A stretch of DNA of 64,000 nucleotides from an uncultured Acidobacteriota bacterium (GCA_963772065.1 CAVYVZ010000010.1:449802-513801); one strand, 5' to 3'. Shown: positions 1-64,000, numbered from the stretch's first letter. Notes: generated from the sequence alone by a model not told the origin. Program-made: numbers and translations.

Positions 1-1
1 G

Positions 2-937
2 CTGCGCGGGCGCCCGGTCCGCCGCGCGCTCACCGCCGCGTTCGTGCTGGCCGCGTTCGCCGGCACCGCGGCGCTCCTTCCCGATCCGGTGAGCGCTCTC
101 ATCCGCCGCCGGTATGGCTCCGCGGAGCGAATTTGGTGGCGCGAGGAAGGCGCCCAGAGCACGGTCAGCGTGCACGTGCGTCCGGGAGGCCGGCAGCAGA
201 CGCTTTATCTCGACGGCCTGCATCAGGCCAATGACTCTTCCGAGATGGTGCGAGTGCACCGCCAGATCGGTCACCTGCCGATGGCGCTGCACCCGCATCC
301 CCGCGAAGCGCTCGTAATCGGCCTGGGTGCCGGAGCCACGGCGGGGGCGGTCAGCCGCCATAGGGGAACCGCGGTTACCGTCGTCGAGCTGTCGCCGTCG
401 GTCGTGCGCGCGGCGCGGATGTTCGGGCATATCAACGAGCAGGTCGTCGACGCCGGCCACGTGCGCCTCGCGATCGACGATGCACGGAATCACCTCCTGG
501 TGGCGGGCGCGCGGTACGACGTCATCACCGCCGACATCATCCAGCCCGTACATGCGGGCGCGGGCAATTTGTATTCACGCGAGTACTTCACTCTGGTGCG
601 CAACGCGTTGAAAGAAGGGGGCCTCGCGCTCCAGTGGATCGGACACCGGGAGGAAACGCCGTATCGCCTCATCATGCAGACGTTCCTGAGCGTCTTCCCG
701 AACGCGACGCTTTGGGCCAACGGGACCCTGATGATCGGCTCGCGGGACCCGCTCAGCCTCAGCCGAGCCGCGTTCGAACGAAAGCTCGCCGACCCGGGGG
801 TCCGGGCGGCGCTTTCCGATGTGGACCTGATGACCTTCGACGACCTGTTGGCGACGTACACGGCAGGCCCCGATGAGATGCGCGTTTTCGTCGGCGACAC
901 GCCGGTGCTCACGGACGATCGGCCGCGCATCGAGTGA
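2..937 (+). CDS. Spermidine-synthase-like (aminopropyltransferase family) SAM-dependent domain; C-terminal part of a larger protein whose 5' end lies outside the window
   Basis: The frame is open from the window edge, with no stop upstream of the GTG at 44. LVIGLGAGATAGA...VVELSP...DVITADI matches the SAM-binding core of spermidine-synthase-like enzymes. Confidence 0.7.
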   Translation: MRGRPVRRALTAAFVLAAFAGTAALLPDPVSALIRRRYGSAERIWWREEGAQSTVSVHVRPGGRQQTLYLDGLHQANDSSEMVRVHRQIGHLPMALHPHPREALVIGLGAGATAGAVSRHRGTAVTVVELSPSVVRAARMFGHINEQVVDAGHVRLAIDDARNHLLVAGARYDVITADIIQPVHAGAGNLYSREYFTLVRNALKEGGLALQWIGHREETPYRLIMQTFLSVFPNATLWANGTLMIGSRDPLSLSRAAFERKLADPGVRAALSDVDLMTFDDLLATYTAGPDEMRVFVGDTPVLTDDRPRIE

Positions 938-1071
938 CTTCGGCTCTCTGCCCGAAAACGAGCGCGGCGTGGATCTGAAGGGACTTCGCGGCGATGTTCG
1001 AAGGCACGTCACACCATAGGCAGTCGTGTTACCATCTCGCGCAACATCTCCAGTATTGAGGGTCGGAACGA

Positions 1072-1353
1072 ATGGCAAAGCAGGCGATTCTCGCGCGTAC
1101 GGATCTCGAGCCGATCGATCGGCTCGAAGAGAAAATCAAGATGCTCGTTGCAATGGTGGCGAAGCTGCGGGCAGAGCAGGAGCAGGCCGCAGACGAACAG
1201 GCGCGGCTCACCCAGGAAATCGATACTCTGCGCGCCCGGTTGGCGGACGCGGAGTCTGTGAACACCGAGCTGACAGTGCTTCGCGACGAGCGCGAGATCA
1301 TCCGCACGCGCGTCAGCGAGATGCTGTCGCATCTCGAAGGTCTCGCGATTTGA
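1072..1353 (+). CDS. ZapB-like coiled-coil cell-division protein
   Basis: A 93-aa continuous coiled coil (LEEKIKMLVAMVAKLRAEQEQ...) lies directly upstream of zapA. Confidence 0.55.
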   Translation: MAKQAILARTDLEPIDRLEEKIKMLVAMVAKLRAEQEQAADEQARLTQEIDTLRARLADAESVNTELTVLRDEREIIRTRVSEMLSHLEGLAI

Positions 1354-1377
1354 GATCTGGCAGAACGTAGAAGCCAC

Positions 1378-1698
1378 ATGGACCAAGGGCCGAGAGTGGT
1401 GACGGTGGAAATCGGGGGGCACCGCTTCCCGATTCGCAGCACGCTCGAACAGAGCTACGTGTCCGAGCTCGCGGCGTACGTCGATGGCAAGATGCGCGCG
1501 GCGAGCGACGCGGCTCCCGCCGCTGACGGCGTCGGCCTTGCCGTGCTCGTGGCCCTCAACCTGGCGGACGAACTGTTCCGGTGCCGCGAGCGGCAGTCGT
1601 CTACGAGCGGGGATCTGAACGAGCGGGCGCTGCGCCTCGAGCAGCTCCTCGACACCGTGCTGGCGCAGCCCGCGCCTCGACTTCGCTCGTCGATGTAG
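1378..1698 (+). CDS. zapA: Cell division protein ZapA
   Basis: VTVEIGGHRFPIRS...YVSELAAYVDGKM...LAVLVALNLADEL is the typical ZapA layout. Confidence 0.8.
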   Translation: MDQGPRVVTVEIGGHRFPIRSTLEQSYVSELAAYVDGKMRAASDAAPAADGVGLAVLVALNLADELFRCRERQSSTSGDLNERALRLEQLLDTVLAQPAPRLRSSM

Positions 1699-1784
1699 CC
1701 GTATATCTCACGCGTACTAGTAGTTAGCGCCGCGCGTGCGGCCTTGACCGACCCCCGGCCGCACGCTAAGATCCTCCTCACGTT

Positions 1785-1962
1785 CCCTGCTTTGCTCGTG
1801 ATGGTTTCGGAGGCTCGTCTGAGCCAACGTTAAACCCAAGCGAGCCGCGAGGTCGCGTGTTGTGCATGCCTCTGTTCCGAGGAAGCCTGAAGCGCGGCCG
1901 ATAACAGCGGTTCCACCTGCTTTGCGCAGGTTCATTCGACCTCCCCACACGGCAAAGCGGGG
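1785..1962 (+). ncRNA. Candidate structured RNA in the zapA-rny spacer (a 6S/SsrS-like extended hairpin is possible)
   Basis: 1785-1795 CCCTGCTTTGC pairs with 1952-1962 GCAAAGCGGGG (11 bp, with one pair that is G-U only on the plus strand). Further pairings are 1797-1800/1948-1951, 1802-1804/1945-1947 and 1809-1813/1940-1944. The size is about 178 nt and no ORF is present. This was not verified against a covariance model. Confidence 0.25.
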
Positions 1963-1977
1963 TACCTTCCTCCTCAC

Positions 1978-2009
1978 GGCCGTAAGCCTTGAGCCGTAAG
2001 CCCTAAGCC
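1978..2009. repeat. Tandem heptamer array (GTAAGCC TTGAGCC GTAAGCC CTAAGCC) abutting the rny start codon
   Basis: Four consecutive NTRAGCC heptamers were read directly. The same unit family occurs at 9359-9443, 17206-17359 and 50234-50264. Confidence 0.8.
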
Positions 2010-2011
2010 AC

Positions 2012-3574
2012 ATGGAATACCTGATCAACGCGGCGATCACGCTCCTTCTTTCAGGGGCAGTGTGCGGGTGGTACCTCGCCACGCGACGCCGCGAGGCTGC
2101 TGCGACGATCGAGCAGGCGGCCGTCGAGGCAGAGCGCCTCACACGGGATGCCCGGCGTGAGGCTGAAGCGCTCCGGAAAGAGGCGCTCCTCGAAGCGAAG
2201 GAGCACGCGCACGAGCTGCGGATCGAGGCGGAGAAACAGGTTCGGGACCGGAGCGACGCGATCGCCCTCATGGAGCAGTCGATCGCGCGGCGTGACGCGG
2301 CGGCCAACGAGCAGCGGGCGCAGATCGAAGAGCAGCAGCGCGCGCTCCGCGCGCGCGAGCAGGTGATCAACGAGCGCGATCGCGCCACGCAAGCCACCGC
2401 CGCGCGGTTCGATCAGCTCGCCGCCGAGCGGCAGCGCGAGCTGGAGCGTGTCGCAAGCCTCACGGCGGACGAAGCGCGCGAGATGCTCCTGAAGCAGCTG
2501 GAAGGCGATGCGCGGCGCGATGCCGCGCAGATCGTCAAGCGCCTCGAGACGGAAGCGCGCGAGACGGCTGCTGACCGGGCGAAGCAGATCGTCGCCGACG
2601 CCATCCAGCGCAGCGCAGCCGAGCACTCCATTGAAACGACCGTCTCGGTCGTCGATCTTCCGAGCGACGATTTGAAGGGGCGCATCATCGGCCGCGAGGG
2701 CCGCAACATCCGCGCCCTCGAGCTCGCCACCGGCGTCGATCTCATCGTCGACGATACGCCGGGCGCGATCATCCTCTCGGCGTACGACCCGTACCGCCGC
2801 GAGGTTGCACGGCAGGCGATCGGGCGCCTGATTGCCGACGGGCGGATCCACCCCGCGCGCATCGAAGAAGTGGTCGAAAAGGTGAAGGCGGAGATGGAGG
2901 AGCAGATGCGGAAGGACGGCGCCGCGGCCGCCTTCGAGCTGGGCCTCCATGAAGTCCATCCCGAGCTCCTGCGGCTCATGGGGCGGCTCAAGTACCGCAC
3001 GAGCTACGGACAGAACATCCTGAACCACTCCAAGGAGGTGGCGTTCCTCGCGGGCCTCATGGCGCGCGAGCTCGGCATCGACCAGCACGTCGCCACGCGT
3101 GCCGCATTCCTGCACGACGTCGGCAAGGCGATCGATCGCGAGATGGAAGGGACCCACCTCGAGCTCGGCATCGCGCTGCTGCGGAAGCATGGCGAGAAAG
3201 AGCCGGTGGTGATGGCCGTGGCGGCACACCACATGGACATCGATTGGCCGTCGCTCGAGGCCATGCTCGTGCAGGCCGCCGACGCAATCTCCGCGGCCAG
3301 GCCCGGCGCGCGCCGCGACATCCTCGAATCGTACGTGAAGCGGCTGGAAAAGCTCGAAGGCATCGCCGATTCGTTCAAGGGCGTGTCGAAGGCGTTCGCG
3401 CTGCAGGCCGGCCGCGAGATTCGCATTCTGGTGGAGAGCGAGAAGATTTCCGACGAGGAAGCGATCTGGCTCTCGAAGGACATCGCCAAGCGGATCGAGA
3501 ACGAGCTGCAGTACCCGGGGCAAATCAAGGTCACCGTGATTCGTGAAACCCGGGCGATTGAATACGCGAAATAA
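2012..3574 (+). CDS. rny: Ribonuclease Y
   Basis: It has an N-terminal TM helix, a long coiled coil, a KH domain (GRIIGREGRNIRALE) and an HD domain (FLHDVGKA...AAHH). Confidence 0.95.
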   Translation: MEYLINAAITLLLSGAVCGWYLATRRREAAATIEQAAVEAERLTRDARREAEALRKEALLEAKEHAHELRIEAEKQVRDRSDAIALMEQSIARRDAAANEQRAQIEEQQRALRAREQVINERDRATQATAARFDQLAAERQRELERVASLTADEAREMLLKQLEGDARRDAAQIVKRLETEARETAADRAKQIVADAIQRSAAEHSIETTVSVVDLPSDDLKGRIIGREGRNIRALELATGVDLIVDDTPGAIILSAYDPYRREVARQAIGRLIADGRIHPARIEEVVEKVKAEMEEQMRKDGAAAAFELGLHEVHPELLRLMGRLKYRTSYGQNILNHSKEVAFLAGLMARELGIDQHVATRAAFLHDVGKAIDREMEGTHLELGIALLRKHGEKEPVVMAVAAHHMDIDWPSLEAMLVQAADAISAARPGARRDILESYVKRLEKLEGIADSFKGVSKAFALQAGREIRILVESEKISDEEAIWLSKDIAKRIENELQYPGQIKVTVIRETRAIEYAK

Positions 3575-3580
3575 CATCTG

Positions 3581-4567
3581 GTGAGCAAAACGGTAGCGGA
3601 GCTTGGGGAGCGCTCGTTGATCGAGCGCATCAAGGCGCGCCTGAGCTCGCCGTCGTGGGTCGTGGTCGGCGCGGGCGACGATGCGGCGGTGATTGAGCCG
3701 GAGCGAGGCTCGCTCGACGTCGTCACGACCGATGCGTTGGTGGAGGGCGTTCATTTCGATCGCCGCTTCTGCCCCCCCGACGCGATCGGACACAAGGCGC
3801 TCGCGGTGAACCTGAGCGACCTGGCCGCGATGGGAGCGTCTCCACGCGCCGCTCTGTTGTCGCTCGTCTTGCCGGACGGGCTGCCGCTCGCCGACGTCGA
3901 TGCGCTGCTCGATGGCCTTCTCTCCTTGGCCGACCGCTGCAAGGTCGCCTTGGTCGGCGGCAACATCACGCGATCGCCGGGCCCGCTCGTCGTCGACGTC
4001 ACCGCGATCGGATCGGCCGGCCGGCGGCGGATTCTCACCCGCGGGGGTGCGCGTCCTGGAGACGCCGTCTATGTCACCGGCAGCATCGGCGCGGGGGTTG
4101 TGGGGCTGGGTGCGTTTCGCGAGCGCGCGGACGTACCGATGGCGCAGGAACGTTATTTACGGCCCGAGCCACGGGTGCGGGCAGGAATGCTCCTCGGCAG
4201 GAACCGCGCGGCAAGCTCGTGCATGGATCTCAGCGACGGGCTTGCGGACGCCCTGCGCCAGGTGGCGGAGGCATCTGGCGTGGGAATCGCAGTAGACCAG
4301 GGCGCGCTCCCGATCGACGGCGCCGTTCTGCGCTGGTTTGAGCAACACTGTGTAGATCCGGTTCTCGAAGCTGTAGCGGGAGGCGACGATTATGAACTGC
4401 TGTTTACGTCCCGCCCAGCTCAGCGGAGCCGGTTGCGGGCGGTCCGGCAGCACGTAGGGACCCTCCCGATCACGAGGATCGGAGTCGTCACGAAGGAGCG
4501 AAGAGTTGTGCTGAAAACTCCGGATGGCGAGCGATCGCTGCCGGAAGGATTCCAGCATTTCAGATAA
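3581..4567 (+). CDS. thiL: Thiamine-monophosphate kinase
   Basis: GDDAAV...TTDALVEGVHF...IGHKALAVNLSDLAAMGA is the AIR-synthase-like ThiL signature. Confidence 0.9.
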   Translation: MSKTVAELGERSLIERIKARLSSPSWVVVGAGDDAAVIEPERGSLDVVTTDALVEGVHFDRRFCPPDAIGHKALAVNLSDLAAMGASPRAALLSLVLPDGLPLADVDALLDGLLSLADRCKVALVGGNITRSPGPLVVDVTAIGSAGRRRILTRGGARPGDAVYVTGSIGAGVVGLGAFRERADVPMAQERYLRPEPRVRAGMLLGRNRAASSCMDLSDGLADALRQVAEASGVGIAVDQGALPIDGAVLRWFEQHCVDPVLEAVAGGDDYELLFTSRPAQRSRLRAVRQHVGTLPITRIGVVTKERRVVLKTPDGERSLPEGFQHFR

Positions 4568-5106
4568 TGCCGATCATCTCGCGGTCCACCTCGCGCAAGG
4601 TTTTCGCGACGGCCATCGCCAGCGTGGGATTCGTGTTCGTGTACGAGGCGACGATCCGCGACTCGCGCCACGCGGCCCGGCAGGCCACGACGCGGGAGAC
4701 CGTCGGCACACCGCTGCCGGGCACCAAGCTGCTGTTCCAGTCGACCGCCTACTGCAAGGGAAAGACGACCGCGTCCGGGGTGAACGTGCGGCGCGGAATT
4801 GCGGCGGCCGATCCCGACCTGCTGCCCGTGGGCAGCGTCGTCAGCGTCAACACGGGCGACGCGAAAACGAACGGCATCTACACGATCATGGATACAGGGC
4901 CGGCCGTACAGGGACGGATCCTGGACCTCTACATGTGGAGCTGCCACGAGGCGCTGGCGTTCGGCCGCAAGCAGGTCCAGGTCACCGTGCTTCGGCTCGG
5001 ATGGAACCCGCACGCAAGCACGCCGGGCATCGTCGACACTCTGTTCCGCGGCCGGCAGGTCAAGAAGCCAAGACCAGCGACCACGCCGGCTTCCTCATCG
5101 CCATAG
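4567..5106 (+). CDS. 3D domain-containing protein (MltA-like fold)
   Basis: TAYCKGKTTASG...AADPDLLPVGS...IMDTGPAVQGRILDLYM is a 3D-domain motif. The start overlaps the thiL stop (TAATG). Confidence 0.8.
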   Translation: MPIISRSTSRKVFATAIASVGFVFVYEATIRDSRHAARQATTRETVGTPLPGTKLLFQSTAYCKGKTTASGVNVRRGIAAADPDLLPVGSVVSVNTGDAKTNGIYTIMDTGPAVQGRILDLYMWSCHEALAFGRKQVQVTVLRLGWNPHASTPGIVDTLFRGRQVKKPRPATTPASSSP

Positions 5107-5110
5107 ACGG

Positions 5111-7387
5111 TTAGAACGAGAGCGCGAGGCTCACGCGTGCCGTGCGCGGCAGCGCCGGGTGCGTGTGCAGATCGTCGATACCGGCCTCAGGCTCGCCTCG
5201 CAGGCGAGACGCGTAGAAGTAGTCGACGTCGCTGTGCCGAGCATCGAGCAGGTTGAACGCGTCGATGATCACAGAAGCGCGGCTCGATACGTGCCAGCCC
5301 GCCTGTGCGTTCAGCAGGCTCGTCCCGCGCGAACGAATCGTGTCGTCCTCGACGAGGGGTCGGGAACCGAAATAGCGCCAGCGTGCGCTCGCAAAGAGCG
5401 CGCGGTTCGCATCGACCGAGACGCCAAGCGATGCCACCCGTTCCACGGCTCCAGGAACGCGGTTCCCGACGGGATCTGCATCGGTGAACCTTGCGCGGGA
5501 CCACGAGACGTCGGCGTCGAGGGTCAGCGATTGGCCGACGCGCGCAAACGTCGACCACTCGAGACCGCGACGCGCGCTCGGCCGGCTGGCGGATGTTGTG
5601 CCGGCGTCGCCGACGAAGACGAGCTCCGAGTCGAGACCGAGGCCCCACACAGCCAGCGTCGACTGCACGCCTGGCACGAGCACGGTGCGCGCGCCGACTT
5701 CGGCGCCGCGCGTTCGGACGAGCGGTGTGCCGCCTCTCGCATCGTTGCTGTGGAAGCCGAACCCGCCGTTCACGTACAGCTCGGTCGCCCGCCACGGCCC
5801 GAACACGAACGACGCCTTGGGGCTCGCGAGGCCCGCGTTGTTCGTTCGCGAATCCCCCACGATGTCGGGCGTCACACGAAACCGGTAGCCGTCTACCCGC
5901 ACGCCGGTGATTGTGCGGAGCCATTGCGTCCATCGAACGTCCGCGTCGGCCCACAATCCGACAGACGTCTGCGCGACAGCGTCCTCGCGAGCCGTGGACA
6001 CACGCTCACGTGCGCGGGTGCGGTATAGACCAATGAGGCCGATGTCATCACGCCGCAGTTGCGAACCGGCCCTGTACTGCACGGGACGCGCGCCCCAGTA
6101 GACGAGCCGATCGTGCGAAGCGCGCACGCCGGACGTCACGCGCCCGTCGGCCTGATGAAACTGGTCGCCGTTCACAGGGTCATCGAGGAAGTACGTGAAG
6201 TTCGAGTAGAGATCGAGCTCGTACGCGATCGCATAGCCGGCGAGCCGGTTGCGGACCGTGGCGCTCCCCCGCTGCCATTCGGCCGACCCCGAATAGCGGG
6301 ACGTTTCTCCACCGGTCGTGTTGTCAACCCCGCCAAAGCGCGGCAGCAGCCCGGATTCGATGGCGCGGCGCGGCGCCTGGTCGGTGCCATTCCAGCGGGC
6401 GCGATAGGCGAGCGCCGTCACGGCCAGGTTGCTCAGGCTATCGCCGTTGGTGTAGCGGAGCACCGCGTTCTGCCGCCGATAGTCGTCGCGTCGTAGCCAT
6501 GGGCCGTCGTTGTGCGCGGTTTCCACGGCGACCATCAGGCGTCCGCTGCCGACCCGCGGCGAGGCCGCGGCCAGCACCCTCGCCCATCCCTGCCCGCCCG
6601 CGCTGAGCCGCATCATCGGCCGCTCGAGGACGCTGGCGTAGTTGATGCTCACGCCGCCGGCCGACGAAAAGTCCCCGGCCTCCGCGAAGTACGGACCTTT
6701 GAAATACTGCACGCCGGTCACGAGCTCCGGGATGAGCAGGTTCGCGTCGGTGTAGCCGTGACCGTGCGCGTGGGTCGGAAGATTCAACGGGACGCCGGCG
6801 AGCGTGGTTGAAAAGTCGGTGCCGTGATCGAGGTTGAACCCGCGCAGATAGTACTGATTCCCCTTGCCCTCGCCGCTGTGCTGCGTCACGCTGAGTCCGG
6901 GAACCGCTTCCACGATCTCTCCGGAGCGCTGGATGGGCCGCGCGTCGAGCTGCCGGCTCGTGACCGCGCCCTCGCTTGCGGATGCGGCAAGACCGACCAG
7001 ATTCGATTCCGGATGCGGGAGCTCGGCAAGGTTGCGAAAGGTCGTGCGCCCGGTGACGGTGACTTCAGTCTGCATCGCCAGGTGGAGGCTCGCATCGACC
7101 TGCGTGCGGCTGCCGGCGACGACGGCCACCTCCCCACGAGAATGCCGTGCGAACCCCAGCAGCGCGAATTCGAGCCGGTAGCGCTTCGGCTCGAGATTCT
7201 CGAACCGGTACTCGCCGGACTCAGAGGACAGCGTCTGCACCGTTCCAGAAAGTGTGATGACCACGCCCGGTAACGGCGCGCCGGTATGGTCGGTGACGCG
7301 TCCCCCGATTACCCCGTAGGCCGGATCGGCGGAGGCCCACCGCGCGGTGAACAAGCAGAGAGCAAGCGCAAGAAGACAGCGGGGCAT
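5111..7387 (-). CDS. TonB-dependent receptor with N-terminal carboxypeptidase-regulatory-like domain
   Basis: It has a signal peptide, the motif GGRVTD..GAPLPGVVITL, a plug (VTSRQLDARP...EAVPGL) and a terminal ...SLALSF beta-barrel signature. Confidence 0.9.
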   Translation of the reverse strand: MPRCLLALALCLFTARWASADPAYGVIGGRVTDHTGAPLPGVVITLSGTVQTLSSESGEYRFENLEPKRYRLEFALLGFARHSRGEVAVVAGSRTQVDASLHLAMQTEVTVTGRTTFRNLAELPHPESNLVGLAASASEGAVTSRQLDARPIQRSGEIVEAVPGLSVTQHSGEGKGNQYYLRGFNLDHGTDFSTTLAGVPLNLPTHAHGHGYTDANLLIPELVTGVQYFKGPYFAEAGDFSSAGGVSINYASVLERPMMRLSAGGQGWARVLAAASPRVGSGRLMVAVETAHNDGPWLRRDDYRRQNAVLRYTNGDSLSNLAVTALAYRARWNGTDQAPRRAIESGLLPRFGGVDNTTGGETSRYSGSAEWQRGSATVRNRLAGYAIAYELDLYSNFTYFLDDPVNGDQFHQADGRVTSGVRASHDRLVYWGARPVQYRAGSQLRRDDIGLIGLYRTRARERVSTAREDAVAQTSVGLWADADVRWTQWLRTITGVRVDGYRFRVTPDIVGDSRTNNAGLASPKASFVFGPWRATELYVNGGFGFHSNDARGGTPLVRTRGAEVGARTVLVPGVQSTLAVWGLGLDSELVFVGDAGTTSASRPSARRGLEWSTFARVGQSLTLDADVSWSRARFTDADPVGNRVPGAVERVASLGVSVDANRALFASARWRYFGSRPLVEDDTIRSRGTSLLNAQAGWHVSSRASVIIDAFNLLDARHSDVDYFYASRLRGEPEAGIDDLHTHPALPRTARVSLALSF

Positions 7388-7438
7388 CGCGTTCGAGTGA
7401 TCAACAGGCTCTACGCGCGACGCTGCGGTTTGGATGTA

Positions 7439-8242
7439 TCAGAGGCCTGCCGAAGGCGTGCCGACGAGGAACTTCTCCCCTGTCGGCGCGGGAACGCCGC
7501 CTGCGGGTTCGAGCGTGACGGCGACGGCAACGGGCGGCGCAATGTCGATGGGGGTCTGAAAGACCGCGGTGGCGCGACCGCTTGCGTCGGGGGCCAGCAG
7601 CCCCGCGCTCACCGGCGCCTGGGCCGTCACGACCCACACCTGGTACACGCGACCTTCGGGGGCGGGCGGCAGATTGGCGGTGTTGAAGACCATGCCGCGA
7701 TCGCGGCTCCACAGGGCACGCGCGGTCGCCTGCGGTGCGACCGCCTGCCCAGCGAGATCGATCCGCACCAGGTCCGGCGCGACGAGCACGGCCATCGCGC
7801 TCTGCGCCGTGTCCGCCGCGCGCCGCGCCTGCAGTGTCTCCCCTGCGGCCTCCGACGCACGCCGCTCCGCATCGTCCACGCGGGCCTCGAGGTTCGAGAT
7901 GCGTCCTTGAAGCGTCAACGCATAGGCGCCGAGCCCCACGGCGATGAGCATCGAGGCCGCGAGCGGCAACCAGGTCAGCGCCGCAGGTCGAGACGAGGGC
8001 TGACGTGAGGCCGGTGGCCTCTCCAGTCCAACTTCAGCCAGCACGCGCGCCCGAAGCTCCGGCCTCGGCGTCCGCTGGGCCACCGATCGCGCGAGCGCAT
8101 CGGCGACTCGTTGAAGAGAACGGACGTCCTCACGGCAGATGGGGCACGAGGCCGCGTGCGATTCGAACGCGCGGCGCTCGGCGGCGTCGAGCGCGCCGAG
8201 GACGTACGGGGCGGCGAGCGCCTGTTCGTCGTGCGTGCTCAT
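7439..8242 (-). CDS. Anti-sigma factor (zf-HC2 N-domain, RskA-type C-domain)
   Basis: It carries the zinc motif HAASCPIC, a central TM segment and a C-terminal VYQVWVV...LEPAGG RskA-like domain. The start overlaps the sigma gene stop by 4 nt. Confidence 0.85.
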
Positions 8243-8847
8243 GCCGGCTCTCCAGACAGCGCCTCACGCAGCTTGAGGAGCCCAAGACGGATGCGCGTCT
8301 TCACTGTTCCGAGCGGCTGCTCGAGCCGCTCCGCGATCTCGGCTTGCGTGAGGCCTTCGAAGTACGCGAGCTCGATCGCGAGCCGCTGAAGCAACGGCAG
8401 CTCGCGAAGCGCCTCCCTCACCCGTTCGGCGTCGCGTGCAGCGGCGAGCGCGTCGCCGGGGTCGGCGGCCGGCGCCGACAGGTCCACCCATGCCTCCTCA
8501 CCCGCGGCGGCACGCGCGTCGGGCCGCGCTCGTCGCGCCCGTAGACGGTCGATCGCGCGGGTTCGCGCCATCGTCATGAGCCAGGCTGCGACCGTTCCGC
8601 GCGTCGCGTCGTAGCGGCCGGCCTGCCGCCACGCCTGCGCGAAGACCTCCTGGAGCACGTCTTCGGCATCCCCCTCGTCGCCGAGGACGCGGAGGACCAG
8701 CGAATAGACGGGACGGGAGTGCGCGTCGTACAGCGCCGCAAGAGCACGGCCGTCACCAGCCGCCACGCCCGCGACGCAGTCCGCATCGTCGGCCTGGTCG
8801 CGGCTGCCCGGCAGCGCCACCAGCACGGCACACAGCCACATGATCAA
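8239..8847 (-). CDS. ECF-type RNA polymerase sigma-70 family factor
   Basis: Region 2 ([12 protein letters not shown]) and region 4 ([31 protein letters not shown]) are both present. An alternative ATG start lies at 8841. Confidence 0.9.
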
Positions 8848-8865
8848 GTCCGGCGGATCATATCC

Positions 8866-9303
8866 TCACTTTTCGACGATGTCCTTCTTCAGCCCGTTCG
8901 CGGCGGCGAGCAGATCGTCCTTCTCCTTCTGAGGAACCTTGAAGCGATCGAGTGTCGCGACCAGATGCTGCACGCTCTTGTTCCAATCGGCCTCGCTGAT
9001 CCCCAGTCCGGCGTGCGTCGTGCGCATGTCGCGGCCCTTGTAGACGCACGGGCCGCCCGTCGCGAAACACAGGAAGTCGACGACGTGCTGGCGGATCCGC
9101 TGCTTCGAGTCGGTCCCGTGTCCAGCAAAGAACTTGCTCAGCCCCGGATCTGCCACGAGGCGTCCGATGAAGTCATCGGTGACCGCCGCAATCGCGTCGT
9201 AGCCGCCAAGCCGCTTGTACAGAGGGTCGGTTGCCGTCTGCTGCGCCGCGGCAGACGTGCAGACCAGCAACAGCATCAGGCTGCCGGAAATCACACGTGT
9301 CAT
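8866..9303 (-). CDS. Group 1 truncated haemoglobin with Sec signal peptide
   Basis: The trHb core is LYKRLGGYDAIAAVTDDFIGR...FLCFATGGPCVYKGRDMRTTHAGLGI. I chose the ATG at 9303 because it gives MTRVISGSLMLLLVCTSAAA|QQ, a typical signal peptide. Confidence 0.85.
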   Translation of the reverse strand: MTRVISGSLMLLLVCTSAAAQQTATDPLYKRLGGYDAIAAVTDDFIGRLVADPGLSKFFAGHGTDSKQRIRQHVVDFLCFATGGPCVYKGRDMRTTHAGLGISEADWNKSVQHLVATLDRFKVPQKEKDDLLAAANGLKKDIVEK

Positions 9304-9358
9304 GTGCACTCCTCCACCTGTTCCTACGTCTGGGGTGAGACTTTGGATTTCGATCGAC

Positions 9359-9443
9359 GGGCTCAAGGCCCAAGGCTCAGGGCCCACGGCCCTGACGACC
9401 TAAGCCGTCAAGGTCCTAAGCCTTAAGCCCTAAGCCTTAAGCC
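9359..9443 (-). repeat. Heptamer-repeat compound hairpin between two minus-strand genes
   Basis: The outer arms 9360-9377/9419-9436 form 18 contiguous pairs only in minus-strand RNA. Inner perfect hairpins lie at 9378-9394 and 9397-9415. Confidence 0.75.
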
Positions 9444-9449
9444 GACTTT

Positions 9450-10115
9450 CTAACGAACCGTCGCTGACGAATCGAGCCGAATGCGGACCACCGCGCCCGC
9501 CGGCAACTCGATGTCCTTGCCATCGGTCGCAGCAATCGCGCCGCCTGCGCCGATCACGGCGCCCAGAATCGCGCCCTTCACTCCGCCAAGAACGCCGCCG
9601 ATGATCCCGCCAACGCCGGCGCCGACACCGGCCGTCCCGGCCTCTTCGCGGATCCCTTCGCTCTTGAAGACTTGCGTGGCTGTGGCGCGAATCGGGACTT
9701 CGCGGCCGTTCACCACCATCTGATCGAACGAGAGCGTCAGGCTGCCGCTCCGGTCGATGCGGCCAGCTTTCTTCACATTGCTGACCACGCCTCGCACGGT
9801 CGAGCCTGACGGCACCAGCACGCGACCGTTCTGCATGAGGTCCACGGCTGTTGTGGCCTCGAATCGCTGCTCAACCGTCGCCGATTCTGAGCTCAGCGAG
9901 TTTTGCAGGCGGACGTCGAGCTCCTGCCCGGTCGGGATAGTGCCCGGCCGATCGTTGTTCACGGTTGTGGGCTGGCTCTGCGCCGTGCTGCTCACCTCGG
10001 ACGTGCTTGGCGGCGAATTCGGCGCCGTCGTCGGCCCGTTATCGCGCGTTGTGGCGCCACACCCGACAGCGCCGATTGTGGCCGCCAGCAGCGCGGCTCG
10101 AAAACTCAGGGACAT
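9450..10115 (-). CDS. Lipoprotein with C-terminal glycine-zipper
   Basis: AGGAGG lies 8 nt upstream of the ATG at 10115. It has the lipobox LAATIGAVGC and a Gly-zipper (GVGAGVGGIIGGVLGGVKGAILGAVIGAGG). The longer track ORF starting at 10460 is an upstream extension. Confidence 0.7.
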   Translation of the reverse strand: MSLSFRAALLAATIGAVGCGATTRDNGPTTAPNSPPSTSEVSSTAQSQPTTVNNDRPGTIPTGQELDVRLQNSLSSESATVEQRFEATTAVDLMQNGRVLVPSGSTVRGVVSNVKKAGRIDRSGSLTLSFDQMVVNGREVPIRATATQVFKSEGIREEAGTAGVGAGVGGIIGGVLGGVKGAILGAVIGAGGAIAATDGKDIELPAGAVVRIRLDSSATVR

Positions 10116-10221
10116 ATGTTCACTCCTCCTCATCGGAAACGCGTTCTTCCGCTTTGAGGATGGATGAAGCAACGAGGGTACCCGCCGCCGCCCAGCTCGG
10201 CTCCTGGGGCATACGGTCGAG

Positions 10222-12040
10222 TCACGCGCGCTGGGCCAGTGCGTCGTCGCTCGATGCCGGGGCCTCGGCGGTGCCGTTCTTGAACTGGAGCTCGTACAGG
10301 CGATGGTAGATGCCGCGCTGCGCGAGCAGTTCCTGGTGCGTGCCCGACTCCCGCAGCCGCCCCTTGTGCAGGACCAGAATCCGATCCATGTCCTGAATCG
10401 TCGAGAGGCGGTGCGCGATCGCGATCGTCGTGCGGCCGCGCATGAGAACGGACAGCGCATCCCGGATCAAAACCTCGGTCTCGGTATCGACGCTGGACGT
10501 CGCCTCGTCCAAGATGAGCACTTTCGGATCGAACGCAATAGCCCGCGCGAACGAGAGGAGCTGCTTCTGACCGACCGAAAGCGTCGCGCCGCGCTCGGCG
10601 ACAGGCGTTTGCATGCCAAGCGGCAGGCGGTCGATGAAGCCGTCGGCATGAACGGCGCGCGCGGCCCGGCGCACCGCCGCGTCGTCGATGGCCGGGTCGC
10701 CCAGCCGCACGTTGCTGGCGATGGTCCCTGAAAAGAGGTGCACGTCCTGCAGCACCAGCGCGAACAGCGCTCGCACGGCGTAGAGGTCCATGTCGCGGAT
10801 GTCCACGCCGTCAATCGTGATTCGCCCCTGTTGCACGTCGTAGAAGCGCAGGAGCAGATTGATGATCGTCGTCTTTCCCGAACCCGTGGCGCCCACGATC
10901 GCCACGCGCTGCCCCGGCTCGACGACGAAGGACAGCCCGCGAATTACCGGGTCACCCTCCACATAAGAGAAGGTCACGTCCTCGAACGCGATGCGTCCCA
11001 CGGCCCCCGCGGGACGCGCGACGGGCGCCTCGGGGTTGCGGACGTCGACCGGGGTGTCGAGGAGCTGGAAGATGCGCTCGGAGGATGCCATCGCGCCCTG
11101 GAGGACGTTGAACTTCTCCGACATGTCGCTGATCGGGCGGAAGAAGCGCTGCGGCGTACAGGAGAAACGCCACGAGGGAGCCGACGGTGAGCGTCCCCCC
11201 TTGGACCCACGCGCCGCCGAACCACAGGATGAGGGCCGACGCGAGCGCGCTGACGATCTCGATGAGCGGGTAAAAGGTCGCGTAGTAGAAGATCGAGTCG
11301 ATGTTCGCGTCACGGTGGGCCCGGTCGATCTCGTCGAACCGCGCGAAATCCTTCGCCTCCCTGCGGAACAGCTGCACGGTCGCCATCCCGGTGATGCGTT
11401 CCTGTAGGTACGCGTTGATCCGTGCGATCCAGATCCGGACCGTTCGGTAGGAGTCGCGCACGTTGCGGCGAAACCACTGCGCGACGAGCGCGATGAGCGG
11501 CAGGACCGAAAACGTGACGAGCGCAAGCCGCCAGTCCATCCACACGAGCACGCCCATGATGCCGATGAGCGTGAAGACATCGCCGAAGATCGACACCACG
11601 CCCGTCGTGAACAGGTCGTTGAGGACGTCCACGTCGGTGGTCACGCGCGTCATCAAACGGCCAACCGGGTTGCGGTCGTAGAAGCGAAGGTCGAGCCGCT
11701 GCAGATGCGAGTACACCTGCATCCGCAGGTCGAACATGATCCGCTGCCCGGTCATCTGCATCGTCCAGGTCTGGACGTACTCGAGGACGAACGACGCGAG
11801 CAGGGTGAGCAGGAACAGCGCCGCGATGCCACCCAGCCCGGAGAGGTCCTTCGCGGGAATGTAGTCGTCGATCACGACCTTCGTGAGATACGGCGGCGCG
11901 AGCTGCAGCACGGAGTGCCCGACGATCGCCGCGATCGCCGCCGCCACCGGCGCCTTGTAAGGGCGGAGGTACGTCAGGATCCGGCGCATCAAGCGCGCGT
12001 CGTAGGCCTTGCCGAGCACCTCTTCTTCGTGAATCGACAT
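10222..12040 (-). pseudogene. ABC exporter, fused permease/ATPase (MsbA-like), interrupted by one frame break
   Basis: The TMD frame (from 12040) reads ...[10 protein letters not shown]. The other frame continues [14 protein letters not shown] through Walker A (GATGSGKTT), LSVGQKQ and Walker B. The junction lies at about 11150-11158, and deleting one base restores the frame. Confidence 0.85.
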
Positions 12041-13779
12041 CAGGATGCCGCCAACTCTTCCTCGAGGAGCTGCTTTCGATAGAGCGCGGCATAGACGCCG
12101 TCCCGCGCGACGAGGTCGTGGTGCTGCCCGCGCTCGACGATGCGGCCGTGGTCGAGCACCAGAATCTGGTCGGCATCACGAACCGTGGAGATCCGGTGCG
12201 ACACGATGATCGAGGTTCGCTCGCGCATGACGCCGCGGAGCCGATGGAGGATCTCCTCTTCCGTGTAGGTATCAACCGCCGACAGCGCATCGTCCAGGAT
12301 GAGGATCCGCGGATCGACCGCCAGGGCGCGCGCGATGGCCGTGCGCTGCTTCTGGCCCCCCGAGAGCGTGATGCCGCGCTCGCCGACGGCGGTGTCGTAG
12401 CCCTTCGGGAAGTCCTCGACGTCTTTGTCGAGCCGCGCGATCCGGCTCGCGTTTTCGATCCGATCCCGCGACGGCGTTCCAGGCGCGCCGAAGGCGATGT
12501 TCTCGACCAGCGTGTCGCTGAAGAGGAACGCCTCCTGCGGCACGAACCCGATCGCGCCGCGCAGGACCGTGAGGGGAATGTGCCGCACATCCACACCATC
12601 GATGAACACCGTGCCGGGCGGCGGCTGGTGGAGACGCGGGAGCAGCGAGAGCAGCGTCGACTTCCCCGAACCGGTCGCGCCGACGATGGCCGTGGTCTTT
12701 CCGGCCGGGAAAACCGCCGAGACGTCGTCGAGCACCACCGCAGACCCAAACGCGAACGTCAGGTTCCGGATCTCGATCTCCCCTGTGATGTCGGCGGCCG
12801 CGCGCGCCTCGGCATCCGTGATCTCGGGCTGCATGTCGAGCACCGCGAGCATCCGCTTCCATGACGCCATTCCCCGCTGGAGCATGTTGGTGACCCAGCC
12901 GAAGGCGACCATCGGCCACGACAGCATCATCAAGTAGCTGTTGAGCGCGACGAGCTCTCCCACGGTGATGCGCCCGGCGACCACCTCCCGGCTGCCGAGC
13001 CAGAGCACGAGGAGCGCCCCGAGTCCCATGAAGACGCTCATGCTCGGGTAGAACGCACCCTGCAGGCGGATGAGCGCCCTGTTGCGCGTGACGTACTCCT
13101 CGTTCGAGACACGAAACCGGTCGAGCTCCGCCTGCTCCTGCCGATAGGCACGGACCACGCGCACGCCGGCGAGCGATTCCTGGGTGACCGCGCTCACGTC
13201 GGAGAGCTGCTCCTGGATCCGCTCGAAGCGCTTGTGGATCGCCGCGCCGAAGTACTTCACGGCTATCGTCACGAACGGCAGCGGAATCAGTGCGAGGAGC
13301 GTCAGGCGCGCATCGATCGACAGCATCAGCAGGATCGCGACCAGAAAGGTGAGGCTGGTGCTCGAGGTGTACATCACCGCCGGACCGATCATCATCCGGA
13401 CCGCACTGAGGTCGTTGGTCGCACGCGACATGAGGTCGCCGGTGCGCCGCTCCTGGAAGAAGGCCAGCGGCATGCGCTGCAAGTGCGCGAAGAAGTCGTT
13501 GCGCAGGTCGTACTCGATCCAGCGCGACGCGCCGATGACGACGCGCCGCACGAGAAAGCGGAACACGCCGCCGACGATCGCGAGCGCGAGCAGGGCGAGG
13601 GCGTAGAAGCGCACCTTGCCGCTCGTCACGCCGGCAAGGAGATCGTCGATCGCGTACTTCAGAACCCACGGACCCGCGAGCTGGATCGCGGTCGCCACGA
13701 CGCCGCACGCGAGTCCCGTCAGGTATGCGCGGCGGTAACGGGCAACGTACCCCAGCAATCGGCGCCACGGGGAGGGCAT
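12040..13779 (-). CDS. ABC exporter, fused permease/ATPase (partner of the downstream gene)
   Basis: It has six predicted TM helices plus GATGSGKST, LSGGQKQR and ILILDD. Its stop overlaps the downstream start (TGATG). Confidence 0.9.
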   Translation of the reverse strand: MPSPWRRLLGYVARYRRAYLTGLACGVVATAIQLAGPWVLKYAIDDLLAGVTSGKVRFYALALLALAIVGGVFRFLVRRVVIGASRWIEYDLRNDFFAHLQRMPLAFFQERRTGDLMSRATNDLSAVRMMIGPAVMYTSSTSLTFLVAILLMLSIDARLTLLALIPLPFVTIAVKYFGAAIHKRFERIQEQLSDVSAVTQESLAGVRVVRAYRQEQAELDRFRVSNEEYVTRNRALIRLQGAFYPSMSVFMGLGALLVLWLGSREVVAGRITVGELVALNSYLMMLSWPMVAFGWVTNMLQRGMASWKRMLAVLDMQPEITDAEARAAADITGEIEIRNLTFAFGSAVVLDDVSAVFPAGKTTAIVGATGSGKSTLLSLLPRLHQPPPGTVFIDGVDVRHIPLTVLRGAIGFVPQEAFLFSDTLVENIAFGAPGTPSRDRIENASRIARLDKDVEDFPKGYDTAVGERGITLSGGQKQRTAIARALAVDPRILILDDALSAVDTYTEEEILHRLRGVMRERTSIIVSHRISTVRDADQILVLDHGRIVERGQHHDLVARDGVYAALYRKQLLEEELAAS

Positions 13780-13805
13780 GGACCTAGTGTATAAGAGGGA
13801 CCGGA

Positions 13806-15632
<1,827 letters not shown>

Positions 15633-15664
15633 TGGACCCATCTCCACCGTCCGATACTGTCTGT

Positions 15665-16477
15665 ATGAAGTTCAAATTTGCCACGGGTGGTTTCATCGCT
15701 CTGGTCCTCGCATGCAGCGCCTCGGCGCAGGCCCAGTTCCGGGTCGAGGATCCACTTCCCCCGTCGGAGAAGTACCACGTCGAGTTTGGGATGACCTTCT
15801 GGTCGCCCGAGCCCGAAATGGTGATCCGCTTCGACGGACCGGCCGGGACGGGTACGGACGTCGACTTCGTCCAGGAATTCGGGATTGCGAAAAAGCGGTT
15901 CCGTGAATTCCGCGGGACGCTCAAGCCGGGCCGTAAGCACAAGCTCCGCTTCGACTACGTGCCGTTCAAGTACGACGCGGCCGCGACTATTCAGCGCACC
16001 TTCGTGTTCGGCGGCCAGTCGTTTACGGCCGGCGTGCCCGCCTCCACCGATGTCAAATGGGATCTCTGGAAGTTCGGGTACGAGTGGGACGTCTATGCGG
16101 GCTCAGGGGGATTCGTCGGCATCGTGGCCGACGTGAAGTACAACAAGGTGTCGGCGCAGATTTCCGCGGCCGGCCTCGGCACCGCGCTGGCGCAGGCGAA
16201 CGCGCCGGTTCCCGGCGTGGGCGGCATCGCGCGCGGCTACATGTCGAAGAACTTCTCCGTCACGGGCGAGTTCACCTACTTCAAGATGCCCGACAGCATC
16301 AGCCAGGAGATCGACGGCAAGTTCTACGACTTCGATGTTTTTGCCACGGTGAACGCGGGACGCAACGCCGGCATCCACGGCGGGTACCGATCGGTCACCG
16401 TCGACTATCTGGTTTCGGAAGACGCCGGCGCGCTGAGGATGAAAGGCCTGTACTTCGGCGGCGTCGTGCGTTTCTAG
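15665..16477 (+). CDS. Outer-membrane beta-barrel protein (hypothetical)
   Basis: It has a signal peptide (MKFKFATGGFIALVLACSASAQA), alternating beta-strand pattern and a terminal ...YFGGVVRF. Only the last 271 codons of the 797-aa track ORF are credible. Confidence 0.7.
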   Translation: MKFKFATGGFIALVLACSASAQAQFRVEDPLPPSEKYHVEFGMTFWSPEPEMVIRFDGPAGTGTDVDFVQEFGIAKKRFREFRGTLKPGRKHKLRFDYVPFKYDAAATIQRTFVFGGQSFTAGVPASTDVKWDLWKFGYEWDVYAGSGGFVGIVADVKYNKVSAQISAAGLGTALAQANAPVPGVGGIARGYMSKNFSVTGEFTYFKMPDSISQEIDGKFYDFDVFATVNAGRNAGIHGGYRSVTVDYLVSEDAGALRMKGLYFGGVVRF

Positions 16478-17200
16478 AGTTTACTCGCCAGGAATACCAG
16501 AGAACTCCCGAGAGGCAGCGTCACGCGTGATGCGAGCGCTGCCTCCGCCATCACAAGCCGCGTCAGCGCCCAATTGATCGGGGCGCTCGGCACCGAGATC
16601 TCCCGACCCGAGGCCCGCGCACCCCGCAGCCGCTGAAACGCTCTGACCGTCAGCATGAGTGGAAGCAGCGACGCAAAGGCGTACTGCGTGACAATCGGCT
16701 CCAATCCGCCGAGACGAAGCAGCTCGACCAGGCTTCCCCGCGTGTAACGGCGCACCTCCTCCGAGAGGAGCGAGTGATCGCCGTGCAGGACATCCAGCGC
16801 AGCGACACTCCCGACGAACTGCCCCCCGGCCGTCAGCACCCTCGATATTTCCTGCACCGCGGCGGCATCATCGGGGACGCACTGCAGCACGTCGAAGGAC
16901 GTGACGAGGTCGAAGGCGCCGGGGGGGAACGGGAGCCGCGCCGCATCGGCTTGGGCAAGCGGCCGCCCGGCGTGCTTCGCGATGGCGAGACCCGCGGCCG
17001 CGAGAATCGATGCCGAATGCCGTACCGTAGCGGGCGAGCTGCGGCAGGTTGTGACCGGTGCCACAGCCGCAGTCGAGCACCGAGAGGTTCGTACGTCCCG
17101 CGGCAGCGCGCTCGAGAATCGGGCTGACGAACTGCCGGAAGCCGCGAAACCAGAAGTGCGATGACTCGGCCCTACTCGTCAGCTGCAGTAGTTGGTCCAA
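16474..17200 (-). pseudogene. Class I SAM-dependent methyltransferase with one frame break
   Basis: The N-part ...VLDCGCGTGHNLPQLARYGTAFGID continues in the next frame as ...AAAGLAIAKHAG...LPFPPGAFDLVTSFDVLQ. The junction lies at about 17003-17009, and deleting one base restores the frame. Confidence 0.8.
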
Positions 17201-17205
17201 GAGAC

Positions 17206-17359
17206 GGCTTAAGGCTTAGGGCTCAAGGCTCAGGGCCTTGTCTTAGCGGGTGGCCGCTTCGCGGCCGGCTTTTTCGTCACCGACGTTCGCGTCCGGGCCT
17301 GCGGACTAGTGCCTTTCGCCTTGTCAGAGCCCTGAGCCGTAAGCCCTAAGCCCTGAGCC
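17206..17359. repeat. Inverted heptamer-repeat arms (17206-17237, 17329-17359) bracketing a 91-bp core
   Basis: The left arm is GGCTTAA GGCTTAG GGCTCAA GGCTCAG GGCC. The right arm is GCC CTGAGCC GTAAGCC CTAAGCC CTGAGCC. The core holds a GGCCGC-TTC-GCGGCC hairpin followed by TTTTT on the plus strand. Confidence 0.75.
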
Positions 17360-19512
17360 TTTCCGTAAAGCCGCCGATAGTCTTCGGCCGTGCCCAGGAT
17401 CTTCCTGACGTAGTTCTGCGTCTCCGGGAAGGGGATGTCGTCGATGAACTCGTCCTGCTGGATCCCGGGCCGCTCGGCGATCCACCGCGCGATGCGATGC
17501 TCTCCTGCGTTATAGCTCGCAAGCGCGAAGTGAGCCCCACCGAAGCGATCGATCAGGTCCCTGAAATACGCGGTGCCGATGCGGATGTTCGCCTCGGGGT
17601 CGGTGAGCGTCGCGGTCGACCGCCACCTGATTCGAAGCGTCCGCGCGTATCTCCGGCCGGTCGCGGGCACCACCTGCATCAGACCGTAGGCATTCGCGGC
17701 CGAACGGACATCGTGATCGAAGGTGGACTCCTGCGCCATGAGCGCGGCGATCATGTACGGATCCAGGCCGTGCGCCGCGCAGTACTTCTTGATGAGCGGC
17801 CAGTAGTCGAGGGGGAAGAGCACGCCCAGCAGGTCGGGCGGCAGGTCTTCCCCACCCGCGGCAAGATACTGCGGGTAGGCGCGCTTCATCGAGTTGATCC
17901 CGCGGCGCAGGTCGCCCTGCCGGTTGTAGATCCACCCGTAGGTGGCGTGAAGCGCCGGTGAATCACCCCACACGCGCTGGGCGTACTGCAGCTCGCGAAT
18001 CGCGTCGTCGTAGAGCTCGAGACCGACGAGCTGTCGGATCACCGCATCGGTCGGGACGTTCGCCGGACCGCTTCCGCCCGACGCGACGATGGAGGCCGGC
18101 GGCACCGCTTTGCGCTCCTCGAGAATGCGCGCCGAGAGCCGGCCGTAGTACGAATTGAGGTAGTCCGTCGCCACGAGGCGATAGCGGGCCATGGCGGCGT
18201 CGCGCTGCTCGAGCGCATCGTGCGATCGGGCCGACCAATAGAGCCACGCCGGACGGGTATCGGCGCGCCGCATGCCGGCGGCCGCGGCGTCGAACACCTT
18301 GATGGCCTCGGAGGGATTGCCGTTCTTGTACGCCCACCAGCCGATCTTCCACGCGGCGCGCTCGGCGTGCCGGCCTTGCGGAAAGCGTCGAGACAGCTCG
18401 CGGAAGATCCGATCGGCTTCGGCATCCTCGTCTTCGATGATGTAGTGGGAGGCGAGGTTGTTGAGCGTCTCCTCGGTCCAGGAGTCTTCCGGGAAGTCGT
18501 TGACGAGGCCGGTCGCCAGTGACACGTAGGTCTCGAGATCGCCGAGGGCCCGCGTTGCGGTGAGATGAAAGAACCGCGCCTCCGCCTCGCGCTTCGCGTC
18601 CTCGAGGAACGGCCGCAACGCGTCGCGGGACGCGCGGTGCCGACCGAGGAAGTAATCACATTCCGCGATGCGGAGCGCCGTGAGCTCCGCGTGATCGCCG
18701 CCGGCGGCCTTCATCAGCGGAGCGAACGCATCCCGAGCCTGCTGGTACCTGCGCGCTCCAAACAGCCGCTCGGCGCGGCCGAGCTCGAGAGCGAGGCGGT
18801 CGCCGGCAAGCGTGACCGGGCCCTCGAGCAGATCGAGCTCGAGCTTCGCGAGATCGGATTCCGCGCTGAACGGAAACTCGAAGTAGACCCGCCGATAGTG
18901 CGCGATCGCCTTGTCCCGGTCGCCCGCCTCCTGCGCGGTGCGCGCGATCTGCATCAGCACGGCCTCGGGGGCGGTGGTTTTCTCGCGAGCGAGCGACTCG
19001 AGCACCTCCAGCGCGCCTCGCGGGTCCTTGCGTGAGACCGCAACCTCGGCGCGCCTCATCGCCACCTGCTCGCCGAGTACGCCCTTCGGCTTCGTCGCGG
19101 CCAGCGCGGCCAGCGTCTTTTCGGCGTCGTCGAGCTGCTGGAGCCGGAGCTGCGTGAAGCCGGTGTAGTACCGCGCGTAGTCAGCCAGTGGCGTGGAAGA
19201 GAGGGCCGGCGTGCTCACAAGCGGCAACGCGGCGGTGTAGTCGCCCTCGCCGAACAGCTTGACGCCGCGCGCGAACCGCGTCAGTGGTGTTTCACCGCTG
19301 GAGGACGCAGATGTGCGGGCCAGAGACGACTCGGGGACGAGCCAGAACTGCGAGCGATGCGCGGGCAGCGGCGGGTGCTCGGTTGGCGCGAGCGAGCCGC
19401 CGATGATGCTCGCCCGCCGCGGCACCTCAATCTGTTGAGCAGTCGGTCTTCCGCCATGGCCGCCAACAGCGACGAGCCAGACGGCCGCGAGGATGATCAC
19501 CGAGTTCTTCAC
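17230..19512 (-). CDS. Soluble lytic murein transglycosylase (Slt70-like) with TPR/superhelical N-domain
   Basis: The catalytic motif is AQESTFDHDVRSAANAYGLMQV...SYNAGEHRI. The last ~45 codons read through the repeat element, so the true C-terminus is uncertain. Confidence 0.88.
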   Translation of the reverse strand: MKNSVIILAAVWLVAVGGHGGRPTAQQIEVPRRASIIGGSLAPTEHPPLPAHRSQFWLVPESSLARTSASSSGETPLTRFARGVKLFGEGDYTAALPLVSTPALSSTPLADYARYYTGFTQLRLQQLDDAEKTLAALAATKPKGVLGEQVAMRRAEVAVSRKDPRGALEVLESLAREKTTAPEAVLMQIARTAQEAGDRDKAIAHYRRVYFEFPFSAESDLAKLELDLLEGPVTLAGDRLALELGRAERLFGARRYQQARDAFAPLMKAAGGDHAELTALRIAECDYFLGRHRASRDALRPFLEDAKREAEARFFHLTATRALGDLETYVSLATGLVNDFPEDSWTEETLNNLASHYIIEDEDAEADRIFRELSRRFPQGRHAERAAWKIGWWAYKNGNPSEAIKVFDAAAAGMRRADTRPAWLYWSARSHDALEQRDAAMARYRLVATDYLNSYYGRLSARILEERKAVPPASIVASGGSGPANVPTDAVIRQLVGLELYDDAIRELQYAQRVWGDSPALHATYGWIYNRQGDLRRGINSMKRAYPQYLAAGGEDLPPDLLGVLFPLDYWPLIKKYCAAHGLDPYMIAALMAQESTFDHDVRSAANAYGLMQVVPATGRRYARTLRIRWRSTATLTDPEANIRIGTAYFRDLIDRFGGAHFALASYNAGEHRIARWIAERPGIQQDEFIDDIPFPETQNYVRKILGTAEDYRRLYGKAQGLGLTAQGSDKAKGTSPQARTRTSVTKKPAAKRPPAKTRP

Positions 19513-19517
19513 GCGAG

Positions 19518-21549
19518 CTACCCGAGAAGTGAGCGATCCCCGTCCGCCAGCGTGCGGACGAGCTCCTGCTCGAAAAAGTCCGACCGATCCCTGACCGCCT
19601 GGGGCACGCGCTCCTCATAAAGGCGCCGCGCGCGATCGATTTCCCCGCCAAGCCGTGACCGCAGGTCGCGGGAGCGCCGGCCCGCGTCGACCAACGGCTC
19701 GTGATACATCCGAATCTCCGACACGAGCAGACGCGCGTAGCGGCGCGCCGCATCCTCATCGCCGGCCGTGCCGCCGTGCTCGACCGGCCCGGGCACGACG
19801 CTGCGGGCCGAGCGCGCCGCGCGCGGCAGTGACAGGCCGGTCGCCTGCTCGACGGTCATCGCCTCGAGGGCGCGGCTGGTGTGCCGAGTGAGCACCTCCA
19901 GCGTGGCCGGCCAGCGGCTCACCGCCGAAGGCGCGGCCCCCGCCGCCCCGTCGGCATAGAGCACCGCCACGACGCGGCCGCCGACGGTAATGGGCAACGC
20001 CACGGCGTGCCTGGCACCGGCGGTCCGCGCGAACGACGGCAGTGCCGGCTGACGGCTGTTGGCTGCCTCGGCCGGTTCGACGGCCGCGCGCGACACGGTG
20101 ATACCTGTATTGACGACTGCACCGGCAAGGCCGGCCGCCTCGAGATCGAGATCCGTCGAGGGGTGGTCGCCTCCGAATCCTGCGAGCCGGCGGATTCGCA
20201 ACACGTTGCCCTTGACCACGAGCACGGCGGCGCGTTCGACGTGACGGGCCGCGCAGTCGGCAAGCGCATCGAGCGCATCGCCGAGCGACCGCGAATCATC
20301 CAGCCGCCGGATCCCGTCGACCAGGCGCGCCGTGTGCGCGAGATCGGCTTGATGCGCGTCGGTGCGCGTACAGGTCGATTGCCTGCTCGATCTTCTTGGC
20401 GGCTTCGGCATCGGCCGCTGCGAGCTGGGCGATGAGCACTTCTTCGGCTTCCGACCGCACCGCGCGAGCTGCGGCGTCGGCATCGGCCCGTACCGCTTCG
20501 AGTGTGGCTTGCGCCTTCTGCGCTTCGGCGCGGGCGTGATGGCGCACCGCTTCGATTTCCGCGGCCGCGGCACGGCTCGACGCCTCAGAGTCGGCGCGCA
20601 GAGCCTCGAGCGCGGCGTGCGTCTTCTGCGCCTCGGCGCGCGCCTCGCGCCGTGCCTCCTCGGTTTCCATTGCCGCGGCGCGAGTCGAGGCCGCCGCCTC
20701 GGCGCGAACCGCGTCGAGCGCAGCCTTGGCCTTCTCCGACTCGTCACGCGCCTGGCGCCGCACCTTCTCGGTTTCCGCGGCCGCCGCGCGAGCTGACGCC
20801 TCAGCGTCCACGCGAACCGATTCGAGCGCCGCCTTGGCTTTCTCCGACTCGGCGCGGGCGCGGCTGCGCACCTCTTCGAGCTGCGCTTCCAGCTCGCGCC
20901 GCGTTTCGGCGAGCCGCTCTTCGGCGAGACGCTCCACATCGTCAACCTGTGCGGTTGCGACGCGACGCGCATCCTCGATCTGAACGTGAGCGGTCCTGCG
21001 CTCATCTTCCACCTGCGCTTGTGCGGCTCGTCGCACCTCTTCGAGCTGCGCCCGAAGCGTCTCGCGCAAGTCGTTCACCTGCGCCTCCGCGGCGCGTCTG
21101 ATCTCCTCGGAGTGTTTGTGCGCCGCGGCGCGGATCTGCCCGATCTGCGCGTCCGATTCCTGGCGCACTTCGGCGGCCGCGGCTTCGGCGGCCTGCCGCG
21201 CCGCGTGCTGGACGGCGCGTTCGCGCTCCTCCACGGCCGCGCGCTGGATTTCATCGATGCGGCGGCGCGCGTTCTCGTGAAGCTCGGAGATCTGTGCCTG
21301 CACTTCCACCTGACGGCGCATGTCCGCCGCCGCACTCTCGGCGGCCTGTTGCTCGGCACGCTCGCGTTCGGCTGCCAGGAGGTTCTTCAGCGACTCGATC
21401 TCCGCCGCCGCGCTCGTGGCGCGCTCCCGTTCGTCGGCGGCTGTGCGCTTCAGCTCCTCGGCCAGAGGCGCGAATTCGCGTTCGAGCTCCGAACGGAACC
21501 CAGCCGTTAATCGCTCAAAGGTGTGGCGGAAGTTTTCGTCAAACGGCAC
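19518..21549 (-). pseudogene. Coiled-coil repeat protein with C-terminal GAF-like domain, one frame break
   Basis: The N-terminal frame (from 21549) is Ala/Glu/Arg coiled coil. The C-terminal frame carries a GAF-like fold (...AAVLVVKGNVLRIRRLAGFGG...ALPITVGGRVVAVLYAD). The junction lies at about 20358-20368, and deleting one base restores the frame. Confidence 0.7.
20428..20859 (-). repeat. Four tandem 108-bp (36-aa) coding repeats
   Basis: The units begin ARAESEKAKAALESVRVDAEASARAAAAETEKVRRQ / ARDESEKAKAALDAVRAEAAAS... / ARAEAQKTHAALEALRAD... / ARAEAQKAQATLEAVRAD... Confidence 0.85.
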
Positions 21550-21735
21550 AGCGTCCTCGCAGGCACATCATTATAAGACGCTAAATAGCTGATTCGCAGA
21601 GCTTTCGACCACTCTACGCGATGTTCGGACTCTACTAGATGTATCGGTCGAACTACTGAAGTCTTCGAGGGCCCTGTGGAGGCCGAACCCAACGCCGGCG
21701 CCTCTCTCCGCTGATCTTCGCGTACTATTCCGGCC

Positions 21736-24700
21736 GTGCGCGGCGTCCCCCTCGGTCCACGGGCGGTGCTGTTCGCGGCGGTCTGCGTCGCGATGGCATG
21801 TGCGCACGCGGGACGCGCAGCGGCACGAGGACAGGAGAAGCGGGGCAGCGCGATCAGCTTCAATCGCGACATTCGCCCCATCCTCGCCGAGAACTGCTTC
21901 GCCTGCCACGGACCCGACGAGAGCCGGCGCAAAACGCGCTTCCATTTCGATACGCGCGAAGGTGCCTTCGCCAAGAACGGCGTCATCGTCCCCGGCAGCG
22001 CCGCGACGAGCCTCGTGATTCAGCGCATCACCGCCGCGGATCCGGCCGTGCGGATGCCGCCGCGCGATTCAGGCTACACGCTGACGACCGCACAAATCGA
22101 TCTGGTGCGCCGTTGGATTGACGAGGGGGCGACATGGGACTCGCATTGGGCATTCGTCCCGCCTGTGAGACCGGAGCTTCCAGCGGTCAACCGCGCGGAA
22201 TGGGTGCGCAATCCCATCGATCGTTTCATCCTCGCCCGTCTCGAGCGCGAAGGACTGAAGCCCTCGCCAACAGCCGACAAGGTGACGCTGCTCCGACGCC
22301 TGACGTACGACCTCACGGGGCTGCCGCCGACGCCGGCCGAGGTCGATGCGTTTGTCGCGGATCGCTCGCCGGATGCGTACGAGAAGCGCGTGGATGCGCT
22401 GCTGCGATCTCCGCGGTACGGCGAGCGGATGGCCATGCCATGGCTCGACACGGCTCGCTACGGCGATACCCACGGCTACCACATCGACAGCCACCGGGAC
22501 ATGTGGCACTGGCGCGACTGGGTCATCAACGCGTTCAACACCAACCTGCCCTTCGACCGGTTCACGATCGAGCAGCTCGCGGGTGACCTGCTTCCGGACG
22601 CCACGCGCGATCAGAAGGTCGCCACCGGATTCAATCGCAACCACATGATCAACTTCGAAGGCGGCGCCATCGCCGAGGAGTACCAGGTCGAGTACGTCGT
22701 CGATCGCGTCGAGGCCACCGCGACGAGCTTCTTGGGATTGACGATGGGGTGCGCGCGCTGCCACTCGCACAAGTTCGATCCGATCAGTCACAAGGAGTTC
22801 TACCAGTTCTTTGCCTTCTTCAATTCGGTGCCGGAGGTCGGGCTGGACGGCCGCGCTGGCAATGCCAAGCCGTTTCTCAAGCTGCCTTCACCCGAGCAGC
22901 AGAAGCGCTTCGACGCCCTCGAGGCGGCGATCGATGCGAAGGAGTCCACGCTCGCGGACGCCGTGGTCGCACCGCTGCAGGGTCAATGGGAGCAGACGCT
23001 TTCCGCTGCGGCGCAGCGGCCGATCGCCGGCGACGGGCTGGCTGCGCACTACGAGCTGGATGGCAGTCTCTCCGACATCTCGGGGCGGTACCAGCACGGC
23101 CGGACGATCAGCGGCGATCCGACGTTTGAGGCTGGACGCGTTGGCCGCGCGGTCTTGTTGGACGGCGACACGCAACTCAGTTTCGGCGGCGTTGGTGGCG
23201 TCGAGCGCAGCAGCCCCTTCAGTCTCGCCGTGTGGCTGAGGGTACGCAACAGCAGCCACGGCATGACCGTCCTGCAGAAGCTCGACGACGCTGATCGAAG
23301 GCGCGGGTACGAATGGCGGCTCGACGCTCCGGTGCTCACCGGAATTCAACGATGGGCAGCACGACTCACGGTCACGATGGCCTCCTCCCGCTCGAGCGCG
23401 ATTCAGGTTCGTACGCGCGAGCCGCTGCAATATGGCGAGTGGCATCACGTGACGATGACGTACGACGGGTCCGGCAAGGCGACGGGGCTGAAGCTCTTCA
23501 AGAACGGGGTACGGCTCGACGCCGACATCGTCAGGGATACGCTGGCGGGCACAATCGCCGTCGACTCGCCGCTCGGGATCGGGGACAAGTCGCTCGGCGA
23601 ACCGTTCCGCGGGCAGCTCGACGATCTCCGCGTGTACAACCGTGTCTTGACGCCTGCCGAGATCGAGCAGGTCTCGATTCACTATCCCGCGCAGGTGATC
23701 GTCTCGGGAGTCAGCGGCAAGCGAACCGAAAGCGAGACGCAGCGTGCGCGTGAGTACTTCCTGACATATGCAGCGCCGGAGAACCTTCGCGCCGTTCAAC
23801 GCGAGCTGACGGCCCTCCTGAAGCAGAGAGAAGCGCTCGATAAAGACATTCCAACCACGATGGTGATGGCGGAGATGGACAAGCCGCGCGAGACGTTCGT
23901 GCTCGCGCGCGGCGACTACCGGAACCAGACCGACAAGGTCCAGCCAGGCGTGCCGGCGGTCTTGCCACCACTGCCGAAGGACGCCCCGCTCAATCGATTG
24001 ACGCTCGCGAGGTGGCTCGTCGATCCCGCGCATCCGCTGACCGCGCGCGTCGCCGTGAACCGGTTCTGGCAGATGTACTTTACGCACGGGATCACCAAGA
24101 CCCAGGAGGACTTCGGCATCCGGGGCGAGCCGCCCGTCCACCCGGAGCTGCTCGACTGGCTCGCGACCGAGCTCGTCCGCACGGGTTGGGACGTTCGCGC
24201 GATGCAGCGGTTGATCGTCACGTCGGCGACGTATCGCCAGTCCTCGAAAGCCACGCCCGCGCTGCTCGACAAAGACCCGGAGAATCGGCTCCTTGCGCGC
24301 GGCCCGCGCGTGCGCCTGCCGGCCGAGATGATCCGTGACACGGCGCTCGCGGCGAGCGGCTTGCTCTCCGGCTCAATCGGCGGGCCAAGCGTTCTCCCGT
24401 ATCAACCGGCGGGTCTCTGGGAGGAGATGGCGTTCGGTTCCGGCTTCTCGGCCCAGACGTACCAACAGACCCGCGGGAAGGGTCTCTACCGGCGCGGCCT
24501 CTACACGTTCTGGAAGCGAACCGTCCCGCCCGCGTCCTTTGCGACCTTCGATGCGCCGGATCGCGAGAAGTGCACCGCCCGCCGGGCGCTCACCAACACG
24601 CCGCTCCAGGCGCTGGCGCTGCTGAACGACCCGACGTACGTCGAAGCGGCGCGGGCGCTCGCGCAGCGCACGCTGCTCGAAGGCGGGAACGACCTGAACC

Positions 24701-24945
24701 GCCGGCTCGCGTACGCATTCCGCCTTGCCACGGCACGCACACCGACGCGCAAGGAGCGGGGCGTCCTGCGTTCCTTGCTCGACGAGCGCCTGACATCGTT
24801 TCAGCGGAATCCCCGGTCTGCGCTCGAGCTGCTGGACGTCGGCGACTCACCTCGCGACAAGCGGCTCGATGCGTCAGAGCTCGCCGCATGGACGACGATC
24901 GCGAGCGTCATTCTGAATCTGGACGAGACCATCACGAAAGAGTGA
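21736..24945 (+). CDS. PSCyt/DUF1549/LamG/DUF1553 (PSD1) domain protein
   Basis: It has an N-terminal haem motif (NCFACHGPD), a DUF1549-like block, a LamG-like insert ([12 protein letters not shown]) and a DUF1553/PSD1 C-terminus. It is paired with a DUF1501 gene. Confidence 0.9.
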
Positions 24946-24950
24946 ATGCG

Positions 24951-26423
<1,473 letters not shown>

Positions 26424-26481
26424 TCCCGCCTTCGCCCGCCGCGCTACGCGCGCGGGCTACGACGCGGCAAGGAGCCACTGA

Positions 26482-26874
26482 ATGGAAACGCATGTGAAAG
26501 TTCTAGGCATCCTGAACATCATCTCGGGCGCGTTCGGGCTGTGCGGTGCGCTCCTGCTCATGGTTGTGTTCGGCGGTACCGCGAGCCTCGTCGCCATCGA
26601 AGGCGATCCTGACGCGGCGATAGCGCTGCCAATCCTCGGCCTGACGGGGATGGCGCTTGTCATCTTCGCGGTCCTCATGTCGCTGCCGGCGCTCATCATC
26701 GGCTTCGGGTTGTACAACGTCCGCCCGTGGGCGCGCGTCGCCGGCATCGTGTTGTCGATCGTGTCGCTGATCGTGTTCCCCTTCGGGACGCTGCTCGGCG
26801 TCTACGGTCTGTGGGTGCTGTTCTCGAAGGAAGGGGAACGGCTGTTCAGCGGGCCGCAAACGACGCAAGCCTAG
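26482..26874 (+). CDS. Small polytopic membrane protein (hypothetical)
   Basis: The 130-aa ORF has four hydrophobic segments. I do not recognise a family. Confidence 0.55.
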   Translation: METHVKVLGILNIISGAFGLCGALLLMVVFGGTASLVAIEGDPDAAIALPILGLTGMALVIFAVLMSLPALIIGFGLYNVRPWARVAGIVLSIVSLIVFPFGTLLGVYGLWVLFSKEGERLFSGPQTTQA

Positions 26875-29114
26875 ACCGGCGTCGGCAATCCAAGCACCTT
26901 ATCGCCTCCAGCGGCCACGAAGGCGGCACGCGCGTCGCGGTGCCGCGCTTCGACCTCGCGCAGGGTCTGCGCGAACTTCGGGAGCGCGCGAAGAGAATCG
27001 AGCCAGGGATCGCGCGCGAGCGCGGGATAGCAGTGAAATCCTCCTGCCGTGGCGCGCGCGAGCGCGGCGAGTGCCTCGTCGCCATGACCGAGGTACGCCA
27101 GGTGCCGCGCCGCGTAGAAGAGACCCTCCGGGTCCTTGAAATCGCCCGTGGCGATGCGGCGGACCGCGTCGGCGCTCGCCTCGTGGCGGCCTTGATAGAG
27201 CGCGAGCGCTCCCTCGAGAAAATCCTGTAGCCGCGTCTGAATGCGGGCCGCCACGCCGGTGAGATTCGCCAGCGCTTCCGCTTCCCGCCCGAGCATCCCC
27301 AGCGCGACGTTGCGGATGTATGGCGTGCCCTCGACGTCCGTCGTCAAGACCCTCTCATAGTCGCCGAGCATGAAGAACGTGTGTGCCGCGCTCGTCGCGA
27401 TCTTCGGATCGAGTCGGATGGCCTGCTCGTAGGCGGCAGCCGAGGCATCGAGCAGGCCGCAGTACCGGCAGGCGTGAACGAGCCCGGCAAAGAGGTCCGG
27501 ATCGCCGCTGCGCTGCCGGGCCCGCTCGACGAGGCGAAGCATCGCGTCGCGCGCCCGCCCGAGATCCACCTCGAGGTAGGCGTAGAGGTTGTGCGCGATC
27601 GAGAGATCCGGGTTGATGTCGAGCGCCCGCATGAAGGCCGACTCGGCGCGTTTCAGGTTTTCTTCCTCCTCCGCGCGGCCGTATTTGGCGAGGACGCGGT
27701 AGATGCGGCCCAGCCGCGCCCAGGCGGGCGCATAGCGTGGATCCTGTTCGATGCACTGAAGGTACAGATCGCGCGCGAGCGTCCACGTCTGCGAGTCCGA
27801 CGCCACGAGGTTCGCGCGGAGGTAGAACTCGTACGCCTTCGCGCTGGCCGGCACGTCGTGCTTCAACATCCGGTGCTCGCGCGCGGTCAGCGGCAAGGAG
27901 AGCGAGTCGACGATGCGCCGGGCGAGATCGTCCTGAAGCTGGAAGATGTCGCCGAGCAGCACCTGGGCGGTGTGCGACCACACGACGGTGCCGTCCGGCG
28001 CCTCGAGCAGCTGAGTCGTGACCCGCAGCTGGTCGCCCGCGCGGAGCAGCGTGCCGACCAGCACGATATCGACGTTCGCTTCCGAGGCAATCGCCTTCAG
28101 ATCGGGCGGTCCGGCGGCGAACCGCGCGGCCGCGTGGCTCGACCGGACGACGAGCGACTCGAGGCCCGAGAGCGAGGTCGTGAGGGCGTCCGCGAGGCTG
28201 AACGAGAGGAAGTCGATATCGGCGTCGGCGCGCAGCACTCTGAACGGAAGGACGATGAGGCGCGTCATCGGGCGCACGCGCAGCACGTCGCCGGAATCCG
28301 CGAGGGTCAACGCAGCTCGCAGCTCGTGCGCCATCGCGTCGGCGCTGGCATATCGATCGTCGGGCGCCTTGGCGAGCGCGCGATGAATCACCCGGTCCAC
28401 CGCCACCACCGCCGGCGATCCCGCCAGCGCTGGCGGCTGCTCGTACGCCACGGCGTGGACGATCTCGGGGACCGTTTCGCCGCCGAACGGCGGCTTCGCC
28501 GTGATCATCTCGAACAGCATGGCACCCAGGGCGAACAGATCGGCGCGCGCGTCGCTCGCGCGACCGAGGACGACTTCCGGCGCCATGTAGCGCGGCGTGC
28601 CGGTGATCGTCCCGGGGAGCGTAAGCGCGATGTCGGTCTCTCCGCCAGCGGTTGCCGTGCTCCGAGCCAGGCCGAAGTCGAGGAGCTTCACGCCATGCGG
28701 CGTGAGGAAGATGTTCGATGGCTTGAGGTCGCGGTGCACGAGGCTGCGGCGATGCAGCGCCCCGAGCGCGCCGAGCACGGCCAGCGTCAGCGGGACAGCT
28801 TCGGCGAGCGGAAGCGCTCCTCGTGCGATTCGCGCGGCGAGCGTCTCTCCCTCGAGCAGCTCCATCGCGATGAACAGCTCGCCATCGTCTTCCCCGATTT
28901 CATGAATCTGGCAGACAGCCGGATGGTTGAGGCTGGCGGCCGCGCGCGCCTCGCGCCAGAAGCGCTCGCGGGCGCGCTCGTCCACCACACGCGCGCGGAT
29001 CATCTTCAGCGCGACGTCGCGCCCCAGTCGTTCGTCGCGCGCGCGATAGACGAGGCCCATCCCGCCCTCGCCGAGCTGCTCCGTAATGCGGTATTGGCCG
29101 ACCTGTTCGCGCAT
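26871..29114 (-). CDS. Ser/Thr protein kinase with TolB-like and TPR C-terminal regions
   Basis: The kinase motifs are GEGGMGLVYRA...ALK, HRDLKPSN, DFGLA and GTPRYMAPE. TPR-like repeats occupy the C-terminal half. Confidence 0.9.
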   Translation of the reverse strand: MREQVGQYRITEQLGEGGMGLVYRARDERLGRDVALKMIRARVVDERARERFWREARAAASLNHPAVCQIHEIGEDDGELFIAMELLEGETLAARIARGALPLAEAVPLTLAVLGALGALHRRSLVHRDLKPSNIFLTPHGVKLLDFGLARSTATAGGETDIALTLPGTITGTPRYMAPEVVLGRASDARADLFALGAMLFEMITAKPPFGGETVPEIVHAVAYEQPPALAGSPAVVAVDRVIHRALAKAPDDRYASADAMAHELRAALTLADSGDVLRVRPMTRLIVLPFRVLRADADIDFLSFSLADALTTSLSGLESLVVRSSHAAARFAAGPPDLKAIASEANVDIVLVGTLLRAGDQLRVTTQLLEAPDGTVVWSHTAQVLLGDIFQLQDDLARRIVDSLSLPLTAREHRMLKHDVPASAKAYEFYLRANLVASDSQTWTLARDLYLQCIEQDPRYAPAWARLGRIYRVLAKYGRAEEEENLKRAESAFMRALDINPDLSIAHNLYAYLEVDLGRARDAMLRLVERARQRSGDPDLFAGLVHACRYCGLLDASAAAYEQAIRLDPKIATSAAHTFFMLGDYERVLTTDVEGTPYIRNVALGMLGREAEALANLTGVAARIQTRLQDFLEGALALYQGRHEASADAVRRIATGDFKDPEGLFYAARHLAYLGHGDEALAALARATAGGFHCYPALARDPWLDSLRALPKFAQTLREVEARHRDARAAFVAAGGDKVLGLPTPV

Positions 29115-29244
29115 TGGTTTCGACGAGGCCGGATTCTAACAGGGCCGGTCCGTGCAGGTAACGGGTGCGTCCGTTTCGAGCCGTCCACTTGGCCCGCAAA
29201 GTGCGTAGCGCTCCGGCTGTCCGAAGCCTCGCGAGGAGTTTCCC

Positions 29245-30621
29245 ATGAGCTATTCCACCCCTGCGGTGTTTCTTGTTCTTCTGGCGTCGGCGCTGATGGC
29301 CGGAAGCGGTGCGAGCGCCCTCAGTCCGACAGGTCTCAAATCAGGCAAAGACGCAGGCAGCTACGAGATCGGTGTTCAGGTGTCGCACGCCGGCGGTGGC
29401 TCGACGTGGACGTACACCATTACGAAAGCGACGGAAGACACGAAGAACCTCGGCCACTTCATCCTCAACTTCGATACCTGCGGAGGCCAGAGCCCCACGA
29501 TCGGCAGCATCGTCTCCGCTACGGTCAACGGAGTGGATTGGATGAATCAAGTGGTGGCAACAAACGGTATGACACATTGCGGAACTCTCTCCGCGAACTT
29601 CGTCAAGTTCGACGACCTTCCAGATGCTGACACATACGTCATCGAGTTCACCCTGGATGACGTCTACCCGCTGATGGACTCATCCGCCTGGCTCAAGAGC
29701 GGAACGCTCTGCGTGAAGAAAGCAGTGCTGGGTCCGGGTTGCAGAGGCTATCTGCGCACGGCAGCCATGGAAGCGGATTCATCCCTCGTCGGCAAGCAAT
29801 ACACAGACATCAACAGCTACATGAGAGGGTTCGGGTTCGACTACACAGAGCATCCCAACTGCACCGGAGGTTACGGCGGGCACATTGATGGGATTCACGG
29901 GGCTGTCGACGTCGACGCGTACTTCAACAGACACGTGTTTCGCTTCGACATTCACATCGATCCCGTCATCGATGGCGACCGCTGCAGCTCGAGCACCGTG
30001 GACCGGCAGCGCAACGAGATGAAATCGATCACCAACAATTCGACGTGGGCGAAGGTTCAGGGGAACTGGGATGAGTGGCAGATCCTGGAATGGAAGTTCA
30101 GGCTGCCCACCGAGCTTCAACCCACCGCCAACTTTTTTCACATCCATCAGTTGAAAGCACAAGACGGCCCCAACAACGGCGCCCCGACAATCACAATCAC
30201 GCCGCGGGCCGCCAGTTCGGGGTCGAACAAGAGGATTCAGATTATTCACTCCGTGGATGGAGCGAACACGGACAAGGGAACGATCGTGGACAACGTGCCC
30301 TTGTCGGAGTTCGAAGGCGAATGGGTGCAGGTCCGTGAGGAGATGCACTACACGCACGACGGCTATTACTCGTTGAAGATCACGCGCATACGTGACGGAC
30401 AGGTCCTCATAGACTTCACGGACCCCAACATCGATATGTGGCGGATCGGGAGCTCATACATCCGGAGCAAGTTTGGCCTGTACCGCAGTCTTGCCGGTGG
30501 GCGGTTGAATCAGGATCCCGTCGGCCAGAGTCCGTTGCTGAAGAACGAGTCTCTGTGGATCACGGACTTCAGGGTCTATGAGAAGAACTCAAACCCCACA
30601 CCGGGCGTCCCCCATGAATGA
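29245..30621 (+). CDS. Secreted protein with polysaccharide-lyase-like (beta-jelly-roll) C-terminal domain
   Basis: It has a signal peptide. DRQRNE...FFHIHQLK...KFGLYRS resembles the heparin-lyase-I/glucuronan-lyase type family, recalled from memory and not searched. GC and codon usage are visibly lower than in neighbouring genes. Confidence 0.55.
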   Translation: MSYSTPAVFLVLLASALMAGSGASALSPTGLKSGKDAGSYEIGVQVSHAGGGSTWTYTITKATEDTKNLGHFILNFDTCGGQSPTIGSIVSATVNGVDWMNQVVATNGMTHCGTLSANFVKFDDLPDADTYVIEFTLDDVYPLMDSSAWLKSGTLCVKKAVLGPGCRGYLRTAAMEADSSLVGKQYTDINSYMRGFGFDYTEHPNCTGGYGGHIDGIHGAVDVDAYFNRHVFRFDIHIDPVIDGDRCSSSTVDRQRNEMKSITNNSTWAKVQGNWDEWQILEWKFRLPTELQPTANFFHIHQLKAQDGPNNGAPTITITPRAASSGSNKRIQIIHSVDGANTDKGTIVDNVPLSEFEGEWVQVREEMHYTHDGYYSLKITRIRDGQVLIDFTDPNIDMWRIGSSYIRSKFGLYRSLAGGRLNQDPVGQSPLLKNESLWITDFRVYEKNSNPTPGVPHE

Positions 30622-30634
30622 GGGCGATCACGTT

Positions 30635-31204
30635 TCAAGGCGTGCCGGCACCGGGCGAGGTGATCGCCCCCCCGAAGGAACCGGTGGTCAAGCCGGTGAC
30701 CTGGTTGAACAAGCGCTCGACGGTAAAGCTCCCAGTGGCGTCGGCGAAACGACCTGTACCCCCTGTGATCGTCGCGGTTTCCACAATGGAGAGAACGCCA
30801 GGGGCCGTTAGAGTGGCTTGTCCGGTAAAACCAGCGGTGAGCGTGTCGCCGTTGGCCGCAGTGAACTCGTAGGTGCCGGTCGAAGTCCTGTTCGTGGTGT
30901 TCACGACGTGCGGGATTTCTACGGTGAAGCGACCCAGGTGCGTGGCGTTGCCCGTGCCCTCGATTGAGACAGACAAAAACGGAGGCGTACCCGGCGTAAT
31001 GGTCGCGGTTCCTTCCAACCTTCCCTTGAACGGCACTTCCTGGTTGTTGGAGAGCACACCCGCGCCGGTTGCGGTCGCCTCCGACGAGGCGATGGACAGA
31101 CTCGCCGACGAGAGAGACGTCGGACTGGTTGGCGTGATGGGCTGACTACAGCCAACGAACAGCGCGACACCGACGAGGCCAACAGCGGTAAGCGAGGCAT
31201 GCAT
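30635..31204 (-). CDS. Lipoprotein, hypothetical
   Basis: GGAG lies 8 nt upstream of the ATG at 31204. It has the lipobox ALFVGC and a Thr/Gly-rich beta-type sequence. Confidence 0.6.
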   Translation of the reverse strand: MHASLTAVGLVGVALFVGCSQPITPTSPTSLSSASLSIASSEATATGAGVLSNNQEVPFKGRLEGTATITPGTPPFLSVSIEGTGNATHLGRFTVEIPHVVNTTNRTSTGTYEFTAANGDTLTAGFTGQATLTAPGVLSIVETATITGGTGRFADATGSFTVERLFNQVTGLTTGSFGGAITSPGAGTP

Positions 31205-31573
31205 TGGTGGCTCCGTTTGATACAGCGTAATTGGCGACTCGGGCTTCATGGGGTGTGAAGTGTGGCATCGTAGCCGGTCGCGCGTCGTCGATCTGTGCAG
31301 AACGGAACAGCGGCCCGCTTCAATGAGCGCAGGAGGACGGCGAATCGGCTGAAGCCGAGCGGGTCGCCGCGAAAGAAACGATCAAGAACTGACTGATGGC
31401 GCGTTTGACATCGAAGCGACAGTCCCTTGATACTGGCGGGAGCGCGCTGACAGGGCGCCACCAACCCGCGGCAAGGGAACACTCCCACCTGTTTTGGTCT
31501 GAGTCGTGTGCGTTTGCACCTTCTTTCAGCCTGGTTTCAGCGGGGCACAGGCGATTGATGAAAGGAGGTCGCA

Positions 31574-33256
31574 ATGACCACTTCGAAGTCCCTTCCCGGC
31601 TCGTCCGTCTCTCGAATCCCTCCGTAAACAGGCAAAGAAGCTCGCGCGCGACATCGCCGCCGGTGACGCTGATGCCATCGCACGTGCGCGGGTGCAACTG
31701 CCACACGTTGACCTGCCCTTGACGCAGCGCAACGCGCAACTCGTGATCGCGCGCGAGTACGGCTACGCCGGCTGGCAAGACCTCACGGCTGAGGTCAGCA
31801 AACGGCTCGGCAAGGGACTCGAGTGGGCGGTAGCGCAGGCTCGACGCTTCATTCACGAAAACGACGTCGAACGCCTGAAGCAACTGCTGGCTGAATATCC
31901 GGCGTTGCTGTCCTGGCAAAGCAACGACTGGGGCAGCACCGGCGGCCTGCTGGAATTCGCCACGGGCTCCTATGGCGACAGCTTCGACCCGATCAGCGAA
32001 GAGCACTTCACCCGCGCGGCGTGCGCAGAGCTGCTGATCGACGCCGGTGCGGTCGTGCAGCCATCGGTGTGCGAGGGCCTCCTCAGATCGCGCGCGAGGG
32101 GGCTGCTGGAGCTGTTTCGACGTAAAGGCCTGCTTCCCGGCACGCTCAAGTTCCTTGCGGCGCTTGGCGACATCGACGCCGTTCGCACCGCGCTCGATGA
32201 GAACGGGAACGATCTCGCCGCCGTCACGGAAGCGTTCACGATCGCGTGCGGCTTCGAGCACGAGGCCGTGGCGTCGCTCCTGCTGGAACGAGTGCATCGC
32301 GCTCGATCCCGAGCTCGGCGCACACATCGATGGAAGTGCCGGGCGCCACGCCTTCGTCAGCTACTTCATCGAAAACCGACCCGGGCACGCGACGGCGGTC
32401 GGGCTGTGGAAGGGTTTCGTCATGGAGCAGGTCAGCCGGGCGGTCTCTTCCTGGAGTGGTCACTCGACCTCGGTGACGCCACCAATCGGGGATAGCGACC
32501 TGACGGCGTTCGTTCGCCTTTTCCAGCGTGAGCCGTGGCTGCTCGGTGAAGCCTTCGTGGAGTTTCAGGCGGACATCATCGGGGCGGCCACGCTGAAAGA
32601 CCGCCGGGAATTCATCACCGTCCTTCTCGACCTCGATCCCGCGATCCTGCGGCGCCAGCCGCCGCCCCCGTCGCAGGCCATCGAGTTCGCGTTCACCTAC
32701 GTGAGGACACACCTCATTCCATTGCTCACCCGCATCTGGCCGCTGCCCGACGATCTGCCGCACGCGGCAGGCATGGGCAACCTCCCGCGTGTGAAGCAGT
32801 GGTTCGACGAGTCCGGCGCGCCGGCGCTGGGCGATGTCGAGAATCACTACCCCTGCAGTCCATACATGCCGAAGGGCCGAGTCGACGAATATGCGCACCA
32901 GTGGGGCGCGCAACGCGAGCAGCGTGTCCTCGACGTGGCGTTCGCCTGGTCCGTCATGAACAGCCACTTCGACGTGGCGGACTTCCTGCTCGACCACGGC
33001 GCCGATATCAACACCACGTGGAGCTCCCATGAGCCGGCGAGCATCCTGCACGAGCTCGTCTTTCATGGGAACTACGAAGCCATGCGATTCCTCATCGACC
33101 GCGGCATCGACATGACCATCAAGGACTACCGCTGGAACGGCGACTGCACAGGGCTGGGCGCGCCACGCCGCGAAGGACGAGAAGATGGCGCAGTGGCTGG
33201 AGGAGGCGGAACGGCAGCGGGAGCAGGGAGCACTGACGTCCTCGAGAAACTCCTGA
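31574..33256 (+). pseudogene. Ankyrin-repeat protein with three frame breaks
   Basis: AAAGGAGG lies 5 nt upstream of the ATG at 31574. The reading MTTSKSLP|ARPSLESLRKQAKKLARD...ASLLLER|CIALDPELG...YRWNG|AQGWARHAAKDEKMAQWLEEAERQ...* requires dropping one base at about 31595-31600, 32286-32295 and 33139-33146. Confidence 0.75.
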
Positions 33257-34713
33257 AGTCGACCCGGTTCTTGGAGGGATATTGTCGACATGGGACCGGA
33301 GGGCTCCGCGGCGCCCCATGACCTTCCGCCTTCGCACGCGGGCCCGACGGTTCCCGCCTCCATCCTGCGCCGCAAGGTCTGGGCATCGAGCCAACAGCCT
33401 CGTGTGATGACGCCATCCGGAGTGCGGGTATGACCTATATCGGCCAGCGGATTACCCCCTAGGAGAACGAGATCGGCACGCGCGCCCTCTTGGATGACTC
33501 CCGACCAGTCCGGATGGCGAAGATACATTGCGGCATGGACGGTGCCGGTTCGCAGCGCTTCGTACGGCGTCAATCCGGCTTCAACGAGCGCCGCGAGCTC
33601 GTCGTGGATCGAGAAGCCAGGCTCGGTGTGGTAACTGCCGCCGTCAGTGCCGAGCATGAGGCGCGCACCCGCGCGATGAAGTTCCCTGACGACCTCGCGT
33701 CTCACGCGGCGTCCCTGCGCGCGATTCTCTGGCGTCGAACCAGCAAGGTATTCCGCTTCATTCCACTCGGCGGCGCGCTGGAAAAACCGCGGAGAAACGA
33801 ACCGCATGTGGGGCCGTTTCAACAGTGGCGCGAGCTCCTCGCTCGGCGCCCACCTGTCGAGCGCGACGAGGGTTGGACAGATCCATCCGCCGGATGCGGC
33901 CATCGCTTCGGCTGCCGGGCGAAGCTTCGTCTCATCGAGCTCGACGCCCGCGTACGTGTATCGAAACGAGTACTTCCCACGCAGTAGAGCGTCGCGGAGC
34001 GGTGACGGCAGGCGTTCCAGCTGCGTGGCATAGCCGAGCAAATGCTCGAGCGATTCCATTCCCATGGCCACCGCTTCAACCGACGTCATCTGCGAGGCTG
34101 GCTTGGGTCCCACCACGCGCATGCCGCGCGCCTTCGACGCGGCGATCACCGCGCGATAACCGTTCAGCGAGACGAAGTGATAGAGCTTGATGAAGTCGTA
34201 TCCGGCCTTCTGTTGCTCGGACACGAGTGTGTCAGCATCGGCGGGATCGGAATAGATGGTCGGACCGCTCGTGTAAAGATCGGGGCCGAGCAGCTCGCCG
34301 CGGCGGATCTGTTCTCGCCACTCGAGATGCATCGGGCGGCCGTCCATGTTGCGGACCGTCGTGACGCCATTCGCGATATACAGCAGCAGATCCTCCGGCT
34401 GCGAGATGTGCACGTGCAGATCAGCGAGCCCGGGGATAAGGAACCGGCCGCTACCGTTGATGCGCCTCACGCCAGCAGCGTCGGCGGTGAGCTCATTCGC
34501 TGCGGCGATACGAACGATGCGGTCACCGCCGATGAGGACCGTCTGGTGCGGCAGCGTCCGCTCGCTGTCCATCGGAACGATGGTGACGTTCTCGATTGCG
34601 AGTCTGGGCTTGCCGGCGGTCGTTTGCGACGTGCCGCCCACAGCTGCGCCACATGCCGCCGAGCAGGCGAGCATCAGGCCACAGGTGAATCGATGCATGG
34701 CGAGCGTCAGCAC
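32236..34713 (-). CDS. Amidohydrolase family protein; only about 33390-34713 looks like real coding sequence
   Basis: It has a signal-like N-terminus, GLADLHVH, and ...ADLVLLGGNPLADIGHTRTPDGVITRGCWLD near the expected C-terminus. The ORF then runs about 380 further codons antisense to the ankyrin gene without a stop. Confidence 0.6.
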   Translation of the reverse strand: MLTLAMHRFTCGLMLACSAACGAAVGGTSQTTAGKPRLAIENVTIVPMDSERTLPHQTVLIGGDRIVRIAAANELTADAAGVRRINGSGRFLIPGLADLHVHISQPEDLLLYIANGVTTVRNMDGRPMHLEWREQIRRGELLGPDLYTSGPTIYSDPADADTLVSEQQKAGYDFIKLYHFVSLNGYRAVIAASKARGMRVVGPKPASQMTSVEAVAMGMESLEHLLGYATQLERLPSPLRDALLRGKYSFRYTYAGVELDETKLRPAAEAMAASGGWICPTLVALDRWAPSEELAPLLKRPHMRFVSPRFFQRAAEWNEAEYLAGSTPENRAQGRRVRREVVRELHRAGARLMLGTDGGSYHTEPGFSIHDELAALVEAGLTPYEALRTGTVHAAMYLRHPDWSGVIQEGARADLVLLGGNPLADIGHTRTPDGVITRGCWLDAQTLRRRMEAGTVGPACEGGRSWGAAEPSGPMSTISLQEPGRLQEFLEDVSAPCSRCRSASSSHCAIFSSFAAWRAQPCAVAVPAVVLDGHVDAAVDEESHGFVVPMKDELVQDARRLMGAPRGVDIGAVVEQEVRHVEVAVHDGPGERHVEDTLLALRAPLVRIFVDSALRHVWTAGVVILDIAQRRRAGLVEPLLHTREVAHACRVRQIVGQRPDAGEQWNEVCPHVGERELDGLRRGRRLAPQDRGIEVEKDGDEFPAVFQRGRPDDVRLKLHEGFTEQPRLTLEKANERRQVAIPDWWRHRGRVTTPGRDRPADLLHDETLPQPDRRRVPGSVFDEVADEGVAPGTSIDVCAELGIERDALVPAGATPRPRARSRTRS

Positions 34714-34778
34714 TTACCTATGTAGAATCCGATATGCAAGGGCTCGGTGAGACGTGCGCAGCGTTCCGTGCCAGAGGG

Positions 34779-34812
34779 TTGACAGTAGAATTCTACATAG
34801 ATAGCATTCTAC
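34779..34812 (+). promoter_or_regulatory. Candidate promoter/operator: TTGACA followed by the perfect palindrome GTAGAATTCTAC
   Basis: TTGACA lies at 34779-34784 and the palindrome at 34785-34796. Extra GTAGAAT half-sites lie at 34722-34728 and 34806-34812 (inverted). The region sits between the divergent amidohydrolase and DinB genes. Confidence 0.35.
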
Positions 34813-34836
34813 CCCAACGACGACCGTTCACAACGT

Positions 34837-34864
34837 CAGCGATCAACGTTCAGCGTTCAGCTGC
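34837..34864. repeat. Tandem heptamer array CAGCGAT CAACGTT CAGCGTT CAGCTGC
   Basis: This was read directly. It lies in the 5' leader of the DinB-family gene. Confidence 0.7.
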
Positions 34865-34883
34865 TACAACAGGGAGACTCTCG

Positions 34884-35423
34884 ATGAAACGGTCAATGCT
34901 CGCCGCAGCTCTCGTGTGCCTCGCCGCCGCCGCCCCGCGCGCACAGACCACGTCTCCGTACATCGCCGAGCTCAAGCGGTACTACTACGAGTCCGTGAAG
35001 CGAAACCTCGGCGCGATGGTCGAAAAAATGCCCGAGGCACATTTCGCATTCAAGCCCGTACCCGAGATTCGTTCGTTTGGCGAGGCGGTGGCCCACGTGG
35101 CGGATGCGCAGGCGCGCAACTGCAGTCTCGTCTCCGGCGCCGGCTCGAAGACGCTCGACGCCGACAAGACAGGAACGAAAGCGGAGCTGCTCGCCGCGCT
35201 CAAGGAATCGTTCGCGATCTGCGACGTCGCGTTCGCGGCGCTGACCGATGCTGAGGCGAGCGAAATGGTCAAGATGGGACAATCCGGCTTCCAGCTGTCC
35301 AAGCTGTCGCTGCTCGTGAGCATGATCTCGCATTCCAACGAGCAACGCGGCTACATGGCGGTCTATCTCAGGCTCAAAGGCATCGTGCCGCCGTCGACGG
35401 AAGCGATGAACGCCGGTCGCTAA
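34884..35423 (+). CDS. DinB-family (four-helix bundle) protein with signal peptide
   Basis: MKRSMLAAALVCLAAAAPRAQT, followed by ...FKPVPEIRSFGEAVAHVADA...ISHSNEQRGYMAVYLR, which is DinB-like. The start was chosen at the ATG at 34884. Confidence 0.75.
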   Translation: MKRSMLAAALVCLAAAAPRAQTTSPYIAELKRYYYESVKRNLGAMVEKMPEAHFAFKPVPEIRSFGEAVAHVADAQARNCSLVSGAGSKTLDADKTGTKAELLAALKESFAICDVAFAALTDAEASEMVKMGQSGFQLSKLSLLVSMISHSNEQRGYMAVYLRLKGIVPPSTEAMNAGR

Positions 35424-35428
35424 CCGTT

Positions 35429-35468
35429 GTCCGGCGTCCGCTGTCCGATCGGACGGCTGGCGGCTGGC
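35429..35468. repeat. Heptamer-built hairpin GTCCGGC GTCCGCT GTCCGAT/CGGAC GGCTGGC GGCTGGC
   Basis: It contains the perfect palindrome GTCCGATCGGAC and begins 5 nt after the DinB-family stop codon. Confidence 0.7.
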
Positions 35469-35505
35469 GACGCGTCACAAGGCCGTAAATCAGTGGCTAT
35501 GTGAA

Positions 35506-35530
35506 TGAATGGTGGAGGCGGCGGGAGTTG
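35506..35530 (-). repeat. 25-nt duplicate of the tmRNA 3' end (TGAATGGTGGAGGCGGCGGGAGTTG)
   Basis: It is identical to 35618-35642, which covers the ssrA acceptor/T-arm 3' end plus 4 nt downstream. The orientation is the same and 87 bp separate the copies. Confidence 0.85.
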
Positions 35531-35621
35531 TGCCCGAAGACCGAGGCGCGAAGCGCCGAAGGTCGAGCGCCGAACCACGGCGCCGACACCGTGAGCGAGG
35601 GCGCGCACGCGCCCGAGTGAA

Positions 35622-35975
35622 TGGTGGAGGCGGCGGGAGTTGAACCCGCGTCCGAAAGCACGTCGTCGTGGGACTCTACATGCTTGTCCGCTTCTGTTTT
35701 CTCGTGCCCAGCGTGAAGAAGGCGGCGAAAACCGCCGAGCACCAGGCCCGGTAAATCTCATCCCCCGACGCCGAGCCGCCATCGGGGGACCAGCCTGTTT
35801 AATGGCGTTCGACCCCCAACCACCAGGCGAGGTCAAGGCGAACGTCACTGCTTATTAAGCAGCGAGAGCGTACTGAGTATCCGCAGTTAACGGATTTTCC
35901 ATCGGTTTTACGAGTCAATGGGGCTCGGCATGCATCCCGCGATCTCATGCCCCCGTCGAAGCCAAATTCGCCCCC
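35622..35975 (-). ncRNA. ssrA: tmRNA (SsrA)
   Basis: The 5' GGGGGCG pairs with 3' CGCCUCC-ACCA, including the G3-U pair. It has a T-arm (GGTTCAACTCCCGCC) and a tag ORF ending ...ADTQYALAA followed by TAA TAA. Confidence 0.95.
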
Positions 35976-36080
35976 GTCGGTGGTGGATCGTGTCCGTCGG
36001 CCGCTCCCAGCCGAACCCCTCCATTGTACGGCACACGTCGGATGCATGGTAGTCTCCGGCCCTCCCGCCGAGAGGTCACC

Positions 36081-38102
36081 ATGAACTGGGTGGCGTACCA
36101 CGACCGGACGAGCGCCTATCACCAAGCGCAGTTCGACGACCTGTATCCGCGCGGATGGCGGATGGTCAGCATCAGCGTTTACGGTGCCCGCGGCGACGAG
36201 CGATACGCCGCGATCTGGGTGGAGCGCCCCGGTCCGAACTGGTCTGCCGTCCACGGCGTCAATGCCGCCGGCTACCAGGCCGCCTTCAATGCCGCGGTCG
36301 CGGCAGGCTTCATCCCGGTGTTGTTGGCCGCCACGGGCCCAGCGAACGACCCGGTGTTTGCCGGTACGTTCGAGCAGTCGACGCTGCCCGTTCCGCTGAC
36401 TCGCTTCGGTCTCAGGCGCGGCACCGTGACCGATACCGGCACGATCGATCACTGGACCGATCAGGCGCGGCGGAATAACTGGTACCCGACCAGCCTGGCG
36501 ATCTACGGCACCGGCGCCGACCCTCGATACGCCGGCATCTGGGAAGCGAACCCGGCCGGTATCTGCTGGACGACAGACGGCCTTGCCGACACCTCGCAGG
36601 GTCATCAGGCCCGCTTTGATGCGCTCGTGCCGGTCGGCGGTTCGCCAGCGCAGGTGAGCGTGTCACCTGACGGATCGTACGCGTCCATCTTCCGCGACGA
36701 GTACTTCGACGGCTGGGTCGCCCGGCACAACATGGACAGCGCGGGATATCAAAGCGAGTTCAACACGCTCGTCGGACAAGGTCTCGTGCCGCTGTCCGTG
36801 CAGGCCGGGGGCGTCGGGGCGGGCGCGCGGTTCGCTGCAGTGTTCGCTCGCTCTCACGACCGCGCCCCATTGTCGTGGCGCACGCCCACCGGACCGGTTA
36901 CGGTTGCCACGATCGACGACGTGATGCGTCAGGCCATGCTGCGTCACCGCATTCGCGGCGCCGGCCTCGCGCTCGTCCGCCAGGGGCGTCTTGTGTACGC
37001 GCGGGGTTATACGCTGGCCGAATCCGGCTACCCCACCGTGCAGCCGACCACGTTCCTCCGTCAAGCCAGCGTCAGCAAGTTCATCGTCGCCCTCGCGGTG
37101 CATCGGCTCGTTCAGGATGGCCGGCTCGCGTTCAACACCAGCGTTCAGAGCATCCTGAACCTGCAGCGCCCTGATGGCACCGCCGCGCCGGCGAGCTTCG
37201 CGCAGGTCACCGTTCGACACCTGCTCGAGCACACGAGCGGTCTGCCGAGCAACCCATACGGCGTCGAGCCCGATGTCGCTGCCGCGTTCAGCGCCGTGCT
37301 TCCGGTCAACGGCACCATGACCGATCGCTACATGCTGACGCTGCCGGCCAGCGCGCCGCCTTCGACGGCGATGTACAACAACTGGGGTTACTTCCTGCTG
37401 GGCCATCTGGTGATGGCGGTCACGGGCGCCACGACGTTCGATGGCGCGCTGGCCACGCTTCTCTTTCAGCCGTTGGGCATCACTCGAATCCGCCTCGCGC
37501 GGACCCGCGCCGAAAACCAGCTCGCGGACGAAGCGCGCTACCACCCAACCTCGTTCGGCATCGGGCCGAGCATGGTCGATCCCGATCGCCGCCTCCGTGG
37601 TTCCGGGTACGGCGGGTTCTGGAACCTCGAACGTGATGACGCGGGAGGCGGACTCTCAGGAGCGGTCGTCGACGTTGCGCGGCTGCTGGCGATGCTCGAC
37701 ATCCGCGTCGGGAACCCCGTGCTGCAATCGGCGACCATTGCGAACCTTTTCACCATGGCCGCAGCGGCAGGCGGTCATGGCATGGACTCCGGCTCGGTCC
37801 TCGATGCCGCTGCGGGAAACTACTACGGCATGAAGGGTGGCAGCCTTCCGGAGAGCAGTCAGAACTGCGTTCGGTATCAAACGAACGACATCTCCATGGT
37901 TGTGTGCTGGAATCGCAGCGACATCACCGAAGGAGGGAATGACGGCTGGTGGTACCCCGACTTCCCGGCGGTCCTGAACGCGGCGCGCGCGCATACGTGG
38001 GGTTCGACGGACCTCTTCCCGACCTTCGGGATGCCGTCCTTCGGAACGCCGGCCTCTGGTTGTCTCTCAGTGCTCTGGGGTGGTGGCCGGCGGCGCGGCT
38101 GA
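36081..38102 (+). CDS. Tandem-repeat N-domain fused to beta-lactamase-fold serine hydrolase (polyglycine-hydrolase-like architecture)
   Basis: It has four or five ~50-aa repeats (W..YH....Y...F..L...G.R...IS.Y....RYAAIW), then SxxK (ASVSKF) and YxN (YNNWGY). No signal peptide is seen. The start was chosen at the ATG at 36081. Confidence 0.8.
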   Translation: MNWVAYHDRTSAYHQAQFDDLYPRGWRMVSISVYGARGDERYAAIWVERPGPNWSAVHGVNAAGYQAAFNAAVAAGFIPVLLAATGPANDPVFAGTFEQSTLPVPLTRFGLRRGTVTDTGTIDHWTDQARRNNWYPTSLAIYGTGADPRYAGIWEANPAGICWTTDGLADTSQGHQARFDALVPVGGSPAQVSVSPDGSYASIFRDEYFDGWVARHNMDSAGYQSEFNTLVGQGLVPLSVQAGGVGAGARFAAVFARSHDRAPLSWRTPTGPVTVATIDDVMRQAMLRHRIRGAGLALVRQGRLVYARGYTLAESGYPTVQPTTFLRQASVSKFIVALAVHRLVQDGRLAFNTSVQSILNLQRPDGTAAPASFAQVTVRHLLEHTSGLPSNPYGVEPDVAAAFSAVLPVNGTMTDRYMLTLPASAPPSTAMYNNWGYFLLGHLVMAVTGATTFDGALATLLFQPLGITRIRLARTRAENQLADEARYHPTSFGIGPSMVDPDRRLRGSGYGGFWNLERDDAGGGLSGAVVDVARLLAMLDIRVGNPVLQSATIANLFTMAAAAGGHGMDSGSVLDAAAGNYYGMKGGSLPESSQNCVRYQTNDISMVVCWNRSDITEGGNDGWWYPDFPAVLNAARAHTWGSTDLFPTFGMPSFGTPASGCLSVLWGGGRRRG

Positions 38103-38151
38103 TCGGCGAGCGCTACAGCCCGGCCATTGTTCCGACGATAATGCATCCGCC

Positions 38152-38646
38152 ATGGCGGCACTGACCGACTTCGTCACGCAGCTGCTCGAGAGGCTCGGGG
38201 GCGCGCCGACGGCCGACAGCCTCGTCGGCGCCCTGGTCCCTGAAATCGCGGATGCCTGCCTCGTGTTTCGACGTACCAGCGGCCGCTACGATCTCGTTGC
38301 ATGGGGCCATATCGACGCCGCCAAGGGCGCTCTGCTCGACGATCTGGCGACCTTCCACCATCCTTCGGCGGATGATCCTCGAGACCCCGTCGCGCACGTG
38401 GGACGTCTCGGCAAAGGTGTGCTCGTAACGTGGGTGACTCGTCAGAATATCGAACGCGCCACCGACGACAAGCGCGTGCACGCCATTTTCGACGCATTCG
38501 GCCCGCGCAATATCGTGGTCGTGCCGGTCCGCAACGGCGACTACGTGTTCGTGGCCGCCATCTCCGACACCCCTCGAAAGTTCATCGAGGACGACCTCGC
38601 GTTCCTGACACAGCTGGCAACCCGGTTGGCGCCGGTGCTTCCCTGA
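38152..38646 (+). CDS. Hypothetical protein, GAF-like
   Basis: The 164-aa ORF starts at the ATG at 38152. The pattern ...ACLVFRR...YDLVAWGH...VVVPVRNGDYVFVAAIS...DLAFLTQLA resembles a small GAF fold. The assignment is weak. Confidence 0.45.
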   Translation: MAALTDFVTQLLERLGGAPTADSLVGALVPEIADACLVFRRTSGRYDLVAWGHIDAAKGALLDDLATFHHPSADDPRDPVAHVGRLGKGVLVTWVTRQNIERATDDKRVHAIFDAFGPRNIVVVPVRNGDYVFVAAISDTPRKFIEDDLAFLTQLATRLAPVLP

Positions 38647-39109
38647 TCACACGAGCTGAGATCTAACCTCGCCGGAGGCGGCGCGCCAGCGTCCAAGCCG
38701 GAACGCGCCCGCGAGGACGTGCCGGCCACGGTAGCTCGGGGAAAAGCGCAAAGAGATTTCCAAGGACGCCGCTCGTGCTTTCCCGGACAGGGCGCGGCCG
38801 CCGCGGCCTCGGTGGCGTTCCCCGCGGCGGCGGCTTCGGCTTGCTCACCGGCGGAGGCTTCATCACGCTCCGCGGCGGTGCCTTCAAAGCCGAAGGCGGC
38901 AATCGACGTTTCCGCGGCCCCGCAGGGCGAACCGGCATCGGAGCATTATTACGCGAGCTGAAGTCCTTCGAATCGATTCGCTACAGCAGTGCCTCGCCGA
39001 AGCTCCGCGTAGTGGAGCGAAGGCGGGCCGCGAGGCGCGGCACACGGGGGCTTGGTACTTGCTTGCATCACGCGGGACTGCGAGCGCGTATGCTCGCGGA
39101 AGGAGGCGT

Positions 39110-39484
39110 ATGCCACCACGTGGCGGCAGTAAAGGGAGCAAGCGAGGCGGATCCCGCAAGAAAACCTCGCGCAGCGGAACGCGCAAAGCGAGTGGTTCGC
39201 GGAAGCGCGCTGGAGCGCGGAAGAGCGCTGGCGCGCGGAAGAGCGCCCGCAAGAGCACGAAGAGCACATCGCGCGGCGCACGGAAGTCGAGCGCACGTGG
39301 AGGTTCGCGAAAAGGGACGTCGCGTAAGGCCACCGCACGCCGGCGCAGCGTCGCGCTGCGACCTGCCGCAACACCGAGAGCGGGAGCCGCGGAGATGATG
39401 CCGGACGAGTTCGCGGCAGGCGGCGCCGGAGACCAGCAGGCCGCCAGCCCGATGGAAGACTTGGGGGACGAAGAAAACCTCTAG
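39110..39484 (+). CDS. Highly basic Ser/Gly/Arg/Lys-rich disordered protein with acidic tail
   Basis: GGAAGGAGG lies 3 nt upstream of the ATG. The sequence is repetitive (GARKSA GARKSA RKSTKS...) and the C-terminus is acidic (EDLGDEENL). I do not recognise a family. Confidence 0.5.
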   Translation: MPPRGGSKGSKRGGSRKKTSRSGTRKASGSRKRAGARKSAGARKSARKSTKSTSRGARKSSARGGSRKGTSRKATARRRSVALRPAATPRAGAAEMMPDEFAAGGAGDQQAASPMEDLGDEENL

Positions 39485-39819
39485 CCTCTGCGGCGGTTGA
39501 GGCCGCTGCGACGCTGGGCCCTGCGCCGCTCCACGACGGCGCCGGGGCCCGCGTCGGCCGATCTGCGGTCCGTCAGGCGCCGCTCGCGCCCCGACCGCTT
39601 GTCCCACATCGAACCCCCGCCGCTCGCGGGATGCCGCTCGCGGTACTGGCGTGCCATGCGGCGAGAAGGTTCCAAGACCTCGAGCAGTCCTTCGTAGACC
39701 GCCCGTGCGCGCTGGTCGCCAGGGGTCTTGCGTGCGAGATCTCGCACGTATTCCGCAGCAGATACGATGTGTGCTCGCTGCCATCCGCTCAGCGGCCCAA
39801 GACTGCCGGCGTCGTTCAT
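39481..39819 (-). CDS. Hypothetical Arg-rich protein
   Basis: GGGAGAGGGAG lies upstream of the ATG at 39819. It has a helical N-part, then RSGRERRLTDRRS...ERRRAQRRSGLNRRRG. Confidence 0.4.
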   Translation of the reverse strand: MNDAGSLGPLSGWQRAHIVSAAEYVRDLARKTPGDQRARAVYEGLLEVLEPSRRMARQYRERHPASGGGSMWDKRSGRERRLTDRRSADAGPGAVVERRRAQRRSGLNRRRG

Positions 39820-39876
39820 CGCGCTCCCTCTCCCGGCCGAGTTTATCGCGTTCGACCGCGGCACTAGAATGGAGCG

Positions 39877-41373
39877 TTGCCACGCGTGCGGCCTTCCTTC
39901 GCAATCGTTGCGGCGCTGCTGGCCGGCGTGCTCGTCGACGCGCAAGGCACGCCGCCGGCCGCGCCGCTCATCCTGCTCACCCGCGAAGGCCGCCGCCCCG
40001 TTCCAACCATCATTCAAAGCGGCCAGGAGTTCGTCGCCCTCGACGACGTGGCGGGACTGTTTCAGGTCGTGGTCCGCGAAGACACGCTCGCGGGCGGCGT
40101 GACGGTAAGCCACAAAGGCCGCACGGTGGTCGCATCATCGGAGCAGCCGATGGCGTCGGTGAATGGACGTCTGGTCGCGCTTCCGGCTCCGGCCATGCGT
40201 GTCGGGGGCCGATGGTTCGTCCCGGTCGAGTTCCTGAGCCGCGCACTCGGGCCAATCTACGACACCCGCATCGAGCTTCGGCGACCCTCGCGACTGCTGA
40301 TCGTCGGCGAGCTCCGGGTGCCGCGAATCAGCGCACGAATCGAGGCACCCGGTCCGCCGACGCGACTTGTCATAGACATCTCTCCGGCCAGCGACGTGAC
40401 GACGGCGCTGGAGCCGGGCCGCGTGGTCGTACGCATTGCCGGCGATGCATTCGATGCACGGCTGCCAATCCCTGGCGGCGGCCTCGTCGATCACATCCGT
40501 TCCGGCGATCAGCCGACGACGCTCGTCGTCGTGTTGAAGAGTGCCGGTGCCGCAAACGTGAGCACTGGCGTCAGCGGGGCCGGGACGCGCGTCACGATCG
40601 ACGTTCAGGCGCCAGGGCCGCCGGTCACGGCCCCGCCTGCCACGGGCCCCCCCCTCACAGAACCGCCCGAGGGTGTTCCTCTGGCAGGCCCACGTCCCAC
40701 GCTGCAGACCATCGTCATCGACCCGGGCCACGGCGGTGGGGACACCGGCGCCAAAGGCGGCGGCACGATTGAGAAGACCGTCACGCTCGAGGTTGCCAGA
40801 CGGGTGAAGACGCTGATCGAGGCGCGGCTCGGCCTGCGCGTGTTGCTCACGCGCGAGGACGACCGCGCGCTTCCGGTCGATGAGCGGGCATCGCTGGCGA
40901 ACAACAACAAGGCAGATCTGTTCGTCAGCCTCCACGTCAACGCGGCGTTCGTGCCGTCGCTCTCAGGCGCCGAGGTCTTCTACCTCGCGATCGACGAGGA
41001 GGTTGACGCGGCGCGGCGCGCGGCACAGGCCGACTCGGTGACGCTTCCCGTGCTCGGAGGGGGAACACGAACGATAGACGTCGTGCGCTGGGACATGGCG
41101 CAATCCCGGCACGTCGAGAAATCAGCGGTGCTCGCCCGCCTGCTCGAGGAGGAGCTTCGCACCAGAGTGCCGATGGGCCCTCGTCCCGTGCGGCGCGCAC
41201 CGCTCCGCGTCCTGATTGCGGCGAACATGCCCGCGGTTCTCCTCGAGATCGCCTACCTGACGAACCCTCAACAGGCACAGCAGGCTGCATCGGCAGAATT
41301 CCAGACGGCGGTCGCGCAGGCGCTCTACGAAACCGTCCAGCGCTTCCGCGCACATCTCGAGGGCGAGCGATGA
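39877..41373 (+). CDS. N-acetylmuramoyl-L-alanine amidase (Amidase_3, AmiC-like) with AMIN-type N-domains
   Basis: The catalytic block is IVIDPGHGGGDTGA...ADLFVSLHVNA...EIAYLTNP. Confidence 0.9.
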   Translation: MPRVRPSFAIVAALLAGVLVDAQGTPPAAPLILLTREGRRPVPTIIQSGQEFVALDDVAGLFQVVVREDTLAGGVTVSHKGRTVVASSEQPMASVNGRLVALPAPAMRVGGRWFVPVEFLSRALGPIYDTRIELRRPSRLLIVGELRVPRISARIEAPGPPTRLVIDISPASDVTTALEPGRVVVRIAGDAFDARLPIPGGGLVDHIRSGDQPTTLVVVLKSAGAANVSTGVSGAGTRVTIDVQAPGPPVTAPPATGPPLTEPPEGVPLAGPRPTLQTIVIDPGHGGGDTGAKGGGTIEKTVTLEVARRVKTLIEARLGLRVLLTREDDRALPVDERASLANNNKADLFVSLHVNAAFVPSLSGAEVFYLAIDEEVDAARRAAQADSVTLPVLGGGTRTIDVVRWDMAQSRHVEKSAVLARLLEEELRTRVPMGPRPVRRAPLRVLIAANMPAVLLEIAYLTNPQQAQQAASAEFQTAVAQALYETVQRFRAHLEGER

Positions 41374-41957
41374 CGCGCCGGGCAATCGCGGCGCTCGCTG
41401 GCGCGGTGATCGTCGTGGGACTCTTTGCCTGGGCTCTGACCGTCAGCCTCGAGCGGGTGATGCGGCCCCCTCTGCAGACTTCCACGGAAAAGACGCCCGC
41501 CGCCGCACCCGCCACCACGCCCGTGCGCCACATCACCGCCACATTGTTCGTCGGCACGGGTGATGGACAGCGGCTGCGCGCGGTGCAGCGGGAAGTGCCG
41601 TTTGGCGAAGGACCCGTCGAGCAGGGGCGCCAGATCGTGCTGGCACAGCTTGCCGCGCAGGCCGAGGCTCCGTTCGTCGCCGTCGTTCCGGCGGGCGCGA
41701 CGCTGCGCAGCTTCTACATCAGCGAGCGCGGCGAGGCGTTCGTCGATTTCGGACCGGAAATCGTGCCCGCCCACCCGGGCGGCACCTCCGCGGAGGAGCT
41801 CACCATCTACGCGATCGTAAACGCGGTGGCCGCAAACCTCCCCGCCGTCACGACGGTGCAAATACTCATCGAGGGGAAGGAAGTCGACACGCTCGCCGGC
41901 CACGTCGACATCCGCCGCCCCCTTCGCCGCACCGACTCAATGCTCGAGTCAAAATAG
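41370..41957 (+). CDS. GerMN domain protein
   Basis: ...LRSFYISERGEAFVDFGPEI...YAIVNAVAANLPAVTTVQILIEGKEVDTLAGH is present. The start overlaps the amidase stop (ATGA). Confidence 0.8.
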   Translation: MTRRAIAALAGAVIVVGLFAWALTVSLERVMRPPLQTSTEKTPAAAPATTPVRHITATLFVGTGDGQRLRAVQREVPFGEGPVEQGRQIVLAQLAAQAEAPFVAVVPAGATLRSFYISERGEAFVDFGPEIVPAHPGGTSAEELTIYAIVNAVAANLPAVTTVQILIEGKEVDTLAGHVDIRRPLRRTDSMLESK

Positions 41958-41980
41958 GCGACACGTGCTTGATCTGGTCT

Positions 41981-42105
41981 GTGCAATCTCACTTCGCCGT
42001 CAGTGCAATCTTTGCTTCGCCGGGTCGGTGCACCAACATCGGAGCCGATCGCACCGACAGCATGAGCGGATTGCACCGACACCGTAGGTAGGATTGCACC
42101 GACAA
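41981..42105 (+). repeat. Six phased copies of a GTGCA/TTGCACCGACA motif (spacing 21-25 bp) upstream of rph
   Basis: GCA cores lie at 41983, 42005, 42030, 42051, 42073 and 42096. The last three units read T(C/T)GCACCGACA. Confidence 0.75.
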
Positions 42106-42124
42106 ACGAATAGAATGAGTGTTC

Positions 42125-42856
42125 ATGCGTTCTGACGGCCGCCTTCCCGAGCAGCTGCGTCCCACGCGGATCACACCGAACTACCTCATGCACGCCGAAG
42201 GATCGGTGCACGTCGAGGCGGGCAAAACCCGCGTGATCTGCACGGCCAGCGTGGAGGATCGCGTGCCGCCGTTCCGCCGCAACACCGGAAAGGGATGGGT
42301 CACCGCCGAATACGGCATGCTGCCGCGCGCGACCACGACGCGCATGCAGCGAGAGGCGAGCTCCGGGCGCGTCGGCGGGCGCACGCAGGAGATTCAGCGG
42401 CTGATCGGACGATCGCTGCGCGCGGTGACCCGCATGGAGGAGCTCGGCGAGCGCACCATCACGCTCGACTGCGACGTGATACAGGCCGATGGCGGCACGC
42501 GCACGGCTGCCATCACCGGTGCATTCGTGGCCCTGGTGCTGGCGCTCGGCCGGCTCCGCGAGCAGGACATCATTCGCACAATGCCCGTGAGTGACTACGT
42601 CGCCGCGACGAGCGTCGGAATCGTCGACGGCACGCCGATGCTCGACCTGGCGTACACCGAGGATTCGACGGCAGAAGTGGACATGAATCTCGTGAAGACC
42701 GGCGGCGGCCTCTACATCGAAGTGCAGGGAACCGCCGAAAGCCTCCCTTTCGGACGCGAGGCGCTGAACCGGTTGCTCGACCTGGGCGATACGGGAATAC
42801 GCCAGCTGCACGCGATGCAGCGCAACCTGGTGGGCCCGCTGCTGAATGCGAAATGA
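42125..42856 (+). CDS. rph: Ribonuclease PH
   Basis: [13 protein letters not shown]...[18 protein letters not shown]...[15 protein letters not shown] is present. The ATG at 42125 is preferred over the GTG at 42119. Confidence 0.95.
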
Positions 42857-43452
42857 GGCGGTTGCTCGTCGCGACCACCAACCCACACAAGCTGCGCGAG
42901 ATTCGTGATCTGCTGTCCGAGGTCCAGCTCGATTTGGTCGGGCTCGAGACCCTCCCACGCATCGAAGAGCCCGAGGAAACCGGCGCGACATTCGAAGAAA
43001 ACGCGCGGCTGAAGGCGCTCTACTACGATCGAGCGGCGGCAACGCCGCACGACCTCACCGTCGCCGAAGACTCAGGACTCGTCATCGATGCCCTTGATGG
43101 CGAACCCGGCGTGCATTCGGCGCGCTTTCTTCGAGCCGATGCGCCCTACCAGGAGCGCTTTGCCGAGATCTTCCGCCGCCTCGACGAACATCCCGATCGG
43201 CCGCCGACCGCGCGGTTCATCTGCGCCGTCGCCGTCGTGCGCGGCGGCCGCGTCGTGTACGAGACGCGCGGCCGCGTCGAGGGCGAGATCACCCGACCGC
43301 CGCGCGGCTCCGCCGGTTTCGGCTACGACCCAATCTTCTATTACCCACCGTATCGGTGCACGCTCGCCGAGGTCACGCAGACGTCGAAGCTCAACGTGGC
43401 GCACCGCGGCCAGGCGTTTCGGGCGCTCGGGGAGTGGTTGAAAGCCTGGTGA
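42853..43452 (+). CDS. rdgB: Non-canonical purine NTP pyrophosphatase (RdgB/HAM1 family)
   Basis: [14 protein letters not shown]...[12 protein letters not shown]...AEDSGL...[10 protein letters not shown]...GFGYDPIF is present. Confidence 0.9.
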
Positions 43453-43499
43453 GGAACAGAGAACGGAGAACGACTTGCGTCTGCTCTCCGTTCCTCTCC
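43452..43499. repeat. Heptamer-built hairpin GAGGAAC AGAGAAC GGAGAAC ... GCTCTCC GTTCCTC after rdgB
   Basis: This was read directly. The arms are complementary with one bulge and no T-run follows. Confidence 0.7.
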
Positions 43500-43624
43500 C
43501 AGAGTCTGGCCGCGGGCGGCATTGATGCCGCCCGGGATCAAGTGGGTAGGAAGTGGCGGCCCGATGGTCTTACGGCTCGTGAGGAAGGAATTGCACCATC
43601 AGGCCTGGCAGGTGGAAATTTGTC

Positions 43625-43849
43625 TCAACTCCTCGCGGCCCGTGTGTATTCGGACCGCACGAACGCGCCATCGCGCGTTCGGAACAGAAATTTCGAATCA
43701 ACGAGGGCGCCGAGCAACGCATCGCATGCCGCCCGATCCAATCCCCACAGGCGTTGTGCCTGGGCCGACGTCAGCCGAAGCCCAGGCATCTCGATGTACT
43801 CGCCCTGAACACGGCGAAGAACCTCATCGATAGCGTGTTGCCCGGCCAT
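43625..43849 (-). CDS. Small hypothetical protein (possible winged-helix)
   Basis: This 74-aa ORF is the only coding-looking frame in a 670-bp gap. I do not recognise a family. Confidence 0.4.
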   Translation of the reverse strand: MAGQHAIDEVLRRVQGEYIEMPGLRLTSAQAQRLWGLDRAACDALLGALVDSKFLFRTRDGAFVRSEYTRAARS

Positions 43850-44119
43850 AGGACCCTCCAGCGTTCAGAGGTAGGGAGTGAATACACTGAAAGGAGCAAC
43901 CCGTGTGCCACCAAGCCCCCTCCAGCTCGCCCCGTGGAGGGGCGCGCGATAAGTCCCACACAGGTGACCGGTTACGCCTCAGCTTATAAAGACGTCAAAC
44001 AAAACAGGGCGTTTGGCGGAGCGTATTTGTGGACCCGTGCGGACAGTCAGCTGTAGGGAAAGCCGTCACATTTCAGGTGGGGCATAGCGGTTGCACCCTC
44101 GCAGCACGGAGACTTTCCG

Positions 44120-44470
44120 ATGACACTCAATCTGGTTCAGCACCGGAGCGGACCGAGCATCTGGGACCGCGAGACGAACAGCGAATGGGACACCGAACGC
44201 TGGCTGCTCATGATGATGGCTGGTGCGTTCTTTCTGACTGGGATCCGGCGCGGTTCGCTTCCCGGTCTGCTGCTCGCCGCCGGCGGTGCGAGCCTTGGCT
44301 GGTGGGCGGCCACGGGCGTCGACATTCGTCGCGTGCGTCGTGCGCACATGCGGCAGGTCTGGCCACGCATCGGCGGCGACCGCCCCGCCGATCCGGTGGG
44401 CCAGGCGTCGGAAGAATCGTTTCCCGCCAGCGACGCGCCTGCGTGGACGCCCACGACGGGTAATCGCTAG
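44120..44470 (+). CDS. Small membrane protein (hypothetical)
   Basis: It has two hydrophobic helices (WLLMMMAGAFFLTG, LLLAAGGASLGWW) and a C-terminal ESFPASDAP motif that I recall (from memory, unverified) from small conserved hypothetical proteins. Confidence 0.5.
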   Translation: MTLNLVQHRSGPSIWDRETNSEWDTERWLLMMMAGAFFLTGIRRGSLPGLLLAAGGASLGWWAATGVDIRRVRRAHMRQVWPRIGGDRPADPVGQASEESFPASDAPAWTPTTGNR

Positions 44471-44486
44471 CCGATCCGAGGCTTCA

Positions 44487-45683
44487 ATGGCTGCGATGCT
44501 GACGTTCCTCCGTGTGCCGCTCTCGTGGAAGGAAATCCTCGAGCGCACGCTCAAGGAGGCATTCTGGGAAGACAACTGCCTCGGGATGGCGGCGCAGCTC
44601 GCCTACTACTTCTTCTTTGCATTATTCCCCGCCTTGCTTTTCATCGTGGCCGTCGCGAGCTACTTCCCGGTCACAACGCTCATCGACGACATGTTCCGCA
44701 CGCTCGGCGGGTTCGCGCCGCCCGAGGTGCTCGCTATCATCACCGACCAGTTGAAGAAGATCTCGATGGGCAAGCAGGGCGGGCTGCTGACGTTCGGTAT
44801 GCTGCTCACGCTCTGGTCCTCTTCGGGAGCGATGACGGCGATCATCGACACGCTGAACCGCGCGTATGACATCGAGGAGGGGCGCGCCTGGTGGAAGGTC
44901 CGTCTCACCGCGATCGCCCTGACCGTGGGCGTGTCCGTGTTCATCCTCGCATCGTTCGCGCTCATCACGGTGGGCCCCACGTTCGCCGAGCGCATCGCGG
45001 ACGCGATGGGCCTCGGCCCGGTGTTCGAGTGGACCTGGAAGATTCTGCAGTGGCCCGTCGTGTTTGGCCTCGTCAGCGTGGCGATCGCCGGCGTGTACTA
45101 CTGGGGCCCTGACGCGGAGCAGGAGTGGATCTGGCTGACGCCGGGCGCGGTCACGGCCACCCTGCTCTGGATCCTCGCTTCCCTCGGGTTCAAGTACTAC
45201 GTCGCCAACATGGGCAACTTCACCGAGACCTACGGCGCGATCGGCGCCTTCATGGTGCTCATGCTCTGGTTCTACATCTCGGGCCTCGTGATCCTGCTCG
45301 GCGCCGAGTTGAACGCGGAGATCGAGCACGCCTCCCCGTACGGCAAGGACGAAGGCGAGAAGGTCCCGGGCGAGAAGCGAAAGATCGGCCCGGCGCGGAT
45401 GCGCGCCTGGGTGCAGCGGCGGCTGGGGCGCGGAGGCAAATCACCCTCGAGCCAGGAAGTCGAAGCGGTCATGCGAGGGGATGCTCCGATACCCGAGGCC
45501 GCACCGCCCGGGCCTCGTCGGATCGCCAACTGGCCGCCGGCCCACGTCGTGGCAATGCAGTCGGATCCACCGCGGCGCCTTCCGGCCGCCCGGCGGTTCT
45601 CGGATTGGCTGATTGGCGCCGGCGTGCTCATCGCCCATCTGTACTGGGTCGTCCGCCGAAAGATCGGCCGCGAGCGGGCCTGA
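44487..45683 (+). CDS. YihY/BrkB family membrane protein
   Basis: ...LGMAAQLAYYFFFALFPALLF...LWSSSGAMTAIIDTLNRAY...LMLWFYISGLVILLGAELNAEI is present. The start was chosen at the ATG at 44487. Confidence 0.85.
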   Translation: MAAMLTFLRVPLSWKEILERTLKEAFWEDNCLGMAAQLAYYFFFALFPALLFIVAVASYFPVTTLIDDMFRTLGGFAPPEVLAIITDQLKKISMGKQGGLLTFGMLLTLWSSSGAMTAIIDTLNRAYDIEEGRAWWKVRLTAIALTVGVSVFILASFALITVGPTFAERIADAMGLGPVFEWTWKILQWPVVFGLVSVAIAGVYYWGPDAEQEWIWLTPGAVTATLLWILASLGFKYYVANMGNFTETYGAIGAFMVLMLWFYISGLVILLGAELNAEIEHASPYGKDEGEKVPGEKRKIGPARMRAWVQRRLGRGGKSPSSQEVEAVMRGDAPIPEAAPPGPRRIANWPPAHVVAMQSDPPRRLPAARRFSDWLIGAGVLIAHLYWVVRRKIGRERA

Positions 45684-45725
45684 CATCCCGCGCGGCGCGT
45701 CGGCTATACTCGCCGCGCAGCCTCC

Positions 45726-46226
45726 ATGCTCACGCTCGTTGCGCGTCCCGCGATACGCGGGGACGCGGCGGAGATCGCCGGCATCTACAACGAGGGCATT
45801 TCCGACCGGGTCGCCACGTTCGAAACGCGGCCCCGCACCCCTGACGACGTGCGCGCCTGGTTCGACGCGCATCATCCCATCGTCGTCGTCACCGACGACG
45901 CGAACCGTGTCATCGCCTATGCGGCGGCGTCGGCGTATCGCGCGCGCGATTGCTACGCCGGCGTCGCGGAGTGCTCCGTCTACGTCGCGCGCCGCGCCCG
46001 CGGCCAGGGCGCCGGCCGCATCGCGCTGCAGGCGCTCATCGACGCCGCCCGCAACGCCGGCTTCTGGAAGCTCGTCTCGCGAATCTTCCCCGAGAACCAC
46101 GCCAGCCGCGCCCTCGTTCGCTCCGTCGGCTTTCGCGAGGTCGGCATCTACGAGCGGCACGCCAAACTCGACGGCCGATGGAGGGACGTCGTCATCGTCG
46201 AGTTTCTCATTCGAGAAAACTTGTGA
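45726..46226 (+). CDS. GNAT N-acetyltransferase (phosphinothricin-acetyltransferase-like)
   Basis: ...IAGIYNEGI..RVATFET.P....V..WF...HP..V......V..YA..S.YR.R..Y.GVAE.SVYV....RG.G.G..L is the layout of the PAT family. Confidence 0.85.
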   Translation: MLTLVARPAIRGDAAEIAGIYNEGISDRVATFETRPRTPDDVRAWFDAHHPIVVVTDDANRVIAYAAASAYRARDCYAGVAECSVYVARRARGQGAGRIALQALIDAARNAGFWKLVSRIFPENHASRALVRSVGFREVGIYERHAKLDGRWRDVVIVEFLIRENL

Positions 46227-46874
46227 CCTTGTAAGGTAAAAGGAAAAAGGTAAAAGGCAAATCATGTTTGCACGTGACTTCGCTTGTCATTCGCGACTTC
46301 GCCTGCCATTCATGACTTCGCTTGTCCGCGCTTCCGGCCGCCGTCCCTTTTCGGCAGGTTTGCTTTCGCGCTGACGACGATTGCGCCGAGAATTCGTTTG
46401 ATTTGATCGGCTTCTCCGACGAGCGACACGCACAGTTGTGGGTCGCCAATCTTGCTCGCCTGACATACCCGAAGCCAGAACAATGATTCGCGTGCTTCGC
46501 GCAACGCGATCACGTTCGCCCGAATGAACTCGAGACCCGAGGAACAACCAGTGGCCTCGTGCCGGTTGGCGCCGGTGCTGCCCGCGGCACTGATCAACTG
46601 CTCGATGATCTTGTTGACGCCCGGCTCCCAGGTGATCGTTCGGACAAACGCAACAACACTGCACGCGAATCCAAGCACTCGCTCGTCGATGTCGTACGCT
46701 GGACCGCCCATTCGTACCCATAACGCACGAGTCTTGCCACAGCAGATGCCGCGAAATCACAAGGAAGAATCAGTGCTGGTCGAGCGAACGTGGCAGGATG
46801 TGCGAATGAGGAGCGAGCGAGAGAGCGCAGAAAGTGCCGACAGGACTTTCCTTTTGCCTTTACCTTACGGAGTC
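46227..46874. mobile_element. Four-helix-bundle gene cassette bounded by inverted heptamer arrays (IVS-like insert between two convergent genes)
   Basis: The left end is AGGTAAA AGGAAAA AGGTAAA AGGCAAA (46234-46261), followed by 3 x 19-bp units (46274-46330). The right end, 46847-46868, is the reverse complement (GTAAGGTAAAGGCAAAAGGAAA). An inner CATTCGC...CTGCCA block also occurs in inverted orientation at about 46790-46815. Confidence 0.35.
46310..46711 (-). CDS. Four helix bundle protein (23S rRNA-intervening-sequence protein family)
   Basis: ...FACSVVAFVR...IEQLISAAGSTGANRHEA.G..S..EFI....IALREARESLFWLRV is typical of the family. The last ~15 codons run into the flanking repeat. Confidence 0.85.
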   Translation of the reverse strand: MGGPAYDIDERVLGFACSVVAFVRTITWEPGVNKIIEQLISAAGSTGANRHEATGCSSGLEFIRANVIALREARESLFWLRVCQASKIGDPQLCVSLVGEADQIKRILGAIVVSAKANLPKRDGGRKRGQAKS

Positions 46875-47825
46875 TCAGAGTTTCCTCAGCTTGACCCTCC
46901 TGACTGCGTGGTCGCGTCCCTTCTCGAGAATGAGGTGCGCCCGCTCGCGCGTCGGCGCAATGTTCTCCCGCAGGTTCGGCAGGTTGATCGTGGTCCAGAT
47001 GTCGAGCGCGGTCGCGCGCGCCTCGTCGTTGCTGATCTGCGCGTAGCGGTGGAAGTATGAGGACGGATCGCGGAACACCGTATCGCGCAGCTTCATGAAC
47101 CGCTCGACGTACCACTGCTGAATGTCGGCTTCGCTGGCGTCGACGTAGATCGAGAAATCGAAGAAGTCCGACACGAACATGCGCATGCGCCGGCGGCCGC
47201 CGCCGGTCTGGAGCACGTTCAGCCCTTCGACGATGACGATGTCGGGCTGCCGGACGATCTGATGGTCGCCGGGAAGGATGTCGTACGTGAGATGCGAGTA
47301 GCGCGGCGCCTCCACCTCGGGCAGTCCCGACTTGACGTCCGCCACGAACTGGACGAGGCGCCGCACGTCGTACGACTCGGGGAATCCTTTCCGCTGCATC
47401 AGCCCGCGCGCTTCGAGGGTCTCGCGTGGCAGCAGGAATCCGTCGGTCGTCACGAGATCGACCTGCGGGTGGCTCGGCCAGTGCGACAGGAGTGCTTGCA
47501 GGATGCGCGACGTCGTGCTCTTCCCCACCGCCACGCTTCCCGCAACGCCGATGACGTACGGCACCTTGGTGCCGCTCGTGCCCAGGAACGTGCTCGTTGC
47601 CGCGTGGAGCTTCTGTGTGGCGCCGACGTGAAGGTTCAGCAGACGCGAGAGCGGCAGGTAGATGTCGGTGACCTCGCCAATCGAGACGCGCTCGATGACG
47701 CCGGCGAGCGGCCGCAGCTGCGCTTCCGAGAGCGGCAGCGGCGTCGTGTCTCGAAGCCGGGCCCACGCGGCGCGCGTGAACTCCACGTACTGCGACAGCT
47801 GGGTCTCGCGCTGCTCGATCGGCAC
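46875..47825 (-). CDS. coaA: Type I pantothenate kinase
   Basis: It has a P-loop ([17 protein letters not shown]) followed by ...[11 protein letters not shown]...L...[11 protein letters not shown]. Confidence 0.95.
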
Positions 47826-47860
47826 GTCGGCATTGTAGGCGGGCCTTTACGGCCCGCCAA

Positions 47861-49772
47861 CTAGAACCGCACTCGAATGCCCGCGTTGACCGTCCGCCCC
47901 TCGAGCGGTTTCCACGCGTCGATGGTCCACCGGCCGTCGGCCGCACGCGCCGCTCGCACCAGCCGCTCCGAGACCGTCTGCCGGACGTCGCCGAGGTTCT
48001 CGGCGTTCAGGAACGCCCGTGCGCGACCGAGATTCCAGTCGAGCAGCGCGCCCCACATCACGTACGGGTCGCCGCGTTGGCGGTACGGATTGTCGTCGAG
48101 CGACTGGCGTCCGGTGACGAACACCTCGAAGCCGATGCGGAGAGGACCCAGCTCGCCCAGCACGTCGAGTGAGCCGGCATGGCGCGGATTGAGCGGCACC
48201 TCGCGCCGCAGGCCAGGTCAATCGGGATCGTCTTCGCTCGACAGCAGGTACATGTGCGTGAGGATCACGTCGACCTCCGGCTCGTCGAGGTGAAACCGTG
48301 CGATCAGCTCCGTGCCGCGCGTCCGCGTCGGCGCGTCCGAATTCACAATCACGACCGGCCGATCGAGTGACTCCACGGCGCGCGCCTGCAGCGCGCCGTG
48401 CACTCGCGAATAGAACACCGTCGACGTGATCTCCAGCGGCGCCCGGGCCCAGGTGAGATCGCCTGAGAAGCTGTCGGCGCGCTCCGCTTCGACCTCGCCG
48501 AGCGGCGCGACCACCGACAGGCCTGTTGCTTCGGTCTCCTCGGTGAAGGGCGTCGGGGCAAAGTAGCCGCGCCCGGCCGACACACGCGCCGTCCAGCCGC
48601 CGCGAGCTTTCAGCAACGCCGACACGCGCGGGCTCGCGAACGTCCCGTACTCGCTGTGCTTGTCGATACGGCCGCTGCCGGAGATCGTCAGCCACCGCGC
48701 GACGGTGACGTCGTCCTGCGCGAAAACGCCCGGCGCGGTGTACAGGAAATCGAAGCGGGGCACGTCCGCTGGATGCGTAGGCATCCTGCTGCACGGCACC
48801 GCCGAGCACCCACGCATGGCCCGAGGCTGTACCGCTGAGCGACGCCTCGCCGAACCACGTGCGGTGCTCGTCCCGCTCGATCGTTGGTCCGAAGGTGTGA
48901 TGGTGCTGCTGCCACGTGGCGCTGCCGCGCAAGGCCAGCACATGACCGCGGCTCGTCACGAATCGCCCGACCACGCCGGAGTCGAGCCGCGTCGTATCGA
49001 GCTCCTCGGAGAACGGACGTCCGTCCGGCGCCGCGGCGCCAGGCATCGTGCCGCCGCGACGCTTTTCGACCGTCGCTCCAAGCGCGACGAGCACCGATTT
49101 TCCCGCGCCGTCTTCCCAGAAGAGACGCGGCCTCGCGATGGCACGCCGGTACGACGGCAAATCCGTCCAGCCGTCGCGATCGAGATCGGAGCGCTCCTGC
49201 CCATGTGCGCCTCCGAGGAGCGTGTAGCCCCACTGTTCGTTCAACTTCTGCGAGAGCCAGAGGACCGCGTCGGTGCCGGCGTGGCTCGTGCGATTGAGCA
49301 GCACCTCGCGTTCGGGCTCGTCGCGCGGGCGCCGAGAGACGAGATTGACGACGCCTCCGACCGCCGATACGCCGTAGAGCGCGGACGCAACACCCTTGAT
49401 CACTTCGACCTGGCCGAGGTCCATCGGCGGAATCTGCAAGAGGCTGAGCGAGCCGGTCTGACCACCATAGAGTGGCAGACCGTCCGAGAGAATCTGCGTG
49501 TAGCGCCCGCGAAGCCCCTGGATGCGGACGTTCGCGCCGCCGAGCGACGGCGATGTGATCTGTACGCGCAAGCCGTTGGTCTCGTTGAGCAGCATCGAGA
49601 CATCGCCCGGCGTCATCATGATCTTCTCCTGGACTTCCTCCGCAGGCACGACCTCGACGCGCAACGGAAGATCTTCCACGCGGCGACCACTCCGAGTCGC
49701 GGTGACGATCACCTCTTCTTTGTATTCAGGCGGCTTCTGCAGCAGGTACAGGTAGATGAGGAACTCGTACAC
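47861..49772 (-). pseudogene. TonB-dependent receptor remnant: 5'-truncated, one frame break, one in-frame TGA
   Basis: The plug starts almost at the first codon (…EEVIVTATRSGRR) with no signal peptide. The frame breaks at about 48770-48785. An in-frame TGA lies at 48218-48220 (DDPD*PGLRREVPLNPRH). The terminal ...NAGIRVRF is intact. Confidence 0.85.
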
Positions 49773-49800
49773 GTGAATGAGTTAAACTTTACGTGAGGAT

Positions 49801-50022
49801 ATGACGAACCGCTCACGCCCTACGCAGGCCAAGCGCGCGCGAGAGAAGGCCCTTCAGGAAAAACGCCAGCAGAAGGCCGCCCGCCGTCAGGATGCGAAGG
49901 AGCGCAAGGACATCGGCCCGAGCCGGGCCGACGGCGTTGACCCGGATATTGCCGACATCGTTCCAGGCCCCCAGCCCCACCCATTCCTCGACGATGATGA
50001 GATCGAGGGCGAGAGCAGCTAG
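49801..50022 (+). CDS. Small charged hypothetical protein
   Basis: The 73-aa ORF has GTGAGGA upstream of the ATG, a basic N-half (KRAREKALQEKRQQKAARR) and an acidic tail. Confidence 0.45.
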   Translation: MTNRSRPTQAKRAREKALQEKRQQKAARRQDAKERKDIGPSRADGVDPDIADIVPGPQPHPFLDDDEIEGESS

Positions 50023-50068
50023 AAGCTACCTGGCATTTCTTTAGCAAGGCCGGACGCGGAGAAGAACG

Positions 50069-50215
50069 ATGATTCTCTTTCTCGTCGTCCTGCTGGTGCT
50101 CCTGTGGTTGCTCGGGATGGTCACCACCACCATGCTGGGAGGGTGGCTTCACATCCTGCTCGTCATCGCGGTGATCTTCCTGCTGATTCGAGTGATCCGC
50201 GGCGTTGGCGTCTGA
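50069..50215 (+). CDS. lmo0937-family small membrane protein (48 aa; not in the ORF track)
   Basis: It reads MILFLVVLLVLLWLLGMVTTTMLGGWLHILLVIAVIFLLIRVIRGVGV, with two TM helices. The pattern ...LW.LG......GG..HILLVIA.I..LI matches the family, and GGAGA lies upstream. Confidence 0.7.
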   Translation: MILFLVVLLVLLWLLGMVTTTMLGGWLHILLVIAVIFLLIRVIRGVGV

Positions 50216-50233
50216 GGGTCGTGAGGCGTCACC

Positions 50234-50264
50234 GCCCTGAGCCGTCAAGGCCTAAGCCTAGGCC
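50234..50264. repeat. Heptamer-family repeat (GCC CTGAGCC GTCAAGG CCTAAGCC TAGGCC) at convergent gene ends
   Basis: It contains the GGCCTA-AGCC-TAGGCC hairpin and overlaps the stop codon of the KduI/IolB gene. Confidence 0.7.
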
Positions 50265-51043
50265 ATGTCGTGTATCCATTTGTGTGCCGGATCCTCGTGC
50301 AGCGCGAGACGGCGTTCCTCGCCCGCCATGGCCCAGAGGTAATAGAGCTTGTATCCCGGAGGCGCGGCCACCGGGTGGTATCCATAGGGAAGGAGCACCG
50401 CGTCGCCGTCGCGGACGGCATGCGTCACCGTCTCGCCGTCGTTCGTATACAGCATCTGGTGCCCGAATCCCTGCGGCGGGTCGAGCCGGAAGTGATACAC
50501 CTCCTCGAGGGTCGGCTCGCCGTCACGTCCGTCATGCTTGTGCGGCGGGAAGCTGCTCCAGTTCCCCGGTGGGTTGAACGTCTCTCCGACCATCAGCCGG
50601 CGGCCGTGCGGATCGCGAACGAAGATGTCGTGGACCTCGCGGCTGTAGTGGCCGCGGCCGCGCTGATTCACCACCACGGCATCGGGTCCGAAGAGCACGG
50701 GTTCTCCTCCGGCGGGTGCGGGCGTCGACACAAGCACCGCTTCGAGCGGCGTTTCAGCCGTGACGGTCACCTCGACGCCGGGCGGCAGCAGCAGCGCGGT
50801 GGCGCGCTCGGTGAACACGCCCGATCGGCTGACCTGCCACGACTTCCCGCCCGCGGCGAACGTGCCCTTCCCGTCCTGCAGCACCACGATGGTCTCCTCG
50901 GCGGGCGAGGAGAATCGCGTGGTCCCGCCCGCGGAGAGTCGAAGGCGATGGCTGGTCAACTCGCGCGCGCCATGCTCGCCGCGACGCTGCAGGAGCTGTA
51001 GACCTTCCGTGCGTGGAACTCGAAACAAGGTGTCCGCGAGCAT
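50258..51043 (-). CDS. KduI/IolB-family cupin isomerase (5-deoxy-glucuronate / 4-deoxy-uronate isomerase type)
   Basis: ...GETFNPPGNWSSFPPHKHDGRDGEPTLEEVYHFR..PPQGFGHQ.LYT.DGE......V.DGDAVLLPYGYHPV.A.PGYKLYYLW.MAG is present. Confidence 0.9.
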   Translation of the reverse strand: MLADTLFRVPRTEGLQLLQRRGEHGARELTSHRLRLSAGGTTRFSSPAEETIVVLQDGKGTFAAGGKSWQVSRSGVFTERATALLLPPGVEVTVTAETPLEAVLVSTPAPAGGEPVLFGPDAVVVNQRGRGHYSREVHDIFVRDPHGRRLMVGETFNPPGNWSSFPPHKHDGRDGEPTLEEVYHFRLDPPQGFGHQMLYTNDGETVTHAVRDGDAVLLPYGYHPVAAPPGYKLYYLWAMAGEERRLALHEDPAHKWIHDMA

Positions 51044-51055
51044 GTGCCTCTCCTA

Positions 51056-51098
51056 GGGGTCTGACCCCTATCGTGTCTTAGGGGCCTGACCCCTAACG
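51056..51098. repeat. Two tandem small palindromes TAGGGGTCTGACCCCTA / TTAGGGGCCTGACCCCTAA (period ~25)
   Basis: This was read directly. A third partial unit (AGGCCTGAC) follows. The repeats lie between two minus-strand genes. Confidence 0.7.
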
Positions 51099-51111
51099 TG
51101 CCAGGCCTGAC

Positions 51112-52231
51112 TCAGATTCTGAGGACGTCGGGCGCGCTGAGGCCGCGCCCGCGAACGGTCATCGGGACGGACGGCCATTCGCCGGTCGACGTAATCAACT
51201 CGGTGCCATCTTCCGTCACCAGCGCCGTATCTTCAACCTTCGTCCCGGTAATGCTGGGATTCCAGGCAAACGCCTGCGGCGCCCGCACCTGCTCCTTGCT
51301 CGATGCATGCGCCACCCATTCACGCGATCGATACCCGATGGCACCGCCCTGGTGATGCTTCCGTTCCTCTCCAGGAAACCCCGCGCGCGCATACGCGGCG
51401 GCGGCGGCGGCGAAGAGGTCGGCGGCCGTCGCCCCGGGACGCGTGGCGTCCAGCAGCGCGCCGAATACGCCGCACGTCGCCCGCGTACGGTGCGCCAGGT
51501 CGGGATCGATCGAGCCCGCGTTGACGATGCGCGAGATGGAAACCGAAAGGCCGTGTCGCTGCGCGACCTGCGCGACCAGCACGGTGCGCCGCCACGCGAC
51601 GGTTGTCGGCACGGGATGGCGGAACCGCGCGAGCCGCTCGTCCGCGGCGACGAGCGCGACGATCGCGCGCGCACCGATGGACGCCGCCGCGTCGCTTGCG
51701 CGGCGCGCGATCTCCTGCTCCGAAAGACCGGGCTGCAGCGCACGGCAGGTGCGCTCGAACGCCTGCGCCAACCTCGCGGCCAAGCTGACGGTATCGATCC
51801 TGTTCGGCGGCCGTCAGCGGCGCGCGCAGCCGCGCGACGTCGACCACAGTGGTGCCAGGAATCGGCCAGTCGGCGCCCACGACCGCAGCGGCGCCGAGCA
51901 CCTGACGCGCCAGCCGTACCGGCGTATCGGGCGCCGCATGATCGTCGGCCCAGGGGTACTCGACCGGCGTGAAGGCAAAATCCGCCAGCTCCTCGCCGGC
52001 AAGACGAGGCATCTCTATCGCGTTCGCGAGGATGTGCACGCGGCCATCGGCGGCGACGAGAAGCGACCCCGCGCCGAGCTCGCGGCTGCCGTCGATCCGA
52101 TTGCTCCGCCCGCCGGTGAGCCAGGCGAAGTTGGCCTGTGTGGCGAGGAGTACTCCGGCGAGACCGGCCTCGTGACACAGACGGGCCAGGCGCTCTCGCT
52201 TTTGATCCAACTCGATCACGGCTTCATTCAA
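51112..52231 (-). pseudogene. M24-family peptidase (Xaa-Pro peptidase/creatinase-like) with one frame break
   Basis: The N-domain frame ends ...LTAAEQDRYRQLGRE. The catalytic domain continues in the next frame (LAQAFERTCRALQPGLSEQEI...HHQGGAIGY...). The junction lies at about 51768-51782, and deleting one base restores the frame. Confidence 0.8.
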
Positions 52232-52990
52232 TCACAAACGAGGGATCGCGAGGCCGCCGTCGACGTGGATCACGGAACCGGTGGCGTACGGGATCTGTCC
52301 TCCAAGCAGCGATGCGACGACGCGGCCGACGTCGTGCGGCTGCCCCCATCGCCCCTCTGGGACGAGACCGTCGGCGATGCGCCGGTCGTACATCTCGCGC
52401 ACGCCCGCGGTCATGTCGGTGGCAATGATGCCAGGGCGAACCTCGTACACTGGAATCCGCGCCGCGGCGAGGCGCAACGCGAACAGCTGGACGGCCATCG
52501 CGAGCCCCGCTTTGCTCACGCAGTAGTCCCCCCGATTCGAAGACGCGAGCTCGGCGGACACGGAGGTGACGAACACGATCGACCCGGCCGCACCGGCCGC
52601 CACGAGCCGCTGCGCGTACGCCTGCGTGAGAAAGTACGGACCCTGGAGATTGGTCCGGATCAGCTCTTCGAAGCTTTCCTCGGTCGCCTCGAGCAGGTCC
52701 GCGCGGACGCGGGGTGCGCGCCCTGCGTTGTTCACGAGTGCGCTCACCGTGCCGAAACGCTCGAACGCACGATCGAGCAGGCGCTCGCGATCGGCGGCAC
52801 TCGCCACATCGGCAGGCCAGTACTCGACGTCGGTGCCCGTCCTCTCGAGCTCGTCGAGAACCGGCTGCACCTCCTCGCGCGGGCGTACGCCGCAGAGCGC
52901 AAGCCGCCATCCGTCGGCCGCGAGCATCCGAGCAATACCGAGGCCGATCCCGCGCGTCCCGCCGGTCACGATCGCTGTCCGAGTGGTCAT
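52232..52990 (-). CDS. SDR-family oxidoreductase
   Basis: TGGTRGIGLGIA, NNAG and a Y..SKAG catalytic motif are present. GGAGGGAG lies upstream, and the start overlaps the upstream stop (ATGA). Confidence 0.9.
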   Translation of the reverse strand: MTTRTAIVTGGTRGIGLGIARMLAADGWRLALCGVRPREEVQPVLDELERTGTDVEYWPADVASAADRERLLDRAFERFGTVSALVNNAGRAPRVRADLLEATEESFEELIRTNLQGPYFLTQAYAQRLVAAGAAGSIVFVTSVSAELASSNRGDYCVSKAGLAMAVQLFALRLAAARIPVYEVRPGIIATDMTAGVREMYDRRIADGLVPEGRWGQPHDVGRVVASLLGGQIPYATGSVIHVDGGLAIPRL

Positions 52991-54381
52991 CTCCCTCCGA
53001 AGAAGGTCAGGTACGGGCCACCTTCGGCCAGCCGCTTCACAAAGAGCGCCGCCTCTCGCAAATGGTAGTCGCCCCACTGGCACGACTCACCGCGCGGAAT
53101 GCGTGACCCGGCCGGGACGTGATCCCACCCGTTCGGCCAGTGATACACCGCGTGCAGCAGCAGCCCGTGATGACCCGGGTCGGTGGAGAGATAGGGCTCG
53201 CCGCAGAGCGTCTCGAGAACCAGCAGGCCGGCCTGCTCGTAGCGCGTGCTGTCGCCGCCGCGCGACGACAAGAGGCGCCCAAGGCGCAGCAACCCCTGCG
53301 CCGCGATGGCCGCCGCGGAGCTGTCGACCGGCTCCCGATCGTTGAACGGATCCGATGCGCGGCCGCCCCAGTCGCCGAGCGCCGCGAGTCCCGGCGCGCC
53401 GGTGTCCCAATACGGGATTCCGTCGGCCGCTGCGGCTCGATCGATGTAGAAGTCGCACGTCGCGCGCGCGGCTTCGACCATCCACGCTTCGACGGCTGCC
53501 TTCCCGCCGACGTCGGCGAGTGCGGCGTCCTCACAGGTGCCAATGAACTCGAGCTCCTCGGCGAATCCGAGCATCGCCCACGCGAGGCCGCGCGTCCACG
53601 TCGAGAATGGGGAGTAGCCCTGCTGGCTGTTGGGTCCGCGATACGTGCCATTCGCCACGTTGAAGAGGCTCTCGTGCGCGCAGCGGCCGCGCACGTCGAA
53701 CGTATCGCGGCCGCGGCCGTAGTACACGTTGAAGTCGGCGGTCGCGCGCGCGTGCTGCACCAGGCGCACCAGCAGATTCACCGCCGCGTCCTGTTCTTCG
53801 ACGAGGCGGTGTCCGAGCAGATGAGAGAGCGCGAGGGCACGCAGCGAACGCATCGTGTCCACGAACAGCGAGTGGGCGCCGTTGAACGAATAGATGTACC
53901 CTCCGGGCGGCGCCTGCGACGAGCCTGATCGAGGGGTCCAGCGGCGCGCCTGAACGGCACCGCTCACCATCAGGGCCAGCTCGTAGAACCGCACCTCCCA
54001 TTCGCTCGCGTCGAATCGGCCTTCGTGCGCCAGGCGCCAGAGCGTGCCGTAGGTGCTGACGTTGTTGAACCCGTGATCGTGCACGCCCACGTGCGTCAGG
54101 TGGGGAGCCATCCGCTCGAGCGTGCGCGACCGGCCCAGATCGAGAAACGCGCGGTCGCCGTCTGCATCGAACTGCAGCAGCGCCGAGCCGAACTGGAACC
54201 CTTGGGTCCACTCGGTCCAGCCGCGCGACCGGTAGCGCCCCTCCACGGTGAACACGGGCGCCCCATCCTCCGCGCGCCACGTGTCCTCGAGCGCGCGGAT
54301 CTTCGACGCCGAGGCCGTGAACAGCCGCCCGATGCCGGGCAGCAGATCCTGCGGGGTGCGAGTGCGATCGATTCGAATCAT
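52987..54381 (-). CDS. Glycoside hydrolase family 88-like (unsaturated glucuronyl hydrolase type) protein
   Basis: It has an (alpha/alpha)6-type composition and an HDHGFNN motif resembling the GH88/GH105 HD.GF block. The family call is from memory. Confidence 0.6.
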   Translation of the reverse strand: MIRIDRTRTPQDLLPGIGRLFTASASKIRALEDTWRAEDGAPVFTVEGRYRSRGWTEWTQGFQFGSALLQFDADGDRAFLDLGRSRTLERMAPHLTHVGVHDHGFNNVSTYGTLWRLAHEGRFDASEWEVRFYELALMVSGAVQARRWTPRSGSSQAPPGGYIYSFNGAHSLFVDTMRSLRALALSHLLGHRLVEEQDAAVNLLVRLVQHARATADFNVYYGRGRDTFDVRGRCAHESLFNVANGTYRGPNSQQGYSPFSTWTRGLAWAMLGFAEELEFIGTCEDAALADVGGKAAVEAWMVEAARATCDFYIDRAAAADGIPYWDTGAPGLAALGDWGGRASDPFNDREPVDSSAAAIAAQGLLRLGRLLSSRGGDSTRYEQAGLLVLETLCGEPYLSTDPGHHGLLLHAVYHWPNGWDHVPAGSRIPRGESCQWGDYHLREAALFVKRLAEGGPYLTFFGGR

Positions 54382-54591
54382 CGCGATACGATTGCTTCTG
54401 CGTTCAGCGCGATGAGGTTGTGTGGGGCATACTGATACATGTGGTGTGACGAATGGCGCATGAACCTGACATCATCTTTCGGCGATGGCGAGCGGCTGAA
54501 TCGAACGCAGCCTCGCCGTTAACGGCTGGGCGGCTAAGCCCAGCAGGATATCAGTAGACCGGAACGGAATTTTGAACGTCACCGCCCGCAT

Positions 54592-54603
54592 ATCATATAT
54601 GAT
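54592..54603. promoter_or_regulatory. Perfect palindrome ATCATATATGAT 9 nt upstream of the apbE start
   Basis: This was read directly. It is AT-rich in a GC-rich context, contains -10-like hexamers (TATGAT), and no Shine-Dalgarno sequence lies between it and the ATG. Confidence 0.3.
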
Positions 54604-54612
54604 TGCCCGTTC

Positions 54613-55613
54613 ATGGCAGCCATCAGCCGGCGCGCGCTGCTGACACGAGTTTCCTCGACGCGCGCAGCGGACGACGAGTCCGAGCGGACCTGGCTGCGCG
54701 TCCATCGGACGGCGATGGCCTGCCGTGTCGAGGTCGTCGTGTGCGCCGCACAGCCGGACGCCCTCGTCGCGGCGCGGGCCGCGCTCGACGAAGCCGACCG
54801 GCTCGAGGCGATGCTCACCGTGTTCCGCGACACGAGCGCCCTCGTCGGCGTGAACCGCTTCGCCGCGCAGCGTCCGGTCGTGGTTCCTCGCGAGCTCTTC
54901 GAGCTGCTGCAGCGGAGTCTCGTCCTCCATCGCGAGACCGAGGGGGCGTTCGACATCTCGTCCACTCCGTTGAGCCGCTGCTGGGGCTTCCTGCGGCGCG
55001 CAGGGCGGCTGCCCCTTCCGGCGGAGATCGACTCGGCGCGCGCGTGCGTCGCGATGAATGCGATGGCGCTCGATGCATCCGAGGCGTCGGTGTTCTATCG
55101 GCATCCGAGCCTGGAGTTGAACCTCGGCGCGATCGGCAAGGGCTTCGTGCTCGATCGGATGGCATCTGGACTTCGCGACTCGGGAGTGCCCCACGCGCTC
55201 GTGTCGGCCGGACGCAGCAGCGTGATGGCCCTTGGCGGCGAGCGTCCGGGCTGGCGCGTCGATCTCCGTTCGCTGGTGCGAGACGAGATATTGGGGCGGC
55301 TCGTCCTGACGGAATGCGGCGCTCGGCACGAGCGGCGCGGGCGAGCAGTATTTCGAGGTGAACGGCGTGCGGTACGGCCACGTGCTCGACCCGCGCACCG
55401 GATGGCCCGCGTCCGGCGTACGCAGCGCGAGCGTCGTGGCGGCGAGCGCGCGCCGACGCCGACGCGCTGTCGACCGCCTTCCTCGTCGGGGGGCTCGATC
55501 TCGCCCGCCGCTACTGTGCGTCTCACCGCGACGTGCTGGCGATCGTCACGCCCGACATGGGGCCGCCGCAGGTGTTCGGCACGTATCGAGATGCATCGCT
55601 GGAGCTGGCATGA
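54613..55613 (+). pseudogene. apbE: FAD:protein FMN transferase (ApbE) with two frame breaks
   Basis: It has a Tat-like N-terminus (SRRALL). The sequence reads ...MACRVEVV...GAFDIS...LNLGAIGKGFVLD..., then [28 protein letters not shown] in frame +1 and [12 protein letters not shown]... in the next frame. The junctions lie at about 55314-55322 and 55446-55455. Confidence 0.85.
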
Positions 55614-56146
55614 AGATGGACCGCCGCGGGCTGACGCCCGCGCAACAGTCCGGTTTGATCCTGCTGCGAACCCTCATCGGCTGGCACTTTCTGTATGAGG
55701 GGTATGTGAAGCTGATTGGACCGATGTGGACGCGCGCCGGCGTCCCGATGCAGCCGTTTTCGTCGGCCGGCTACCTGAGGGGCGCCACAGGGCCCATGGC
55801 CGACCTCTTTCACTCGCTCGCGGCATCGCCCTGGGTCACGACGCTCGACCATCTCGTGGCCTGGACGCTGTTCGTGGCCGGCCTCTTCCTGTTACTCGGG
55901 CTGCTGACGCAGGTCGGGTGCGTGCTTGCGGGGGGCCTGCTCGCGTTATTCTACGTTTCGGCAATCCCGCTGTCGGGCGTGGCGGAGCCGCGCACCGAGG
56001 GAACGTACCTCATCGTCAACAAGAACCTCATCGAGCTGGCGGCGGTCCTCGTGCTGTTCACCTTCCGTACAGGACTGATCGCCGGGCTCGATCGGTTGTG
56101 GAACGCGCGCCGCACGCCGGCGCACCAGAACGAGGCAGCCGCATGA
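55610..56146 (+). CDS. DoxX-family membrane protein
   Basis: [18 protein letters not shown] is present, with four TM helices. The start overlaps the apbE stop (ATGA). Confidence 0.8.
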
Positions 56147-57456
56147 ACCTCACTCCCGAACAGGAAGCCCTCGGCCGTCGCAACTTCCTGAAGGTGCTCG
56201 CGGGAACGCCGGCGATTGCCGCGCTCGGCGCGGCAGCCGCGGCAAAGGGTCCGGTGCCGGGCGGCCCGGTGCGCGTCGGCTTCATCGGCGTGGGCGGCCA
56301 GGGCCGTGCGCTCCTCGACTCGGTGCAGGCGACGCACACCGACGTGCGCGCGCTCTGCGACATCAATCCTTCGTCGCTGACACGCGCCGATTCGGTGCTG
56401 GCGGACAACAAGCTGCCGCCGGCCCGCCACTACGCCGAGTGGAAGGAGATGCTCGAGAAGGAAGACATCGAGGCCGTGATTATCGGCGTGCCGCTCTGGG
56501 CGCACGCCGACATCACGGTGGGCTGCCTCGAGGCCGGCAAGCACGTGCTGTGCGAAAAGATGATGGCGTGGGATGTGGCCGGCTGCGAGCGGATGCGCGA
56601 TGCGGCCCGGCGAACGGGCAAAGTGCTGGAGATTGGGTATCAGCGCAACTACAACCCGATCTATCAATCCGCGTACGAAGGGGTTATTCGCGCCGGCGTG
56701 CTCGGCGACGTGTACTACGCGCGGCTCGCCTGGCACCGCAACGCGAACTGGCGCCGCAAAGCGGAACCGCCGTCGCCGGACTATGACCCGTCACGATGGG
56801 GTTATCCAACATTCGATCACCTGATCAACTGGCGGCTGTACCACAAATACTCGCAAGGCCTCATGGCGGAGCTCGCCAGCCACCAGATCAACATGACCAA
56901 CCTGTTCCTTGGTGCGGAGCCGGAGAACGTGCTCGGCGTCGGCGGCGTGTATCGGTTCAAGGACCGCGAAGTGCCCGACCACGTGTTCACCACGTTCGAG
57001 TACCCCGGCGGCCGCACGGCGACGTTCACGGCGATCGAGTCGAACGCATTCGACGACTACTACGAGATGTTCATGGGAACGAAGGGCACGCTGATCATCC
57101 GCCGCGAGCGTGATGCCCTGCTCTTCGAGGAGGGCGCACCGCGCGGCACCGGCATCGAGGTCGCCTCGCGCGGCGGCGCCCCGACTGCACAGTCGTCGGA
57201 AACGATCACCGGCGCCACCGCCGACCCGCTCGCGCCGGCGGCCGGAGCCGCGCCGGCCACGCCTGGCGCCGCGCAGCAAGCGCCCGCCACGCCGACGCAG
57301 CGCCGCATTCCAACCCGGCGGCAGATCGAGCGTTTCTGCGCGGCGATCCGCGTGGGCACGCCGCTCGGGTGCGGACCCGACCGGGCCATGGCCTCGGCGC
57401 GTGCCTGCATCCGCGCGAACGAAGTGATCGCGAAGTCGAAGGCGCAGACGACATGA
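56143..57456 (+). CDS. Tat-exported Gfo/Idh/MocA-family oxidoreductase
   Basis: It has a twin-arginine signal ([11 protein letters not shown]), a Rossmann motif ([10 protein letters not shown]) and the signature HVLCEKMMA. The start overlaps the doxX stop (ATGA). Confidence 0.9.
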
Positions 57457-58214
57457 TTATCGAGGCTGGAGACACAAGGAGGTCAGGGAGATCAGGGAGG
57501 AGGAATGTTCTCCCCGATCTCCCTGATCTCCCTGCGACCTCCAACAAACCTCACGTCACGAAGCAGCAGTACGCGTACGCGTCGCTGCGTCACGCGATCC
57601 TCCGGTGCGAGCTCGGCCCCGGTGAGCGGCTGATCATCGACGATCTGGCGCGGCGTCTCGATACGAGCATCATCCCGGTGCGCGAGGCGATTCGTCTGCT
57701 CGAGTCGGAGGGTCTCGTCGTCAATATCGCGCACGTCGGCGCCACCGTGGCGCCGATCTCGCGCTCGTCGGTGACCGAGACGTTCACGTTGCTCGAGGGT
57801 CTTGAAAGCGTCTCGACACGGAGCGCGGCGCAGCGCGCCGAGCCGGCGGGAATCGCCACGCTCGAGGCGATCGTGGAAGCGATGGACGCCGCGCTCGTGC
57901 AGGGCCGCTACGATGAATGGGCCGCGCTGAACACGCGCTTCCACCTGGCGATGACGGCGCTCGCCGGCATGCCGATGCTGGAGCAGATGCTGCGGCGCGC
58001 CCTCGACCACTGGGAGCGGGTGCGGCGCTATTTCTTCACCGGCGTGCTCGCCCACCGCACGGAGCTGGCGCAGAGCGAGCACCGGATGATGCTGGCGCAG
58101 ATCAAGGCGCGCGATCTCGCCGAGCTCGAACGCACCGTGCGGCTGCACAACCAGGGCGCGCTGGCCGCATACGCCGAGTATCTCGATGCCCACCCGGAGG
58201 AGCCCACCCCGTGA
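57453..58214 (+). CDS. GntR-family transcriptional regulator (FCD-type C-domain)
   Basis: The wHTH is YAYASLRHAILRCELGPGERLIIDDLARRLDTSIIPVREAIRLLESEGLV. The only in-frame start is the ATG at 57453, so the first ~30 codons are encoded by the palindromic repeat at 57478-57542. Confidence 0.75.
   Translation: MIIEAGDTRRSGRSGRRNVLPDLPDLPATSNKPHVTKQQYAYASLRHAILRCELGPGERLIIDDLARRLDTSIIPVREAIRLLESEGLVVNIAHVGATVAPISRSSVTETFTLLEGLESVSTRSAAQRAEPAGIATLEAIVEAMDAALVQGRYDEWAALNTRFHLAMTALAGMPMLEQMLRRALDHWERVRRYFFTGVLAHRTELAQSEHRMMLAQIKARDLAELERTVRLHNQGALAAYAEYLDAHPEEPTP
57478..57542. repeat. ~65-bp near-perfect palindrome built from ATCAGGGAG 9-mers
   Basis: GGAGGTC AGGGAGATCAGGGAG ... CTCCCTGATCTCCCT GC GACCTCC gives 22 pairs with a 2-nt bulge. 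No T-run follows. Confidence 0.8.
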
Positions 58215-59683
58215 GCCAGTCCCCCTGGCCGAGGGTAGCCACGCTGAAAACAGCCGCCGCGTTTCGCGAGCACCTCGACAAGGCGGGCATCAACCTCGAA
58301 TTCGACGAACACCTGCAAACCGGGCCCGACTCCCCCCTCGCGCGATCGATGCGCGTCGGCGACGTCACCGTCGGCAACCGCTTCTCCATTCTCCCCATGG
58401 AAGGGTGGGACGGCACGTCTGACGGCGAGCCGAGCGACCTCACGACGCGCCGGTGGCGACACTTCGGGCTGAGCGGCGCGAAATTGATCTGGGGCGGCGA
58501 GGCGGTGGCGGTGCGGCCCGAGGCACGCGCCAACCCGAATCAGCTCGTCATCAACGGGCGCACGCAGGCGGCTCTGGCCGCGCTGCGGTCCGAGCTCGTG
58601 GCGGCGCACGTCGACGCATTCGGAACGCGCGCCGAACACGACCTGTTCATCGGGCTGCAGCTGACCCACTCCGGCCGCTTCGCGCGTCCGATCGAGAAAC
58701 ATGTGCCCGCTCCGCTCGCTGCGTATCGGCATCCGCTGCTCGACCGGCGCTTCCCCAACGGTCTGCACGTGTTGACGGACGGCGAGATCGACCGCATCGT
58801 GCTCGAGTTCATTCGTGCGGCGCGCCAGGCCTTCGACGCCGGCTACCAGTTCGTCGACGTGAAGCATTGTCATGGCTACTTCGCGCACGAGCTGCTCGGC
58901 GCGCACCATCGCCAGGGCAAATACGGCGGCACCCTCGAGAACCGCACGCGGTTCATGCGCGAGGTGATCGACGGCATTCGCGCCAACGTGCCCGGCCTCG
59001 GCGTCGGCGTACGTCTGTCGGTCTTCGACGTCGTGCCGTTCAGGAAGGACTCGCTCGGCCGCGGCGTGCCGGAAACATCGCCGGACGCCAACCGGCATGC
59101 GTTTGGTTTTCTCGAGCACGAGGACATCGATCACGCCCTCGAGGAGAGCCGGGCGATCCTGCGCATGCTCGAGGCGCGGGACGTGAAGTGGATCTGCGTC
59201 ACGGCCGGCAGTCCGTACTATTGCCCCCACGTGCAGCGGCCGGCGCTCTTCCCTCCTGCCGACGGATACGATCCACCCGAGGACCCCCTCCGCGGGGTCG
59301 CCCGGCAGATCGACGCAACGGCTCGACTGAAAGCGGCGTTTCCGAACTTGATATTCGTCGGCTCGGCGTACTGGTACTTGCAGGAATGGCTGCCACACGT
59401 GGGGCAGTACAACGTCCGCAATGGCCTGACCGACTTCGTCGGCCTCGGGCGCGTGGCGCTCTCGTATCCCGACCTGCCGGCCGATGTGCTTCGCGGCGCG
59501 CCGCTGCGCCGCAAGTCGATCTGCCGGACGTTCAGCGACTGCACCACGGGGCCGCGACTCGGCCTGGTGTCGGGATGCTTCCCACTCGATCCGTTCTACG
59601 CCGCGCATCCCGACGCCATCCGGCTGAAGGAGCTGAAGCAGGGGCCCGCCTCACCCGAGGCGCGGGCGGGTGTTCGCACGTGA
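58211..59683 (+). CDS. NADH:flavin oxidoreductase (Old Yellow Enzyme-like TIM barrel)
   Basis: ...NRFSILPMEGWDG...GAKLIWGGEAVAV...GLQLTHSGR...DVKHCHGYF.HE is present. The GTG start overlaps the GntR stop (GTGA). Confidence 0.8.
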   Translation: MSQSPWPRVATLKTAAAFREHLDKAGINLEFDEHLQTGPDSPLARSMRVGDVTVGNRFSILPMEGWDGTSDGEPSDLTTRRWRHFGLSGAKLIWGGEAVAVRPEARANPNQLVINGRTQAALAALRSELVAAHVDAFGTRAEHDLFIGLQLTHSGRFARPIEKHVPAPLAAYRHPLLDRRFPNGLHVLTDGEIDRIVLEFIRAARQAFDAGYQFVDVKHCHGYFAHELLGAHHRQGKYGGTLENRTRFMREVIDGIRANVPGLGVGVRLSVFDVVPFRKDSLGRGVPETSPDANRHAFGFLEHEDIDHALEESRAILRMLEARDVKWICVTAGSPYYCPHVQRPALFPPADGYDPPEDPLRGVARQIDATARLKAAFPNLIFVGSAYWYLQEWLPHVGQYNVRNGLTDFVGLGRVALSYPDLPADVLRGAPLRRKSICRTFSDCTTGPRLGLVSGCFPLDPFYAAHPDAIRLKELKQGPASPEARAGVRT

Positions 59684-60885
59684 AGCGCGATCAGGTTCTC
59701 GCCGTCCTCACTGGGTTCCTCGCGCTCTTCGCCATCGTCGGCTTTGCGTTGTACGGCTTGCCGCGGTTCTATCCATTCTGGGTGGAGGAGCTCGGGTGGA
59801 CGCGGCAGCAGGTGACCTCGGGCAACGCGTACAGCAAGATCGTCGTGGCCCTGGCGTTCGGCGCGCTGGCCGGACGCATGGTGGATGCGTGGGGACCGCG
59901 GCGGATCATGCTGGTCGGGATCGTCATCGCGGGAGGCGCGCTCATCGGCCTCTCGTATGTCCGGTCGCTGGCCGGCTTCTATTTCTTCTACGGCTTCAAC
60001 GCGCTCGGCTACGTCCTCGGCGGCCCGCTGCCGAACCAGGTGCTGCTGTCGCGATGGTTCGATCGTGCGCGCGGCAAGGCGATGGGCATCGCGTATCTCG
60101 GCATCGGCGTTGGAGGCGCGCTCGTTCCGCTGCTGGCCGGTGCGCTGACGGAAGCCTTCGACTGGCGCGGCGCGATCAGAGCGCTCGGCGTGCTGATGAT
60201 TATCGTCGCGCTGCCCGCTGCATGGTTCGTGCGCGAACCGGAGGCTTCCGCTCGAGCCGCCGCGACGGCGCCGCCGCTGAAGGGCGTGCTCTCGAGCCCC
60301 GCCTTCTACTTCCTGATGATCGGCAGCATGGCGTCGATCGGCGCGGTCGGCGGCACGATCCAGAACCTCGCGCTGTACCTCCGGCTCGATCGACAGCTCC
60401 CACAGGGCACGATCGACACCACGCTGTCGCTGATCCTTCTCGGGAGCCTCGTCGGGCGGATCACGATGGGGTGGCTGGCCGACCGGTGGCCCAAGAAGCG
60501 CGTCATGCTGCTCATCTACGTGATCGTGGCCGCGTCCATCCCGCCACTTTTCTATGCGTCGACGCCTGTAGGGCTCGGCGTCTGCGCCTTTGCCTTCGGC
60601 ATTGGCCTGGGAGGCGACTACATGATCATCCCGCTGATGGCGGCCGAGTTGTATGGCCTCGCAATCATGGGACGCGTGATGGGGGTCGTGCTCACCGCCG
60701 ACAGTGTGGCCGAAGCGATGGTGCCCATGGGGGTTGCGACCCTGCGCGACCAGACGGGGAGCTATACGACGGGATTCATGGTTCTCGTGGGCCTCGCGGC
60801 CGTAGGGGCGGCCGCCGTCGCGTTCCTCCCCTCCCGGCCGCAGGGGGTGGCGCAAACAAACGGCGTAACTGCTTCGCCGTCTTAA
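59680..60885 (+). CDS. MFS transporter
   Basis: It has twelve hydrophobic segments and an MFS loop motif (LSRWFDRARGKAMG). The GTG start overlaps the upstream stop (GTGA). Confidence 0.9.
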   Translation: MKRDQVLAVLTGFLALFAIVGFALYGLPRFYPFWVEELGWTRQQVTSGNAYSKIVVALAFGALAGRMVDAWGPRRIMLVGIVIAGGALIGLSYVRSLAGFYFFYGFNALGYVLGGPLPNQVLLSRWFDRARGKAMGIAYLGIGVGGALVPLLAGALTEAFDWRGAIRALGVLMIIVALPAAWFVREPEASARAAATAPPLKGVLSSPAFYFLMIGSMASIGAVGGTIQNLALYLRLDRQLPQGTIDTTLSLILLGSLVGRITMGWLADRWPKKRVMLLIYVIVAASIPPLFYASTPVGLGVCAFAFGIGLGGDYMIIPLMAAELYGLAIMGRVMGVVLTADSVAEAMVPMGVATLRDQTGSYTTGFMVLVGLAAVGAAAVAFLPSRPQGVAQTNGVTASPS

Positions 60886-60913
60886 CGGAACCGGACGTCC
60901 GTATAATCGGTCC

Positions 60914-61611
60914 GTGCACCCGACACAAGGTAGTACCCGAACAGGTCGTGACGCACATCCGCCGGCTGATTGAGCGGGGTGAGCTCCGCCCGGGCGATCG
61001 CCTGCCGGCCGAGCGCAATCTGGCGGTACGGCTTGGTGTCAGCCGGCCGAGCGTCCGCGCGGGGTTGCGGGCGTTGTCCGCCATGGGCGTCGTGCAGCCG
61101 CGCCACGGATTCGGGAACGTACATCCCAGACGGACCGCCGGTGCTCGGGTCGGAGCCGTTGAGTTTCCTTGCCGCACTGCACGGGTTCACCGGGCTGGAG
61201 ATGTACGAGGCGCGCCGCATCCTGGAGGTCGGCGCTGCCGGCCTCGCGGCCGAGCGAGCGACGGACGAGCAGCTGGCCAAGCTTGCCGAAGATGTGGAGG
61301 CGCTCTACGGCGCGCTCGAGTCGCCGCAGGTGTTCCTCGTGCACGACATCAACTTTCATCGGAGCGTGGCGGCCGCTTCCGGCAATCCGATTGTCGCGTC
61401 GTTGATGGAGATGGTCTCCGCGCTGTACTACGATCGCCGCCGGCAGACCGCGCAGCGCGCCTCGGAGCGCGACCTGCGCGATGCGGCCGAAGCACACCGC
61501 CGCATCTACGACGCGATCTGCGCGCACGACGCCGAACGCGCTCGGCAGGCGATGAACGAACACCTGCTGCAGGCCAGCGTGTACCAGGAACAGGAGAATC
61601 CGCGTCGATGA
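60914..61611 (+). pseudogene. GntR/FadR-family regulator with two frame breaks; possibly leaderless
   Basis: TATAAT lies at 60902-60907 and the GTG at 60914. The reading MHPTQ|VVPEQVVTHIRRLIERGELRPGDRLPAERNLAVRLGVSRPSVRAGLRALSAMGVVQPRHG|SGTYI...FCD domain requires dropping one base at about 60927-60930 and 61107-61113. Confidence 0.7.
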
Positions 61612-62411
61612 CGACCGAGACCCTCGCCAAACCCCGCGCCGGCCATCCACTGTTCGATCTCACGGGCCGAGTGGCCGTCGTGGTTGGCGGCACGAGCGGC
61701 ATCGGGCGCACGCTGGCAATGGGGCTCGCCGAAGCCGGCGCGGACGTCGTCGTCACGGGACGCCGCCAGGCGCTCGTGGATGACGCGGCCACCGCGATCG
61801 AGGCGATGGGCCGGCGCACGTTGAGAATCGCGGCGGATGTCGCCGATCCAGCGTCGCTTGCGCGTGTGCGCGACGCATGCCTGGCCGAGCTCGGTGCCGT
61901 CGACGTGATGCTCGTGGCGGCGGGCACCACCAAGCGCGTGCCCACGCTGGAGATGGACGAGGCCGACTGGAACCGCATTCTCGAGACGAACATCACGGGG
62001 ACGATGCGCGCCTGCCGCGTGTTCGGCGCGCCGATGGTCGCTCGAGGCCGCGGGCGCATCATCACGATCGGATCGCTCTCCTCCTACGTGGGGCTCCAGG
62101 AGGTCGCGGCGTACGTCGCCAGCAAGTCGGCGGTGGCCGGCCTCACGCGCGCGCTGGCCGTGGAGTGGGCGCCGCACGGCGTGACCGTCAACGCGATCGC
62201 GCCCGGAGTGTTCCGCACCGATCTCAACAAGGCGCTGCTCGAGTCGGCCCGCGGACAGGAGTTCCTCATGCGCACGCCGATGCGCCGGTTCGGGCGCACG
62301 GAAGAGCTCGTCGGCGCCGCGATCTTCCTGGCCTCCGACGCCTCCAGCTTCGTGACGGGCCAGCTGATTGTTGTTGACGGAGGCTTTCTGGCGAGCGGAG
62401 TCAATCAATGA
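61608..62411 (+). CDS. SDR-family oxidoreductase (KduD/gluconate-5-dehydrogenase-like)
   Basis: GGTSGIGRTLA, a Y..SKSAV catalytic motif and PGVFRTD are present. The start overlaps the upstream stop (ATGA). Confidence 0.9.
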   Translation: MTTETLAKPRAGHPLFDLTGRVAVVVGGTSGIGRTLAMGLAEAGADVVVTGRRQALVDDAATAIEAMGRRTLRIAADVADPASLARVRDACLAELGAVDVMLVAAGTTKRVPTLEMDEADWNRILETNITGTMRACRVFGAPMVARGRGRIITIGSLSSYVGLQEVAAYVASKSAVAGLTRALAVEWAPHGVTVNAIAPGVFRTDLNKALLESARGQEFLMRTPMRRFGRTEELVGAAIFLASDASSFVTGQLIVVDGGFLASGVNQ

Positions 62412-62731
62412 ATTCCGCGCTCGTGATCAGCGCCCGCGACAATGTCGCGACGGCGCTCGAGATGCTCGAGCCGGGACGCGCCCTCGAGCTCGGCGTTCGC
62501 CGCGTGGTCGTGCGCGATCGGATCCCTCCCGGCCACAAGGTCGCCATCGAAGCGATCGCCTCGGGACAGGAAGTCCGCAAGTACGGGAGCGCCATCGGCA
62601 CCGCGCTGTCGGATATCGCCATCGGCGCACACGTCCATACGCACAACGTGGCGAGCGGACGCGGACGCGGCGACCTCGCGGGAGATGCGCGAACGCGCGG
62701 CCACCATCCGCTCGCGGAGCCCGAAGAGTAA
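62408..62731 (+). CDS. UxaA-family dehydratase, small (SAF-domain) subunit
   Basis: ...ISARDNVATAL..L..G........V.V...IP.GHKVA...I..G..V.KYG..IG.A...I..G.HVHTHN is present. The start overlaps the upstream stop (ATGA). Confidence 0.85.
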   Translation: MNSALVISARDNVATALEMLEPGRALELGVRRVVVRDRIPPGHKVAIEAIASGQEVRKYGSAIGTALSDIAIGAHVHTHNVASGRGRGDLAGDARTRGHHPLAEPEE

Positions 62732-63903
62732 TGATCCGGCCGCAGTTCCTGGGCTACAAGCGCCCCGACGGCCGCGTCGGCGTTCGCAACTACGTGCTCG
62801 TGGTGCCCACCGTGATCTGCTCGTCCGTGGTATGCGAGCGGATTGCCGCTGCACGGCCCGAGCACATCGTCGCGCTGCCGCACCTCGCGGGTTGTGGGCA
62901 GATCGGACCCGACCGCGGCATGACGCAGGACACGCTGCTGGCGTACTGCGGGCATCCGAACGTCGGCGCCGTGCTCGTCGTGGCGCTCGGGTGCGAGCAG
63001 ATCATCGCGCAGGAGTTGGCGGAGGCGGCGCGGCGCGCGGGAAAGCCCACCGAGATCCTCGCCATCCAGGCGCTCGGCGGCACGCCGGCCACCATTGCCC
63101 GCGGCACCGAGGCGGCGCTCGCGATGGCGGACAGCATCGCCGACGTCGAACGAACGCCGTGCGACATCGCATCGCTCGTGCTGTCGCTGAAGTGCGGTGG
63201 TTCGGATTACACGTCGGGTCTGGCCGCGAACCCCGCTCTCGGGCGCGTCGCCGATCGGCTGGTGTCACTTGGGGGTGCGGCGGTGCTGGGCGAGGTGGCT
63301 GAAATCATGGGCGCGGAGCACCTGCTCGCCGCGCGCGCGACGCGCCCTGGCGTGGCGACGCAGCTCATTCAGCTGGTCAGCCGGGTCGAGGGCGAAGCAA
63401 TCGCGCTCGGGCTCGACATTCGAGGCACGCAGCCGTCACCCGGCAACATCCGCGGCGGCCTGACCACGATCGAGGAGAAGTCGCTCGGCGCCGTTCACAA
63501 AGGCGGCGAGGAGTCGCCGCTCGAGGAGGTCGTGCCGTACGCCGGCCGTGTCACGCGCCCCGGTCTCACCGTGATGGACACACCGGGGCTCGACGTCGAG
63601 TCGGTGACGGGAATGGTCGGCGGCGGAGCGCAGGTTGTCGTGTTCACGACCGGGCTCGGTACGCCGACCGGCAATCCGATTGCGCCCGTGATCAAGATCA
63701 CCGGAAACGCGCAGACCGCGCGGCGGATGGGCGACAACATCGACCTCGACGTCAGCGGCGTGCTCACCGACGCGGAGGATTTCGGCCACGCCTCCAGCCG
63801 TCTGTTCGACGAGGTGCTCGCCGTCTGCTCCGGCAAACGGGTCGCGGCCGAAATCCTCGGCCACCGCGAGTTTGCGATTCACCGGCGCAATCCCACCATC
63901 TGA
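62731..63903 (+). CDS. UxaA-family (altronate/galactarate-type) dehydratase, large subunit
   Basis: FLGYKRPDGRVGVRNYVLVVPTV.CS...LPH..GCGQ...LKCGGSDYTSGLAANPALG...GTQPSPGNI.GGLTTIEEKSLGA..K.G is present. Confidence 0.9.
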   Translation: MIRPQFLGYKRPDGRVGVRNYVLVVPTVICSSVVCERIAAARPEHIVALPHLAGCGQIGPDRGMTQDTLLAYCGHPNVGAVLVVALGCEQIIAQELAEAARRAGKPTEILAIQALGGTPATIARGTEAALAMADSIADVERTPCDIASLVLSLKCGGSDYTSGLAANPALGRVADRLVSLGGAAVLGEVAEIMGAEHLLAARATRPGVATQLIQLVSRVEGEAIALGLDIRGTQPSPGNIRGGLTTIEEKSLGAVHKGGEESPLEEVVPYAGRVTRPGLTVMDTPGLDVESVTGMVGGGAQVVVFTTGLGTPTGNPIAPVIKITGNAQTARRMGDNIDLDVSGVLTDAEDFGHASSRLFDEVLAVCSGKRVAAEILGHREFAIHRRNPTI

Positions 63904-63911
63904 GGAGACAC

Positions 63912-64000
63912 ATGAGCAGCTCGTCCTCCGTTTCCGCAGCCGCTCCGTCGACGACGACCGCCACGCGCGCGGCCGCCGCCGTCGGTCGGTTTCGCTGGTA
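63912..64000 (+). CDS. 5' end of an unidentified gene (runs off the window)
   Basis: GAGGAG lies upstream of the ATG at 63912. It reads MSSSSSVSAAAPSTTTATRAAAAVGRFRW... and is too short to assign. Confidence 0.35.
   Translation, partial: MSSSSSVSAAAPSTTTATRAAAAVGRFRW

Follow-up and report, generated by a model that had tools for sequence, protein, structure and literature searches.

The known targets of ApbE-type flavinylation are limited to a few flavin-binding domains. In the classical systems served by ApbE or Ftp (clients NqrC, NqrB, RnfG, RnfD, NosR, PceC and PplA), apbE adjoins the gene of the presumed client. The acceptor Ser or Thr ends a motif resembling D-x-x-[S/T]-G-A-[S/T], and the client takes part in extracytoplasmic electron transfer (PMC12052999). 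The locus described here would resemble these systems on each count, but its presumed client is an NAD(P)-binding protein of the Gfo/Idh/MocA family without an FMN_bind domain, its motif, found in a loop that is disordered in the model, is degenerate (S-S-E-[T/S]) in the family to which it belongs, and its ApbE has neither a lipoprotein nor a Sec signal. Some latitude in ApbE action has been described: replacing D by A in the acceptor motif changes little, motifs inserted in loops become flavinylated, and cytosolic ApbEs exist (PMC12052999). In Klebsiella pneumoniae, a signal-less ApbE modifies a soluble fumarate reductase in the cytoplasm (PMC12052999). That client has an FMN_bind domain and stays cytoplasmic, whereas here Tat export would come after modification. 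ApbE motifs located in an insertion or extension, next to apbE, have also been published for non-classical folds and were inferred, as in the present case, from motif and neighbourhood. Unlike Gfo, which binds NAD(P), these folds already bind flavin non-covalently and are mostly found in Firmicutes; the paper does not mention Gfo.

On the side of the dehydrogenase, the Zymomonas mobilis GFOR (structural match 1RYE/1OFG) is a Tat-exported periplasmic enzyme with the Gfo/Idh/MocA fold. In GFOR-type enzymes the cofactor travels through Tat with the folded protein (PMC8121099). GFOR, which is only about 20% identical to the protein studied here, works without flavin and without an ApbE or DoxX partner, its NADP being restored when a second sugar is reduced. 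By structure and by NCBIfam profile, our protein comes nearest to the BT2158-type periplasmic glycoside 3-dehydrogenases and the P2B11 glucuronide-3-dehydrogenase (8TDI), which are likewise exported by Tat and have periplasmic sugars as substrates. The resemblance has its limits, since our protein scores 59.8 bits against the BT_2158-family model NF058561, far under its cut-off of 750, and BT2158-like partners do not carry the ApbE motif. The electron acceptor of the BT2158-type dehydrogenases is explicitly described as unidentified (PMC8121099).

As to the membrane, a small DoxX/DoxD-type protein is coupled to a periplasm-facing oxidation in the DoxD/DoxA thiosulfate:quinone oxidoreductase. 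In the Acidianus enzyme, DoxD is part of the quinone-reducing complex. At the present locus there is no DoxA partner and the Pfam match is marginal. A quinone role of its DoxX would be by analogy with DoxD.

To our knowledge, no route is known by which the trapped NAD(P) of periplasmic Gfo dehydrogenases is re-oxidised. The literature searched contained no paper tying ApbE to the Gfo/Idh/MocA family, nor any relevant report on MocA together with DoxX. The best overall explanation of the locus, to which we attach a probability of roughly 60%, is a Tat-exported Gfo sugar dehydrogenase with bound NAD(P) that would be flavinylated in a loop by the adjacent ApbE and would pass electrons via DoxX to quinone. 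If true, this would account for the re-oxidation of trapped NAD(P) in such enzymes, and, as a target of ApbE, an NAD(P)-dependent Rossmann dehydrogenase would represent a two-cofactor enzyme of a new type.

The operon and its upstream palindrome

The window, by which we mean the whole stretch of DNA analysed (64,000 nucleotides), comes from a soil acidobacterium. The genes concerned and the palindrome ahead of them are as follows.

54592..54603, no strand assigned: perfect 12-bp palindrome ATCATATATGAT, 9 nt before apbE begins
54613..55613, + strand: apbE, FAD:protein FMN transferase (PF02424 match of the frame-repaired protein; two single-base insertions)
55610..56146, + strand: doxX, membrane protein of the DoxX family, 178 aa, four hydrophobic segments (Pfam DoxX)
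56143..57456, + strand: gfo, predicted Tat-exported Gfo/Idh/MocA oxidoreductase of 437 aa (PF01408, PF22725, PF02894)
57453..58214, + strand: GntR/FCD transcriptional regulator (Pfam GntR and FCD; start placed at 57453 from the ATGA overlap and the gene calls of relatives)
58211..59683, + strand: OYE-like NADH:flavin oxidoreductase (Oxidored_FMN, PF00724 at 3.4e-22; GTGA overlap), without signal peptide
59680..60885, + strand: MFS transporter, final gene of the overlap-coupled chain (GTGA overlap; MFS_1 in the gene calls of close relatives)

Between 54613 and 57456, apbE, doxX and the Tat-type gfo follow one another in series. An earlier note on this DNA had described them as a three-gene unit joined by ATGA overlaps, and both overlaps (55610-55613 and 56143-56146) can indeed be read directly in the sequence. 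The three genes are thus coupled as claimed, but the unit does not end with them: further 4-nt overlaps join gfo to gntR (ATGA, 57453-57456), gntR to the OYE-like gene (GTGA, 58211-58214) and the latter to the MFS gene (GTGA, 59680-59683). The chain from apbE through the MFS gene therefore makes up an operon of six genes. The 4-nt overlap of gntR with gfo is also present in the gene calls of close relatives; a GntR/FCD gene lies directly 3' of gfo in 29 loci, and the OYE-like gene was found in 36 orthologous loci. Pfam profile matches confirm the identities that the note had given to ApbE, DoxX and Gfo/Idh/MocA. The four-helix DoxX that it described corresponds to a protein with four hydrophobic segments, for which the profile score is marginal (PF07681, 24.2 bits against a gathering cut-off of 23.6) and whose orthologues are 54-65% identical to it.

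The palindrome ATCATATATGAT occurs once in the window. Exact copies are present in 17 of the 80 orthologous loci, always just 5' of the first gene of the module, which may be apbE, doxX (in L003) or gfo (in L029), and none was found in 88 unrelated loci. It is probably the operator of the operon's own GntR/FCD regulator, which would control the operon from this conserved site ahead of apbE.

Linkage and integrity of apbE

The co-occurrence of apbE and doxX with orthologous gfo genes, which the earlier note had proposed as a check of its hypothesis, extends well beyond the window. In 65 of 73 informative Vicinamibacteria loci apbE stands directly upstream of the gfo orthologue, wherever doxX is placed; doxX itself is within the flanks in 57/73, at several positions, and missing from them in 16/73. 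The adjacency of apbE and gfo persists in 12 loci without doxX within 8 kb, and also without the OYE-like gene. Moreover, there is a paralogous apbE-gfo-doxX cluster, of which the Gfo is only 28% identical and the DoxX is annotated as DoxX and, weakly, DoxD, and in distant lineages (P0314, P0369 and P0127) gene calling merges apbE and gfo into one product.

Once its reading frame is repaired, the window ApbE matches PF02424 at 2.5e-63 over profile positions 1-264 of 266; against the NCBIfam ApbE model it reaches 104 bits, under the equivalog cut-off of 498 bits. The motifs G-H-V-L-D-P-R-T-G and A-D-A-L-S-T, the latter within A-D-A-L-S-T-A-F, are kept and align with those of 67 orthologues. The catalytic His of the G-H-x-x-D-P-x-T-G segment is the general base (PMC12052999). 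A lipoprotein or secretion signal, typical though not universal in ApbE, was not found at the N-terminus of the window protein or of its orthologues. The earlier note had called this N-terminus Tat-like, which holds for the twin-arginine motif S-R-R-x-L-L but not beyond it, since the hydrophobic core is absent ahead of the ApbE domain; the orthologues share a conserved S/T-R-R-x-F/L-L motif and likewise have no such core.

The note had also reported that apbE is frame-broken, and it is in fact broken twice, with a passage from frame 0 to 1 near 55315 and from frame 1 to 2 near 55445. Both breaks are single-base insertions backed by at least 50 orthologue ORFs in blastx, and at each of them the repaired protein has exactly one surplus residue relative to the 67 orthologues. 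Removing both inserted bases restores an orthologue-like ApbE, with no stop codons or other decay seen. Comparison with orthologous loci by blastx, where a GC3 frame plot gave an ambiguous result, reveals at least 4 frameshifts in 13 kb of the window, including some in unrelated genes near 51775 and near 61120. Relatives with an 87-88% identical Gfo, in other (JGI/ENA) assemblies, encode ApbE as one gene (332 aa and 298 aa), and split genes of a like kind occur in several other long-contig assemblies of the locus set. Since close relatives are intact and other genes in the window are frameshifted as well, the two breaks are probably assembly errors.

It is therefore rather improbable that apbE is a true pseudogene in a module decaying in this genome, with a Gfo that works, if at all, flavin-free. 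Two frameshifts in a single gene are what such decay might leave behind; the single-base nature of both, the orthologue-like sequence that their removal restores, the shifted frames of unrelated neighbours, the split genes of other long-contig assemblies and the uninterrupted ApbE of close relatives all speak for assembly error instead.

The Gfo dehydrogenase and its candidate acceptor loop

The relevant elements of Gfo are listed below.

56143..56247, + strand: Gfo twin-arginine signal, residues 1-35, with R12-R13 in an unusually conserved n-region L-T-P-E-Q-x-x-x-G-R-R-N-F-L-K
57160..57285, + strand: Gfo insertion loop, residues 340-381, modelled as disordered (AlphaFold2 pLDDT <50)
57193..57204, + strand: S351-S352-E353-T354, family-invariant loop element, with T354 as candidate FMN acceptor
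57199..57219, + strand: E-T-I-T-G-A-T heptad, residues 353-359, with T359 as alternative candidate acceptor in the window's clade only

Pfam detects the N- and C-terminal domains of the GFO_IDH_MocA family in this protein (PF01408 at 4.4e-20, together with PF22725 and PF02894) and only these; FMN_bind (PF04205) or another known flavinylated domain was not found. The G-x-G-x-x-G stretch, the acidic residue after strand 2 and the E-K-P-type motif of a Rossmann dehydrogenase are present. Among 84 sequences of two paralogous families, G51, G54, D73 and E138-K139 are invariant, as is H247 in the alignments. The AlphaFold2 model (mean pLDDT 84) retrieves many structures of the family in Foldseek at E-values of 1e-21 to 1e-19, the nearest solved folds being 8TDI glucuronide-3-dehydrogenase, 1,5-anhydrofructose reductase and GFOR. 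The twin-arginine signal G-R-R-N-F-L-K that the earlier note had pointed out is readily read at residues 11-17, followed by an Ala-rich hydrophobic stretch, and L3, T4, P5, E6, G11, R12, R13 and F15 are invariant in the orthologue alignment.

The loop follows the last strands of the C-terminal domain and precedes the C-terminal helices. No solved structure covering it, or close to Gfo in sequence, was found. The codons for E-T-I-T-G-A-T are present at 57199-57219 as the note had stated, and in six-frame ORFs of at least 150 aa (59,965 residues) they give the single match of the window to the pattern [DE]xx[ST][GA]A[ST]. One seven-residue match proves little, and the weight of the heptad must therefore come from comparative data. 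There the claim fared less well, as conservation of the motif, which the note had named as a check, fails for the heptad as a whole: only the closest clade has the full E-T-I-T-G-A-T. Just 16/120 database homologues share A358. Position 359 is Ser or Thr in 96/120 of these but in only 32/81 sequences of the genome-locus alignment (80 loci and the window), and it is Ala in 34/81, mostly in loci that keep apbE, which is still adjacent there. The sister clade retains E-T-x-x-G-N-T at this site.

What remains constant within the otherwise variable loop is E353 with the Ser or Thr that follows it. E353 is found in 119/120 homologues and 80/81 genome-locus sequences and is invariant in both paralogous Gfo families, and position 354 is Ser or Thr in 120/120 and 80/81, respectively. 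Because E353-[T/S]354 is the invariant element among orthologues, T354 may be the flavin acceptor, in place of T359 at the end of the heptad. Against flavinylation, two positions of S-S-E-[T/S] do not fit the canonical [S/T]-G-A-[S/T].

In the wider subfamily of Tat-Gfo proteins, however, the corresponding loop often carries a canonical ApbE motif, D-G-V-S-G-A-T. Clustering this wider family at 50% identity left 95 representatives. Their loops, 7,041 residues in all, contain 11 matches to [DE]xx[ST][GA]A[ST], against 0 in the other 37,469 residues; shuffled loops gave a mean of 0.36 matches and a maximum of 4 in 2,000 trials. Within the canonical clade (n=119, 35-62% identical), the acceptor is Ser or Thr in 119/119, preceded by A(-1) in 112/119, [ST](-3) in 119/119 and D(-6) in 106/119. 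D-G-[VY]-[ST]-G-A-T is kept in 73 of 80 marine loci. The loop of P0403, which contains D-G-V-S-G-A-T, is again modelled by AlphaFold2 with pLDDT <50, and in L164 a D-A-T-T-G-A-T motif is found together with apbE directly upstream.

Several observations limit this picture. About half of the wider subfamily has a loop without a recognisable motif, and no flavin pocket is evident at the loop in the AlphaFold2 models of the window Gfo and of P0403, both of which count against flavinylation. Near the canonical-motif genes of the marine, Bacteroidota-like loci, apbE was found in 0/80 and doxX in 1/80; linkage to apbE is thus not universal, and for this clade the link with ApbE is drawn from the motif. 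Two further candidates were discarded. The BT2158-like second Gfo beside canonical-motif genes reads E-G-G-T-S-A-T in only 1/32 cases, which is attributed to chance. The residues W-x-R-N..W-R-R / N-W-R-L-Y, considered as a marker of a flavin pocket, are common to the whole subfamily, motif or none.

Altogether, it is likely, though unproven, from these sequence comparisons that the Gfo dehydrogenase carries a covalently attached flavin.

Competing readings and the proposed electron route

The restriction of the heptad to the closest clade, the scarcity of A358 and the frequent Ala at position 359 in loci that mostly keep apbE would all be expected if E-T-I-T-G-A-T had arisen by chance in a low-complexity loop rich in Ala, Gly and Thr and had no role itself, with T354 as the functional site, should there be one. 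We regard this as a serious possibility that falls somewhat short of even, given that the ORFs of the window, some 60,000 residues, contain no other match of this kind, that the heptad occupies the very loop in which distant relatives have the canonical motif, and that the sister clade keeps a related sequence. A different objection is that ApbE has its client elsewhere, be it DoxX, the OYE-like flavoprotein or some protein encoded at another site, in which case the Gfo motif would have nothing to do with flavinylation and the genes would be adjacent only through shared regulation. The usual targets of ApbE are indeed FMN_bind-type domains, of which Gfo has none, and the heptad is not conserved. 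Yet distant relatives, among them L164 with its adjacent apbE, have a canonical motif in this loop of Gfo, where it is conserved, and the long ORFs of the window hold no second acceptor-like heptad. DoxX could be invoked on the strength of R-G-A-T in its first loop, but the paralogous DoxX reads R-A-S-R-G-P, so that G-A-T is lost, and the apbE-gfo adjacency outlives doxX; DoxX was rejected as client on these grounds. The presence of an FMN enzyme (Oxidored_FMN) in the same operon would favour the OYE-like protein, which was in turn rejected, since it has no acceptor-like heptad, its gene occurs in only 36 loci, and apbE and gfo remain adjacent where it is missing. That ApbE acts on something other than Gfo is thus an improbable reading.

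ApbE might also be a homologue with a role other than transfer, either as an FAD pyrophosphatase or in flavin trafficking like the Treponema Ftp, or in the maturation or export of Tat substrates as a chaperone, in which case the invariant E-[S/T] would serve Gfo in catalysis or as part of a lid. Hydrolytic enzymes of the ApbE family exist (PMC4767422), the S/T-R-R-x-F/L-L motif conserved without a hydrophobic core in the ApbE orthologues is unexplained, and S-S-E-[T/S] is not a canonical acceptor. We nevertheless consider such a role unlikely: the transferase catalytic His, D-P-R-T-G and A-D-A-L-S-T are all kept, and the canonical acceptor motif of relatives at the same loop is hard to account for without transfer.

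Under the preferred explanation, loop flavinylation of Gfo by its neighbour, the enzyme would fold and bind NAD(P) in the cytoplasm, as suggested by Tat-exported members of its family. The signal-less ApbE would then attach FMN through a phosphoester bond to the Ser/Thr of the loop, at T354 or T359, before the folded protein leaves via the Tat pathway, the signal for this being seen in the sequence and the export predicted from it. Tat export and family precedent (PMC8121099) suggest that the NAD(P) would be non-dissociable. In the periplasm, Gfo would oxidise a sugar or uronate-type substrate, the tethered FMN would re-oxidise the non-exchangeable NAD(P)H, and the electrons would exit, as the probable route at this locus, through the four-helix DoxX to the membrane quinone. 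DoxX itself has no redox cofactor, which counts against this last step.

More broadly, and here we see the chances as evenly balanced, the Tat-exported, NAD(P)-carrying Gfo sugar dehydrogenases could be ApbE clients of a widespread and hitherto overlooked kind, in which an FMN tethered to the flexible loop would relay electrons from the trapped nicotinamide cofactor to membrane quinone or other acceptors. In Vicinamibacteria, a dedicated ApbE without a signal would have evolved together with this client and would read the degenerate D/E/Q-x-S-E-[S/T] before Tat export. Members with the canonical motif belong to polysaccharide-utilisation loci of Bacteroidota and are also found in Acidobacteriota, Calditrichota, Balneolota and Ignavibacteriota, so that the proposal is relevant to how glycans are turned over in soil, sea and gut. 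Among cultured strains, Larkinella punicea (protein P0402, GCA_003334855.1) and Aestuariivivens sediminis (protein P0504) have such members. Genes for 3-keto-disaccharide hydrolases and SusC/SusD pairs adjoin those of the canonical-motif relatives.

The module and the integrity of apbE

Three co-directional genes make up the module (G+C of the window, 66.6%). They are joined by ATGA overlaps at 55610-55613 (apbE/doxX) and 56143-56146 (doxX/gfo), both read directly in the sequence.

Genes of the module
54613-55613, + strand: apbE; Pfam ApbE match at 2.5e-63 after frame repair
55610-56146, + strand: doxX; DoxX at 24.2 bits (cut-off 23.6)
56143-57456, + strand: gfo; Gfo/Idh/MocA oxidoreductase, both family domains matched

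Since the overlaps, the twin-arginine Tat signal of Gfo (G-R-R-N-F-L-K) and the heptad E-T-I-T-G-A-T (codons 57199-57219, Gfo residues 353-359) are all present, the observation made in the earlier note is correct. None of the three proteins reaches an NCBIfam curated cut-off. Gfo retains the Rossmann glycines, D73, E138-K139 and H247, and among solved structures its fold comes nearest to sugar oxidoreductases, i.e., 8TDI glucuronide-3-dehydrogenase, 1,5-anhydrofructose reductase and GFOR.

As had been noticed, apbE is frame-broken, with two shifts, near 55315 and near 55445. Alignment of the stitched ApbE with 67 orthologues leaves all catalytic segments intact and places exactly one surplus residue at each break, which is therefore a single inserted base. 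In blastx comparisons of the window with orthologous loci, each break is backed by at least 50 subject ORFs, and frameshifts also appear in unrelated genes, near 51775 (- strand, M24-peptidase/creatinase-like) and near 61120 (+ strand, GntR-like regulator). This total of at least four in 13 kb, apbE included, suggests an indel-prone assembly. The apbE breaks more likely stem from indel errors in the assembly: unrelated genes are affected too, several long-contig assemblies among the fetched orthologous loci contain similar split genes, and in other assemblies (JGI and ENA) the ApbE of relatives is unbroken (332 aa).

The Tat-like N-terminus ascribed to ApbE is only partly borne out. A twin-arginine-like S/T-R-R-x-F/L-L is conserved (window 54613-54720; orthologues L001-L081), but no hydrophobic core lies between it and the ApbE domain in the window or in the orthologues, and it is not a normal Tat signal. 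The motif may be vestigial, or may mediate contact with the client or the Tat machinery.

Linkage of apbE, doxX and gfo

A scan with one genome per species yielded 80 orthologous loci, every one from Vicinamibacteria or Acidobacteriota metagenome-assembled genomes, with Gfo proteins 56-70% identical to that of the window. Arrangements were counted where the sequence 5' of gfo extends for at least 1.6 kb (73 loci).

Arrangements in 73 orthologous loci
apbE-doxX-gfo (window order): 33
apbE-gfo-doxX: 11
apbE-gfo-gntR-doxX: 4
doxX on opposite strand, ~3 kb upstream of apbE-gfo: 5
apbE-gfo, doxX absent within 8 kb: 12
doxX-gfo without apbE: 4
gfo alone: 4

The grouping thus recurs in orthologues: apbE lies directly upstream of gfo on the same strand in 65/73 loci, so the two form a tight pair, which doxX often joins, though in varied positions (within the flanks of 57/73). 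A paralogous cluster in L021 (11650-16114, - strand) and L082 (5551-9932) begins with a second Gfo, a Tat-Gfo of the GFO_IDH_MocA_C2 type, ahead of apbE, gfo and doxX. Compared with the window's proteins, those of this cluster are only 28% (Gfo), 30% (ApbE) and 41% (DoxX) identical, and this paralogous Gfo family is abundant (6,680 matches). The same apbE-gfo adjacency extends to distant lineages, since homologues P0314, P0369 and P0127 were called as single products of ApbE and Gfo with an internal Tat signal.

The candidate acceptor loop

The earlier note had likened the heptad to the canonical ApbE acceptor, D-x-x-[S/T]-G-A-[S/T]. Its conservation, assessed in 120 database homologues and 81 genome-locus sequences (80 loci and the window), does not hold up.

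Loop positions (homologues; genome-locus sequences)
A358 kept: 16/120; at most 1/81
Position 359 Ser/Thr: 96/120; 32/81
E353 kept: 119/120; 80/81
Position 354 Ser/Thr: 120/120; 80/81

Of the 81 genome-locus sequences, 34 have Ala at position 359, and the majority of these 34 retain apbE. At positions 353 and 354 the sole exception among the 81 is a frameshifted locus, and E353 is still invariant with the paralogous family (loop A-D-V-R-E-S-V) included; what stays constant while the rest of the loop varies is thus (D/E/Q)-x-S-E-[T/S]. Residues 340-381 are predicted by AlphaFold2 to be disordered (pLDDT <50; whole-model mean 84), and no solved structure covers the Gfo loop. The corresponding region of the paralogous clusters is long and hardly varies (A-D-V-R-E-S-V-[A/S]-P-D-Q-H-x-V-P-V-x-L-R-D-P-Y-H-Q-P-H), suggesting an ordered segment rather than a floppy loop.

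A profile was searched against 1.84 billion cluster representatives, and the 150 best-matching relatives were examined. Of the full-length members, nearly all start with a Tat-like N-terminus. At the corresponding loop, which connects the final strands of the C-terminal domain to the F-x-x-x-I-R helix, many relatives have a canonical ApbE acceptor motif.

Canonical loop motifs in homologous proteins
D-G-V-S-G-A-T: P0350, P0355, P0357
D-G-M-S-G-A-T: P0332
D-G-R-S-G-A-T: P0360
D-A-L-S-G-A-T: P0386
D-S-V-T-G-A-S: P0306
D-T-V-T-G-A-S: P0328
D-A-T-T-G-A-T: P0376

Further relatives have L-D-T-G-A-T, T-S-G-A-T or L-D-A-[EM]-A-[ST]. Among 95 representatives of the wider family, the 7,041 loop residues contain 11 matches to [DE]xx[ST][GA]A[ST], against 0 in the 37,469 non-loop residues; over 2,000 shufflings of the loops the matches averaged 0.36 and never exceeded 4. 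In the canonical clade (119 members compared, with 35-62% identity to P0403), Ser/Thr stands at the acceptor position and at -3 without exception, Ala at -1 in 112 and Asp at -6 in 106; of 80 marine metagenome loci from this clade, 73 keep D-G-[VY]-[ST]-G-A-T. Such conservation inside a loop likewise modelled as disordered (pLDDT <50) points to a modification site, and flavinylation of at least this clade appears quite probable.

When short segments are aligned by eye, the series L-D-T-G-A-T, L-D-A-E-A-S, L-D-A-S-E-S points to T354 of the window Gfo as the homologue of the canonical acceptor. If so, T-G-A-T at 356-359 would be a clade-specific second acceptor candidate.

The neighbourhoods of canonical-motif genes differ. 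In locus L164, apbE (split by an assembly frameshift) lies directly upstream of gfo with a 4-nt overlap; within 6 kb of the marine genes, apbE is found in 0/80 loci and doxX in 1/80. One reading would account for both patterns: a housekeeping ApbE, encoded elsewhere, would act on the canonical motifs, and a dedicated, co-evolving one on the degenerate Vicinamibacteria site. Three loci (L165, L167 of Larkinella punicea QOWE01000002.1, and L168) pair the canonical gfo with a PF12831 FAD-dependent oxidoreductase beside SusC/SusD, and in L163 an upstream DUF2306 membrane protein gene overlaps the gfo start; both proteins may be alternative electron outlets. In L166 the neighbours of gfo are another Gfo gene and a pair of 3-keto-disaccharide hydrolase genes. 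In 32/80 marine loci the motif-bearing Gfo is accompanied, mostly directly upstream on the same strand, by a BT2158-like Tat-Gfo that lacks the loop motif; the two could form a two-subunit enzyme.

Proposed electron path and the wider locus

The hypothesis of the earlier note is borne out in part. The idea of a flavinylated Tat-Gfo has gained strong comparative support, out of reach from the window sequence alone, through gene linkage and the canonical motif in relatives, although the heptad itself is not conserved. ApbE would attach FMN to Gfo in the cytoplasm, and Tat would then export the enzyme loaded with NAD(P) and FMN; the FMN would re-oxidise the trapped NAD(P)H, and DoxX would pass the electrons to quinone. 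From sequence comparison we give this mechanism as a whole a probability of about 0.6. GFOR is exported by Tat with NADP bound, and the electron acceptor of BT2158-type enzymes is not known (PMC8121099). ApbE requires only a seven-residue motif, in which D-to-A is tolerated; it can also modify motifs inserted in loops, and some ApbEs are cytosolic (PMC12052999).

Neither Gfo/Idh/MocA nor DoxX is mentioned in the two broad flavinylation surveys or in the account of ApbE target proteins in a 2025 ApbE review, and a literature search of incomplete journal coverage found nothing relevant on MocA with ApbE or DoxX. Given this silence, the module may be a case in which ApbE flavinylates a client of a new type, an earlier description being possible. 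The nearest precedents are Flavodoxin_4 and FMN_red proteins that are linked to ApbE and have motif insertions; these folds, however, already bind flavin.

Conservation of the Gfo Tat n-region (window 56143-56190) is unusually high: in L-T-P-E-Q-x-x-x-G-R-R-N-F-L-K, residues L3, T4, P5 and E6 do not vary. The segment is found again in the wider Tat-Gfo subfamily and may bind a maturation factor.

The conserved neighbourhood is wider than the triad (51320-54381, - strand; 57453-60885, + strand). Divergent genes upstream encode a GH88-like protein (71-76% identical in 22 loci), an SDR and an M24-like peptidase. Downstream, GntR/FCD, OYE-like flavin oxidoreductase and MFS genes continue the 4-nt overlaps farther than previously described: ATGA at 57453-57456 (gfo/gntR), GTGA at 58211-58214 (gntR/OYE-like) and GTGA at 59680-59683 (OYE-like/MFS). 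The same six genes and overlaps are called in relatives with an 88%-identical Gfo. An altronate/galactarate-dehydratase-like gene is also present in relatives. Apart from the peptidase, these neighbours point to uronate or keto-sugar metabolism, and the whole looks like a catabolic locus for such compounds.

Just past the gfo stop, and within the 5' end of the gntR ORF if this starts at 57453, lies an inverted repeat (57475-57534; 25 nt, 88% complementarity, 16-nt perfect core CAGGGAGATCAGGGAG / CTCCCTGATCTCCCTG) composed of 9-nt direct repeats and not followed by a T-run. A perfect AT-rich palindrome, ATCATATATGAT, lies at 54592-54603, 9 nt 5' of apbE. Identical copies of this 12-mer precede the module's first gene in 17 orthologous loci and 0/88 unrelated loci, and it is probably an operator for the operon's GntR/FCD regulator.
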